A stretch of 64,000 nucleotides of DNA from a virus. A program made the translations under genes and the position numbers. The stretch is from positions 27,561-91,560 of the IMG/VR virus record IMGVR_UViG_3300023174_000110; one strand, given 5' to 3'. Below the pieces are notes generated by a model, which was given only the letters and a program-made list of their open reading frames with translations, did no database searches and was not told the origin of the DNA. This document shows, one piece after another, positions 1 through 64,000 of the stretch; the stretch's first letter is position 1; every line of letters starts with the position of its first letter.

Positions 1-890
1 TTGTCATGTTCGGCAATTGGATTGATATATCTTAATTGCTGTAGTTTGTAACCAGAAATGAGAGTGTTTGATGATCCTAAAAACTCTGTTTCAAACTCTT
101 GAGCAAACTGCCGTTCTGATGTGTTACGAATTGTTTCTTCTTTCCAAGCATCATCTCGACCTGGCACCATTGACCAATGAATCTGAAAGTTCTTGTAGTT
201 ATTTCGACCTTCTAGTGAATCCATCCACAACTTATAGAATAGATTCATACCATTTGGTGTGGAAACAATGATAATCTTTGATGACTTACCAGATGAGATT
301 ACAGGATAGACTGAGTTAAAGAACTCGTTGGCAATATTGTTTGGTACGAAAGCAAATTCGTCCAAGAATACAATGTTAAAAGAACCACCTCGGATTGCTG
401 AAGATGATGTACTGGCCGCAATAACCTTAGACCCGTTCTCTAGTTCTACATTACCCTTGTTCCATGTCACCACACCTTGTTGGAGCCATTGTGGTAAGTT
501 TTCATATGCCAGTTGATACTTGGCTAGAATATCTCTTGCCAAAGAACCTTTGTTGGCCAATACCGCCACATTTTGAGAATCGGTAAAAATGGTTGCCCAA
601 AGAAGATAACCAACGGTAGTGGTTGTTTTACCAACTTGACGAGGACATTTGGTAATAACAAAACGATTATCTTTAAACAGATTAATCATTTCTTTTTGAA
701 AGTCCCACATATTAAAATTAATAAGACCTTCATCTACGTTAACAATTTTAATATAATTCATACAGAAATATACAGGATCTTTAGAACATTTTATATATTC
801 TTGTACCTGTTCTTCTGTATATTTGTGTTCAACGCCTACCTTTTTTAATAACGGATTATCACGGTAAGAATCTTTATTTTGGGTGGCCAT
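1..890 (-). CDS. gp17: Terminase large subunit (5' part; runs off left edge)
   Basis: Not in ORF track. Hand translation from ATG at 890: MATQNKDSYRDNPLLKK...KCPRQVGKTT (Walker A)...IVFLDEFAFVP (Walker B)...STPNGMN. Overlaps the gp16 stop as TAATG. Confidence 0.97.
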   Translation of the reverse strand, partial: MATQNKDSYRDNPLLKKVGVEHKYTEEQVQEYIKCSKDPVYFCMNYIKIVNVDEGLINFNMWDFQKEMINLFKDNRFVITKCPRQVGKTTTTVGYLLWATIFTDSQNVAVLANKGSLARDILAKYQLAYENLPQWLQQGVVTWNKGNVELENGSKVIAASTSSSAIRGGSFNIVFLDEFAFVPNNIANEFFNSVYPVISSGKSSKIIIVSTPNGMNLFYKLWMDSLEGRNNYKNFQIHWSMVPGRDDAWKEETIRNTSERQFAQEFETEFLGSSNTLISGYKLQQLRYINPIAEHD

Positions 891-1309
891 TAATCTTTGC
901 CTTTAATGAGTTTATTCAACTCAGCGGTAGAACCAATAAAGATGGCTTTATCAATATTGGTACCGCCTTTATCTTTTTTGGCGTTTTCATCCATGTCACG
1001 CATTTGTTTTTGTATTGCCAGTAACTCTTTATTGGCGTCTACCACATTTTTGAGTAATGTGCCATATACTTCAAAAGCACGGGGATGCTGTCCTGCTTTA
1101 GCAATGTTAAGTATTTCTTGCATTGCTTCTTGGCCTTGATCAATAAGGCCTTGCAGGTTTTCTCTTGATTGTTGGTATGCATCTGTAAGGTCCTGTTTTA
1201 AATCAGGCTCGTTATAGTGTGTTTGAAATACCGGAAGCTTTTCTTTTTTTTCTTCTGGTATAGGAGTCACATCAAAAACATCAGATAAATTTTTATTCAA
1301 ATCATTCAT
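890..1309 (-). CDS. gp16: Terminase small subunit
   Basis: HPRAFEV and FIGSTAEL motifs; lies between gp15 and gp17. Confidence 0.93.
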   Translation of the reverse strand: MNDLNKNLSDVFDVTPIPEEKKEKLPVFQTHYNEPDLKQDLTDAYQQSRENLQGLIDQGQEAMQEILNIAKAGQHPRAFEVYGTLLKNVVDANKELLAIQKQMRDMDENAKKDKGGTNIDKAIFIGSTAELNKLIKGKD

Positions 1310-2294
1310 ATTCAGTTATAATTGTGTTTGCTGTCCATGTGTTAGCCAAGGCTACATTTGCATTGGCTGGGTTAACTAAAGTATCTATTTGCACATATTT
1401 TCTAGATGTTGGACTATAAGAAGCAAATTTATAGTTTGTGCTTGAACTTGTAGATTTTATGGGCACACTAGAAATAAAATTACCATTTATGTTTGTTAAA
1501 TGTAGTTGATTGTTATTCCAAAAAATAACTTTTCCTGTGGCCGTTGCTGTGCCGGCTGAATATCCTTGATATACAATTTCACCTATTTGGTAATTTCCTA
1601 CTCCAGAACTTCCATTCATATTAAAAATAACAACATCTTCTGGACCAATTTTATTTAAAACAGATGTAATTGAATGTGTAATAAGTCCTTTTGAAGAATC
1701 ATTAATTTTACCAAATACAAATCCTTTAACCGTAAAATTTAATGTCCAAATAATATTTCTTGTTTCTCTGGAGTGTACACCCTCATAATCAATATCTTGT
1801 GATGTTGAATTTAAAATAATTGGAACCTCTTTAATAATACCCATCTCTGGAATCAAATTTAATTTGATTGTATAATCAGGTGTAAAATAAGGAAGAATAT
1901 GTTCAATAATTTGTGTACCATCTTCTATGTTACGGACATAGATATACAAATTAAAATCAAAATTATACGGCACTGGATTGTATTGAGAAATTAAACCAGC
2001 ATTTGTTTTAGCAAAATTTTTAACGTTTGTATTTAATTTTCTAGAAGAATCGTAAGTAAACCCTGTCATTTCAAATGACATTCTTGGTAATGTTACTTGA
2101 ACTTTTTTGTTTAATAACGGATCTTCTTCATTACGAAAAACATATAATTCTTTTGGACCATAGATAATAGGTACAATTAATCTTTCTGCTTCGGTAAAAT
2201 CAGGATTGTATCGAACCAAAGTAATATCATTAAACATATTACCAAAACCAATAACAAGTTTTCGTATGATTCGATTATAAAAAATATTGGCCAT
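1302..2294 (-). CDS. gp15: Tail sheath stabiliser / tail completion protein with C-terminal extension
   Basis: FGNMFNDI, LPRMSFE, PVPYNFDFNL, QIIEHILPYFTP motifs; synteny. Confidence 0.93.
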   Translation of the reverse strand: MANIFYNRIIRKLVIGFGNMFNDITLVRYNPDFTEAERLIVPIIYGPKELYVFRNEEDPLLNKKVQVTLPRMSFEMTGFTYDSSRKLNTNVKNFAKTNAGLISQYNPVPYNFDFNLYIYVRNIEDGTQIIEHILPYFTPDYTIKLNLIPEMGIIKEVPIILNSTSQDIDYEGVHSRETRNIIWTLNFTVKGFVFGKINDSSKGLITHSITSVLNKIGPEDVVIFNMNGSSGVGNYQIGEIVYQGYSAGTATATGKVIFWNNNQLHLTNINGNFISSVPIKSTSSSTNYKFASYSPTSRKYVQIDTLVNPANANVALANTWTANTIITEYE

Positions 2295-3175
2295 TATATA
2301 CTTCCAAATGGATTGGTTTCAGAAAAATCAATAATTGAATTGGCTTGATTTTCAATAATGTAGTTATCACTTGATTCATCTCTAACATTATCTTTTAGGG
2401 GATCAAAATTGGCCAAAAGATATTTAGCATTACTGGAAGCACCAATAATATTGGCTGATGGCCTAAACTCTCCTGCAATATTGGTCACGTTTAATGTATT
2501 GGCTTTTTTATTCCATTCTTGTACAATGGCAACCACAGTTGCATTGGATTGAGTGTTGTCATGAGCTTGATAAACAATTTCTTTATTTTGATATGTGCCT
2601 GTACCAGCCCCAACATTAAGTTGAATGGTGTAAGAAGAAAAGGTTGCGGAGTCATCAATCTCTTGAACACCCGTGTTAATAAGTTCATGTGAGAATTTGA
2701 ATTTCTCTAATTGTAATTCATAAAAATAAGGTACTCGTCTACCCAATGTATGAAAATCTTTATCTTGGTCTGCAAATTTGATTTCATATAATTCACCAGT
2801 ACCATTTAAGTAAGGTACGTAAATCAAATCACCTTCACGAGGCCTTTGAAATACATTTTGTGGAACTCGTTGAGCAAAGGATCTTTTGGAAACAATAACA
2901 TTGATATTGTTTTTAATTTCAAGACCAAATTTAGAAAAGAATTCTTTTTCACCATCATAATCTAATGTATTAGAAAGATACAATTCTACAGGAAAAGCAG
3001 ATTGAAATTTTTTAACTGGATCTTCACCAAATAATAAATCCCGAGCAATGTCATTATCGTTAGGCAAATAGTAACCATCAAAGCCCATTATTTTAATGGA
3101 CTCAACAATTAAATCTTCTAAAACTCTTTGTTCGGCTATTGAGTTATAGTTGTTAAAGTAAACTGAAGTTGGCAT
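2294..3175 (-). CDS. gp14: Neck protein
   Basis: ESIKIMG, FSKFGLEI, RPREGDLIY, C-terminal DFSETNPFG. Confidence 0.95.
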   Translation of the reverse strand: MPTSVYFNNYNSIAEQRVLEDLIVESIKIMGFDGYYLPNDNDIARDLLFGEDPVKKFQSAFPVELYLSNTLDYDGEKEFFSKFGLEIKNNINVIVSKRSFAQRVPQNVFQRPREGDLIYVPYLNGTGELYEIKFADQDKDFHTLGRRVPYFYELQLEKFKFSHELINTGVQEIDDSATFSSYTIQLNVGAGTGTYQNKEIVYQAHDNTQSNATVVAIVQEWNKKANTLNVTNIAGEFRPSANIIGASSNAKYLLANFDPLKDNVRDESSDNYIIENQANSIIDFSETNPFGSI

Positions 3176-3176
3176 T

Positions 3177-3944
3177 TTAGTTCAAGAAAAACTCCAATGG
3201 AGCTCCATATTCATTTTGCATTTCTGTTTCTAATTTTTCAATTTCACCAACGGCTTCTTCATAAATTTTGTCGCCATTTAATGTAACACCACCAGGTAAT
3301 TGTAGGCCATTGAATTTCTTTAAATTGTTACCCCATGTTCTTTTTATTAATGCGGTTGCATATTCTTTCATCCAACGATCATTCCAAACTCTATTATAAA
3401 CTGCAGGATCAATATTGGCATAACATTCAGCCACAACAATTTTAGGTGATTGTGATGCTCCCCACGCCCAATCAATATATAATTTTTGCATATGGCGTTG
3501 AAAACGAATTGGCACTTCACCAGAAAATAATAATTCCAATGAACGTAAATGTTGTAATGTTAATGTATAGTTAACATAAGAAGCTGAAGTAAAATCATAT
3601 AATTCATTTAAACGAAGTTGATATCTTAAATCAAACATACTGACTGAAGCCATAGAATCTTGAATTGGAAATATACGAGTAATACCAACAACTTCTAAAT
3701 GGTTATTAGAACTATCTCTGACATTACTTAAATCAATATATTTTTGATTAATATCGGTTTGATCAATTCTTTTTACATAATAAAATTTTTGAAGTCCATC
3801 AAAATGATAGTCTTGCCAATATTGCAGCGCATCGTCAATGCGATCTTCTATTTGGTCCTCATCCACATTAATGTCGATTACAGGAAAGCCCAATCTACGT
3901 AAACAGTAGTCTTTAAAATCTTGTCTGGATGTGATTATTGCCAT
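3177..3944 (-). CDS. gp13: Neck protein
   Basis: YCLRRLGFPVIDINVD, YHFDG, WGNNLKKFNGLQLPGGVTLNG. Confidence 0.95.
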   Translation of the reverse strand: MAIITSRQDFKDYCLRRLGFPVIDINVDEDQIEDRIDDALQYWQDYHFDGLQKFYYVKRIDQTDINQKYIDLSNVRDSSNNHLEVVGITRIFPIQDSMASVSMFDLRYQLRLNELYDFTSASYVNYTLTLQHLRSLELLFSGEVPIRFQRHMQKLYIDWAWGASQSPKIVVAECYANIDPAVYNRVWNDRWMKEYATALIKRTWGNNLKKFNGLQLPGGVTLNGDKIYEEAVGEIEKLETEMQNEYGAPLEFFLN

Positions 3945-3966
3945 GGTATATTCCTATTTTATAGGC

Positions 3967-3973
3967 TATTTAG
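3967..3973 (-). promoter_or_regulatory. Late promoter variant CTAAATA upstream of gp13
   Basis: Intergenic TAAATA core. Confidence 0.65.
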
Positions 3974-3986
3974 TTCACGAGCGGTA

Positions 3987-5453
3987 TTAACTCCAATACG
4001 CTGTAGCCCCAGAAACACCACCTTCTCCGCCTGTACCGCCAACACTATACAAATTAGTAACAACTTGAGCAAAACCTGAATTAAATCTAAAGGTTATTGG
4101 ACTATAAGCTGTGGTGTCTACCCGCACTGGCCACAATGGCATGCCTGTAGTATATAACGGCCTTATTTGACCACCAATTAAATAATTTTCAAATGGTAAA
4201 GAAATTGGATTAACACTTGTAATTCTTTGCAGTAATCCGGCTTGTAAACTTGCATTTGTGTTTGCAGTTATAACCTGCGTTGAATTTTGAATATTAAATG
4301 GTTTTGCTGTTCCTCCTGCTACCATATCATTGATAGTAACAGACGCAATAGGAAGAATAGAAGCAGCAATATTTGGTATTAAATTGCCAGCTGGAATACG
4401 GCTATCTACAAAAACAGGTGATGGAAGTTGATTTCTAATATTATAAGGCCGATAAGGGTAATTGTTTGGTCCTAAATTGTTTGGCATATCAACTGCAGTT
4501 GTGGTTGCCGCTACAGCATTTAACGTTGATGGCGTAATACTTGGAATTAAACTATTTGGTCCACCATAATAATTTGTTACAACAGTTGCACGATTCAACT
4601 CTGCATAAGCATTAAAAGGATTAAAACTTTCTGATTGAGTGATTGTACTTACAGTAACAGGTCTTGGGTCTGTAATATATCTATTAATAAACAAATTAAT
4701 ATCATTATTTGATTTAATAGCCACAACACAAGGACTCATTATTTGCTTGTGTTCTGTATTTCCTGTACTAGTAAATGTGTTTGCAAAACTTCTGGATTGA
4801 ACATCAATTAAATTTATTACGGTATTAGTTCCTGTGTAATAATCTGTTAAAACTTGAACCATAGGATAGTTAAAACCAACATTTGAAGTAAATGTGTAAT
4901 TTGGTCCAAAACCTACAACGGGATTTGGTGAACCTATGGATACAGTTGTGGTAAAAGGTAATACAGCCAATTGAGAACCAACGGCTGTTGTGGATAAATT
5001 TGATCCAAATGTTTGAGGTCTACCAACATTTGTTATTACAGTTGTTGCTTGTTGGTTGCTATCATCCCTAGAACCGTATGTGTATACAGGATTTGAAGCA
5101 ATTTGAGTTAAGGAGGATAAAGAAGCCCAATTATTTGCCTGAACTACAACAGGTGTACGAAAATCAGTAACTACAGCAGCAGAAACATAACTTAAACCAT
5201 TTGTTAATCCGCCGTTTAATAGACCATAATTAACATTGGTTATTACTGGTACTGTTGCATTTTGTATTGAAACTATCGTATTGGAAATGTAATTACCTTG
5301 ATTCCCAATACGATATTGTATCAATATTTCAATAGTATTTAATCCCAAAAAATCTGCTTGGTTACCCTTAGATGTATTGGGTACTACTGTTGCAACAGAT
5401 GCTGATACTACTGCTGAGGCGGTAGAAACCGGTAACCCGGTAGCGAGTGGCAT
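3987..5453 (-). CDS. Hypothetical virion protein (488 aa, T/N/V/P-rich, almost uncharged)
   Basis: Long ORF in the late operon; beta-rich composition; no recognised family. Confidence 0.6.
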   Translation of the reverse strand: MPLATGLPVSTASAVVSASVATVVPNTSKGNQADFLGLNTIEILIQYRIGNQGNYISNTIVSIQNATVPVITNVNYGLLNGGLTNGLSYVSAAVVTDFRTPVVVQANNWASLSSLTQIASNPVYTYGSRDDSNQQATTVITNVGRPQTFGSNLSTTAVGSQLAVLPFTTTVSIGSPNPVVGFGPNYTFTSNVGFNYPMVQVLTDYYTGTNTVINLIDVQSRSFANTFTSTGNTEHKQIMSPCVVAIKSNNDINLFINRYITDPRPVTVSTITQSESFNPFNAYAELNRATVVTNYYGGPNSLIPSITPSTLNAVAATTTAVDMPNNLGPNNYPYRPYNIRNQLPSPVFVDSRIPAGNLIPNIAASILPIASVTINDMVAGGTAKPFNIQNSTQVITANTNASLQAGLLQRITSVNPISLPFENYLIGGQIRPLYTTGMPLWPVRVDTTAYSPITFRFNSGFAQVVTNLYSVGGTGGEGGVSGATAYWS

Positions 5454-5466
5454 CGGCTTACCTGCT

Positions 5467-7731
5467 TTACACGCTTATAGCAGCATAGATGTTATTAATT
5501 CCACCACCAGTAATATTCACGGGAACCACAGTATCAGCTGTATTACTTGTGGCTACTGTTAAGTTTCTAGAACTATTTGTAGCAAACAACATTGTAGAAC
5601 CATCAATTGATAATTGTACGTTGGCGGCTAATCTATTTCCAGTATAATCATAAGCATTTACTGTAGCGGTTGCTGAGATAGTTGTTCCTGTATATGTAAA
5701 GTTTGTACCAGACATAATAACAGCAACGTTCACAGGTAATGTAGGAGTAATAATGTGAATACTACCATTATTTTTATCCATTGCATAACCCCAAATACGA
5801 TTTGTTGCGTCCATACCTAATGTGCGGAATTCAGAATTGTATACTGAACCAACTCTCCAACCAGTAGCATTTTCCCAAACAAAGAATGAAGTCTTGTATG
5901 TTTGTGGAACTATCATTTGAGTTGAATTAGCATTTAAAGGCATAAAATTCTTAGGAATATCTTGCAATGTGAAGAATGTATATGCGCTATGATATGTCAA
6001 TTGGTTGTCATTAGTACCTGTACCTGCCTGATATGTAATCATGGTTCTGGTATTTGGAGTAGGCCAACGCCGAGCACCTTGACCAGTTGAAGATAATGCC
6101 ATCTGGTCTGTAATCCAGAAAGTAATATATGTGTTACCATTTGACACAAACTGATGAGGCTTCATTCCCCATGGGCAAGTATTGTTTGCTGTATCTGGAG
6201 TCCATTGGTTCATATTCATTACCATTGGAGCAGCAATGTTCCAATGAGTATTTGATCCAAGATAAGCAATGTTACAATATGAAGCTGATACGTTACCTGT
6301 ATTGATATTAATTGTCCATCTTAAAGGAACTAAGTTTGCATTACCAAAAGCGGAACCTCCAGGGAAATTACCAGGATTGGTTGCAGTACCTGCATCATAA
6401 TGAGGAGTATAGAATACCCAACGAGTGGCGTCAGCCGCATCTCTGCGCATGTTACTTGGAGATAGTCTACGTAATCTTTCGCCAGTATAAGAACTGAAAT
6501 GTGTATTTTGGTTTGCTGCTGTGTGAACAAATGATACGTTTGAGAAGAAATTGTTTTGTGAGCTTAAACGATTAACTGTAATACCGCAATCTACAGCATG
6601 AGCTCTTGTTGGATGGTCATTGGCTACTACCCACAAAGTATTACCTGTATTATCTACACCAGCAAAGAAAATACGTTGAGAATTGTTTGCTATTCCATTA
6701 GGTTCTATAAGAGATGAATTTGTACCACCAGCGCCACCTGCACCAATTACTGGAATGATCACAGGATTTAATGTTGTATAACCAGTAATTTTATTAACAT
6801 AAGGTTTAGATGGATTTGCATTGTTCATTAGATATATTGCACCGTTACCAGCATCTTCGTATGCAATAGAACTTCCCATTTTACCAAATCCCCAAGTACC
6901 ACCAATATTGTTACGGGATGATATGCCACCGGCCGCCGTAGCCGCCTCGGCTTCGGTTAAAGGAAGTGTTACTTGCGGAGGGTTGTTGCTACCACCAGTT
7001 AAAAATGCTGTTAATCCCGGTATACCAAATGTGGCACCAATACCAGCAGTTATATCAGTACCATAAAGGAACCAACCATCGTTTGCATTTCCATTATATC
7101 CGCTGCTATTTGCAAAAGGATTGTATTGTTGTGGAGAGCTACCAGCTCCTGTAGCAGCCATACCACCGAGGCCTCGATCACCAGGTAAAATTGCAACAAT
7201 TTGAGTATTATTAGCAACTCTTGCTAATTTTAACATAGGATAATTTGCAAAATCCATTGTCTGATGATAAGTGTCATGTTGGAAATTATTAAAAGCTCTT
7301 GAACCACCTATCATTGCATTAGCAGCAATATTGGTGTTTGCAGCATAGTTGCTTGACTGATCACCTACTGCATAAGTTGAAATTGTTCCTCTGGACAAAC
7401 ACATAATTCCTGCTCTAAAAAATCCATCATCAGTTACAGGAAAATAAATGTTTGTTTCCATGGATGCCATTTGGTTTCCTAAGGAATTAGTTATATTCCT
7501 TTGTATTCCTTGTCCTGGGCCAAATGATCCAACAAATACATAAGATGAATTACCTGTGGCATGCCATTGAATACCTTGATAATTATAATGCCAGCTTTTG
7601 GTCCAAGATGGAGTTAAAGTTACTAAATCGTGTTGAACCGTATCAAGAAAAATACGGCTAAATGTTGGATTTGGATCCTCAATAACTGCAATTTTTCTAT
7701 CTGTATATTGAACTGTTCTGATTTCTGGCAT
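5467..7731 (-). CDS. Putative receptor-binding/structural protein, paralogue A
   Basis: Shares IEDPNP N-terminus and a C-terminal block (EFRxLGMDxTNRIWGYAMD, YTGTTIS) with 7771..9732. Confidence 0.6.
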   Translation of the reverse strand: MPEIRTVQYTDRKIAVIEDPNPTFSRIFLDTVQHDLVTLTPSWTKSWHYNYQGIQWHATGNSSYVFVGSFGPGQGIQRNITNSLGNQMASMETNIYFPVTDDGFFRAGIMCLSRGTISTYAVGDQSSNYAANTNIAANAMIGGSRAFNNFQHDTYHQTMDFANYPMLKLARVANNTQIVAILPGDRGLGGMAATGAGSSPQQYNPFANSSGYNGNANDGWFLYGTDITAGIGATFGIPGLTAFLTGGSNNPPQVTLPLTEAEAATAAGGISSRNNIGGTWGFGKMGSSIAYEDAGNGAIYLMNNANPSKPYVNKITGYTTLNPVIIPVIGAGGAGGTNSSLIEPNGIANNSQRIFFAGVDNTGNTLWVVANDHPTRAHAVDCGITVNRLSSQNNFFSNVSFVHTAANQNTHFSSYTGERLRRLSPSNMRRDAADATRWVFYTPHYDAGTATNPGNFPGGSAFGNANLVPLRWTININTGNVSASYCNIAYLGSNTHWNIAAPMVMNMNQWTPDTANNTCPWGMKPHQFVSNGNTYITFWITDQMALSSTGQGARRWPTPNTRTMITYQAGTGTNDNQLTYHSAYTFFTLQDIPKNFMPLNANSTQMIVPQTYKTSFFVWENATGWRVGSVYNSEFRTLGMDATNRIWGYAMDKNNGSIHIITPTLPVNVAVIMSGTNFTYTGTTISATATVNAYDYTGNRLAANVQLSIDGSTMLFATNSSRNLTVATSNTADTVVPVNITGGGINNIYAAISV

Positions 7732-7762
7732 TTTTAACTTCCCTAAAATTAAATTATGATGT

Positions 7763-7769
7763 TATTTAG
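7763..7769 (-). promoter_or_regulatory. Late promoter variant CTAAATA
   Basis: Intergenic, upstream of the start at 7731. Confidence 0.6.
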
Positions 7770-7770
7770 A

Positions 7771-9732
7771 TTAAGCGTAGGCGTAGATATTGTTAACACC
7801 ACCACCAAAGATGCTTAAATTAACTGTAGTATCAATGGTAGAACTTGTTTGAATATTTAATGTTCTCAATCCATTTTGTGCAAATGTCATTGTTGTGCCA
7901 TCAATAGTTAGTGTAACGTTAGCTGCTACTCTAGCACCTGTGAAGTCATAAGCATTAATTGTTGCTGATGTACTAATCGTTGTTCCTGTATATGTATAAC
8001 TTACAGAAGCCATTTGAATTACTACGTTTACTGATAAACTTGGTGTAAGAACATGGATGCTACCATTGTTTTCATCCATTGCATAACCCCAAATACGATT
8101 TGTTGTGTCCATACCAAGCATACGGAATTCAGTATTGTACACACCACCTGATGCCCAACCAGTTTGATTGTTCCAAGCAAAGAAGTTTGTTTTACTTCCA
8201 GAAACAACAGCCATTAATGTGTTGTTGGCATTGATTGGCATAAAGTTTTTAGGAATATCAAGAATTGTATTGAATGTGTAAGCACTATGATAAGTTAAAT
8301 TAACATCAGTATTTGCATTTAAATTTCCAAAACCTGAATTAGCAGCAATTTGATAAGTTACCATTGTTCGTTGTGCTGTATTTGCCCAACGAATATTTCC
8401 GTTACTGGAATACCATGTTTGAAAAGTACTGGATAAAGAAGCCGATGGCCAAGCAAATTGATCAACTAACCAGAATGTAATATACGTATTACCATTTGAA
8501 GTAAACTGGTGTGGCTTCATCATCCATGTATGATTGTTGTTGTTGCTTGGGTCGGTCCAAGGAATTGACATGGGTGATGCATAAGTACGGTAGTTTGTGC
8601 CTACCGGGAAAATCATATTACAGTTGGCGGTATTAACCGTTCCGTTTGCTGCATCATATACAATTCGCATTGGTTGTAACATTGCATCATTATTATCATA
8701 ATGTGAAGTATAAAATACATAACGATTGTTGGCGTCACGGCGAATATTACTTGGATAATTTCTCTTATATGATCCGCTAGTTCTAGTAACTTGTCCAGCC
8801 TGAGATGTTAAATTGGAAATCATTGTTGTTGATGCTAAATTTCTAGGATCAATTTTGTAAATAAATCCACGACTATCAGTTGTTTGATCTTGATGTTGGT
8901 ACCACCAAGTAAATCCATTATTATCAACACCTATAAAAAATATTGTTGATTGATCACCTGGAGCTACAATATTGGTTGTATAATTGTAAGTATTTCCAAA
9001 ATTAAATCCTTGAACAGCTACAGCTCGTTGGTTTATGCCAGCAAGTTTTCTCATACCATACATAACACCAAAATTGGTATCTTCCCAACAAAACATATTC
9101 ATTGTGCGGAGTGATGTATTAACGAATAATGCTGAATTATTTGATGTATTGTTTATACCCTGTGTTAAATCGGATAACCAAGTTCCCCAACCTATGGTAG
9201 TTGTGTCATCATTTCTTATTTCTTTTGGATAATAAAGCATATGACAATAACCTGTCACAGGACTTTTCCAACTTTTCACCGTAGGAAAATTATTAAAATC
9301 TAAAGACCACCAATAAGTATCATATTGACCTTGTGCAGTTGATCTTGAATAATCTGCTCCGGTGAGTTGACTTGTACCGGATCCATCACCAACAGCGTAA
9401 GTTGAAATGGTACCTTTTTGTAGTGCTATATAACCAACTCTAAACCATCCATAGTCCAAAATAGGAAAATTATCTGTAAAACCGTTACTCGGTTGCAATG
9501 CAGTTCTAGTTAAAACAGGTTGAATATCTTGGAACCTTGCAGTATTAACATCTTGCCCGGCATATTGTACGGTACCGTTGATATTGTACATAAATTGTTT
9601 TTGCCATGCAGGAACCAATGTGTTTAAATCGAGAGCTTGTCCATCTTGAAATAATCTATTGAAGCTAGGATTTGGATCTTCAATTAATTGGTATCTTGTA
9701 TTTGATACTTGAACTGATTTAATTTTTGGCAT
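7771..9732 (-). CDS. Putative receptor-binding/structural protein, paralogue B
   Basis: Tandem paralogue of 5467..7731. Confidence 0.6.
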   Translation of the reverse strand: MPKIKSVQVSNTRYQLIEDPNPSFNRLFQDGQALDLNTLVPAWQKQFMYNINGTVQYAGQDVNTARFQDIQPVLTRTALQPSNGFTDNFPILDYGWFRVGYIALQKGTISTYAVGDGSGTSQLTGADYSRSTAQGQYDTYWWSLDFNNFPTVKSWKSPVTGYCHMLYYPKEIRNDDTTTIGWGTWLSDLTQGINNTSNNSALFVNTSLRTMNMFCWEDTNFGVMYGMRKLAGINQRAVAVQGFNFGNTYNYTTNIVAPGDQSTIFFIGVDNNGFTWWYQHQDQTTDSRGFIYKIDPRNLASTTMISNLTSQAGQVTRTSGSYKRNYPSNIRRDANNRYVFYTSHYDNNDAMLQPMRIVYDAANGTVNTANCNMIFPVGTNYRTYASPMSIPWTDPSNNNNHTWMMKPHQFTSNGNTYITFWLVDQFAWPSASLSSTFQTWYSSNGNIRWANTAQRTMVTYQIAANSGFGNLNANTDVNLTYHSAYTFNTILDIPKNFMPINANNTLMAVVSGSKTNFFAWNNQTGWASGGVYNTEFRMLGMDTTNRIWGYAMDENNGSIHVLTPSLSVNVVIQMASVSYTYTGTTISTSATINAYDFTGARVAANVTLTIDGTTMTFAQNGLRTLNIQTSSTIDTTVNLSIFGGGVNNIYAYA

Positions 9733-9945
9733 TTATTCTGCTCCCAAACTTGTTTGATATTCTGCAATTTCTTCTTTTGTAAATCTATGAGAACCGTTTT
9801 CATAAAACCATTCGAGAGCTTCTTGCTCATCTGCCCATGCAGGTTGGTCGCCTGTTGAAGTTGGTCTAAATGGTTGACTAAGTTGTATTACACCATCTTT
9901 AAACACTTCAAGATTGTTGTTTGTAAAAGTATGAGTTATTGCCAT
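9733..9945 (-). CDS. Small acidic hypothetical protein (possible fibre chaperone)
   Basis: GGAG Shine-Dalgarno; abuts the next gene; W..E.EALEW motif. Confidence 0.6.
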   Translation of the reverse strand: MAITHTFTNNNLEVFKDGVIQLSQPFRPTSTGDQPAWADEQEALEWFYENGSHRFTKEEIAEYQTSLGAE

Positions 9946-9966
9946 CTTATTTCTCCAATTATATTT

Positions 9967-10533
9967 TTAAGAGGTTCTGTAGTATTTGAGGGTGATATAC
10001 AAGTCGGCACCAGCAACTGTTGATCCAGTAGTATTTATATTTATACTAAAGAAATCTCCGGTATTTGCTGAAATAGGACTGATTACCTCTGATGAAACAG
10101 TTTGACCGGATACGATTGTTAAATTTGCACTAGGAATGCCATTTTTACAAATTGAAAATGTTGCATTTGCTCCAATTGGTGCTGTTCCTACTCTTGCCAA
10201 AAAAGAAGTTGCCACAATAGGAGCAGACGGATAAAATCTATTTAAATTATCCACAAAAGGAGTTAGTCCTCCTAATTTTGTATATTGTCTTTCCAATAAG
10301 GTTGCACCAGTAATTGTTTGTGCTGGAGATCCTGTAGAATTATTAGCAGGAAAAAATATTGATGAAGCAAATAATGTTTGTGTTACCACATTAGATGTTA
10401 TAATATTTCCTGTATAGGTGTTTCCTTGAACAACTAAATTTTGGCCAATAGAAACACCACCACCGGATGCCACAAGCTGACTGTCACCTACAATCAACCC
10501 ATCAGTTTCTAATACTATTTTATTAATAGACAT
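9967..10533 (-). CDS. Short fibre-like protein with C-terminal beta-sandwich
   Basis: N-terminal GVSIGQNLVVQGN beta-repeat; C-terminal APIGA...GD...GADL domain. Confidence 0.55.
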   Translation of the reverse strand: MSINKIVLETDGLIVGDSQLVASGGGVSIGQNLVVQGNTYTGNIITSNVVTQTLFASSIFFPANNSTGSPAQTITGATLLERQYTKLGGLTPFVDNLNRFYPSAPIVATSFLARVGTAPIGANATFSICKNGIPSANLTIVSGQTVSSEVISPISANTGDFFSININTTGSTVAGADLYITLKYYRTS

Positions 10534-10545
10534 ATTATTTTTTTA

Positions 10546-13500
10546 TTATGCCTGAGCTTCTGTCCAGTTTAAACGAGCTTGACAGTTTGCTGAAGCGGTA
10601 CCAATATTGGTTGCCAAAATTGTAACAACGTCAGGACCATCTGGATAAATTCCTTGTCCTGGTGTATTAGATAAACCACCACCAATAATAGAGTTGCCCA
10701 TTTCACGAAGGAAACCTAATTCGGATGATTGTACGGAAAAATTACCAGAACCAGCAGAATTAACTGCATAGAAACCGTAAATATTTTCACCGCCAGTTAC
10801 CGATACGTTACCAGTATGATCAGCAATTTGAGCCAAACTTGATGTTCCTGTTGCTAAACGACCAAAGGTTCCTAAACTACCACCTTGTGATACTACAGTA
10901 CCGTTTAATACTAAGTTAACTAAAAATGAACCATTAACTAGAACACCAAGTGATTTTAATTGTAATTGCATACGGTTAACAATCTCTTTTTGACCAAGAA
11001 ATCCTGTAATACCATTATCGACAGAAGGAGCAATACGAATGCTTAATAAAGCGGCCGTAGCACCAGGAGCAACAGTAGTTTGAGTGAGTTCACCATAAGT
11101 AAATTGTAAATTTTTATCATCATCAAATCTACCGTCCATCATTACAGAAGTTCCCCAATGGCTTAATGTTGGACCATAAGATGGATTATGTAAATATACT
11201 GCAATAGGACCTGTAGCACTATATGGATGATTTGTTGCTGCTACACCCATTTGATTAAAGTTTAATGTTTGTCCTGTAGCAGTTCCGGTGGCAGCTTGCG
11301 TCAATTGAATTGTGCTTGTGGCTCCAGGAATAATATTGAAAACGGATGTATTGTTTGGAATATTAGGACCATATACATACATTCCATTTTGTATTCCTGT
11401 TACAGAACTTGTTGTGGTAACATTAATTGAATTTGCAGTAGTTGAAATATTTGCAATAGTAGTTGTGGATCTACCTCTTGTTAAACCCGTAAATACTGTG
11501 TTAGATGAAATGCCTGTGTAATTAACATATTCATATGAACCTTGGTTTGCAATTAATAAAGTTCCTGTACTTGGAAATCCAGCAGTATTAGCTACTGTTA
11601 AAGTTGTATCCGAATTCAAACAAGTTGCGGTTAAAACAGTTCTTCTTGCACTATTATCAACTTCATAACGAGCAGGTAAATTACCAGAACGCATATAAGC
11701 TTCAAAGTTCTGATTGCTGTTGACCATTCTGTGTACGTAAATAATTTTACCTTGAGTATCACGGAATCCAAAACGAACTGTACCCGCACCATACCAAGAA
11801 TAATCAATGAAGAACATTTGCATTTTGGATAAATCTAAAACCATACCGCTTGGACCGGTTCCATCCAATTTATCAATATTGAATTGTGATTGTGGAGTTC
11901 TTATTTCGTTGGTTTTAGAAACAGTTACTCCATTACTACCTGTATAACTTGGTCCTCTGTATGGAGGAATAATTGTCATTGATGTATCACTAAGAATATC
12001 ATTAACTCTATACGATACTCCACGAATTAATACAGTATCACCAGGAACCAATTGTTTACTAAATTTGGTTGTTACACCATTAACAGGTGTTCCTGTAACT
12101 GTTGAAGAATTATTTGTTAAAGTTACATAACCAGAAAGTTGTTGAGTTGTATTTCTTCTAACTGCAAACAGTTGTTGACCATCAAATTCAAAGAAAAGAC
12201 CATTATTACTGTCAAACATTCCTAGTCGAGCAGATGCATTATACCATGATGTAACTGATACTGATGGTACACCAGAAGCTGGAGTTGCTGATGGTGTAGT
12301 AATAGCTGTGTATGTAAATACAAAAGGATTTAAAACAGCAGTAATAACAAATGTTCCGTTATAAGCGCTTTCAGTAGCACCTGAAACTTGTACAGTAACG
12401 CCTGCAGCTAATTGATGAGGAATTCTGGTTGTTACTGTGCAAGTTGTGCCTGATGAAGAAATTTCATCAATATTATAACTTGGTTTAAGAATTGTGCCAG
12501 AACTCATTTGTAAACCTTTACCTGATTGGTAACGGAAATATTTACGAGTTTGACGAATAGCGGCACCACCAGAAGCAGAACTGCCTGATGAGAATTGAAC
12601 ACCACCATCAAAAGCACGGTGTGTAAAGAGTCCGTCAGGCCTTGGATAAATTGTACCAGCAGTAGCATTCAATGAAGTGGGAGTATTATTAACAATAACT
12701 TGAAAAACTGTACTTGATGTTACGGCAGCTACTGTCCATGCTCCATTTGGAGCATTTGCAACAGCAGTCATATTAATAAAATAAACTCCATCACCAACCT
12801 GAAAACCGTGTGGATCAGTTGTTGTTGCTGTAATTACTTGACCTGATGCTGTTACAGAAGTAAAAGCAATATTTGTATTGCTATAAAAAGTTCCAGCATA
12901 AGCAACAGTTTGAGCAGAATTAAAAATTGAACCAGTTGATCCTGTAAAACTGTTTCGTGCCGTGTAAGTAAACGTATTTAATGATGTATTATTTGCTTCA
13001 ACCAAAAATGGCCCATTTCCTCCAGGGAAATAACTGTCATTAACTAAAACTGGAGTACCAATTGCTGGTGGAGCAGATGGAGAAGTATTTGCCACAACTG
13101 CAGTAGAACCATTAGTTGCTCTTAAATCTAACAAAGCTATTGGCGTCTGTGTATTTGTAAAAAATGAAGGACGATTATTTAATAAAGTCATATTTTCCCA
13201 TTTTGTTGGCTGTAAACCAAATTCAAAATCGGTATCAATTAAAGATTCTGGTGAAGAAATTCTTAGTTTACCAACAGGATCTAAAAGTGAATCTGTTGGT
13301 TCAAATGATTCAGCAACTTCATCAACAACAATTTGTATTTTATCTGTTGATGACATACTAGTAGTATTATAACTTAATACAATGCTTGTAGTTGGCGGAG
13401 CAGATACATCTGTACCTTGAGCAATAATATAATTAGTAGTGGTAAGTGTTGGATCACTAAAATTATAAATTACTTTGTTTGTTGTGACATTCGTAATCAA

Positions 13501-13596
13501 CAATAAACGTTCTTTTGGCAGAACTCTCGGTAGTACAATTGTTCTTGTTGATGGTGTGAATGTATAAGCGGTTTCTAAGATTATTCGTCTTGCCAT
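10546..13596 (-). CDS. Large virion structural protein (cyanophage-like)
   Basis: LIDTDFEFGLQPTKWE, RQTRKYFRYQSGKG, IDYSWYGAG, YMRSGNLPARYEV motifs recalled from T4-like cyanophage structural proteins. Confidence 0.7.
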   Translation of the reverse strand: MARRIILETAYTFTPSTRTIVLPRVLPKERLLLITNVTTNKVIYNFSDPTLTTTNYIIAQGTDVSAPPTTSIVLSYNTTSMSSTDKIQIVVDEVAESFEPTDSLLDPVGKLRISSPESLIDTDFEFGLQPTKWENMTLLNNRPSFFTNTQTPIALLDLRATNGSTAVVANTSPSAPPAIGTPVLVNDSYFPGGNGPFLVEANNTSLNTFTYTARNSFTGSTGSIFNSAQTVAYAGTFYSNTNIAFTSVTASGQVITATTTDPHGFQVGDGVYFINMTAVANAPNGAWTVAAVTSSTVFQVIVNNTPTSLNATAGTIYPRPDGLFTHRAFDGGVQFSSGSSASGGAAIRQTRKYFRYQSGKGLQMSSGTILKPSYNIDEISSSGTTCTVTTRIPHQLAAGVTVQVSGATESAYNGTFVITAVLNPFVFTYTAITTPSATPASGVPSVSVTSWYNASARLGMFDSNNGLFFEFDGQQLFAVRRNTTQQLSGYVTLTNNSSTVTGTPVNGVTTKFSKQLVPGDTVLIRGVSYRVNDILSDTSMTIIPPYRGPSYTGSNGVTVSKTNEIRTPQSQFNIDKLDGTGPSGMVLDLSKMQMFFIDYSWYGAGTVRFGFRDTQGKIIYVHRMVNSNQNFEAYMRSGNLPARYEVDNSARRTVLTATCLNSDTTLTVANTAGFPSTGTLLIANQGSYEYVNYTGISSNTVFTGLTRGRSTTTIANISTTANSINVTTTSSVTGIQNGMYVYGPNIPNNTSVFNIIPGATSTIQLTQAATGTATGQTLNFNQMGVAATNHPYSATGPIAVYLHNPSYGPTLSHWGTSVMMDGRFDDDKNLQFTYGELTQTTVAPGATAALLSIRIAPSVDNGITGFLGQKEIVNRMQLQLKSLGVLVNGSFLVNLVLNGTVVSQGGSLGTFGRLATGTSSLAQIADHTGNVSVTGGENIYGFYAVNSAGSGNFSVQSSELGFLREMGNSIIGGGLSNTPGQGIYPDGPDVVTILATNIGTASANCQARLNWTEAQA

Positions 13597-13608
13597 TTTA
13601 ATTTTCCT

Positions 13609-14967
13609 TTAAGGTCCTAGCATTATATTTAGTGGTGTAAATGGTGTTGTTATATATGTATAATCTTTTGGTATTACTTGGTTCGATGTATAAGTACCAA
13701 AAAATCCTAAACTTGGCGCTGGCGCCGAAGCAAATATAATTTGATTATTTGAGAAAATATAACCTCTATCAAATAAAGAAATTTCCGTCAAATTAACCAA
13801 ATCATCAATTCTGGTTGCTGGGTTTATTTTTATATTTCCTATTGATATATTTAGTTGAACTGGATTAGTAGGAATAACCGCTTGGCCGCCAGAATGTGTT
13901 AAATCAAAATTGGTTGTTTTGCCATCAAACTTTTGTGAAATATCATCTAATACATAGGTAACAAAGGTTGTGGCCACATTGAAGGTTGAACCATCAGGAA
14001 AGTTAAGTCCATTATTACCTGTAATATAAATTTGACTTACATAGAGGTTACCTTTAATTCCGGCACCGCCTCTAACTTGCAAAGAACCTGTGGTGTTTGA
14101 CACAGCATCTTCTGTATTCAGAAGAATTAACTGTTGAGTGATTGAACCTCCGTCAAAATTACTTCCACCACCGCCACCACCTGAACCACCACCAAAAGTA
14201 TTTGCTTTATCAAAAGCAGCTTGAGCTAAAACAAGTGAATTATTTGCTCTTAAAAACGCACTATTGGTATAAGAAAAAGAATTTGCTACAGAAGCATTTT
14301 GAGAATCATTAATACCTTGTACATAAATTTGTGTGGTTGTTAAACCTGCTTGTACTGTGTTGGCCAAAGAATAAGCAAATTGTGAATATGTGCTTACTTG
14401 GCTAATTTGTACCGCATTTGTATTTGTTGAACCAAATGCCGATTGGGCATATTGATTAACAGCTGTTATTAAAGCATTTTGTGAATCTTGTTGGCCTTGT
14501 AATACAACAGTATTCGAATTGGCAGTATTTAATGCACCTTGTAAATATACGGTATTTGCTGAAGCTGTATTAGCTTGTTGAAAAGCACTTTGAGCAAAAG
14601 AACTTACAGAATTAATAAAAGCATTTTGACCACTATTAACACCTTGAATAACGGTAATTGCAGCATTTTGTGTATCTTGTTGGCCTTGTAATACAACAGT
14701 ATTTGCGGCCGCTGTATTGGCTGCCAAAAATGCCGCATTGGCATTGGTTCTGGCTAATTGATCAACGGAATTAAGTGAGCCTTGAGAGAGCCATTGTCTA
14801 TTACCTGGTGCAGTTGCGCTATAAATTAAAACTTCACCAGTATTGCCAACACCTAAATTTGGTTCCGCAGAACTTAAATCCAGATATTCATATCTATCTG
14901 ATGTTACACTGGACGAATTACTTACCGGAACTCGCCCACTAATTAATCTTGAATCTTTATTAGGCAT
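13609..14967 (-). CDS. Fibre-like protein with Ala/Asn coiled-coil stalk
   Basis: AEPNLG N-motif, AQ(S/A)AF..AN repeats, LDDIS..FDG..T.F.L domain. Confidence 0.6.
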   Translation of the reverse strand: MPNKDSRLISGRVPVSNSSSVTSDRYEYLDLSSAEPNLGVGNTGEVLIYSATAPGNRQWLSQGSLNSVDQLARTNANAAFLAANTAAANTVVLQGQQDTQNAAITVIQGVNSGQNAFINSVSSFAQSAFQQANTASANTVYLQGALNTANSNTVVLQGQQDSQNALITAVNQYAQSAFGSTNTNAVQISQVSTYSQFAYSLANTVQAGLTTTQIYVQGINDSQNASVANSFSYTNSAFLRANNSLVLAQAAFDKANTFGGGSGGGGGGSNFDGGSITQQLILLNTEDAVSNTTGSLQVRGGAGIKGNLYVSQIYITGNNGLNFPDGSTFNVATTFVTYVLDDISQKFDGKTTNFDLTHSGGQAVIPTNPVQLNISIGNIKINPATRIDDLVNLTEISLFDRGYIFSNNQIIFASAPAPSLGFFGTYTSNQVIPKDYTYITTPFTPLNIMLGP

Positions 14968-14975
14968 TTGTTATT

Positions 14976-15314
14976 TTATTGATTAGCAGTTTCTAAGTAA
15001 GACAATAACAATTGTCCTCTATTATTGGCATCAGCAATTGCAGTAAATGAATCTCCTGTTTGTAGAATTAATTTACCTGTTAATAAAGTGGCGGCATCTC
15101 TAATAGGAATAGTGGTGTTTCTAATGATTGAAGTAACATTTGAACCTCTAACGTGATTTGCAGAAACTGTTACAGAATTGGTTGTATCTATATTTGAAAC
15201 TTGAGCCAAAAGAATAACTGTGGTTACTCCAGCTGGTGCGGTATATATTGTCTGTTGAACTGTTGTTACATTCGCTGTAGTTGTTTTAAATGTGTTTAAT
15301 GCTATTGTAGCCAT
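14976..15314 (-). CDS. Small beta-sandwich virion protein (similar to 18960..19289)
   Basis: TIYTAPAGVTTVI...VSN...KLILQTGD pattern. Confidence 0.65.
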   Translation of the reverse strand: MATIALNTFKTTTANVTTVQQTIYTAPAGVTTVILLAQVSNIDTTNSVTVSANHVRGSNVTSIIRNTTIPIRDAATLLTGKLILQTGDSFTAIADANNRGQLLLSYLETANQ

Positions 15315-15317
15315 TTT

Positions 15318-17096
15318 TTAAGTCTCCAGAGCAAGAATATATGGCGTCATTTCTGCAAAAAGACTTTTTGAGAAAGTTCTACCTGTAATGGTTGATGTTG
15401 ATTGGTTAATTACTAATTCCGATACCTTAAAGTTTCCGTCTTGATCGGTAGATGTAGCAAACACTGCACCTTCACCAATTGTAATAATTTGTGATTCCAC
15501 ATTTGGTACCCCACCTGATTTTGGCAAAGAATTTATACTAGTACCAGCACCAACAAATTCAAATGTTTGGCCAGAAGCTCTTAATTGACTTTGTTGAAAA
15601 AATGAAACTGTTGTTCCACTTGGCCAACTAACAGGTAATGAAGTTTGAAATGTTACTCGTGTATTTCCTGCAGACAATGGAGTTGCCTCAGCAACTGAAT
15701 AATAATTGTCTACATTATCTCCAGTAATTTTCATTACTAAACCAGAATACGGTACGCTGGCGGTAATACCTAAATCGGTATTTGAACTAATTGTATTTAG
15801 GAAAATAGAGGTACAGGCCTCTGCCGATGTATTAGCAAAACGGGCTGTCATTGCTAAAGAACCTTTACCATTAGCCACTAGACCTTTGTTACCAAAGTTA
15901 ACGTTACAGTTACCCATTGAAGCAGTACCACCATTATCAGCTAAAAAAGCAGTGTCACAGAAAATGCCGTAAATAGAAACCAACTGAGAATATCCGTCAT
16001 TGGTAATATGAATGCCTCGACCATTAGAATTTACTTGTGTAAATTGTGCAGAAATAATACTCTTATTTCCTGTTGATAAAGCTCCATCAACTTTAATGCC
16101 GGTACCATTTGAAGTAATAGAAGAACAATTATAAATGTAAGGACTACCTGTAATATTGGTTGAATATCTTGTTGTGTTGGCAGCAGGTGTCGTTCTTAAA
16201 GGAATACCAATCGTATAGGTGGATGTATTGGTTGGAAAAGGATTCCAATTTACATCCATTGTACAAACTCTAGTTGCGGCATTATAAGATGCCACATTTG
16301 AAAATTGTCCAGCACCAATACCGCCAGTAATAGTAATTCTCATACTATTATAATAATTATCGTAAGGCAAACCTGATCGTAGAGTGAACGTGTTTTGTGT
16401 TGCAGCTACCGTAGTATTGGCATCAATGACTAAATCTGGAAAAGCAATTGCAGATTTGGAATAATTTATAAATTTAAAACCGGTCACATAAGAATTGTTA
16501 TTTACCCAAATAATATCTTTAGTTGGATCAGAAGGCTGAATAATACAAGCTCTTTCACCAGCACCTACTAATTGTACGTTTTGTGGAAGAATTAAAGGAT
16601 TAAGTTCTGTGTAAGTACCACCAAATACTTGAACGATATCAGTTGGTTGAGCTAAAGCTAATGCAGCACGAATGGTCGCTTTGGCGCCAGATGGTGTCGT
16701 TCCATCAAAAGTATCTGAACCGTTTGTTGAAACATAGTATGTTTTACCTACAGCTCTTGTTGAAAGGTCAATAATGCGACCTGTTGTGAGCTGCATATAC
16801 AATTTACCATCGACTAAATTACCAAACAATTCACCTGGTAATAAGGTATTGGCTGGCGGAACATAACCTGCGGTATTACTTACTGTAATTCTATTATTGG
16901 TGGGAGTTGTATTCGCTTTGTTAAAAGCAGCTTGAGCAAACGCTGCGGTTGCCATTGGAGTACCACCAGGAGTGACGGCATCGTGAACAACAATAACTTT
17001 CTTGTCCGTGTCTACTGTAACCTCGGCAAACGCACCGGTGAAGGTAGAGTGCTGGGCGGTGTTACCTTTTCTGAATTGTAATTGTGTAGCTGGCAT
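15318..17096 (-). CDS. Tailspike-like protein: Mtd N-terminal-like domain plus beta-helix (pectin-lyase-like) region
   Basis: QLQFRKGNTAQHSTFTGAFAEVTVDTDK resembles Mtd_N; YYVSTNGSD...TIRAAL...GTYTE is a typical beta-helix cap. Confidence 0.7.
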   Translation of the reverse strand: MPATQLQFRKGNTAQHSTFTGAFAEVTVDTDKKVIVVHDAVTPGGTPMATAAFAQAAFNKANTTPTNNRITVSNTAGYVPPANTLLPGELFGNLVDGKLYMQLTTGRIIDLSTRAVGKTYYVSTNGSDTFDGTTPSGAKATIRAALALAQPTDIVQVFGGTYTELNPLILPQNVQLVGAGERACIIQPSDPTKDIIWVNNNSYVTGFKFINYSKSAIAFPDLVIDANTTVAATQNTFTLRSGLPYDNYYNSMRITITGGIGAGQFSNVASYNAATRVCTMDVNWNPFPTNTSTYTIGIPLRTTPAANTTRYSTNITGSPYIYNCSSITSNGTGIKVDGALSTGNKSIISAQFTQVNSNGRGIHITNDGYSQLVSIYGIFCDTAFLADNGGTASMGNCNVNFGNKGLVANGKGSLAMTARFANTSAEACTSIFLNTISSNTDLGITASVPYSGLVMKITGDNVDNYYSVAEATPLSAGNTRVTFQTSLPVSWPSGTTVSFFQQSQLRASGQTFEFVGAGTSINSLPKSGGVPNVESQIITIGEGAVFATSTDQDGNFKVSELVINQSTSTITGRTFSKSLFAEMTPYILALET

Positions 17097-17121
17097 GGAA
17101 TATCTCTATTAAGTTATCTTA

Positions 17122-17129
17122 TATTTATA
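17122..17129 (-). promoter_or_regulatory. T4-type late promoter TATAAATA
   Basis: Exact consensus, intergenic, upstream of the start at 17096. Confidence 0.8.
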
Positions 17130-17142
17130 TTATTATTTCCGA

Positions 17143-18939
17143 TTAGGTCAACGTACCCATATCAAGAAGTACACTCGGATTTTCCCAAACAAAACCTAAA
17201 TCAACATATGGAAAACCGGTACTAGTACCACCACCAGTACCATTTATAGCAGTCAAAGTAGTCCATTGTAATCTTCCGTAACCATCAGTTATTAAGGACT
17301 GACCAGTAACACCATCATAATTTGGTAAAGTATATACTACATTACCGCTGGTGTTGGCAATTCTTACAGCACCGTTGGCTTGTAGTGTACCAGCAAAAAT
17401 TGTGTTGCCCGTGACCAAACCACCGGTGAATGTGCCACTTCCGCCTCCACCTTGAATGGTGTTAGCGTAATTGAAAGCCGCTTGAGCCAATGTTGTAGCA
17501 ATGTTTGCTTGACCATAAGCTAAAGTGATATTGGTATTTTGAGTATCATTAACACCTTGAGTATAGATCGTATTGGCTTGCGCTGAATTGGCAGTTGCCA
17601 AAGCAGCATTTGCATTGGCTCTAGCAATAAGGTCTATTGAATCTGATATACCGGTATTGGCTCTATTAAAAGCCGCTTGAATAAATGTATTTTGACCTGA
17701 AGCAACACCTTGTAAATAGATTGTGTTTGCTGAAGCTGTATTAGCTGTATTAAAAGCTGCTTGTGAAAAAGCATTTTGACCTAAAGTGATACCAAATATT
17801 TGTACTATATTGGCATTGGCTGAAGTCATTGCTCCTTGTAACAAGGAGATATTGGTATTCTGAGTTGTATCTACACCTTGAGTATAGATGGTATTGGCTT
17901 GTGCTGAATTGGCAATTGCCAAAGCAGCATTGGCATTAGCAAAAGCCGAACCAGCAAATGTATTAACAAATCCAATATTTGTTGTGTTTGTATTACTTGC
18001 CGCATAAGCCGCATTAGCATATGTCTGACTGGCAATTCTATCATAGGTTATACCATTATTGGTAAATTCCCAAGCATTGTTTGCTTCAGACCATAATAGT
18101 TTTGTATTGGCCAATGAACCACGATTAATTTCAATGCCAGCATTTGATGTTGGTACACCAGTTACATTTGAATTCAATGTAATGATGTTATCTTCAATAT
18201 TTAAATTAACCGTGTTGGCGTAAAATGTTGTACCTGTAACGGTTAAATTTCCTGATACTACTGTATCTCCAGAAATTGTTCCACCAGAAGAATTGAATTT
18301 GGTATTTGCAGTGTTAAAAGCTGCCTGTGCTTTAGCATCAGCGGCCACAATATTGGTATTTTGTGTAACATTGGTGCCTTGAATAACAACAATATTTGCT
18401 GTTGCTAAATTTGCAGTATCTCTGGCATACTGGTCAATTGAAGTAGTTACACCAGTATTTGCTTTATCAAAAGCTGCTTGAGCTTTTACATCAGCGGCTG
18501 TAATATTGGTATTTTGTGTAAGATTAACAGTTTCTATAATACTCAAACGAGTATTTTGAGTATCATCTATACCTTGAATATAAATTGTGTTTGCTGAAGC
18601 TGTATTGGCTGTAGCCAAAGCCGCATTTGCATTTGCTCTGGCAAATGGGTCAATTTGTGTATCACTAACAAGTGTATTGGCGTAATTGAAAGCTGCTTGA
18701 GCCAATGTTGTGGCAATATTTGCCTGACCATATGCAGAGGTTGCATAGGTGTTAACATTGGTTATTGTGGTGTTTTGATAATCATTTACTGAAAATAGTA
18801 AAGCAATATTGGCATTGGCACCAATAATTGAATCGTATACATTGACCGTATTTACAAGTAAATTATTAGCCGTGACTGTGTTAAAATAAAAGTCACCGGT
18901 TTGGTCTACTGCTAATGGTTGTATCTTTAAGGTGGTCAT
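17143..18939 (-). CDS. Tail fibre protein
   Basis: AQAAF..AN/QNTNI repeats; GNLTVTGT...IEDNIITLN...AGIEINRG domain; YTLP..DG..GQ.L.TDG.G.LQW. Confidence 0.7.
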   Translation of the reverse strand: MTTLKIQPLAVDQTGDFYFNTVTANNLLVNTVNVYDSIIGANANIALLFSVNDYQNTTITNVNTYATSAYGQANIATTLAQAAFNYANTLVSDTQIDPFARANANAALATANTASANTIYIQGIDDTQNTRLSIIETVNLTQNTNITAADVKAQAAFDKANTGVTTSIDQYARDTANLATANIVVIQGTNVTQNTNIVAADAKAQAAFNTANTKFNSSGGTISGDTVVSGNLTVTGTTFYANTVNLNIEDNIITLNSNVTGVPTSNAGIEINRGSLANTKLLWSEANNAWEFTNNGITYDRIASQTYANAAYAASNTNTTNIGFVNTFAGSAFANANAALAIANSAQANTIYTQGVDTTQNTNISLLQGAMTSANANIVQIFGITLGQNAFSQAAFNTANTASANTIYLQGVASGQNTFIQAAFNRANTGISDSIDLIARANANAALATANSAQANTIYTQGVNDTQNTNITLAYGQANIATTLAQAAFNYANTIQGGGGSGTFTGGLVTGNTIFAGTLQANGAVRIANTSGNVVYTLPNYDGVTGQSLITDGYGRLQWTTLTAINGTGGGTSTGFPYVDLGFVWENPSVLLDMGTLT

Positions 18940-18959
18940 GTCGGTCCTTTAATTAGTTT

Positions 18960-19289
18960 TTAACTAATTTCACTACCAAATACATTAAAACTCACCGTGT
19001 TAGTGTTAGCATTACAAGAAATAACATCAGTAGCAGCTAATGTGATACCGAGTGTTAGTGTGGTTGTTTGATACCCAGCTAATAGAGTTCTATAGCTTAC
19101 ATAGTGTTTTGCTTCTAGAGTTGCACCTGCCGGCCGAACCGCCAAATCAAAATTAGCTGGAGTTGCTGACTGATTACAAATTGCAACGGTACTAACCACC
19201 GCACTAGTAGCTCCTGGTACGGTATACAAAGTTGTAACAGTATTAATTGCTGGATTGGATTGTCCTAGTACTTTATAAACTATCCCCAT
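18960..19289 (-). CDS. Small beta-sandwich virion protein (YKVLGQ type)
   Basis: YKVLGQSNP, LYTVP, ICN, LGITL...DVI, SFNVFGSEI; AAGGA SD. Confidence 0.7.
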   Translation of the reverse strand: MGIVYKVLGQSNPAINTVTTLYTVPGATSAVVSTVAICNQSATPANFDLAVRPAGATLEAKHYVSYRTLLAGYQTTTLTLGITLAATDVISCNANTNTVSFNVFGSEIS

Positions 19290-19299
19290 ATTTTTTCCT

Positions 19300-19962
19300 T
19301 TAAGCGCCCATTAATAAAAATGGACTAAGAATATTATTTGTTGTGTAATTAATGGTATATAGTGTCGTATTGGACGTGCCTACCGTAGTTACTTCAACAA
19401 TAATATTGTTTGCTGGCGCTGAACTAGTTGTTAATAAAGAACCAACAACCGTATAATAACTTCTAGGTTGTGCAACACCACCAATTACTAAAGTTGTATA
19501 ATTAATATCTGTAGGTGTTACCGTTAAATTAAAAAATCTATTTGAACCATTACCTAAAAAAGTATTAACCGTAGAAGTTAATACTCCGCCACTTCCACCA
19601 GAAGCATTATTTGCGGCATCAAAAGCTGCTTGAGCTAATTGTTGAGTGGCTGCATCACCAAATGTAATTGTTTTGGTGATTGTATTGGTTGTAATACTAA
19701 TACCATTTGCGGCCGCTAAATTTAATGTGTCTGTAGGAGATGTAGCAAGAACTAAAGATGAATTTGCATTAACAGTTGCAAATGATGATGTATTGGAAGC
19801 ATTTGCACCAGAAGTAAATGCTACAATTGAATTGTTGGCGTTTTTATAAAATAATTTTCCATCGGCGTAATTGATCGCCAACTCACCAAATACTAGTGAT
19901 GATGGTACATTATTTGCTACACCTGAATTTCTTAACTTTACAGTCGTGTTTGCAATTGCCAT
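19300..19962 (-). CDS. Short fibre/adaptor protein
   Basis: N-terminal P..L..GELAINYADGKLFYK domain; C-terminal SPFLLMGA. Confidence 0.65.
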   Translation of the reverse strand: MAIANTTVKLRNSGVANNVPSSLVFGELAINYADGKLFYKNANNSIVAFTSGANASNTSSFATVNANSSLVLATSPTDTLNLAAANGISITTNTITKTITFGDAATQQLAQAAFDAANNASGGSGGVLTSTVNTFLGNGSNRFFNLTVTPTDINYTTLVIGGVAQPRSYYTVVGSLLTTSSAPANNIIVEVTTVGTSNTTLYTINYTTNNILSPFLLMGA

Positions 19963-19966
19963 TTAC

Positions 19967-20650
19967 TTAAAAACTTCCGCCGTCCTTATCTAGTGTATCC
20001 GAAACAAATAAATCTGAAGTAGGAGTTTCTATTTCTTTAGCTCTTTCTTCATCAACTTTCTTTCGCTTTGCAGGAGTTAATTGTAAATATTCAATTTTTT
20101 GTGATAATTCAGCAATTGCTTTATCTTTATCAATATTAATTTTCTCAATAATACCATTTTTTTGAATGATAATATTTTGTGAATTAGTAAGTTCAGCTTG
20201 TAATCTATTAACTTGGTCTTTTAAACTTTGTTGATTAACATTTTGTGCTTTAATTTCTTCTAATTCTTTTTGAGTTTTAATCAATTCATTTCTAAACGTA
20301 TCAACGTGTTGAACTTGATGTTTTACATTTTCATATTCATTTTTAAGTTTGTCGGCTTCAGCAATTTGTTCATTTAAACCTCTAATGGTATTTAAATGCT
20401 CTTTAATACTATTTTCTAAATTTTGATACTTTTCTTTGTCAGAAACCTCTTTAGTATTTTGTATAGATTGATTATCTTTTTTTAAAGATTCAATAGTATT
20501 TTGTAAATCTTCAATTGCTTTAGCTTGATCTTCAATTGCTTCTTTACTAATTCTTTCATTTGTTTGTAATGATATGTTTCTAATTAAACAATCATTCATT
20601 GTAGCAATTAAATTTTCAATATAATAATTAACAAACTTTTCATTTCCCAT
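19967..20650 (-). CDS. Coiled-coil protein (227 aa)
   Basis: Heptad-like E/K/Q/L-rich sequence; AGGAG SD; ends in DGGSF. Confidence 0.7.
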   Translation of the reverse strand: MGNEKFVNYYIENLIATMNDCLIRNISLQTNERISKEAIEDQAKAIEDLQNTIESLKKDNQSIQNTKEVSDKEKYQNLENSIKEHLNTIRGLNEQIAEADKLKNEYENVKHQVQHVDTFRNELIKTQKELEEIKAQNVNQQSLKDQVNRLQAELTNSQNIIIQKNGIIEKINIDKDKAIAELSQKIEYLQLTPAKRKKVDEERAKEIETPTSDLFVSDTLDKDGGSF

Positions 20651-20670
20651 TTCAAACTCCTAAATTGTTG

Positions 20671-20688
20671 GGCCACCCGAAGGTGGCC
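20671..20688 (-). promoter_or_regulatory. C(UUCG)G tetraloop hairpin
   Basis: Minus strand GGCCACC-TTCG-GGTGGCC, perfect 7-bp stem, intergenic. Confidence 0.8.
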
Positions 20689-20720
20689 ACATAAAAAATA
20701 ATATAAATTATAAAACTACT

Positions 20721-22697
20721 TTAGAATGTACCACCATCTAAAGCACTAGTCCAAACTGGAACACCAGCATTTGTAACAGTAAGAATTTGATTACTCCATG
20801 TTTGATCAGCGGTACCTGCGGCAGCAGTTACTAATTGACCGTCTGTGGAATTGCCATATATGATACCGTTTGTGGTAAATGTTGAACGACCTGTACCACC
20901 TTGACCAACAGTTAAACCAGAAATTGCCGAGAACGTTGCAGCTGTTAAACGGCCATAAGCATCAACAGTCAATGAAGATATTGTGTTGTTCGAAGCACCA
21001 GAACCTGTTGCTGAGAAGTTTGAATTAGCAAGAGTTTGTAGAGCACCTGTACCATTACCAACAAGAATTGCACCTGTTGTAAATGAACCTTGTCCTGTAC
21101 CACCTCTTGCAACACCTAATGTACCAGAAGTAATTTGTGAAGTAGCAATTGCAATATCTTCAGTTGTAGCAGCTGTTACACGGCCATAAGGATCAACAGT
21201 AAGAGATGTAATTGTTCTTGAAGTACCTAATGTACCACCAGTTAACACATATGTTGTATTTGCCAATGTTGCAACAGTATTACTACCAGTGCCAATAACT
21301 AACTGACCTAATGTTAATGATGTTGTAGATGTTACAGAAGAATTGGCCTTATCAAATGCAGCTTGTGAGTGGTCGTTTAGATTGAGACCATTAGCAATAA
21401 CTTTACCAAAAACACTTAATGTGCCATTGTTAGCAAAGGTTGCTACATAATTATTGTTTGCACGAATGTATACTTCTTTTGTAGTGTCACTTACATTAAC
21501 ATTAGTTTGTTCACCACCCAAATATAGTTCAGCAGTAGAAGCATCAATATTGCCACCAGCACGAACATGGATGTGATTTGGTGCGGTTGGATCAACAACA
21601 ATATATTGGTTACCTGATGCGGCATATGCTTGATTTGGATACAAATTCAATACAGCGCCTGCATTACCATAAAAACCATCAGATACGGCTGTTGTGGCAA
21701 TCAAATTACCTTTAACAAATCTCGCATTAACGTTTGCATGTCTAAAAGATGCATTAGCAACATCAATGCTATTACCAGTCAATTCAGGAGTGTAGTTATC
21801 AAATACGTGGTATTCTTTTGTACCAGCATCACGGAAGAAACCGGTATGTCTGTTTGTAGAACCATCATTGTAATGAGCAGCAAAACCAATATCAACTGCA
21901 TCAGATGTGTTATTTGAAGCTAAGATAATTAATGGATCAACAACATTCAATGTGGATGTGTTAACTGTTGTGTGTGAGCCTTGAACTGTTAAGTTACCAG
22001 AAATTGTAATGTTGCCATCAATAGTCTGACTTGTGATTGCTGTATTGGAACGAACAACTGTATTATCGACATCTAAAGTTACTTGGTCACCAGAAACGTT
22101 ACTTGTTATGCCAGCACCACCAACAACAGTAAGTGTGTCACCGCCAGAAATGGTTGTAGTACCAGAATCACCATTTAAAGTAAATGATGTTGAAATTGAT
22201 TGTGTCGAGATTGCTGTAACACGGCCGTTAGCGGCAACAGTAACAACTGGAATTGCAGTCGAAGAACCGTATGATCCAGCAGATAAACCGGGAATAGCAT
22301 TAAGTGAAGCATTTAGTGTTACGTTACCTGTACCATTAAAACCTACAGCACTAGCAGTAATGTCGCCACCAGAAATAGAAAAATCTCTAGAGTTTTGTAA
22401 TTGCACAGCAGCATTTGCAGTACCTTGAATAGTACCAATAATGTTGGCAGTAATGAAATTAAACGAAGCGTTGCCTGTGGCATCTCGTTTAACCAACGTA
22501 TCTGGAGTGGCAGCATTAGTGGCATTATCAATGGCTTGCGTGTAGTATATACCACCAACGTTGATAGCACCATTACCTGCGGCAGTACCTAAGAATAATG
22601 TGTTTGATTGATACGAGTACGCTAATTCACCAGCAGCGAGCGAACTTGGGCGTCCTGTGCTCGATGAACGTTTAATTAAAATATTTGTATTTGCCAT
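20721..22697 (-). CDS. Tail fibre protein
   Basis: N-terminal IKRS...P..L..GELAY domain; TVD.YGR.TAA and V..GGTG repeats; ends in LDGGTF. Confidence 0.75.
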   Translation of the reverse strand: MANTNILIKRSSSTGRPSSLAAGELAYSYQSNTLFLGTAAGNGAINVGGIYYTQAIDNATNAATPDTLVKRDATGNASFNFITANIIGTIQGTANAAVQLQNSRDFSISGGDITASAVGFNGTGNVTLNASLNAIPGLSAGSYGSSTAIPVVTVAANGRVTAISTQSISTSFTLNGDSGTTTISGGDTLTVVGGAGITSNVSGDQVTLDVDNTVVRSNTAITSQTIDGNITISGNLTVQGSHTTVNTSTLNVVDPLIILASNNTSDAVDIGFAAHYNDGSTNRHTGFFRDAGTKEYHVFDNYTPELTGNSIDVANASFRHANVNARFVKGNLIATTAVSDGFYGNAGAVLNLYPNQAYAASGNQYIVVDPTAPNHIHVRAGGNIDASTAELYLGGEQTNVNVSDTTKEVYIRANNNYVATFANNGTLSVFGKVIANGLNLNDHSQAAFDKANSSVTSTTSLTLGQLVIGTGSNTVATLANTTYVLTGGTLGTSRTITSLTVDPYGRVTAATTEDIAIATSQITSGTLGVARGGTGQGSFTTGAILVGNGTGALQTLANSNFSATGSGASNNTISSLTVDAYGRLTAATFSAISGLTVGQGGTGRSTFTTNGIIYGNSTDGQLVTAAAGTADQTWSNQILTVTNAGVPVWTSALDGGTF

Positions 22698-22739
22698 TTT
22701 TTTTCCTTATTATTAGGCTAATTGTTCCACTACTACTAT

Positions 22740-22976
22740 TTAGAAATTTCCACCGTCTATGGTCGCAACATTAATATTACCATTTGCATCCCTAAGAACT
22801 ACTGTATTTGCTGCATTTTCCGTAGTGGTTAAACCACCAACCGTGATTATTTTACCATTTCTATCACCAATAAAAAATGTATTGGATACAAAAGAATACG
22901 CCAATTCACCATCATCTAGATTGGACGGCCTTGTGTTTGCATATGAACGGAGTATCTGTATGGTTGTATTGGCCAT
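22740..22976 (-). CDS. Minimal fibre adaptor (78 aa)
   Basis: Paralogous to the first ~80 aa of 20721..22697; ends in IDGGNF. Confidence 0.7.
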   Translation of the reverse strand: MANTTIQILRSYANTRPSNLDDGELAYSFVSNTFFIGDRNGKIITVGGLTTTENAANTVVLRDANGNINVATIDGGNF

Positions 22977-23200
22977 CAGAACTCTCCGGCATCCAAACTA
23001 GCAGCTGCTCCAGAAACTGGAGCCAATTTAAATGAATTCGTATCGGCTTCATAAACCACGACATCTCCATCAGCCGCACCCGTTATTGACAGGTCTGTGG
23101 CACTTTTTAATGTTCTGGCACCATAGGTAATCGACCTGACCGCACTGGTTTTCTGAGTATTAACTTGCACATTGACTGTGCCTATTACTTGTCCTGGCAT
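22976..23200 (-). CDS. Small fibre linker (74 aa)
   Basis: L...TD....A.DGDV.VY motif; ends in LDAGEF; TGATG overlap with the next gene. Confidence 0.65.
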   Translation of the reverse strand: MPGQVIGTVNVQVNTQKTSAVRSITYGARTLKSATDLSITGAADGDVVVYEADTNSFKLAPVSGAAASLDAGEF

Positions 23201-23202
23201 TT

Positions 23203-23544
23203 TTAAAACCTAGTTACTTGTGGAAGAACACTAACAGTACCTTCTAGAACTCTAGTGATTGTGTTAGATGAATCTTTAATTGCCACGTCATATACATATC
23301 TGCCTGCTGCAATATTTGCTGTCGTATTTGCAGCCAGATTTAAAATAATACCACCTTCTGTTGGAGTAGGAATGGTTACAATAAAAGTGGCTGTAGCATT
23401 AGCAGAATAATAAGACCTTCTTATCTGTCCTTTAGCCTGCATGCCAGTCAAATCATAAGCCACACCATCAACATCATCTAAAGTGATAGTTGTTGAAAAG
23501 GTTGTACCTTGTTCTAAAAATAAATCTTGGTAACCGGCCGGCAT
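23203..23544 (-). CDS. Ig-like/BppU-N-like fibre attachment protein
   Basis: L..EQGTTF, DLTG..A..QIR, GRYVYDV...R.LEG pattern. Confidence 0.6.
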   Translation of the reverse strand: MPAGYQDLFLEQGTTFSTTITLDDVDGVAYDLTGMQAKGQIRRSYYSANATATFIVTIPTPTEGGIILNLAANTTANIAAGRYVYDVAIKDSSNTITRVLEGTVSVLPQVTRF

Positions 23545-23559
23545 TCTTTATCCTATTGG

Positions 23560-23566
23560 TATTTAG
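23560..23566 (-). promoter_or_regulatory. Late promoter variant CTAAATA
   Basis: Intergenic, upstream of the start at 23544. Confidence 0.6.
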
Positions 23567-23574
23567 TTTTAATT

Positions 23575-25776
23575 TTATTTGGATTTTAACAAATCCATTT
23601 CAGCTTTTAATTCTTTTATGGCCTCTATTAGTAAAGGAACCATTCTTTCATAACGTACTGTCATATACTGTGGATCAATAGGTGCCGGTGCAACAACCTC
23701 AGGCATAACCCTTTGAACATCTTGGGCTGAAATACCAACCTCACGAACAGGAGTATAACCTAACGATTGAGCGGTCTCATTGGCTTCATGGTAGAAACCA
23801 GTTAAAGACATTACTTTATCTAAAGCATTTTCAATGGTACCCAAACGTGTTTTTAATCTGTCGTCTGAATAATAAGCAGTGATGTTATTAGTTGCTCGAA
23901 TTTCACCTGCAGTACCAGATGCGGCTGTGCCAACACCAAGAGAATTAAATCTTGTATTATCACCCGTACCAACACTTTGATTAATTGTAAATCCAGTTAC
24001 GCCTGCGGCTGTTCCTGGTATGGCACCACTAATTTGAGAACCAGGTATTGAACCTGTTACTTTCGTTGAAGCTAACGATGTAATAAATGCAGGATTAGCA
24101 TAAGAACCATTTGTATATACACCATTGGTAACTGTGCCAGCATTACCGGATATACTAATATTTTTGGTGGTTGTAGAATTTAATACCGAATCTATTGATG
24201 AATTAACAAAAGCAGTAGTTGCAATTTGTGTTGTGTTTGTATTGGTCGTGGCAGTTGGTGCTGCAGGAGTTCCTGTCAATGTCGGACTAGCAATAGTTGC
24301 TTTTCTTGTTTCAAGGTCTTGTATTGCTAATTGAATGGTGTTCTGAGTAATACCACCAAATGGTGTAAATGTTAAGTTATTAGCAAAAAATGGTCCACGA
24401 GTTGTCCAATATATTGTGTTGGCGTTAGCGGCCAATACAGATCCATTTGCTACGCCAATTGTAGATGGTAATAAGTTAATTAAGCCTTGAACTTTTTCAG
24501 ATGCACCTATGCCACCGTTTTCTACTGAAAGTGGATTACCTAAACTGTAAATACTGTTAAATGTTGGATTGGATAAGGTGGTTAACTCTTGTGGAGTATT
24601 TACAAATAATGTATTTCCTGTTGCCGAAATTACAACACCATTATTACTATTAAACGACATTCTTCCGTTAGTGGCCACAGCCGAAACACCGGTTGTACCA
24701 GTAAATACATTTGATGATGTATTTGCACGAGCAAATGCCGTATGTGAATATTGATTGGCGGCCGCCAAAGTGGTTGTTAAAGTATTTACATTTGATGTAA
24801 ACGTATTTGTATTTGCTCGCACTTGTGTTTGTAAATCAAACACAGCTGTTGATGTTGCCACGTTTAAAGAATTATTCAACATTGTTGAATCACTTAAATG
24901 CATATTGGTCAATACTCTAAAGTGTTGACCGTTTTGAACGTCAAGTGTTTCCCAATATTTTAATGATTCATTCCATCTAAAAGAAGCATTTGCACCACTA
25001 ATACCTCGATCAACACCTAGAGTACTTGTTTGTCCTGCACCAGCACCAGCATTCAATACAAAAGTGTTGGAAGAATAAATGGTTGGCGCACTAACTACAA
25101 AATTTCCAGAAACGGTCATTGATCCGGCAATAAAACTATCAAATGTTCCAACTCTACCAAAGAAATCTCTACCACGAACATCAGTGGTTACATTTAAATC
25201 AGAAATAACGTTGGTGGTTACGTTTAGATATGGCGTTGTTATTTGGTTATTGGCAGTAATGTCCTCAAAAGTACCTCTTGTTGTAGCAGTAATATATGGT
25301 GCCGATACACCAGAATTAGCTCTTAAATTATTAACCCAAGCTGAACCTGTGGTGTTTAATGTTGAAGCTAAAACCACATTATTGCTTGTTAAATTATTAA
25401 CTCGTGCAATATCTGTAATATTAAGAGTTGATGACCTTACTAATGTGTTAGCTGTAATATTATCAGTAACTATTTGTTTGTGTATAATTGCATTGTTTGC
25501 AACTTGTAATGTGAAACCAGGAGCATCCAAATAAACGTTGGCCAACAGAGTTGAATCACCACCAACCGATAAGGTTGTGGAAACAACTGCGGCACCAAGA
25601 GCTGCTGTGTTTGTTACGGATAAACCTGTACCAATACCACTAACATATAATGTTCCACTATCCTTTGTGTAATTATTGGCACCAAGATTGTTTAATTCTT
25701 TCGCAATAATATTTTGTTGGGCCAGAAGGTCACCAAAGGTATTTGTGAAGTTTAAAACTGATACGGTATTAGCCAT
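23575..25776 (-). CDS. Tail fibre with C-terminal intramolecular chaperone (peptidase S74)
   Basis: YSDDRLKT cleavage motif, G.SAQDVQ.V.PEVV, Y..MVPLLIEAIKEL; SPTLTGTP.APT...TQIATTAFV fibre motif. Confidence 0.85.
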   Translation of the reverse strand: MANTVSVLNFTNTFGDLLAQQNIIAKELNNLGANNYTKDSGTLYVSGIGTGLSVTNTAALGAAVVSTTLSVGGDSTLLANVYLDAPGFTLQVANNAIIHKQIVTDNITANTLVRSSTLNITDIARVNNLTSNNVVLASTLNTTGSAWVNNLRANSGVSAPYITATTRGTFEDITANNQITTPYLNVTTNVISDLNVTTDVRGRDFFGRVGTFDSFIAGSMTVSGNFVVSAPTIYSSNTFVLNAGAGAGQTSTLGVDRGISGANASFRWNESLKYWETLDVQNGQHFRVLTNMHLSDSTMLNNSLNVATSTAVFDLQTQVRANTNTFTSNVNTLTTTLAAANQYSHTAFARANTSSNVFTGTTGVSAVATNGRMSFNSNNGVVISATGNTLFVNTPQELTTLSNPTFNSIYSLGNPLSVENGGIGASEKVQGLINLLPSTIGVANGSVLAANANTIYWTTRGPFFANNLTFTPFGGITQNTIQLAIQDLETRKATIASPTLTGTPAAPTATTNTNTTQIATTAFVNSSIDSVLNSTTTKNISISGNAGTVTNGVYTNGSYANPAFITSLASTKVTGSIPGSQISGAIPGTAAGVTGFTINQSVGTGDNTRFNSLGVGTAASGTAGEIRATNNITAYYSDDRLKTRLGTIENALDKVMSLTGFYHEANETAQSLGYTPVREVGISAQDVQRVMPEVVAPAPIDPQYMTVRYERMVPLLIEAIKELKAEMDLLKSK

Positions 25777-25778
25777 TA

Positions 25779-25997
25779 TTATTTCCTGGAGGATAACTGA
25801 ATCAACATATTTTTGATGATTTTAATATCATCTCTTACTTCATTGATTTCATTTTTAATTTTATTTATTTCTTCTTTTTGGCTTCCCATTAATTCTTTTT
25901 TAAAGTTGTAATCATCCAAACCAGCTGTATCTTGGTTGATTAAAGCCATTGTTTTAGTATCTCTTACAAATGTTGTACCAGTTACTTTAACTAACAT
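25779..25997 (-). CDS. Small coiled-coil protein (72 aa)
   Basis: Probable start MLVKV at 25997, 1 nt after the upstream stop; V.G..FVRD....ALIN motif. Confidence 0.7.
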   Translation of the reverse strand: MLVKVTGTTFVRDTKTMALINQDTAGLDDYNFKKELMGSQKEEINKIKNEINEVRDDIKIIKNMLIQLSSRK

Positions 25998-25998
25998 A

Positions 25999-28900
25999 TT
26001 AAACCGCCGATGGTAAAGCGATAGCACGAATGTCCGAAAGGTACGGAACAAAAGTGTTATCTGATGTTGATAAAACAACTTTAATAGCGAATTGGCTAAA
26101 GTTGTTATACGTTTGATTTGTTACATCACTAGTATATGAAACATAATTTTGTGCTTTGCCAAATGATCCTGGTGCGGCAACAAACTCATATGTATCATCT
26201 CGTGTTTGGGAATATAATGAATCACTATTGTTAATTAGTGTCATCAATTGCCATGTACCTTCTTCAAATTTCTGTGTATCACTTCTAGAAAGTATTTTAT
26301 AATATACGTATATATTTGTATTGACCGGACGATAAGCAGTAAAGTAAACTCTTAGATCGCCAGAATCAAAACCTTGGTTCAACACAACCTTCTTAGTAAA
26401 ATATCTGGCCAATGCATTGCCACCAGATTTAGAAGTTTCACCAGCAAGAATAACGGAGGCATTTGAATTGCCAGAACGAGTACTATTATCCGTTATTGTT
26501 ATTGTGGGAGTAGTTATATAACCTGAACCAGCATTAGTAATGTAAACACTATCAATAACACCGCCAACAACGTTGGCCATCGCAGTTGCGCCGGTACCAT
26601 AACCATCAGTAGAGTTCACGGTTACGGAAACTGTTTGTGCATTGTATCCTGTTCCACCAGAAACAACTGTTATAATGTTGTTTGATAATCCAAGATTATT
26701 AATGCTCCATGTTATAGAATATACACTTAATCCATCATCAGAAATTACAGGAGAAACAGCATCATTTACAGAAGTCATTGTTGCAAATAGAGAGAATGAC
26801 GTATTTGAATTTGCATTTAATACACGTTGTCCCAAACCATCATTCAAATAAATGTCATCATAAGTTGGTGTACCAAATTTACCAGGAGTTACACTTACAG
26901 TAGGTGCACCTGCATATGATGATTTTACTGTTGATGCATATTGGTAACCCACAGAAGTTGTACCTGGTATAAAATCTGTTGTTGAAATATTAAAAGCATC
27001 GACAGAAACATCCGTGTTCTCAAAAGATGTTATTGTATTTGAAATAGAATTTGCATTTAAATAATATTCTATTTCTTGACCAACAATTTTTCTACTAGGT
27101 AATTTATTAGGTACAACAAATTGTATTTGTGGTTGTGAACCAACATCAAATACACATCTTTCAACAACAAACATCATAGATTCATTTTGATCTGCTGTCC
27201 ATGTTTGAGAATTTTGTGATACAAATAATGAACCAACATACGGCGCAGAGTTAATTTTTGTTGTTGTAGCTGGTGTAGGATCAGTTGGCAAATTTTTAAC
27301 TGATGAAGAAATTGCTGTATCACCGTTTTGTGCGGTATAAATTGTATACTCGTTAGATGTAGGACATTTTAATATAAATGCATACAATTTATTTGGTTCC
27401 AAATAAACTGGTGTTGGGAATTTAAATACTGTATATGTATTAGGATTTAAATAGTGTGGATCATTGGATGTTTTTATGTGTTCGGCTGTTAAAGTTACTT
27501 GTGAATGATCCAAAGTTTCTCCACCAGGATATCCATTGACTGTACCTACAATTGATATTGTTACAGGTGCATATCCAGTAGAAGGCTTGGTGGCAAAGAA
27601 AACTTTAATTGAATCTAAAAAACAACCGTTTGGATAATTATCTTTATCGATAATAAATGTTTGAGCTACTGGATCCCACACAGTTGTGTAATTATAACTA
27701 CTTACATTTGTTTTGGTTTGTGTTTGTGTAAATGTATTTTTTGCTGAATCAATTGAAGAAGCATAATTTACACCTTGTTTTGTTGTTTGTAAACCAGAAG
27801 CATGGAATGTAGCTTCAGAGAATGTTGTTTCTGAACCTATATTACCAGCAATTCGATTATCTACTCTGAAAGTTCTTTGGCCTGTTTTGAAAGTAGCACC
27901 AGGCAAAGCAAAAATACCAGATAACATACCAACTTCATTGGTTGTTAGTTTTCCAATAGAGTAGATGTCATTTGCAGCTGCACCAACTCCTGTTGTTAAA
28001 GTTGCTGTTTTTGTGGTCGTGTTGTACGCACTAATTACAGAAGATCGTCCTGCACCAGAACCACTAATAACATACAATGTTTGACCGGTATAAATGTCGG
28101 TGTTTGATGACGCAACAGACAACTGAATCGATGTTGTTGAGTTTGCACTTCTTAATCTTCCTGATACACCGGTATATGAAACAATTCTACCACTAGCAGT
28201 AGATGATTGATATTGTCCAGATGTATTAAATTTGGCATTCTGCAGTGTTACGCCAGAATTAAATGTAATTCCTTCTAAAGTTACAACATACAAACGAACA
28301 TTTGAGTTTTGTGGATTAACATAATAAGAAACAATTTTGGCATAAGGTGTAAAGTTACCACCAGCAAATAAACCAATAACATCTCCATCAGCAAATGATC
28401 CACTAACATTTGTTAATTCTATAATATTTGGTTTACGAATATATTTGTCAACTAAAACACCATCAAAATATGCACTTACATCGGTGTTAACCAACATACC
28501 ATAAGTATTGAACTGTAAAAATTGTTGGCGAATATATGGTAAAATACTGACATCGGTAATGTATCCAGATGTTTCGAGGTAACTGGAACTTAACTTATCA
28601 TATTTACCTAATACAGTTTTTTGTTGTTGCTCTGTGTAGGTTGTAACCTGATTTACTCTCCAGTTTCTTCCGGCAGCAATTACATTATCTGTGGTGGTGG
28701 CTACTGTTGTTTTCCAATCACCAACTTGCAACACATTAACTTGATCACTTGCACGATATACTTGTAGATTTGGATCAACAATTAATAAATCAGGAGCTTT
28801 TTCGGTATCAACCCAATTGTCCATTGGAGGAGTTAAATCCATTACACCCGAATTCAATGATACAGCAAATGGATTTAAATTAACTGTACGAGAAGCAATC

Positions 28901-31900
28901 TGTTGAGTAATAACATTGGATGTTGTATAAGATAACGTAAAGAAATTGGATTTTCCAGCAGTAGTAATTTTGTAACCTAAATTATTTGCACTGGTGGAAT
29001 CTAATTGACCCATATTGTATATCAATGATAGTGATTGTAATGGGAAATTTTTAACCACTTGCGCTGCTGTCATTTGTTTTGTTCTGCGGTTAACGGAAAC
29101 CAAATAATCATTATTGGAAATATCAGATGCAGCATAACTAGAAAAATCATCTACTAATATACCATTTTTAAATCGGTTTAAACCATTACCATCAGCAATT
29201 TGTAATGAAGCAGCACCTTTTTCCAAAGTGTTTAGAGCCGTATAGTATTCAATATTATTAACTCTGCTCTCCAAATCGGAGATATCTCTCATTTGCCAGC
29301 GTTTATGTTTTACTCTTTCAATTGAAAGATTTGGTAATTCTCCTGTTGCTTCACCTGGAATGTAAGCTGTGTATGGATCATGAGTTAAGTTTGCAATAAC
29401 GAGTGCACCATCTGGTTCACCAGGCGAAATTGGATTGGATGAAGGAGTGCCTTGGATAATTTCAAAAGACCTATCTTTACTTAAAATAAGTTTATCTTTT
29501 CTACTCAAGTAATAACCATAATTGGATTCAAATATTGAAAGATCGACAGGTATGTAAGCACCTGAGGCACCTGATCCAGATGCACTCGCTCTAATTGTAA
29601 AATTAGGTTGAGCATTAATTAAAGATGGCCTAAAGTCCAAACAATCTCTTAATTGATATGGATTGCCAGTTGAACTTGTGTAAGATGGAATTTCAGCATA
29701 ATTTTCAGGCGAAGAAGAAATTGGTGCCAAGTAGGACATTACACTATAATATCCATCACCACCAGTTGTTGCATAGTAATCTAAAACCACAAGTAAATTA
29801 CCTTTAATTGCAGGCTGACCTACACCTAAAGTAATTGTGGCAAAATCATAATGAGAATCTCTTTGGCCATTATCAAACGTAAATCTATTGGTAATATCAT
29901 AAGAAGGATCGGACAACATTGCAGCTGTTGGGAATGTTGCTTGAGATTTTGTGTCAATGATTTTTACAATTCGTTTTACATCCGTAATGTATAATTTTTG
30001 TGGAGATCCTGGATTAACCAAACCTTGCCAAGTAATATACACTTGACCTTGTGTTGTGTCAACATAACTGTAACTGTTGACAGTTGTTCCAGAAAGATTA
30101 ACGCCGGTTGTATTACCTGTTACTAAATTTTTAGCTTTAATAATATAACTTGTATCGTTGCCGGCTTTAACATACGTTTTAGCAATAATTGTTCCAGTAA
30201 ATGCAGTTAAGTCACTAGTTGGTGTTGTAAATGTGGCCGTAGAACCTGCACCAGTAATCGAACACGTTCTAGATAAAATGTTCCAAGGAAGTGTTTGACC
30301 AGCCCTTAAACCTGCATTTGAACCAGGATTTGTTACAATGATTTGAAAGTTTTGTGAAACGGCATCGGCTGATAATGATCCTGATCCTAAAAAAGAAAGA
30401 GTAGAAACAGGTGCAGAACCAAAAGTTAATGTTGCAACAATGTTTCCACCAGAAATACCAAACGCAACGTTTCTAAACACCTGTGTTGTTAAGTATGAAG
30501 TGTTGTTTGCATAACTTACATATTGATTACCTAAGTTAAACAATAACTCAGGTGCATTTGGATTTTGAAGAACGGTGTCAGCAAGAACATCATTTGTTTT
30601 TTTGCTTGATGTATCAATTGTTGCATTTGCTGTAACAGTATATGGCGTTCCTGCTGTTGCTTTAATGATAGTTTCTATATCAGTTACATCAAACCTTAAT
30701 GTAAATTGAGAAGAAGTGGTTGGTGCAACCGTAAAAGGTCTATCAACGTAAGCGATTTTGCTAGCGGCATCATATCTAGTAATTACACGAAAATCTCCAG
30801 CAGAAGTACCTTTATCAATACTCACAGTTACATTGTAGTAAGCATTTGCTACATTTGAAAATTGATTTGTGCTTGGTAATGTTATGTAAGAATTGTTTGC
30901 TGAACCGGCGGCCACATTAGCTGTTAAGGTTTGGTTTTGAATTCCAAAAACATATGCTTTATAAATGTAAGCTGATCCATTTGCTGTGTTGGATGTACTG
31001 GAGTAAACCATATTCCTAATATATCCTGTGGCTGCTTTAGTTGAGTTGTATGAATTTTCATTTGTCAAAGAGATGCTTGTTTTATCTACCGTGTGAAAAT
31101 CAACAGAAGGTAAAGTAGTTACATCAAATACACCATTGGATGAATTGACAAAGAAATAATTTCCATAATCAATAAATGTTGGATTATTTAATACACTATC
31201 TTGAGTTCTTGCTCGGTCGTTTGTTAATGATACAGGACTTTGATTCTCCAACCTATAACCACGGACATAAGAAACACCTTTTGAAATTCCAATATCATAT
31301 TTACTGGAATTAATAGTGTTTGCTTTAGGAGTTAAAGTATAATCACTAACAATAAAGTCACCATTAGTATCATTTGTTCTTTTGGCAAAATAATCGTCAA
31401 TAACAGAGTATACGGTTCCATCAACTTGTTTTTGTATTGTTCCTTCTGAAAGGCGAACCAATTCAATAAAATTGTCATCGTCACCTAATGTTAGAGGCCG
31501 AGTTTCTAACGATAAACTAATTAAATACCGGTCGGCTCCAGGAGCTTGGTAGTTTGTAGCACCTAATGCTGGATCCAGCAAAGTGGTGTCATCATTAGAA
31601 TCTATAATTGTTTCTGTTGCATTTAAACCTACTCTTAAAGAAGGATTTTCGTTGTATTTGGAAAGAATAACCGTATCTTCAGAAGCAGTTACAAAATTAC
31701 CTTTAACATAAAAAATACCTCTCGATATAGAAGCAATGGATCCTTTTCCTGTAGCCTCATTACCAACAGATGAAGTAATAATAGTTGCAATATAGTTTGA
31801 TCCATTTAAATAGATTGTGTCACCACTACCAAATTTATTACCGGTAATGTACGTTACCATTAACGTTGGTGGATCACCGTCAACTCCAATAGAAGTTGAT

Positions 31901-32244
31901 GTGGCTTCTGCAAAAGCAATTACCTTTGCAACAACCGAACCATCTTGGCTATAAATTGTTCCATTTTCAAACGATGCTGCAATTGTGGTTAGTCCAGATG
32001 GTGTGGTTCCATTTAACTTTAGAAAATAAACATTTTGGTTAACTGTTACTTTACCGCCAGAAACGGGAGTGTTCTGAGCAAAAATTGCATCAGCAAAACT
32101 TGTGATTTGATTTTGTAGGATGGTTTGAGATTGTGTTAACTCACGAGCCTGAACAGAATAACCTGGCTTAAAAAGAATTCGATGGTAGTTTTTAGTTACA
32201 TCAAAATCATCATAGTACGGTTCTACATTAAAATTAAGTGCCAT
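25999..32244 (-). CDS. Large baseplate/virion structural protein, VrlC/DUF4815-like (2081 aa)
   Basis: PYYDDFD...ILFKPG..VQARELTQ.Q.ILQNQI, APGADR, RFKNGILVDDF, DPVAQTF; follows gp8 as in T4-like cyanophages. Confidence 0.85.
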   Translation of the reverse strand: MALNFNVEPYYDDFDVTKNYHRILFKPGYSVQARELTQSQTILQNQITSFADAIFAQNTPVSGGKVTVNQNVYFLKLNGTTPSGLTTIAASFENGTIYSQDGSVVAKVIAFAEATSTSIGVDGDPPTLMVTYITGNKFGSGDTIYLNGSNYIATIITSSVGNEATGKGSIASISRGIFYVKGNFVTASEDTVILSKYNENPSLRVGLNATETIIDSNDDTTLLDPALGATNYQAPGADRYLISLSLETRPLTLGDDDNFIELVRLSEGTIQKQVDGTVYSVIDDYFAKRTNDTNGDFIVSDYTLTPKANTINSSKYDIGISKGVSYVRGYRLENQSPVSLTNDRARTQDSVLNNPTFIDYGNYFFVNSSNGVFDVTTLPSVDFHTVDKTSISLTNENSYNSTKAATGYIRNMVYSSTSNTANGSAYIYKAYVFGIQNQTLTANVAAGSANNSYITLPSTNQFSNVANAYYNVTVSIDKGTSAGDFRVITRYDAASKIAYVDRPFTVAPTTSSQFTLRFDVTDIETIIKATAGTPYTVTANATIDTSSKKTNDVLADTVLQNPNAPELLFNLGNQYVSYANNTSYLTTQVFRNVAFGISGGNIVATLTFGSAPVSTLSFLGSGSLSADAVSQNFQIIVTNPGSNAGLRAGQTLPWNILSRTCSITGAGSTATFTTPTSDLTAFTGTIIAKTYVKAGNDTSYIIKAKNLVTGNTTGVNLSGTTVNSYSYVDTTQGQVYITWQGLVNPGSPQKLYITDVKRIVKIIDTKSQATFPTAAMLSDPSYDITNRFTFDNGQRDSHYDFATITLGVGQPAIKGNLLVVLDYYATTGGDGYYSVMSYLAPISSSPENYAEIPSYTSSTGNPYQLRDCLDFRPSLINAQPNFTIRASASGSGASGAYIPVDLSIFESNYGYYLSRKDKLILSKDRSFEIIQGTPSSNPISPGEPDGALVIANLTHDPYTAYIPGEATGELPNLSIERVKHKRWQMRDISDLESRVNNIEYYTALNTLEKGAASLQIADGNGLNRFKNGILVDDFSSYAASDISNNDYLVSVNRRTKQMTAAQVVKNFPLQSLSLIYNMGQLDSTSANNLGYKITTAGKSNFFTLSYTTSNVITQQIASRTVNLNPFAVSLNSGVMDLTPPMDNWVDTEKAPDLLIVDPNLQVYRASDQVNVLQVGDWKTTVATTTDNVIAAGRNWRVNQVTTYTEQQQKTVLGKYDKLSSSYLETSGYITDVSILPYIRQQFLQFNTYGMLVNTDVSAYFDGVLVDKYIRKPNIIELTNVSGSFADGDVIGLFAGGNFTPYAKIVSYYVNPQNSNVRLYVVTLEGITFNSGVTLQNAKFNTSGQYQSSTASGRIVSYTGVSGRLRSANSTTSIQLSVASSNTDIYTGQTLYVISGSGAGRSSVISAYNTTTKTATLTTGVGAAANDIYSIGKLTTNEVGMLSGIFALPGATFKTGQRTFRVDNRIAGNIGSETTFSEATFHASGLQTTKQGVNYASSIDSAKNTFTQTQTKTNVSSYNYTTVWDPVAQTFIIDKDNYPNGCFLDSIKVFFATKPSTGYAPVTISIVGTVNGYPGGETLDHSQVTLTAEHIKTSNDPHYLNPNTYTVFKFPTPVYLEPNKLYAFILKCPTSNEYTIYTAQNGDTAISSSVKNLPTDPTPATTTKINSAPYVGSLFVSQNSQTWTADQNESMMFVVERCVFDVGSQPQIQFVVPNKLPSRKIVGQEIEYYLNANSISNTITSFENTDVSVDAFNISTTDFIPGTTSVGYQYASTVKSSYAGAPTVSVTPGKFGTPTYDDIYLNDGLGQRVLNANSNTSFSLFATMTSVNDAVSPVISDDGLSVYSITWSINNLGLSNNIITVVSGGTGYNAQTVSVTVNSTDGYGTGATAMANVVGGVIDSVYITNAGSGYITTPTITITDNSTRSGNSNASVILAGETSKSGGNALARYFTKKVVLNQGFDSGDLRVYFTAYRPVNTNIYVYYKILSRSDTQKFEEGTWQLMTLINNSDSLYSQTRDDTYEFVAAPGSFGKAQNYVSYTSDVTNQTYNNFSQFAIKVVLSTSDNTFVPYLSDIRAIALPSAV

Positions 32245-32256
32245 TTTTTCTTTCCA

Positions 32257-33669
32257 TTAAAATCTTAACACAACACGGAATTGTTCAGTAGCATCTCCGC
32301 TACGTTCAACTCCTGTTCTATTTTCTATATAAGTGATATATCCAGAATAGATAATAAAATCGGGATCGGTTACTTGTAATAACGTTCTAATAATAGCCTG
32401 ACCTGATGATAAACTTTCTTGTACAAGAACTTCATTTGCAGTTGGTGTTCCTGTTATATTTATGACCTTTAATATATTGGTTGCTGGATTAAAGCTAACA
32501 ATTTTTGCTTTGAAAGTTGCTCTTGCCAAAGATGGTCCTTGGTACACCACTTGGCCACTATCATACGAACCCAATCCAGAAGAAACCAAAATACTTGTCG
32601 TTACGTCATACACAGTTTCAGTTGCATATGGTATAAGTTTTCCTTGATTACTTTTTGAATAGGGATCCAATATCATACCTAATTGCCTGTAGGTAATATC
32701 GGTTGGTATTAATCCACCTTCACTACCATTAAATTCTAAAGCCGTCATAACATGATTACATCCCAACTCTGATATAGGATCAAATCCGTGACCTCCTATT
32801 GGCGATACAGGACTACTCGCAGTAGCAACTACATTGGGTGACGGATAACCTGCCTCCGTTGTTATTATTGTTTCGGCATAAGTATATCCTTGGCCGGTAT
32901 TTGCCATAACAATGTCTGTAATAAAGCCGGATGCGTTAACACTAGCCGTAGCATTTGCAAATTGACCATCACCATTAATGGTAATTTTTACACCACCAGA
33001 AAAGTAACCACGGCCGGTGTTTGTAACATTAATAACCTGAATATCACCTTGCGCAGCAAAAGTTTCAACCGGATTTGGAATGTTTTGGCCAATACCAACC
33101 ACAGGCATCCAATTCACATCTAAGAATTTTTGTTTTTGGCCAATGTTAATTGTATATAAAAATTTCCACTTATAACCATCTGCTGTTTTTACCAAGAATG
33201 ATTTGTCAAATGTACCAGGTAAAAACTCAGGTTCAATAGTCGATTGTGATCGGTTAGCATTTCCTAAACATTTGAACACCTGATCAAAACGATTTCGCAC
33301 ATAGAAATTTTTTGTTAGTATACCATTTGCATCAACCGTAAACATATCTTCTGTATCGGAATATTCATCATATACTACACCAGTTTTCCAATCTCGCCTT
33401 GGTATTACCGGAGAAATATCAGATGATGTTACCTTTTTGGCAGCAATAATATTTTTGAATACTTGCTTTAAAGAATATTGATCCTGTGTTGGCATGGGTG
33501 GATCTTCTTCATCTGGCCATGGATCCACTTGGCCAATAAACGCATATAAAGCATTCTGTAATGTGTTTGTGGCATTAGAGGTGGTTGCAGGAGCATAATA
33601 ATATTGTAGCACCTCATATATTTTACTGCCGTATATGAGTTGAGATGAGTTTGCTGTAAAATTTGCCAT
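32257..33669 (-). CDS. gp8: Baseplate wedge subunit
   Basis: VIPRRDW..G..YD, FYV....VFKCL.N, TADGYKWKFLYTI, P.GGHGFD...ELG. Confidence 0.9.
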   Translation of the reverse strand: MANFTANSSQLIYGSKIYEVLQYYYAPATTSNATNTLQNALYAFIGQVDPWPDEEDPPMPTQDQYSLKQVFKNIIAAKKVTSSDISPVIPRRDWKTGVVYDEYSDTEDMFTVDANGILTKNFYVRNRFDQVFKCLGNANRSQSTIEPEFLPGTFDKSFLVKTADGYKWKFLYTINIGQKQKFLDVNWMPVVGIGQNIPNPVETFAAQGDIQVINVTNTGRGYFSGGVKITINGDGQFANATASVNASGFITDIVMANTGQGYTYAETIITTEAGYPSPNVVATASSPVSPIGGHGFDPISELGCNHVMTALEFNGSEGGLIPTDITYRQLGMILDPYSKSNQGKLIPYATETVYDVTTSILVSSGLGSYDSGQVVYQGPSLARATFKAKIVSFNPATNILKVINITGTPTANEVLVQESLSSGQAIIRTLLQVTDPDFIIYSGYITYIENRTGVERSGDATEQFRVVLRF

Positions 33670-33675
33670 AGTATG

Positions 33676-33683
33676 TATTTATT
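33676..33683 (-). promoter_or_regulatory. Late promoter variant AATAAATA upstream of gp8
   Basis: One mismatch to consensus; 6 nt before ATG. Confidence 0.6.
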
Positions 33684-35763
33684 AAGCGTATTGGATTGCT
33701 ACAAATGTATTTGCGTTATCACCATCAATACTGAAGTATCTTAGGTACGCAGAAGCCGTTCCTGCTATACTAAATGTTGTTGAATTGACAGTTGAATTGG
33801 TTGCTGTACAACCATGTGTAATTGTTCTTGCTGCGCCGCCAGTATTTGTTAACCAAACTTCAACCACTTTGCCATGTACATAATTTGAAAGTGTTATGAT
33901 ACAATCTGCAGCAAGTGAAGCTTTAATTAATGATGTTGTTGAAAAATCAATTGTAAAGGCTGTCTGAGCGCCAGGTAAAATAGTTGGATTATAAATGAAT
34001 CCTTTTTCTGGTTTAACTGTACCAGTAAATTCAACAGAATCCGCATTGAATGAAGCAATTTCCGTGACCGCATTTGATCCATTAGGAACATTATAGAATT
34101 TAATTTTAGAACCACGAGCAGCATCTGTAAAATTCTCAGCAGCCACAATATCTATTCTTGATACACCTAGTGATGCAAATCTTGTGGTGCCATAACCGTT
34201 ACCTGCTAATCTCAATAACACATCATTATTTTGTGTTGCTGTCGGTGCTGCAGCGGTACCTCTAGCAGAACGACCTGCCAATAAACCATATGTGTTTGCA
34301 CCAAAACTATCCAAAACAACTCTGGTTGGTAAATTTGGTTTACCTGTAATCTGTAACATATAACCATCATTTTGTGGTTCAACTACAACTGCATTATTAC
34401 TTCCCGTAATACGAACAGCGGCTTCAGTTGCTGAAGCTAAAGCTGTGTTTACAGTTAATTGACCAGTAGCAGCGACCCCAATCATTGTTACATTACCTGT
34501 AACATCTAAATCACCTGGTAACGACAATGATCCATCCGTATTAAAATTAAATTGTTTTCCGTTGGCTTGTAGTGTAAACGAATTCGATGTCGAAACCATA
34601 AATGTGGTTGGACTTGCTGAAGGATTATATCCAATTTCAGTATTATCCGGGAATACAATATAGTTTGGAACAGTTAAATTTCCATCCGTTCCAAATTGGA
34701 ATTGTTTCTGAACACCACCATTATCAGTTTGTATTTGTACACCAGCGTTTGAACCGATATAAAGATCATCAGTTGCTGAAATAGTTTGGCTACCATCAAA
34801 CACCAAATCACCAGTAATGGTCAATGTACCACCAAATATACCTGTTGTATTGGCTAAAGCATTGTTTGCTTTGGTAAATGCAGCCCAAGCATGATTGTTT
34901 GCTGTAGTGATGTTGGTGTTCTGTGTTGTGTTAACTGCCTGTAGTATGGCAATATTGCCAGAGTTTGTATTTGCAGCATTAAAAGCTGCCCAAGCTTGGT
35001 TGTTGGCAGTTGTTATATTGGTGTTTTGAGTTGTATTAACACCTTGCATTACTGTTATACTATTACTTTGTGTATTGCCTTGTGCATAGATTGCTGCAGC
35101 ATAAGTGTTTACATTAATGGCAAAATTATATGCAGAGTTTGCTTGATTGAAAATGATTTGTGAATGTGCTGCTGTGACCGCTGCCGTGTTTTGTATGGTG
35201 TTATCAGCAAACTTGATAGGCATCTTTAGAGATAGACCAACACCATCTTCAATTCTTGCAACTTCATTGGCTTGTTTATGATCACCAGTAAAGAAAACTA
35301 AATCAGTATTTGCAATCGCTGTACCAATCCACAAATTACCATACTTTTGATTGTCCTTGCCATGCATATACAAATAACCATCATTATTGGGTAAGTCAAA
35401 TGTTGGATCAGCATCCATATTTGAACCTTGAACACCCAAATCCAAATAATTATTTGAGTTGTCGCCATCATCTGATGTTATAACAATGTCAGCAGAACCT
35501 TTTCGATTAATGTTTTGAAAATTAACTTGTGAAAAGATTGCAGTATTACTAATAAATTGTGCTACAGAATTTGGAAGTAAAAGACCGGTGTTTGCAGTAC
35601 CAACATTCAAAATATTATTGGCATATAGGCCTTGAGCCAGAACTGTGGTAGAAAACTGTGAAGTTGTATTGGTAGTTCTATCTACCACCACAAATACTGT
35701 GTTGGCGTTGTTAGCCGATAACTGTGATAAAACTGGTAGTTGTGATATTTTTACTGTTGCCAT
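33682..35763 (-). CDS. Fibre-like protein inserted between gp7 and gp8
   Basis: KISQLP N-terminus; [15 protein letters not shown] repeats; F..DG.L..P repeats. Confidence 0.65.
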   Translation of the reverse strand: MATVKISQLPVLSQLSANNANTVFVVVDRTTNTTSQFSTTVLAQGLYANNILNVGTANTGLLLPNSVAQFISNTAIFSQVNFQNINRKGSADIVITSDDGDNSNNYLDLGVQGSNMDADPTFDLPNNDGYLYMHGKDNQKYGNLWIGTAIANTDLVFFTGDHKQANEVARIEDGVGLSLKMPIKFADNTIQNTAAVTAAHSQIIFNQANSAYNFAINVNTYAAAIYAQGNTQSNSITVMQGVNTTQNTNITTANNQAWAAFNAANTNSGNIAILQAVNTTQNTNITTANNHAWAAFTKANNALANTTGIFGGTLTITGDLVFDGSQTISATDDLYIGSNAGVQIQTDNGGVQKQFQFGTDGNLTVPNYIVFPDNTEIGYNPSASPTTFMVSTSNSFTLQANGKQFNFNTDGSLSLPGDLDVTGNVTMIGVAATGQLTVNTALASATEAAVRITGSNNAVVVEPQNDGYMLQITGKPNLPTRVVLDSFGANTYGLLAGRSARGTAAAPTATQNNDVLLRLAGNGYGTTRFASLGVSRIDIVAAENFTDAARGSKIKFYNVPNGSNAVTEIASFNADSVEFTGTVKPEKGFIYNPTILPGAQTAFTIDFSTTSLIKASLAADCIITLSNYVHGKVVEVWLTNTGGAARTITHGCTATNSTVNSTTFSIAGTASAYLRYFSIDGDNANTFVAIQYA

Positions 35764-35766
35764 TTT

Positions 35767-38676
35767 TTACCCTATGATTAGATAAGTTCCTTGTTCTGTG
35801 GTGATATCGTTGCCGGCTTCTGTCGCTAATAATGGATAATCATATACAAATACTTGACCGTATATGAATGCGGTTTGTGTATTAGCATTCTTGTTTACTG
35901 TTATTCTAGAATTACCTGATGGTCCAAATGAACTGTTGGCCACCGATATGTTACCGTTGGCAAATACTCTGGTGACTGCATAATATGGTCCACCGTTTAA
36001 CGAAACACTATCTCCAACGTATATAATGTTATTGGCTGGTGTCTTTCTGTCAAAATTACCATCATATTGTCCTGTAACTGATGTTATATTTATGACGTTT
36101 GAGGAGGCATTTGCATATCCAAAGCCCACATTCGCAAAAGTCAAAAATACATTGTCATCAATTGTTAATTTGTTATTCACATGATCAACATCAGTAATTA
36201 AAGAATACACTTTTACATTATTGCTGGATTCAAATTTTATATAATCATTAGCAAATATAGTGTTACCAATGTTACCAGATATAACATTGTTGACTTTGAT
36301 AATATTACTACTAATTATATTGGTGGCTGTGTTGACTTCTAGGGTCAAGTAAGCTGCACCACCAGCCACATACTCTAAAGTGTAACCTTTTTGGTGTCCC
36401 GTTTCTGTTCCAAGGTTAAACGAATTGGAACTTCTTAGTAAATTTCTACCAATAAGTTTTGAGCCAGCTGGATGTAAAAGGTTTAAAATTAAATCTTTAT
36501 ATGATTTTAAAGCTTTTTCTACCGATAAAACGTATGTATACTTATTATAATCTAAACTCTCTAGAACTAATCCTAATGAAGAAGGCTGTCCATCTTCATT
36601 TAAATATACACCTTGGCCAACAATCAATCCATTTAAAAATGCTGCGTTAGCTTTGGCATTACCATCACCATATTTAATCATACTGCCAGGTAAACCAGCT
36701 TTGTTAATCAATACTGGTTGTGGACTGAAATTTAATTGTACTGTTGTGTTGCCAACTTCTCTATCAATATTTAAAGTTAATCCTTCGGCATAATTTCCTG
36801 AATAATCATACACCCTTAATCTGTAGATGTCATTTTGTGTATTTCCTGTGGGGTCAAATGAAGTTCTAGTAAAAGAATAAACATTTGCAGAATATGTTGC
36901 AGATAGGTATGTATTACCTTGATAGATGATATCTCCGGTAACAATTGAATTTGTTCCAGACACATTACTCAGAGCAATATCTTGCACATTTAAATATACC
37001 TTTGGTGCAGAAACGTAATCTTCGCCTGGATTGGTAATATTGATGGTTGAAATTTGGCCAATACGATCCGTTGTTGGAGATAAAATTGCACCATCTCCCA
37101 TAATTCCTGGAATAACAAGACTTGCATTTGATCCATATTCACTATTAATTATTACAGTTGGTAGATCGGAAAGTGTATATCCAAAACCACCTAATGAGTA
37201 AGTTGTGTTTATATTGTTGCCAGAAAATATGTATGGCACCCTAACAATTGATCCTGTTGCGTTAACTACTATGTTCGCAAACGCTCCTGATCCCAAACCA
37301 CCAACAATACTAATTGTGTCATTGTTCCCATAACCAGTACCAGCATTTCGAATTGAAATAGGTTGTAATATGCCAAGATTTTTTAAATCACTTTGTCCTG
37401 CGTCAGTAGAATACAAAGAAGTAACAGTAACGTTTGGTGTTTTATTATATCCTGCACCTTGATTTGTAATTTTAATAGAACCGATTGGCCCAACAGCAAA
37501 AGATGTAAATGTAAATGCATCCACTAATCTAGAATTTGTATTAGTTACACCTGGATTTTGAAATATATTATATGTTTGTGCTAAAGTCGTATTGCCAATT
37601 GCTATATTTGAAGCCGTACCTAAAGAGTTGCTGATAATAAAAGAAACATTTGTTAATTTTTCACTATCTAATAAATTAATTTCAGCTTTTGCTGGTGCGT
37701 CTGCCGTTCCTAAAAAATTAATAGCTGAATTTGGAGATAATCGATAACCATTTGATCCATCAGTAACAACTATAGATGAAATACTGCCTCTTGTTGTTTG
37801 ACCAACAAAAGCTTCTGCACCAACTGGATCAACAACATCCGGATTCAATCCACCAGAAATAATAACAGGATCACCCGGTTCATAAAATTGGCCACGTTCT
37901 TTGGAGTTTATTCTAATCGATGAAATAACACCAATAATTTTACCTCTTAGTATTACAGCGTTTTCTGGTATGTTTACTCCTTGGTTTTGAATATAAACTT
38001 TACCATTAAGGAAATAAACATCTGAATTATTGTTGTCAACTACACGAACAAATTCTCCAGAATTAAATAATCTTTGTATGTTTGAAATAAAAACTTCAGT
38101 TTTAGAACCAGTTACACTTGAATAATCAATGGTTGCATATGATTTGGTTGTTTCTCCAAAAATTCTTAAATTATTAATTAAAAGCCAATTTGGATTTAAA
38201 GAATCTATTCTTAAAGATTTTGTAATCACCCATTTGCCATCTGAAGCTTTTAAAACTGTATCGGATGTGTTAAATATTTCGGCACTTGAGTTGTACAAAG
38301 CTCTAAACAGGAATTTATAAGAGTTTTCTGTTCCTTTGGTGTTGTACAATTCTTTTGATATTTTTAATAATTTTCTTTTATCCGTTAAAGCATCTTTTGG
38401 TATGTAAGGAAGAAAATCATTAATAAAATAATCAATAAATTCATCTAATGTGTTGTCAACATTAGAATAATTTAATAAATTCTTTGATGCGTATGTTACA
38501 CCTTGGTCACTTGAAGTAACAATAGTATTTGATGCATTTGCACTATGAGTTGTTTCCATCCATTGATAGTATGCTTCAATAAAAGAAACAAAATTTTGAT
38601 AAGCAGAATCATCCTGAATAAATTCAGGAAGTTGTTTAGCAATCTGTAATGATGTTTTGTGATTATCTAAAATCAT
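35767..38676 (-). CDS. gp7: Baseplate wedge initiator
   Basis: QLPEFI, FIEAYYQW, LY.TKGT..SY.FLFR.LY, LKASDGKW, LLHPAG; between gp6 and gp8. Confidence 0.8.
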   Translation of the reverse strand: MILDNHKTSLQIAKQLPEFIQDDSAYQNFVSFIEAYYQWMETTHSANASNTIVTSSDQGVTYASKNLLNYSNVDNTLDEFIDYFINDFLPYIPKDALTDKRKLLKISKELYNTKGTENSYKFLFRALYNSSAEIFNTSDTVLKASDGKWVITKSLRIDSLNPNWLLINNLRIFGETTKSYATIDYSSVTGSKTEVFISNIQRLFNSGEFVRVVDNNNSDVYFLNGKVYIQNQGVNIPENAVILRGKIIGVISSIRINSKERGQFYEPGDPVIISGGLNPDVVDPVGAEAFVGQTTRGSISSIVVTDGSNGYRLSPNSAINFLGTADAPAKAEINLLDSEKLTNVSFIISNSLGTASNIAIGNTTLAQTYNIFQNPGVTNTNSRLVDAFTFTSFAVGPIGSIKITNQGAGYNKTPNVTVTSLYSTDAGQSDLKNLGILQPISIRNAGTGYGNNDTISIVGGLGSGAFANIVVNATGSIVRVPYIFSGNNINTTYSLGGFGYTLSDLPTVIINSEYGSNASLVIPGIMGDGAILSPTTDRIGQISTINITNPGEDYVSAPKVYLNVQDIALSNVSGTNSIVTGDIIYQGNTYLSATYSANVYSFTRTSFDPTGNTQNDIYRLRVYDYSGNYAEGLTLNIDREVGNTTVQLNFSPQPVLINKAGLPGSMIKYGDGNAKANAAFLNGLIVGQGVYLNEDGQPSSLGLVLESLDYNKYTYVLSVEKALKSYKDLILNLLHPAGSKLIGRNLLRSSNSFNLGTETGHQKGYTLEYVAGGAAYLTLEVNTATNIISSNIIKVNNVISGNIGNTIFANDYIKFESSNNVKVYSLITDVDHVNNKLTIDDNVFLTFANVGFGYANASSNVINITSVTGQYDGNFDRKTPANNIIYVGDSVSLNGGPYYAVTRVFANGNISVANSSFGPSGNSRITVNKNANTQTAFIYGQVFVYDYPLLATEAGNDITTEQGTYLIIG

Positions 38677-38679
38677 TTA

Positions 38680-40749
38680 TTAACTACTTGCTGTAATGTT
38701 TATTTCAATTGCTGACTGATCAGTATTATCTAATGTGATAATTTTATCTTTATCAGAAGAAACAATTGTTGAATTTGGTATTGCTTGTAAGGTTAATATA
38801 CCTAAAGGATTATCAATTTGTGATGGATTAAAATCGGTCAATGTAATTACGCCAGTTTGATAGTCTACTGTGCCAGCATTAACATTTAAAATTGTTTTAA
38901 CACCTTCACTATAATAATATGTTCTTAATGTTCCTCTGTTGCCAGCTAAAACAGCCAAAGCTGAACACATAGTTCCGTTACCATCAGCTGAAGTAATTTC
39001 AATTAGAGCTTGTGTATAATTAATTCCAGGGTTTGTTATCGTAATATTATTAACTTGGCCATTTACAACAGTTGCTTTTGCTGTTGCACCTGTGCCATCA
39101 CCTACAATGGTTACTATTGGATTGGATGTGTAACCAAATCCTGGATTAATAATAGTTATAGAATCTAAAAAAGTTGTTCCTGATGGAGTTTCTTCTAGAT
39201 ATGCAGTTCTAACAATGTTATTATTTTTTGTGTCAATTACTTGAAAAGTGGGACTAATACTAATACTTTTTGAGAAAATATCTTTTTTCAATGGCACACC
39301 AAAATTAAATGAATATGATGTTGAATTAAGTAAATTTGGTGAAAATCTTTTTTGTAACACTAACGATGCATCATTAGTTATAAATGATTGATTGACAGAT
39401 TGCACCGCAGTTATTAATGATGACAATTGAAATGTTGAATTAAATTTATTTAATGTATTGGTTGCAAAATTCTGAATAGAATTAAATACTTGTGTTTCTA
39501 ATTGATCAGAAGTTAATGCTGTTAATTTTGGATTATAATATATGTTTGATATAATTTTTAAGTATGTATAGTCAACGTCTATAATCTTTGGTTTAATTGT
39601 TAACACAGAAATAGGTTTAATAATTTTTTCTTCAATAATATTTTTTTGTGTTTGTGTTAAAGTGTATCCACCTTTTGGTTTTATGGCAATAAAAATAGTA
39701 CCATAAACAGGAGGACTATTTTCTTCTCCGCCCCAAACATTAACAGCGTCTATTGGAAAAATACCAGCATTGTTTTGAATTAAATAAATGTAATCTTCTT
39801 TTGTAACAGCACGACCTTGAGCAGAGTATGATTTAGGTGCTGTGTACTTAATTGATTCAATGGTTTCTTTTTCGGAACCTTGTGTTGTGGATGTGACAGG
39901 TGTTATTGTGGTGTTAGAGTATCCAGAAATAGAATCCATCAATACAAAATTATTGGCACCAGTTGAACTTGTGCCATTAGTTACAATATATGAAACTGTT
40001 ACAATATTACCATCAGTAATTGATTTTCCTAATATGCCATCACCAAAATATATTTGATAGTAACCATTGATACCTTCCTGTAAAAAATACACACTCGATG
40101 TTGAATCCAAACTTAAATAATCTGAAGCCAAAGTATAAATTTCGTAGGCAGTATTTGAACCGCTCTGTTGCACAGATACAGTTAATGTAGAAGTGTCAAT
40201 GTTTGTGTCAGGTAAATCAAATATAGCTGTTGGGTTGGCTGCAGAATCATAAGTATAATTTAATGTAATTGGCTCACCTTGTTTCAAAGTTAAATTTGAA
40301 AATGTAACCGAATTAGAAAAAGTATTTGTGTTTAATGTTGTTGAATTAACTGTTACAAATTTGTAATTTACGCCATCAATTGCTTCGGACATGAATGTGG
40401 TAAATTTTGGTAGTGTCAATGAAGAATCTGTTACTTGATTGAAAGTGATATTAATGGTGGCTGATGGTGCTGATGCCGATTTTGGTGTATAATTTAATAA
40501 TTTTGCATGAGAAACAACAGACGACCTCTGTAAAGCTGAATCCAAAAACATTTCATTGGCAACCATATTCAAATAATAAGCATTATATTGTGTATTGTAA
40601 GAAAGAATGTCTAACAATGTAGAAAGTGCAGATCCTTCATAGTTGTAATCTTGTAATGTGTTTTGTGATTGCAAAAACTTTTTAAGATTAGTTTTAATTG
40701 TATTAAAATCTAAATCGGTAATCTGAATATTGGATTTATTTCCAGCCAT
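38680..40749 (-). CDS. gp6: Baseplate wedge subunit
   Basis: LDFNTIK..L, DYNYEGS.LS.LLD.L.YNT, FLDSA..RSSVVSHAK, Q.RAVT..DY, WGGEEN.PP.YG. Confidence 0.95.
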   Translation of the reverse strand: MAGNKSNIQITDLDFNTIKTNLKKFLQSQNTLQDYNYEGSALSTLLDILSYNTQYNAYYLNMVANEMFLDSALQRSSVVSHAKLLNYTPKSASAPSATINITFNQVTDSSLTLPKFTTFMSEAIDGVNYKFVTVNSTTLNTNTFSNSVTFSNLTLKQGEPITLNYTYDSAANPTAIFDLPDTNIDTSTLTVSVQQSGSNTAYEIYTLASDYLSLDSTSSVYFLQEGINGYYQIYFGDGILGKSITDGNIVTVSYIVTNGTSSTGANNFVLMDSISGYSNTTITPVTSTTQGSEKETIESIKYTAPKSYSAQGRAVTKEDYIYLIQNNAGIFPIDAVNVWGGEENSPPVYGTIFIAIKPKGGYTLTQTQKNIIEEKIIKPISVLTIKPKIIDVDYTYLKIISNIYYNPKLTALTSDQLETQVFNSIQNFATNTLNKFNSTFQLSSLITAVQSVNQSFITNDASLVLQKRFSPNLLNSTSYSFNFGVPLKKDIFSKSISISPTFQVIDTKNNNIVRTAYLEETPSGTTFLDSITIINPGFGYTSNPIVTIVGDGTGATAKATVVNGQVNNITITNPGINYTQALIEITSADGNGTMCSALAVLAGNRGTLRTYYYSEGVKTILNVNAGTVDYQTGVITLTDFNPSQIDNPLGILTLQAIPNSTIVSSDKDKIITLDNTDQSAIEINITASS

Positions 40750-40750
40750 T

Positions 40751-41143
40751 TTATCTATTTCTTTCTAGAAGTAATGTTACTGATGTTGGCAGCGTTGCAT
40801 TTTCAATATAGAAACTAATTGTGATATCATAAGCATTTTTGTCAGGATATGGCACAATGATTATTTCTTTTAATTTTGCTCTTTTTTCATAATTTTTTAT
40901 AACCAATTCTACTTCTTTTTCTAAACTGGTAGCGGTTACAGGCGAAATTGGTTCAAACAATATTGCATCAATATTAGATCCTATGTCAGGATTAAAAGGT
41001 CTTTCATAATGTTTGGTTAAAAGTAAATTACGAATAGAACGAACAACAGCCAATTCGTCATAGCTGAGAGCAACGTCACCAACTACCGGCTTTTTGGTAA
41101 ATGTGAAGTCGATGTCGGAGTATATCTTTGTTAGGTTTGCCAT
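40751..41143 (-). CDS. gp25: Baseplate wedge subunit
   Basis: YSDIDF.F, SIRNLLLT...ERPF.P..GS, NYE.R. Confidence 0.93.
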   Translation of the reverse strand: MANLTKIYSDIDFTFTKKPVVGDVALSYDELAVVRSIRNLLLTKHYERPFNPDIGSNIDAILFEPISPVTATSLEKEVELVIKNYEKRAKLKEIIIVPYPDKNAYDITISFYIENATLPTSVTLLLERNR

Positions 41144-41147
41144 CTTT

Positions 41148-41155
41148 TATTTATT
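41148..41155 (-). promoter_or_regulatory. Late promoter variant AATAAATA upstream of gp25
   Basis: One mismatch to consensus; 4 nt before ATG. Confidence 0.6.
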
Positions 41156-41245
41156 ACGCTTTCAGGAGTAAATGCGCTTTTTGGAACCTGAGAAGCGCAG
41201 GAAAAAATTTTTGGGCCGGATTGCAAAATTTCGAAATTTCCATTT

Positions 41246-41908
41246 TTATGATATCCATACACAAGGTGAGTGGGTTGTTGATGATATATATGAAATTGCA
41301 ACTACACCGGCAAAACCACCTTGGTTTATACTTGATCCTCCACGTCCAGCAACACCTGCTACTGGACTTTTAATTACTAAACCATTAGATATTGGTGGAA
41401 ATGGAACAGAACCATTGCCAGGATTTGGTGTTCCTGGCATATTTTGCGGCGGCTCTGGATAATCTTCATAAATTTGATATGGAGGACCACTAACAGTATT
41501 CGTCCAACGAGCAACTCCTGGTCCACCTCGACTAGCACTTATTATAGTATCGCCTGTGCTTCTATAAATGCCGGAGTTTCCTCCGTATTGACCAACAAAA
41601 TTAAAATTGTCAAAATAATTATATCTGTTACCTTGTATGATGACCGTTCTCAAAAATCCTTCACCAATACCTCCAGAACCACCACTGCCTACTGAAATAG
41701 TCAATTGGTCACCAGGTCTAAGCTGGTTGGTATTAAATACATAATTATAACCACCTGCATATCCAGGTCTGGTAATCCGAAAAGCCCCACCATTTACAAA
41801 CCAACTCGTGCAGCCTCCTCCACCACCATAAACTTCAATAATATTTTGATTCGTCCAATCGTTGGGGACCGTCCAGGTTCTACCTGTAGTAAAAAGTAGT
41901 TCTACCAT
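41246..41908 (-). CDS. Glycine-rich domain protein (fibre-tip type)
   Basis: FTT...WTVP...IEVYGGGGG...GG, ISVGSGG.GG, G..G.V.I.Y. Confidence 0.6.
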   Translation of the reverse strand: MVELLFTTGRTWTVPNDWTNQNIIEVYGGGGGCTSWFVNGGAFRITRPGYAGGYNYVFNTNQLRPGDQLTISVGSGGSGGIGEGFLRTVIIQGNRYNYFDNFNFVGQYGGNSGIYRSTGDTIISASRGGPGVARWTNTVSGPPYQIYEDYPEPPQNMPGTPNPGNGSVPFPPISNGLVIKSPVAGVAGRGGSSINQGGFAGVVAISYISSTTHSPCVWIS

Positions 41909-41912
41909 TATA

Positions 41913-42521
41913 TTAGGAAAAACCTAATGTTACCACTAAAACAGTATTTGATGTTTGTAAATTCAATGATTGAACAGAGATATACAAAGCATTTCCTGTG
42001 TTAGCTACATTATTAACTCCAATTTGAGCAGGTTGAAAAACACCTAAAGTTGAAACAGGGATATTTAATAAACCACCAACAAAATTTGATCCATTGAATG
42101 CGGTAACTGTTGCAGTTCCTAATCCATTAACAATTCTTGCTGATAAGTATTGTACTGTTAAATTTCTTGGAGAATAATTAGTAAAATAATATGTATTTGC
42201 AACCGCTATTCCAGTAATATTTAATGTGGCTGTGGTGTTTGCAAATGGTCCTGTTGAACCAATGGGTCCTGTAGCACCAGTAGAACCTATTGGTCCTTGA
42301 ATGCCTGTAGCACCAGTCGTACCTATAACACCCGTTGCACCGGTAGAACCCGTGGTACCTGTAAGACCAATTGGTCCTGTTGCGCCGGTTGTTCCTATCA
42401 CACCAGTAGCACCAGTAGAACCTACTAGGCCTTGAACACCTGTAGCACCAGTTGAACCAATTGGGCCTGTGGCACCTCGGCCTAATCCACTATTTGCAAG
42501 CTCACTTTGTTTTAATGGCAT
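41913..42521 (-). CDS. Short collagen-like protein with C-terminal beta domain
   Basis: About 25 consecutive Gly-X-Y triplets. Confidence 0.85.
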
Positions 42522-42526
42522 ATTCT

Positions 42527-51095
<8,569 letters not shown>

Positions 51096-51134
51096 GGTTC
51101 ACTATCCCCTTTGATTTAAAACATACTTCTATAA

Positions 51135-52295
51135 CTAACTATTTAGTTTAATGACTTGGGGCAAATCATGAGGATAATTTTTCTTTAACCAATTCAATTG
51201 AGGTCTTGCATCATTTCTTTCATACCAACCATTACCTGTATAAACATTTAACACAGATTGAAAATATTCCTCATACATTTTGCCAACTTTTTCTAATGTA
51301 AAGTTTTCTGCAAAAGCACGACAGTTCTTAGGATTAATATTGTGGATGTTTTTTGCAGCCCACAAAAATTGTTCAAAAGTTCTGCAACGATAACCAGTAA
51401 TTCCGTGAATGTTGTTTTCAGTAAATGATCCCCAATCAGTTGTGATTGTAGGAGTTCCAGAGAACAACATTTCTACTTGAACCCCACCAAAAGGTTCAAC
51501 ATACATTGATGGCACAAATGCCGCTTTTGCGCCAGACATTAATTTTCTTCTCATCTCAACATCAGCATAACCAATTTCTGTTACATGAGAAGGTATTTCT
51601 TTATAACCCATTTGAGTCAATGAATTTTGGCCAGCAATAATTAATTTTGCACCTATAGCTTCAGTTGCTTGAACCGCAACATTAACGCCTTTACCATCAT
51701 ACACACGACCCAAAAATAAAAAATAATCTTCTTTTTTTTCTTGGAATGTAAAATCATCAGGATCAAAATAGTTTGGAATTACAGCATCATACCAATCTTG
51801 TTTACAAGAACCAACAGCTGTCATTCCATAATAAGCATGATAGATTGCATATGATTCAAAAATTTTCCAACGAGCCCAATGACCACCAGCATATCCAATT
51901 CCTGGTTCAACACAAATTAAATCAGGATGTGCATCGCAGACAGGTCTTACACCAGAACCCCAAAAAGGAAGAATAAAATCGTGTTTTTGTTTTCTTAGAC
52001 CAACTTCACGAATGGCATTTTTATAAAATGTTTGATAAGCATGGTCATTAACATCAAACTTATAGAAGTTTTTACGCCAATCATAGTCACCGTAAGCAAT
52101 TTCTAAATCTTTATTGGTGGTTACTGTGACGTGTTCATCACAAACTAAATTTGAATCTTCATGGCCATAATGTATAATGGTGTGCCCTAAAGCTTTCATC
52201 ATTTTACCAAACTTGACTACTTTTTGTGTGTAAGCACAAGCGTTGTATTCTTTTGAAGAAACTGTATGTGGTAAACCTAAAATATGAAAACGCAT
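51135..52295 (-). CDS. Glycosyltransferase, GT4/GT-B (Glycos_transf_1-like)
   Basis: VIPN..D, LFLGR...KG, PS..EPFG...VE....GTP.I.TD.G.F.E (EX7E motif). Confidence 0.9.
   Translation of the reverse strand: MRFHILGLPHTVSSKEYNACAYTQKVVKFGKMMKALGHTIIHYGHEDSNLVCDEHVTVTTNKDLEIAYGDYDWRKNFYKFDVNDHAYQTFYKNAIREVGLRKQKHDFILPFWGSGVRPVCDAHPDLICVEPGIGYAGGHWARWKIFESYAIYHAYYGMTAVGSCKQDWYDAVIPNYFDPDDFTFQEKKEDYFLFLGRVYDGKGVNVAVQATEAIGAKLIIAGQNSLTQMGYKEIPSHVTEIGYADVEMRRKLMSGAKAAFVPSMYVEPFGGVQVEMLFSGTPTITTDWGSFTENNIHGITGYRCRTFEQFLWAAKNIHNINPKNCRAFAENFTLEKVGKMYEEYFQSVLNVYTGNGWYERNDARPQLNWLKKNYPHDLPQVIKLNS
51140..51146 (-). promoter_or_regulatory. Late promoter variant CTAAATA upstream of the collagen genes
   Basis: At the 3' end of the glycosyltransferase gene. 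Confidence 0.55.
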
Positions 52296-52317
52296 AATAA
52301 AATCACCTTTTTAAAAA

Positions 52318-53703
52318 TTATATTGTGATTAACCTTCTAATCATCTTAACTGTATTTATTGCTTGTGTGGGACGGAAATACAAATTAACTACGTTGTTTG
52401 AAACATCTGCATCAAATTGACCAAGAGTAACATCACTTATAAGTTCACCGTATTGTGTCATAAAAGCACAAATGCCATTATGCATTACTCTTAACTCAAT
52501 CACCTGATAAAAAGAACCTGAGGTTATCTGTATTTCATATTTGGCACTTCGATATGTGTAAATATCAAAATTGTCAACAGCAATTGGATTTGTTGTCGTT
52601 GTGTCAAATTGAATAATTGATACGCCACCGCCAGCAGCCTCTAAAGAAGTGGCTGAAGTAATACGGCCAAATCTATCTACTGTAAAAATGGGAACTCTGT
52701 TTGCTGAACCATATGTTCCTGGATTAACTCCCGTTTCTGTAAGTGTAAATGATCCTCCTGTTCCGCCAGTAGTGCCACCACCTGTGCCGCCAGTTATAAT
52801 AGTTGTGCCTGTGCCTGTTCCAGATGTTAGCGCTGAAGCATAAGGATTATTGTATAATACAGCTGACGTGTTTACTGTTACAGCTAAAGGCCTTGCCGTG
52901 GCCAAATCATTTTTTAATTTTGTTGTACCAACAATTTGTAATAAAGAGTTTTGAGTTGCACCTACACTAGAAAAAGTTAAGACGGTTTGATAATCACGTA
53001 TGATTGCCAAAGAATTCTGATAAAAATTAATGTCTGCATTTCTTCTAGATGTTAATAAAGATTGTAAAGAATTAACATTGGTTATAATTGAATTAATACT
53101 AGAGATGGAAATATTACTATATGTGTTTCCATCTACAAGATATAAAGAATTACCTAAAGTTATTGAACCACTAATTATTGTGTTACTTATTGAATTAACA
53201 TCATCTTGAATATAAAGACTGGTAAAATTTCCTAAAACGGGTACATTGTTTTGTGTTTGGTCGGCTTTGTTGGTTAAAGATAAAACCTGGCGACCAATTG
53301 ATAAAGCAGTATTTAAATCTGGATATAAAACAGTATTGGCTGAACGTTCAACACCTGATATATAATTTGTGTGTGTAACAAAATTTGAAACAGATGTTAA
53401 AGTGTTTATAACAGAAGTATATAATGTATTTGCTTGATCTGGCGCAACATTAAAAGTTACTGTACTGGTATTACAATTTGTTGCCATGCCATTTAAAACA
53501 ATTGTAATGTTATTCATTACAGAAGAATATGGATTTTGGTAATATCCTGTTGTTGTTGATGTTGCAATATCATCAACTTGCCATTGACTTAAATTAATTG
53601 AAGAATTGTTAAGAAAATTATTAGCCGCAGGAGCTAAATCGACATCATCACCAAATTTGGTGGTGTCAAAATTATAACCTAGTCTATTGTATATACTGCT
53701 CAT
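52318..53703 (-). CDS. Hypothetical virion protein with fibre-like C-terminal modules
   Basis: Helical N-terminal half; GTYGS...VP..TVD..GRIT and YRSAKY.IQI...H.G....QYG modules. Confidence 0.6.
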   Translation of the reverse strand: MSSIYNRLGYNFDTTKFGDDVDLAPAANNFLNNSSINLSQWQVDDIATSTTTGYYQNPYSSVMNNITIVLNGMATNCNTSTVTFNVAPDQANTLYTSVINTLTSVSNFVTHTNYISGVERSANTVLYPDLNTALSIGRQVLSLTNKADQTQNNVPVLGNFTSLYIQDDVNSISNTIISGSITLGNSLYLVDGNTYSNISISSINSIITNVNSLQSLLTSRRNADINFYQNSLAIIRDYQTVLTFSSVGATQNSLLQIVGTTKLKNDLATARPLAVTVNTSAVLYNNPYASALTSGTGTGTTIITGGTGGGTTGGTGGSFTLTETGVNPGTYGSANRVPIFTVDRFGRITSATSLEAAGGGVSIIQFDTTTTNPIAVDNFDIYTYRSAKYEIQITSGSFYQVIELRVMHNGICAFMTQYGELISDVTLGQFDADVSNNVVNLYFRPTQAINTVKMIRRLITI

Positions 53704-53704
53704 A

Positions 53705-54448
53705 TTATGATTCCATTGGTGCGTTCAAAGGTGGTGAAGTTGGGAATCCACGATTTCCAATGTGGGTGTGCATGTTAACTTTTATTCTAAACATTTCTAC
53801 AGATCCAAACATATCTGAAACCATTGGTGCAAACATTGAAATACCTGCATCAATTGTTGTGCCAGCGAGCATATAGCCCAATGTTTCAACAGATTTATTA
53901 CCAGATACAGAGAGACCTGCTGTAATGTTTCCGTCTGCTTGTACAGATTGTGATGTGCCTATGTCACCACGAACATATAAATCAGCGTTGACATTAACAG
54001 TTGATGCACCTAATGTAATATCACCAGAAGAATTTATTTCTACATCACCATCAACGGATTGTATTGCATCTCCAGAAACAGCTTGATTTACATTACCTTT
54101 AACATTTTGATATACAGAGCCTTCAACTTGTGTATATGCATCACCTTTTATATGTAGAGATGAATCGCCTTCAATTGTTATGTTACAGATACCTTTAATT
54201 AATACATTTTTATCTGATGCAATAATTTCATAACCTTTACCAACAATTCTATGAACTTCATCACCATTGGGGTGCATCTCAATAAAAGAACCTGAACGGT
54301 GTTGTATACGAACACGTTCACGAGTTGGTGTATCATCCATTTCAAATGAATGACCTGATTCTGTTTGTTGTATATTGTTATAAGAATATATTGGTTGGTA
54401 ATCAGTATTAGCTGCTGATTCTGGTTCCGTCCATGACATATCGGCCAT
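53705..54448 (-). CDS. gp5: Baseplate central spike, gp5 C-terminal (beta-helix) half
   Basis: Y.YN....TESGH.FE.DDTP..ER....H.SG...E..P.G, V.G...Q.V.G repeats, terminal HTH. Confidence 0.85.
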   Translation of the reverse strand: MADMSWTEPESAANTDYQPIYSYNNIQQTESGHSFEMDDTPTRERVRIQHRSGSFIEMHPNGDEVHRIVGKGYEIIASDKNVLIKGICNITIEGDSSLHIKGDAYTQVEGSVYQNVKGNVNQAVSGDAIQSVDGDVEINSSGDITLGASTVNVNADLYVRGDIGTSQSVQADGNITAGLSVSGNKSVETLGYMLAGTTIDAGISMFAPMVSDMFGSVEMFRIKVNMHTHIGNRGFPTSPPLNAPMES

Positions 54449-55383
54449 TATGGTTTCCCGGCTGTATTTTGAATTGGCACAATAGTTTCCTTATCTGTCA
54501 AAGCTTTTTCTGCTGCAACGGCTGATGAATTTGCCAAAGAAACATTGCCTTCTGAAATATTTTTTTGAATTTCTTGGCCAACTGCAATTGCACCAGAAAT
54601 GCCACTAACTGCTTCTTTCAAGCATTGTTGTAAAAATTTAGCTATTCTGGTCGGTAAAGTGGCAATGTAATTGACTAATTTTTGTAATTGATCTATTAAA
54701 TCTTTTGCCGCTTTAATATTATCTTGCACTTTTTTGATAAATTTTTGTACAACTTTAATTTGTGATTTAATGGTTTTTACAGCACTTCTTATTTCGTCAG
54801 CAAATGGACTCGATGATGCACTGGCCCAAAGTGCTTTAAGTTCTGTACGAATTACTTCTACCAATTCACTAACCTTAAATGACATTTTAGCAATTTCAAA
54901 TTTCATACTTGCTGATATATCACACACATGAGCCAAGTTTGCATTTGATTGTGAAATAGCTGTTTTATCAACAACACCTCTTGATAATGGCGAAAGTGTT
55001 GGTTTACCAGCTTCATATTGAATTTGTCCTGCTGGCGGAGTTGCAGGTTTTAAATTACTTTGAGGTGAAAATCCTTTGTTTTTATCTGGAGTCGCTTCAA
55101 GACCAGGAAAAACACCCATCATTACTGGCGCTTGTGAAGAAGCTCCATCAGAAAAGAACCCCATCACATAATCACCCAATCTAGGTGCACTAAATGATTT
55201 TGAATTGTTTACTGGATTTACTGCGGCCGCCCAAGGTAAATCTTTTGTTGGTAATTCTACCAAATTATCTGTGTGGTGTCCAAAGATACGAACTTTTGCA
55301 CGACCTAATTTAGCTGGATCGTTAACATCTTCCACCACACCGTACCACCAATTAAATCCATCTTTACCTATAAAATTATTCAT
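54448..55383 (-). CDS. gp5: Baseplate hub, gp5 N-terminal OB-fold half with helical extension
   Basis: WWYGVVED..DP..LGR.KVRI.G.H, LPWA, G..V.GFF.DG...Q.P..MG. Confidence 0.88.
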   Translation of the reverse strand: MNNFIGKDGFNWWYGVVEDVNDPAKLGRAKVRIFGHHTDNLVELPTKDLPWAAAVNPVNNSKSFSAPRLGDYVMGFFSDGASSQAPVMMGVFPGLEATPDKNKGFSPQSNLKPATPPAGQIQYEAGKPTLSPLSRGVVDKTAISQSNANLAHVCDISASMKFEIAKMSFKVSELVEVIRTELKALWASASSSPFADEIRSAVKTIKSQIKVVQKFIKKVQDNIKAAKDLIDQLQKLVNYIATLPTRIAKFLQQCLKEAVSGISGAIAVGQEIQKNISEGNVSLANSSAVAAEKALTDKETIVPIQNTAGKP

Positions 55384-56756
55384 TCTGCCACCGCTTCTTT
55401 AAATGCTGTTTCATTTATTTCTTGATAATTATTTGGCACACTATCTTTACTAATTTCAACAACAGTTTGATATTTGTTTGGTTGTATAATGTGACGAACT
55501 GCAGTAACCAAATATTTACCTGAATAAAATTTGTCTAATTGTTTTTCATTTGTTTCTGGTTTTAATGACATCAAATTAAATTCAATTGTCCTACCTACTG
55601 TTAGACCGGGGTCACCAGGTATGGTTATTTTTACCACAGTATAATTAGCCAAAGCAATTTGTGCTGTTCTGTTTGGTATATAAGTTTCTATTGCAACATT
55701 TTTTGCTATAGAACCAGGTATCTCTTTAAAATAAGCCGCATCGTTTTGGCCAGCATTTGACAAAGCCACTTTTAACGTTGCATCATATGTTTCATACTGT
55801 GTTAATCCTAATCTATTCTTTAATGAATTACTGACTTCACCATCATTTAATGTAACGGCTTGATTTTTATATTTTAAGTAATCAAAATCAGTTACTTTAT
55901 AAGTCCTTGTAAGTGGATCAATTGATATTAATCTATTGGCAAATGTACCTGAACTTATCTCATTTACCGAATCGTAGGCTTTAACAAATTCATAATCTAA
56001 AACACTTATTGTTTTTTCTTTAAATGACTGTTTTTCCATATCAATGTTTTGTGCCTGATATTTATAGGTAGCATAAGGTTCTTCTTTAAACATTGATTGT
56101 AATGATCTATAATTAAATCCATCTTTTGTTTCAAAGAATAACATATCAGCACCAACAGAACCATTATTCGCTGGTCTAGCATAAGTTGACAACCAACTAA
56201 TTGCTTCAAATGGTTTTAGACGTGGTATAACAAAATCATACAAACCTGTTGTTGACTCAATGTTGTTGATTTTATTTTTAGGCACTTTTAGTTTGTCAAC
56301 CAATATACTTTCAACCATTTCAGATATTTTTTGGCCAGCATATGATTTACTAATTTTGATTTGTTCGGATAATAACAATTCTTCAGAGCAAAAATATAAG
56401 GTGTATGTTTCAGTATTTAAATTACCTGCAGGTTTCTTGTCACCTACTTTGTATACACGAAATAATTGATCATTGTTGTTTGATCCATTTTTTACTTTAC
56501 CAAAATTAATTTCAATAAATTCATTACCAGTTAATTGAAAGAGTTCAACAAATCCTTGTGAATCGGTTATTGTAATATAACCCGATGCCGTAAAACTATA
56601 GAGGTCCTCATAATAAGACATATCAATCAATAAACGCTTTAATTCAAATCGTTGACCACTCGCTGTTAGAAAATTTAAAGTTTCTAAGGAATAATCTTGT
56701 GCATAATACGCACCAGGAGATTCTACATTTAAAGACGATTGATCAAACTCTGCCAT
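55380..56756 (-). CDS. Baseplate hub protein (gp27-like)
   Basis: FFET..GF.YRS, I.GDP.LTVG, SGKYLVTAVRH; position between gp53 and gp5. Confidence 0.6.
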   Translation of the reverse strand: MAEFDQSSLNVESPGAYYAQDYSLETLNFLTASGQRFELKRLLIDMSYYEDLYSFTASGYITITDSQGFVELFQLTGNEFIEINFGKVKNGSNNNDQLFRVYKVGDKKPAGNLNTETYTLYFCSEELLLSEQIKISKSYAGQKISEMVESILVDKLKVPKNKINNIESTTGLYDFVIPRLKPFEAISWLSTYARPANNGSVGADMLFFETKDGFNYRSLQSMFKEEPYATYKYQAQNIDMEKQSFKEKTISVLDYEFVKAYDSVNEISSGTFANRLISIDPLTRTYKVTDFDYLKYKNQAVTLNDGEVSNSLKNRLGLTQYETYDATLKVALSNAGQNDAAYFKEIPGSIAKNVAIETYIPNRTAQIALANYTVVKITIPGDPGLTVGRTIEFNLMSLKPETNEKQLDKFYSGKYLVTAVRHIIQPNKYQTVVEISKDSVPNNYQEINETAFKEAVAE

Positions 56757-56760
56757 ATTA

Positions 56761-57354
56761 TTAAGCCATTAATTTTTTAAACTGTTTTTCAAATTCACCA
56801 ACGTATGTTGAATTTAATAATTTTATATTTCTATACGATTCGTTTAATTCTATTTCATAATCATAATAATAAACAATATTACGACTGGTTGTTACAGTAA
56901 AAGGTCCGGTTGACATACTACGTTCAAATGTTCCAGTTTGTAAATTAATGTAAGATTGTTGATCAATGATATATCTGTCTGTTGTAGTAGTATTTGTTTT
57001 TGAATCATACTTTGTAATTATTTTTTCGTAATGGTGAACAGTTGATTTAGGATTAAAAGTATATTTGTCAGAGATATACGATTCTAAAACACTAGATTGT
57101 AAAGGCCAATGCCATTGTGGATCCATTATTTGATTAACATACAAAACTATCCAATAACGATAAGAATCACCATAATACTTATAAGCAATGATTTCTGGAG
57201 TATCACCTTCTTGTATATCATATGAATAATACACTAATGGATTTTTAAGTATTTCTGGAATAACACTACATCTTGCCATTAAATTGACCATTAAAGATGA
57301 CTGGCCACTCGGATCAGTTTTAATAATTTTAGGCAACGTATCGAAGTATTGCAT
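56761..57354 (-). CDS. gp53: Baseplate wedge subunit
   Basis: YF..LP, Y.I.EGDTPE.IA.KYYG....WIVL..N...DP...WP. Confidence 0.9.
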   Translation of the reverse strand: MQYFDTLPKIIKTDPSGQSSLMVNLMARCSVIPEILKNPLVYYSYDIQEGDTPEIIAYKYYGDSYRYWIVLYVNQIMDPQWHWPLQSSVLESYISDKYTFNPKSTVHHYEKIITKYDSKTNTTTTDRYIIDQQSYINLQTGTFERSMSTGPFTVTTSRNIVYYYDYEIELNESYRNIKLLNSTYVGEFEKQFKKLMA

Positions 57355-58349
57355 TAGTAACCTTCTTTTTCTATTTTTTCTCTTGTGATGAGTTCAATTT
57401 CTTTAAAATTCATAGTCAATGTTGTTTGAACTGGTGCGCCATCACCAAAAGTTGAAAATCCATTTGGAGAATAATTGACATCAATACTTTCAATTACACT
57501 TTCTGCAACTCGTCCAACATTTTGATTTCTTCTACCATTAAATAGGAAATCTAAATTAAATGTTGAAGGTGGTACAAAAAACATACCTGCTGTGCCTTCT
57601 GCTAATCTTGGTGCCGCATGTGTTTTAAACATTTTAACAATCTTTGCAACTGTTTCTGCTTCTTTTTTAGAATATGGTGTAAACGTAAATGCCATTTGAT
57701 ATGTTCTAAACTCGATACCATCAAATAATAATTGTTGTTGTGGGTTAAAAGCAAATCCTGCACCTTTAGCTAATAATCTTGCTGGGCCACTATTAGCAAT
57801 AGAAGCAATTGCACCAACTGCTTTTCCTATACCAGGAACTTGAGCAGCTGCATCAACTAAACTTAATTGACCATATGAAGCATTGTATGTAAAAGCCATT
57901 GTATCTGGTATATACAATGATATTGTGGCTACGGATCTTTTTGTTGGATTTTTAATATTGATACTGTCATTACCTAAAAAATCTTTTAGTCCTTTAACCG
58001 ACTTATCTAATTCACCTTCAAGTGATATTTTTCCTTTTCTTATATCATCAATGTAAGATGTGGCAGCGTTCCATCCAGATTCTAAAGAACTGCCGGCATT
58101 ATTAATGGCACCAACTATTTTGTCTTTGCCCTTAATAATACTACTTTTTACACTTTCATAGGTCGCTGGTTCTATTTCATTAATGTTGATTACAACGACA
58201 TGGCCTCTTGTTGACGTTTGTAAATCTCTAGGATATTGTAAATCGGTTCGGCCAAACTTATTCCCAAATAAAGCACCCAAAGGACCTTCAACTACAGCAC
58301 CAGGTATGGAAACGCCACCTATGGAATTTGGTATGGTAATGATAGCCAT
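57354..58349 (-). CDS. gp48: Baseplate tail-tube cap
   Basis: L.YP.DL, I.LY.P, NP....LF.G..FR.Y...F.F.P....EA..V..I...FK. Confidence 0.85.
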   Translation of the reverse strand: MAIITIPNSIGGVSIPGAVVEGPLGALFGNKFGRTDLQYPRDLQTSTRGHVVVININEIEPATYESVKSSIIKGKDKIVGAINNAGSSLESGWNAATSYIDDIRKGKISLEGELDKSVKGLKDFLGNDSINIKNPTKRSVATISLYIPDTMAFTYNASYGQLSLVDAAAQVPGIGKAVGAIASIANSGPARLLAKGAGFAFNPQQQLLFDGIEFRTYQMAFTFTPYSKKEAETVAKIVKMFKTHAAPRLAEGTAGMFFVPPSTFNLDFLFNGRRNQNVGRVAESVIESIDVNYSPNGFSTFGDGAPVQTTLTMNFKEIELITREKIEKEGY

Positions 58350-58379
58350 TGAATCCTCTATAAAAAAAGTTATACATAG

Positions 58380-58387
58380 TATTTATA
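58380..58387 (-). promoter_or_regulatory. T4-type late promoter TATAAATA for the gp48 operon
   Basis: Exact consensus in the divergent gap. Confidence 0.8.
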
Positions 58388-58821
58388 TGGCTTATAATGG
58401 ACGTTTTACACCCTCTAATCCTCAAAAATACGTTGGGGACACTAATAATATCATTTATCGCTCTTCTTGGGAGTGTAAAATGATGAACTGGCTCGACAAA
58501 AATCCAGAGATTATATCATGGGCTTCTGAAGAATTGATTATTCCATACAAATCTCCAAAAGATGGCCTCTGGCATCGATACTTTCCAGATTTCATTGTAA
58601 AAGTCAAAACTAGAAGTGGAACTGTGAAAACTATGATGTTGGAAGTCAAACCAAAAAAACAAACTATTAGTCCTGAACCTAAAAAACGTATTACAAAACA
58701 ATATATAAACGAGGTTGTCACATACGGAATTAATCAAGCTAAATGGAAAGCAGCAACGGAATATTGTTTAGACCGTGGCTGGGAGTTTAAAATTATAACA
58801 GAAGAACATCTAGGAATATAG
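58387..58821 (+). CDS. gp4: Head completion nuclease (TnsA-like fold)
   Basis: Probable start MAYNGRF; NP.KY.GD, YRSSWE, W.SEE, RYFPDF, EVKP, N.AKW.AA. Confidence 0.93.
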   Translation: MAYNGRFTPSNPQKYVGDTNNIIYRSSWECKMMNWLDKNPEIISWASEELIIPYKSPKDGLWHRYFPDFIVKVKTRSGTVKTMMLEVKPKKQTISPEPKKRITKQYINEVVTYGINQAKWKAATEYCLDRGWEFKIITEEHLGI

Positions 58822-58822
58822 A

Positions 58823-58829
58823 CTAAATA
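58823..58829 (+). promoter_or_regulatory. Late promoter variant CTAAATA upstream of gp2
   Basis: TAAATA core 5 nt before ATG. Confidence 0.65.
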
Positions 58830-58834
58830 ATACA

Positions 58835-59431
58835 ATGGGATCTAAACTTACACAACTTGCCAAAGAAAGAACAACTGCTCAATTACAATTAATGAGCCGT
58901 GATTCTCTTAAATGGTTAACTGCAAAAATTGCTGATTTAAGAAATCCTTCTGGAATAGCTTCAACCATAAACAACGAAGCTTTTAGAAAAACCAATCGTT
59001 TTGTAACTGGCGGATTGTATTATTTTTATTACGATCCAAAAACAAAAAAAGAAATCCCATATTATGACAGGTTTCCTTTAGTATTAGTACTAGAAAGACA
59101 CAAAGATAGTTTTCTTGGATTAAACTTACATTATCTACCAGTAAAATACCGGATTGCACTTTTGGATAAATTGATGGATCACGCCATCCTTGACGGCAAT
59201 AATGATATTATGCGTATGAGAGTCAGCTACGACATTTTAAACGCATCCAAGCGTTATAGAGAGTTTCGGCCGTGCTTAAAAAAGTATCTTCATGGTCACA
59301 TTCAATCAAAAATACTTGCCGTACAGCCAAATGAATGGGATATTGCGGCATACTTGCCAATCCAGCAATTTAAAAAGGCCACAGTAAATGAGGTATGGCA
59401 AGATTCATTAAACGAAATAAGGAAAAGTTAA
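58835..59431 (+). CDS. gp2: DNA end protector protein
   Basis: YDPKTK...PYYD.FPLV, GLNLHYLP, PC.K.YL. Confidence 0.93.
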   Translation: MGSKLTQLAKERTTAQLQLMSRDSLKWLTAKIADLRNPSGIASTINNEAFRKTNRFVTGGLYYFYYDPKTKKEIPYYDRFPLVLVLERHKDSFLGLNLHYLPVKYRIALLDKLMDHAILDGNNDIMRMRVSYDILNASKRYREFRPCLKKYLHGHIQSKILAVQPNEWDIAAYLPIQQFKKATVNEVWQDSLNEIRKS

Positions 59432-60100
59432 ATGCCTCGCAACATTAACGATTTTAAAGCTAGTTTTACAAAAGACCTAGCAAGAGCAAACAGGTTTGAT
59501 GTAAACATTCCTATTCCTTTAACTTTGATACCATATATTAAATCGGCTAGAAATTTGATATATCGTTGTGAAAATGCCAATTTACCCGGTAGAAGTTTAA
59601 TGACTGTTGAACAAAAAATTGGATCAAATCCTGTTGAAAAATATCCATACTTAACTGGTTATAATGACATTGATTTGACCTTTATTGTTGATGGTGATAT
59701 GCAACAGAAAATATTTTTTGATGCTTGGATGAATTTTATTAATCCAACGTATAATTATAATTTTAGGTATAAAAGTGATTATGCAACTACAATACAAGTC
59801 AATCAATATGATTTAGAAAATAAAATATCATATTCAGTTAATTTATTTGATGCTTTTCCAATTTCAATGAATCAATTAGATTTGGATTGGTCATCGGACA
59901 ACCCACATAAACTTTCAGTAACTTTTGCATACACCCGTTGGAATAACAACTCTCTACAATCATTTGGCATGGAATTGGTAGATGCTGGCCTTGCCAATTT
60001 CTCCGATGTGGTTGGTGGTTTGGGTGGAAATGCTCAAGGAGCTTTAAGTGCAGCTGGACAATCGATAGTAAACAACATACAAAATACCATATTCAAGTGA
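59432..60100 (+). CDS. gp54: Baseplate tail-tube initiator (gp19-fold)
   Basis: LAR.NRF.V, C....LPG, DAFP....L.W, VTFAY. Confidence 0.75.
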   Translation: MPRNINDFKASFTKDLARANRFDVNIPIPLTLIPYIKSARNLIYRCENANLPGRSLMTVEQKIGSNPVEKYPYLTGYNDIDLTFIVDGDMQQKIFFDAWMNFINPTYNYNFRYKSDYATTIQVNQYDLENKISYSVNLFDAFPISMNQLDLDWSSDNPHKLSVTFAYTRWNNNSLQSFGMELVDAGLANFSDVVGGLGGNAQGALSAAGQSIVNNIQNTIFK

Positions 60101-60120
60101 TTTTATTAAGGAGATAAATT

Positions 60121-60846
60121 ATGGCTTTACCAAAACTTGACGTGCCAACATATGAAATAGAATTGCCATTATCAAAAAAGAAAATTAAATACAGACCATT
60201 TTTAGTTAAAGAACAAAGAAATCTATTAATGGCCATTGAATCCAATGAAACTTCCACGATTCACCAAAACGTAAAAGATATTCTTTATAATTGTACATTG
60301 ACAGAGGGTATTGATATTGAAAAATTGCCAATTATAGATGTCGAATATTATTTTGTTAACCTTCGTGCCAAGTCAGTAGGTGAGATTGTTGAATCAAAAT
60401 ACAAATGTAATAATGAAGTGGATGGTAAAATGTGTGGCAATTTAATGGAAAAAGATATTAATCTACTTGATTTAAAAGTTCAAAGAGATGAAACCATTTC
60501 AGATGAAATTAAATTGACCGATACAATTTCTATTAAATTAAAGTATCCAGAATTTAGTATCGTACAAGATTCCATCAAGTATGAAAATATTACAGAAACC
60601 ACCTTTAATATGATTGCCAATTCAATTGAATATATTTACGATGGTGAACAATTTTATTACGGAAACGAAGCACAACCAGGTGAAATGTTGGAATTTGTTG
60701 AAGGCATGAATCAGGCTCAGTTTGCTAAAGTAGAGAATTTTTTTAATAATTTACCAAAACTAAAAGAAATAATTGAAATTGATTGCTCAAAGTGTGGGTT
60801 TCATCATAAAATAGAAGTAGAAGGCCTAGAAAGTTTTTTCGGCTAA
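60121..60846 (+). CDS. gp26: Baseplate hub assembly protein
   Basis: LP....P.Y...LP, YRPFLVKE, LRAKSVGE, C..CG, EGL.SFF; AAGGAG SD. Confidence 0.9.
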   Translation: MALPKLDVPTYEIELPLSKKKIKYRPFLVKEQRNLLMAIESNETSTIHQNVKDILYNCTLTEGIDIEKLPIIDVEYYFVNLRAKSVGEIVESKYKCNNEVDGKMCGNLMEKDINLLDLKVQRDETISDEIKLTDTISIKLKYPEFSIVQDSIKYENITETTFNMIANSIEYIYDGEQFYYGNEAQPGEMLEFVEGMNQAQFAKVENFFNNLPKLKEIIEIDCSKCGFHHKIEVEGLESFFG

Positions 60847-61028
60847 TTTTTCGTCATGACAATCTGAGTAATTATTACAAGACAAACTTTTCATTGATAC
60901 AACACCACAAATATAGTTTGTCAGAGCTTGAAAATATGATGCCTTGGGAACGTGACATTTACGTTTCTATGTTGATTGCGTATATTGAAGAAGAAAACCA
61001 AAAGATACGAGAGAAACAAAGAAAATAG
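60840..61028 (+). CDS. gp51: gp51-like hub assembly chaperone segment, probably reached by -1 frameshift from gp26
   Basis: Not in ORF track. Reads RLIFRHDNLSNYYKTNFSLIQHHKYSLSELENMMPWERDIYVSMLIAYIEEENQKIREKQRK*; no in-frame ATG before the conserved region. Confidence 0.8.
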   Translation, partial: RLIFRHDNLSNYYKTNFSLIQHHKYSLSELENMMPWERDIYVSMLIAYIEEENQKIREKQRK

Positions 61029-61031
61029 TAA

Positions 61032-62582
61032 ATGGACTATTACAAAGCTAAAGACATCAGAAAACAAGGTTTAATATCTTTGATGGCCGAAAGGTTATCA
61101 TCTGGCGTTGGCACGGGTTCTGCCATTGGTGGATCAATTAGTGATAAAACAAAAGCCACCTTTACTGGAATTAAACAACGATTCGATCCTTTAAACATTG
61201 CCAGAGTTGTAACTGGCGGCTCAAAATTTGCTCCCGCTTTACTTGGTGCTCTAACAGGAAGAAGTAAACGAGATATTGGTTTCTTTACTGGCAAGAAAAA
61301 ACGTGAGTTTGCAAATCTAAAAAATTCTCCAGTTCAAAATTCTAACCAGTTTGCTCAATATCTTGGCCAAATTTATAATTTATTAATGAAAATTGAGAAT
61401 GACAGAAAATTGGAATTGGACGAAAGGCAAAGACAAAAAGAAGAAAGTGAGTTTGAAGAAGATCGTAGAAATCAAGCTTTGATTGAAGCATTGACTGCAA
61501 GAAAAAAACCAAAAGTAACAAGAAAACAAACAAAAAAATTAGATGATGCCAATAAAAAAGTTGGCCAAGAAAAAAAGAAAACGGATCAATTAGGTAAACC
61601 AAAAGAAGAACCAGTTACACCACCTAAAGAAGTAACTAAACCAACAGTACCCGCACCACAACCAACTCCTACTGCACCAGCACCTACACCTAAACCAACA
61701 CCAACAGCAAAACCTCCTGTTACACCAGCACCTAAACCACCTACGGCAGGTAAGATTGGTGGAGGAGCGATATTAGCCGGCGGTGCAATTGCTGGTACTG
61801 CCGCTTTAGTTGGTAAAGAATCTCTTGCGGCCAATATTTCGAAATATGAAAGTGGTAAAGCAGGTTATAATGCTTACAATAAAGGTACAGTAGGTAACAG
61901 AATGATACCTTCGGATAAACCAATTGATTTTAGTAAAATGACCATCTCTGAATTTTTAAGACGGGGTGAATTAAAACAAGGTGATCCGGACAGGCTTTTT
62001 GCTGTTGGTAAATATCAAATAATTCCAACAACAATGAAAGATTTAATTAAACAATTAAAAATAGATCCCGATACAACATATTTGGATCCAGCCACTCAAG
62101 ATTTACTTTTTACCAATGGTCTTGTTGGCCAAAGAAGAAAAAAAGTAGATGCATATGTGAAAGGCCAAAGTGATGACCGTGATGGTGCTATATTAGAATT
62201 GGCTAAAGAGTTTGCTTCGGTCGGCATACCCTATGACATGGATGTTGGTAAGAAAAAATTAAGAAAAGGTGATTCTTATTACTCTGGTATAGGCGGTAAC
62301 GTAGCACACAATTCACCAGAGCAGGTGGGTGCTGCATTAGATGCTGATAGATTAAAAAATATGCAAGGTAATAAATCAAGTGCTGTACCATCTGTACCAA
62401 CTGGTAATAAAATTGACTCCGACACAAAAGAAAACATGGGATTAAAAAAATCAATGCAACAATCTCCAGTGATTAACAAAAGTGTAAATAATACCAATGT
62501 AAATAACAAAACGGTATCAGATAAAGATCCCGAAAAAGAAGATGACACGAATCCTTTGATTAAGAAAGCTAGATCAACATGA
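61032..62582 (+). CDS. Tape-measure-like protein A with Pro-rich linker and lysozyme-like domain
   Basis: Follows gp26/gp51; ES...YN, A.G.YQ.IP.T, P.TQD, EFAS motifs of lambda-lysozyme-like muramidases. Confidence 0.65.
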   Translation: MDYYKAKDIRKQGLISLMAERLSSGVGTGSAIGGSISDKTKATFTGIKQRFDPLNIARVVTGGSKFAPALLGALTGRSKRDIGFFTGKKKREFANLKNSPVQNSNQFAQYLGQIYNLLMKIENDRKLELDERQRQKEESEFEEDRRNQALIEALTARKKPKVTRKQTKKLDDANKKVGQEKKKTDQLGKPKEEPVTPPKEVTKPTVPAPQPTPTAPAPTPKPTPTAKPPVTPAPKPPTAGKIGGGAILAGGAIAGTAALVGKESLAANISKYESGKAGYNAYNKGTVGNRMIPSDKPIDFSKMTISEFLRRGELKQGDPDRLFAVGKYQIIPTTMKDLIKQLKIDPDTTYLDPATQDLLFTNGLVGQRRKKVDAYVKGQSDDRDGAILELAKEFASVGIPYDMDVGKKKLRKGDSYYSGIGGNVAHNSPEQVGAALDADRLKNMQGNKSSAVPSVPTGNKIDSDTKENMGLKKSMQQSPVINKSVNNTNVNNKTVSDKDPEKEDDTNPLIKKARST

Positions 62583-63958
62583 ACTATCAAGAAGCCAAAA
62601 AGATAAGAGAAAAATCTTACATATCATATTTGACCGAAAAATTATCGGAAGGTCAAGGCGTTGGCTCGGCTATAAAAGCCACTTTGTCTGATAAATCAAA
62701 AGCAAGGTCTAAAGGTTTTAGTGAAAAGTTTGATGTATTGAATATTGCTAAATTTATGACAGGCGGTTCTAAATTTGCTCCTGCTTTGCTTGGTAGTATG
62801 TTAGGTAGAACACAACAAGATATTCAATATTTTTCTGGTACGAAAAAAGCAAAAGAAGTTGGTGGCTCAGCTACAAAAATTGGTCAATTGGAATCGGATT
62901 CAAATGTATTGGATATTCTTTCCAAGATATACACTCTATTAAAAACGACAGATGAAAATGATACTTTACGTAGAGAAAAAGAAAATAGTTTTAAAGAAGA
63001 AGAACAATCTGAAAAAGAAAGAAGGCACAAAGCTTTAATCGAAGCCATCACAGGCAAAAAACAAACAACCACGGCTGCACCAACAGCAACAAAAGCCGAT
63101 GATGGTTCTGGTTTATTATCAACCATATTGGGTATAGTAACAGGTATGATTGGTGATGCAATCAAAGGTGTGATGTCAATTATATCAGGTATTACTAGTT
63201 TTATTTCAATGATCACGTCTGCATTTGGAGGTTTAGCTTCAATTGGTAAATTATTATTTGGCCTTGGAAGATTTTTAATGTTTAATCCTGTTGGTCTAGC
63301 CATTCTTGCTGGCGTAGGAATAGGATATGCTATTTGGAAAATAATAAAATCTGAACCTAGTGAAGAAGCTAAAGCTGAAGCCGCAGGAATAGCACAGGCT
63401 GAAAAGGTTGGTGGTTTAGCTGGTGTTAAAAATGAAATGGATCGCCGTAAAAAATTACCAGAATATGACAGAACAATGGCAGAAATACAAGATTATCAAT
63501 TCAATTATAATGAAAGTGTACCATTAAACAATGTTCAATTAAAAGGTTTTGCTGAGAGAGGACCTGGAGCTTTAGAGGCTGTTGAAGATTATAAAATGGA
63601 AAGAGATAGAGTTAAAAAGGCTATTGCTGAGCAAAATCAAACAGCATCGCCTGTACCGGTAACACCAACAGCACAACCAAGTGATTCAACCGAAAAACCA
63701 ATGGTGCCTAGCCAAGAATCAAAACCACAAGCAATGGAACCAATGGCGTCCACTACGAATAAATTAAATACTGTAACCAGTGAAAATTTAGAATTAAACT
63801 TACCAAGCACTCCTGAATCTGTTATCAATTCACAAATCATAAACAATACAAACGTAAATTCAGTCAAGAGCCAGAAACCAAAAGGACCTATTCCGTCAGT
63901 AAGAAATATGGAAGATTCTTTTCAGAGAATGTTATCCAACAGTTTACGAGTTGTATAA
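62579..63958 (+). CDS. Tape-measure-like protein B with hydrophobic helices
   Basis: N-terminus paralogous to 61032..62582; hydrophobic stretch ending FNPVGLAILAGVGIGYAIW. Confidence 0.6.
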   Translation: MNYQEAKKIREKSYISYLTEKLSEGQGVGSAIKATLSDKSKARSKGFSEKFDVLNIAKFMTGGSKFAPALLGSMLGRTQQDIQYFSGTKKAKEVGGSATKIGQLESDSNVLDILSKIYTLLKTTDENDTLRREKENSFKEEEQSEKERRHKALIEAITGKKQTTTAAPTATKADDGSGLLSTILGIVTGMIGDAIKGVMSIISGITSFISMITSAFGGLASIGKLLFGLGRFLMFNPVGLAILAGVGIGYAIWKIIKSEPSEEAKAEAAGIAQAEKVGGLAGVKNEMDRRKKLPEYDRTMAEIQDYQFNYNESVPLNNVQLKGFAERGPGALEAVEDYKMERDRVKKAIAEQNQTASPVPVTPTAQPSDSTEKPMVPSQESKPQAMEPMASTTNKLNTVTSENLELNLPSTPESVINSQIINNTNVNSVKSQKPKGPIPSVRNMEDSFQRMLSNSLRVV

Positions 63959-63960
63959 TA

Positions 63961-64000
63961 ACCAATAAAAAACCCCGCTTAAGCGGGGTTTTTTATTGGT
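63961..64000. terminator. Bidirectional rho-independent terminator
   Basis: AAAAAACCCCGC-TTAA-GCGGGGTTTTTT directly after the last stop codon. Confidence 0.85.

Follow-up and report, generated by a model that had tools for sequence, protein, structure and literature searches.

A conserved TTTTTTC heptamer at the end of gp26 probably allows one gene of a freshwater T4-like phage to encode 241-aa and 302-aa proteins by a ribosomal -1 slip

The window analyzed in this study is a stretch of 64,000 nucleotides (positions 27,561 to 91,560 of the IMG/VR record IMGVR_UViG_3300023174_000110). It comes from an uncultured freshwater T4-like phage, whose own record is a 91.5-kb fragment and about 55% complete. 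A gp26-like gene is located on the plus strand at 60121..60846 and encodes a protein of 241 aa, which we propose to be a tail assembly chaperone in its short form (TAC-N, G-like). The protein matched the Pfam family PF12322 (T4_baseplate) with an E value of 1e-57 and 195.8 bits, the curated cut-off being 24.5, and it matched phrog_150 (baseplate hub) with an E value of 3.8e-62. The last codons of the gene are GAA AGT TTT TTC GGC TAA. The TAA stop lies at 60844..60846 (+), one sense codon after the heptamer TTTTTTC, and the DNA around this site is AT-rich, with 31-37% G+C.

The gene directly upstream of gp26 (59432..60100, +) belongs to the tail tube family and is gp54/gp48-like; it matched phrog_45 (tail tube) with an E value of 7.4e-40, together with PF23849 and PF06841 near their cut-offs. 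Two tape-measure-like genes follow gp26 directly (61032-62582 and 62579-63958, both +), and they are presumed to encode the client of the chaperone, judging from their position and from weak matches. The second of these proteins showed weak matches to the tape-measure phrogs 8125 (E 2.5e-4) and 1533 (E 2.7e-3), while the first has a Pro-rich linker and matched families of unknown function only. The two genes (61032-63958) overlap by the sequence ATGA. Elsewhere in the same region, a gp4-like head closure ORF (58183-58821, +; 212 aa; phrog_218, PF08722 TnsA-like N domain) begins inside a gp48-like gene of the opposite strand (57354-58349, -). As nothing before residue 69 is matched by the family, the true start probably lies near 58387.

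The proposed -1 slip site is the heptamer T TTT TTC at 60834..60840 (+), which has the X XXY YYZ arrangement. The -1 frame follows a TAA at 60807-09 and is open from 60810 to a TAG at 61026-28. Its part from the slip site onward (60840..61028, +) is an extension of 62 aa plus the TAG, which has no start codon of its own and corresponds to a gp51-like C-terminal domain. The -1 peptide matched phrog_634 ('baseplate hub assembly catalyst', gp51) with an E value of 1.3e-28, and it also matched the C-terminal end of the phrog_150 profile. The first ATG of this frame is found deep in the conserved part, and the first canonical start is the TTG at 60894. The predicted slip product has 240 + 62 = 302 aa, compared with 241 aa for the unslipped protein. 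The SD-like sequence GAAGG (60820..60824, +), with AAGG at 60821-24, is found 9 nt upstream of the heptamer and is a possible dnaX-type stimulator. The first-pass annotation had described the heptamer near the end of gp26 and its phase, the open -1 frame with its TAG, the gp51-like identity of the -1 peptide, the lack of an ATG before the deep conserved part, an AAGG about 10 nt upstream of the heptamer and a 302-aa fusion versus 241 aa, and our analysis confirmed each of these points. The word TTTTTTC occurs 22 times in the window, where about 30 occurrences are expected. The heptamer alone is no more than chance, and the weight of the case is carried by its position and by its conservation in relatives.

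Near-identical sequence is present in the lake and freshwater metagenomes of many studies, and the phage lineage is widespread in lakes. We examined 24 sequencing runs as contigs. At least half of the sampled words of the segment 60121-61031 were found in 16 DNA runs from about ten lake or freshwater studies (2018-2025), and contigs of four metatranscriptome libraries covered parts of it at 85-99% identity, although such RNA contigs are insensitive to minority transcripts, slippage, expression or strand.

Relatives were collected by five collection scans and from several annotated records, which gave 237 loci with the gp26 end and at least 200 nt downstream. These loci form 19 clusters at 70% identity and, in the wider scan, 156 distinct junctions. 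They cover the window's clade (74-99% gp26 identity), myophages of Prochlorococcus and Synechococcus, the phages ValKK3 (Vibrio), RL2RES (Rhizobium), ORM_20 (Ochrobactrum) and pf16 (Pseudomonas), and many uncultured lineages. From viral_contigs, no more than 2, 1 and 7 loci were obtained with Vibrio, Rhizobium and T4-type gp26 proteins as queries, respectively, so these clades are thinly sampled. The first-pass annotation had made its proposal depend on the conservation of the heptamer and of the -1 phase in relatives. An in-frame T TTT TTN was present in all loci (237/237), and the gp51-domain profile matched the -1 frame, and no other, again in 237/237. In a first tally, the heptamer was found near the stop in 132 of 143 distinct junctions, ending in TTC in 120, TTT in 10 and TTG in 2. 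The stop lies about nine codons later in the remaining 11, and their heptamer was recovered by the wider scan. Where the heptamer was near the stop, a single sense codon separated the two in 129 of the 132 distinct junctions.

The conservation of the heptamer goes beyond that of the surrounding codons. Positions 1-6 showed zero entropy across the 156 distinct junctions, compared with 1.2-1.9 bits at nearby third-codon positions. The codon before TTT specifies a variable residue (S, N, D, A or T; AGT, TCT, AAT, GAT, GCT, ACT), and the first T of the heptamer is its wobble base; T-ending codons account for only 32-67% of the usage for those residues within these genes. Without exception, TTT serves as the first Phe codon, also in lineages with TTC:TTT ratios of 7:2 (ValKK3-like), 11:2 (RL2RES-like) and 13:1 (pf16). 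Such codon-usage figures would be very improbable if the lineages were independent, and as the lineages share ancestry, the probabilities derived from them are inflated and overstate the significance. Contigs of three RNA libraries, like many IMG/VR relatives, show a G>A difference at 60833 (AGT to AAT, Ser to Asn), by which the residue changes and the wobble T is preserved.

The coding frame switches exactly at the heptamer. Upstream of it, the variation was highest at the third positions of the 0 frame (1.59 bits) and lowest at the second positions (0.77), and from the first base past the heptamer the pattern of variation was that of the -1 frame. The first -1 codon is a CGN Arg codon in 115 of 132 distinct junctions, with all four synonyms in use, and the 0-frame residue overlapping it varies among Gly, Val, Ala and Glu. 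The gp26 stop itself is TAA or TGA among relatives, in ways that preserve a Leu of the -1 frame (CTA, TTA, TTG). Across 80 relatives, the -1 peptide was 75-100% identical (gp26 74-99%), its variation fell mostly at -1 third positions, and no stops were found.

The start codons of this region are much less constant. In roughly half of the relatives, mainly cyanophages, an ATG occurs 2-4 codons past the slip. The first 12 codons read in the -1 frame are free of ATG in about one half of the distinct junctions, among them those of all 80 members of the window's clade and those of S-MbCM6 and ORM_20. In the window, an ATT overlaps the gp26 stop (60846); clade members have ACA, ACC, ACT, ACG or ATA at this place, and it is therefore not a conserved alternative start. 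Independent initiation of the gp51-like part was the outcome that the first-pass annotation had set against a frameshift, and no conserved start codon was found among the junctions.

The T4-type phages provide a comparison for both products. It is reported that T4 gp26 (208 aa) and gp51 (249 aa) are hub assembly chaperones (Leiman et al. 2010, PMC3004832), that T4 gene 51 is essential, and that gp51 is absent from the particle (PMC3004832). In the gp51 proteins of Aeromonas phage AS-gz and of RB10 (Tequatrovirus), we found that residues 1-200 constitute a full PF12322 domain (E 1.7e-45 and 4.3e-55, respectively). The last ~48 residues of T4-type gp51 (249 aa) are the gp51 domain, in frame with PF12322. 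When RB10 gp51 was compared by BLASTP with the -1 peptide of the window, residues 200-244 aligned, and the start of the peptide was the slip-site Phe (E 1e-6). The pairwise comparison of T4-group gp26 with gp51 gave an E value of 1e-5. As gp51 consists of PF12322 plus an extension that aligns from the slip-site Phe, these data indicate that T4 gp26 and gp51 are paralogues and that gp51 is the in-frame equivalent of the predicted fusion. The first-pass annotation had stated that T4 has 26 and 51 as separate genes. The genes are indeed separate, but gp51 does not constitute a protein type of its own: it is a paralogue of gp26 with the extension added.

The complete genomes of P-SSM2, ValKK3, pf16 and S-MbCM6 have one copy of PF12322, and that of RB10 has two. 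With a single copy, the long form could be obtained only by recoding. The eight T4-type gp26 lineages mostly keep the motif G-L-x-E-F-F at the C-terminus, and an in-frame heptamer was found in none of them. The corresponding codons are GAG TTC TTT in RB10 and F48, GAA TTC TTT in SP18 and GAA TTT GTC in PhT2, and at one T4-type gp26 locus there are six T, but in another phase. Phages with a -1 extension of gp26 thus have the heptamer, and those with gp51 as a separate gene lack it, which argues against the view that it is a mere by-product of the F-F motif.

The order of the two genes varies. In Cronobacter phage leN (Pseudotevenvirus; L263:898-2191), gp51 (247 aa) and then gp26 (185 aa) are located head to tail on one strand, while gp26 and gp51 are divergent in T4, RB10, SP18 and AS-gz, so the two-gene state exists in more than one arrangement. 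The T4-type gp26 proteins end in F-F-E-L-L, F-F-K-V-I-Q, F-F-K-F-M or F-F-K-L-L (L091:818-1444 (-), L265:218-844 (-), L266:218-841 (-) and L260:1001-1621). These ends resemble the first residues of the gp51 extension (..V-F-K-L-L-V-N-P-D-E in gp51). It suggested that T4 gp26 may be a truncated copy of an already fused long form and not the ancestral short form.

The structure of the window's gp26 was predicted with AlphaFold2 from 26 sequences (mean pLDDT 87). When residues 1-95 of this model were compared with 48,161 representative chains, the best matches were three small chains, namely 3fgx (Z 7.7), 3klu (B. subtilis YqbN; Z 7.3) and 2ob9 (the HK97 tail assembly chaperone; Z 6.8), each with 84-86 residues aligned at an rmsd of 3.6-4.0 A. 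The next unrelated chain had a Z of 4.5, and a second run gave the same order. We take 3fgx and 3klu to be prophage proteins of the chaperone class as well. These Z values are middling, and it is therefore the identity of the matched chains, not Z alone, that carries the case for the fold. Foldseek of gp26 against the PDB gave no significant match, with 2ob9 at a probability of only 0.47. No clear structural match was found among the compared chains for residues ~90-240, and the gp26 profile retrieved nothing relevant among the PDB sequences. According to the model, the N-terminal domain of gp26 is of the tail assembly chaperone fold class represented by HK97 2ob9.

Taken together, we consider it probable (roughly 0.78, judged from the sequences and their comparison) that one gene gives rise to the 241-aa and the 302-aa proteins through a ribosomal -1 slip on the conserved TTTTTTC. 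Most ribosomes would stop at the TAA (60844-46) and release gp26 (241 aa), the short form, which would be equivalent to lambda gpG and T4 gp26. A minority would slip back by one base with tRNA-Phe on TTT and TTC of U UUU UUC (60834-60840) and would then read CGG CUA AUU and so on to the TAG at 61026-28. Their product would be the fusion of 302 aa (240 + 62), the equivalent of lambda gpGT, predicted to be orthologous over its full length to T4 gp51. We presume a ribosomal slip that is assisted by the GAAGG 9 nt upstream and yields a low ratio of long to short form. The two forms may then act as chaperones of the downstream tape-measure-like proteins and in hub assembly.

The sequence U_UU.U_UU.C belongs to the efficient -1 heptamers in E. 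coli (the H_HH.U_UU.Y class) and is used by IS elements (PMC4066793). Of the 156 distinct junctions, 151 carry AAGG, GAGG or GGAGG at a distance of 9-10 nt before the heptamer, compared with 7.9% at control positions. The bases of this SD-like motif come from conserved [E/R/K]-Gly codons, and several T4-type gp26 genes, where no slip is required, have it too, so it may be a by-product of these Glu/Arg/Lys-Gly codons. A role as slip stimulator is possible, and we have downgraded the proposal of an independently selected stimulator, as slip-free T4-type gp26 genes often keep the motif. A stimulatory RNA structure was not detected downstream of the heptamer: a single 90-nt fold gave a z of 0.09, and the consensus fold of 17 clade members contained 0 pairs.

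Among the alternative explanations, transcriptional slippage survives best, though we regard it as unlikely. In this case, RNA polymerase would add an extra U on the T6 run, and normal translation of the resulting transcript would yield the same 302-aa fusion. What is conserved is indeed a homopolymeric run of 6-7 T whose phase is in any case set by F-F. Because this motif is conserved at the protein level, the phase of the run cannot count as independent evidence that the slip is ribosomal and not transcriptional. The lack of the downstream RNA structure that is typical of many ribosomal shifts also points in this direction, as does the depletion of seven-U and seven-A runs in E. coli genes, which is in part due to such slippage (PMC4066793). 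On the other hand, bacterial RNA polymerase usually requires some nine A or T in a row for programmed slippage, while the T run here is exactly six in 126 of 143 distinct junctions, rarely 7, and in every case forms a canonical X XXY YYZ heptamer. Contigs from RNA libraries of four studies bridged 60834-60840 without an added or lost base; this evidence is weak, as rare variants are lost from contigs and the libraries may contain DNA. Overall, the comparison of the sequences leads us to favour ribosomal over transcriptional slippage.

It is less probable still that a short gp51 is translated independently, either from the ATG of the cyanophages or, in the window, from ATT 60846 or TTG 60894 or by re-initiation past the gp26 stop, and that the heptamer is a by-product of F-F. 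The database records of P-SSM2, S-SKS1, S-PM2, ValKK3 and RL2RES show gp51 genes of 57-59 aa that either overlap the gp26 stop or begin 2 nt behind it. The ATG of about half of the relatives makes a separately started short gp51 possible there, mainly in the cyanophages, and the window has its ATT over the gp26 stop. However, this ATT is not conserved in the clade, and a start at TTG 60894 would lose about 18 conserved residues, which are also aligned to T4 gp51. The conservation of the -1 frame begins upstream of every candidate start, including the cyanophage ATG, and therefore cannot be explained by separate initiation of gp51. Both the wobble T and the TTT codon persist in spite of codon preference, T4-type gp26 genes with F-F lack the heptamer, and the functional T4 protein is the long fused form. 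Finally, it is scarcely credible that the gp51-like stretch of the window is a decaying, unexpressed remnant: it is without its own start codon or SD, but this view is contradicted by the purifying selection on the -1 peptide (75-100% identical in 80 relatives, no stops) and by the essential nature of T4 gene 51 (PMC3004832).

Returning to the ribosomal slip, we offer two more tentative readings that go further than the papers cited below and that we think somewhat unlikely. One is a slip without any downstream RNA structure in the window's clade; the other is an origin of both T4 genes, 26 and 51, from an already fused long form. According to the first, the slip would rely only on U UUU UUC, the GAAGG 9 nt upstream and a stop one codon later. 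According to the second, the frameshift would be ancestral, and T4 would have replaced it by duplication plus truncation.

The idea of such a frameshift appears to have been published already for T4-like phages by Vladimirov et al. 2022. The Adele paper cites this work for poly-T -1 frameshift signals in the TAC-N genes of T4-like phages, and the PRFect paper cites it for T4-like phages that have a short gene and a longer fused gene instead of frameshifting (PMC10274946). Together, these two statements, as given by the citing papers, make up both the proposal of the first-pass annotation and our main result, so the finding seems to be already known in substance. Both of them, the poly-T slip and the two-gene alternative, were reproduced independently by the present data. 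Our literature searches on gp26/gp51 or the baseplate hub with frameshift or chaperone retrieved nothing relevant, and the earlier paper surfaced through a citing paper.

The annotation of public records is affected by this arrangement. In the records of S-WAM1, S-MbCM6 and ORM_20, the ~180-nt stretch coding for the gp51 part is unannotated (L084:1232-1421, L085:1238-1414 and L086:1244-1437). In those of P-SSM2, S-PM2, S-SKS1 and ValKK3, the extension is annotated as a separate gene of 55-59 aa ('baseplate hub assembly catalyst'), and no joined CDS was found among the public records examined. If the ribosomal slip is accepted, the correct annotation of the window would be join(60121..60840, 60840..61028) with ribosomal slippage, and this is the main practical value of our analysis. 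The tail-chaperone frameshift is found in nearly all long-tailed phages, and a slip in gp26 would close the apparent exception of T4-like phages without it. It would also account for T4 gp51, for a long time a puzzle, as the longer member of a chaperone pair, a point that was apparently in print in 2022, to judge from the citing papers. The phages provide a natural control in this regard: those with one gene always have the heptamer and one PF12322 copy, and those with two genes have no heptamer and two copies.

Compared with the work of Vladimirov et al. 2022 as it is cited, we are apparently dealing with the same phenomenon, here in an uncultured freshwater relative whose whole clade is without an ATG for the downstream part. 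Compared with T4, the gp26 of the window likewise belongs to PF12322, as both T4-group proteins do, and the predicted fusion and T4-type gp51 are colinear, the final ~48 residues of gp51 included. The difference is that T4-type phages have separate, usually divergent paralogous genes without the heptamer, whereas this phage has one gene and a proposed recoding signal.

The dnaX gene of E. coli, which encodes gamma and tau, is similar in that the -1 slip occurs at a homopolymeric heptamer which is preceded, at about 10 nt, by an SD-like sequence, a spacing comparable to the one found here. It differs in that dnaX also uses a strong hairpin downstream of the slip and in that its shifted frame stops immediately, whereas no structure was found here and a domain of 62 aa would be added.

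The closest functional parallel that we propose is lambda gpG/gpGT (Levin 1993; Xu, Hendrix & Duda 2004; PMC5009743), where two products share a common N-terminus and a -1 slip takes place a few codons before the first stop, as is predicted here. The window gene adjoins tape-measure-like genes, and neither of its T4 counterparts, gp26 and gp51, is a firm virion component. The modelled N-terminal domain of gp26 shares its fold class with HK97 2ob9 (84 residues aligned with a Z of 6.8-7.2 and an rmsd of about 4 A). On the other hand, there is no detectable sequence similarity to the lambda proteins, the gp26 of the window, at 241 aa, exceeds its counterpart in size and carries a further domain behind the chaperone-like one, and the heptamer is U UUU UUC here and G GGA AAG in lambda. 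The first-pass annotation had suggested that gp26/gp51 are the equivalents of G/GT, and the 2ob9-type fold of the model, together with the colinearity of the predicted fusion with T4 gp51, lends support to this suggestion.
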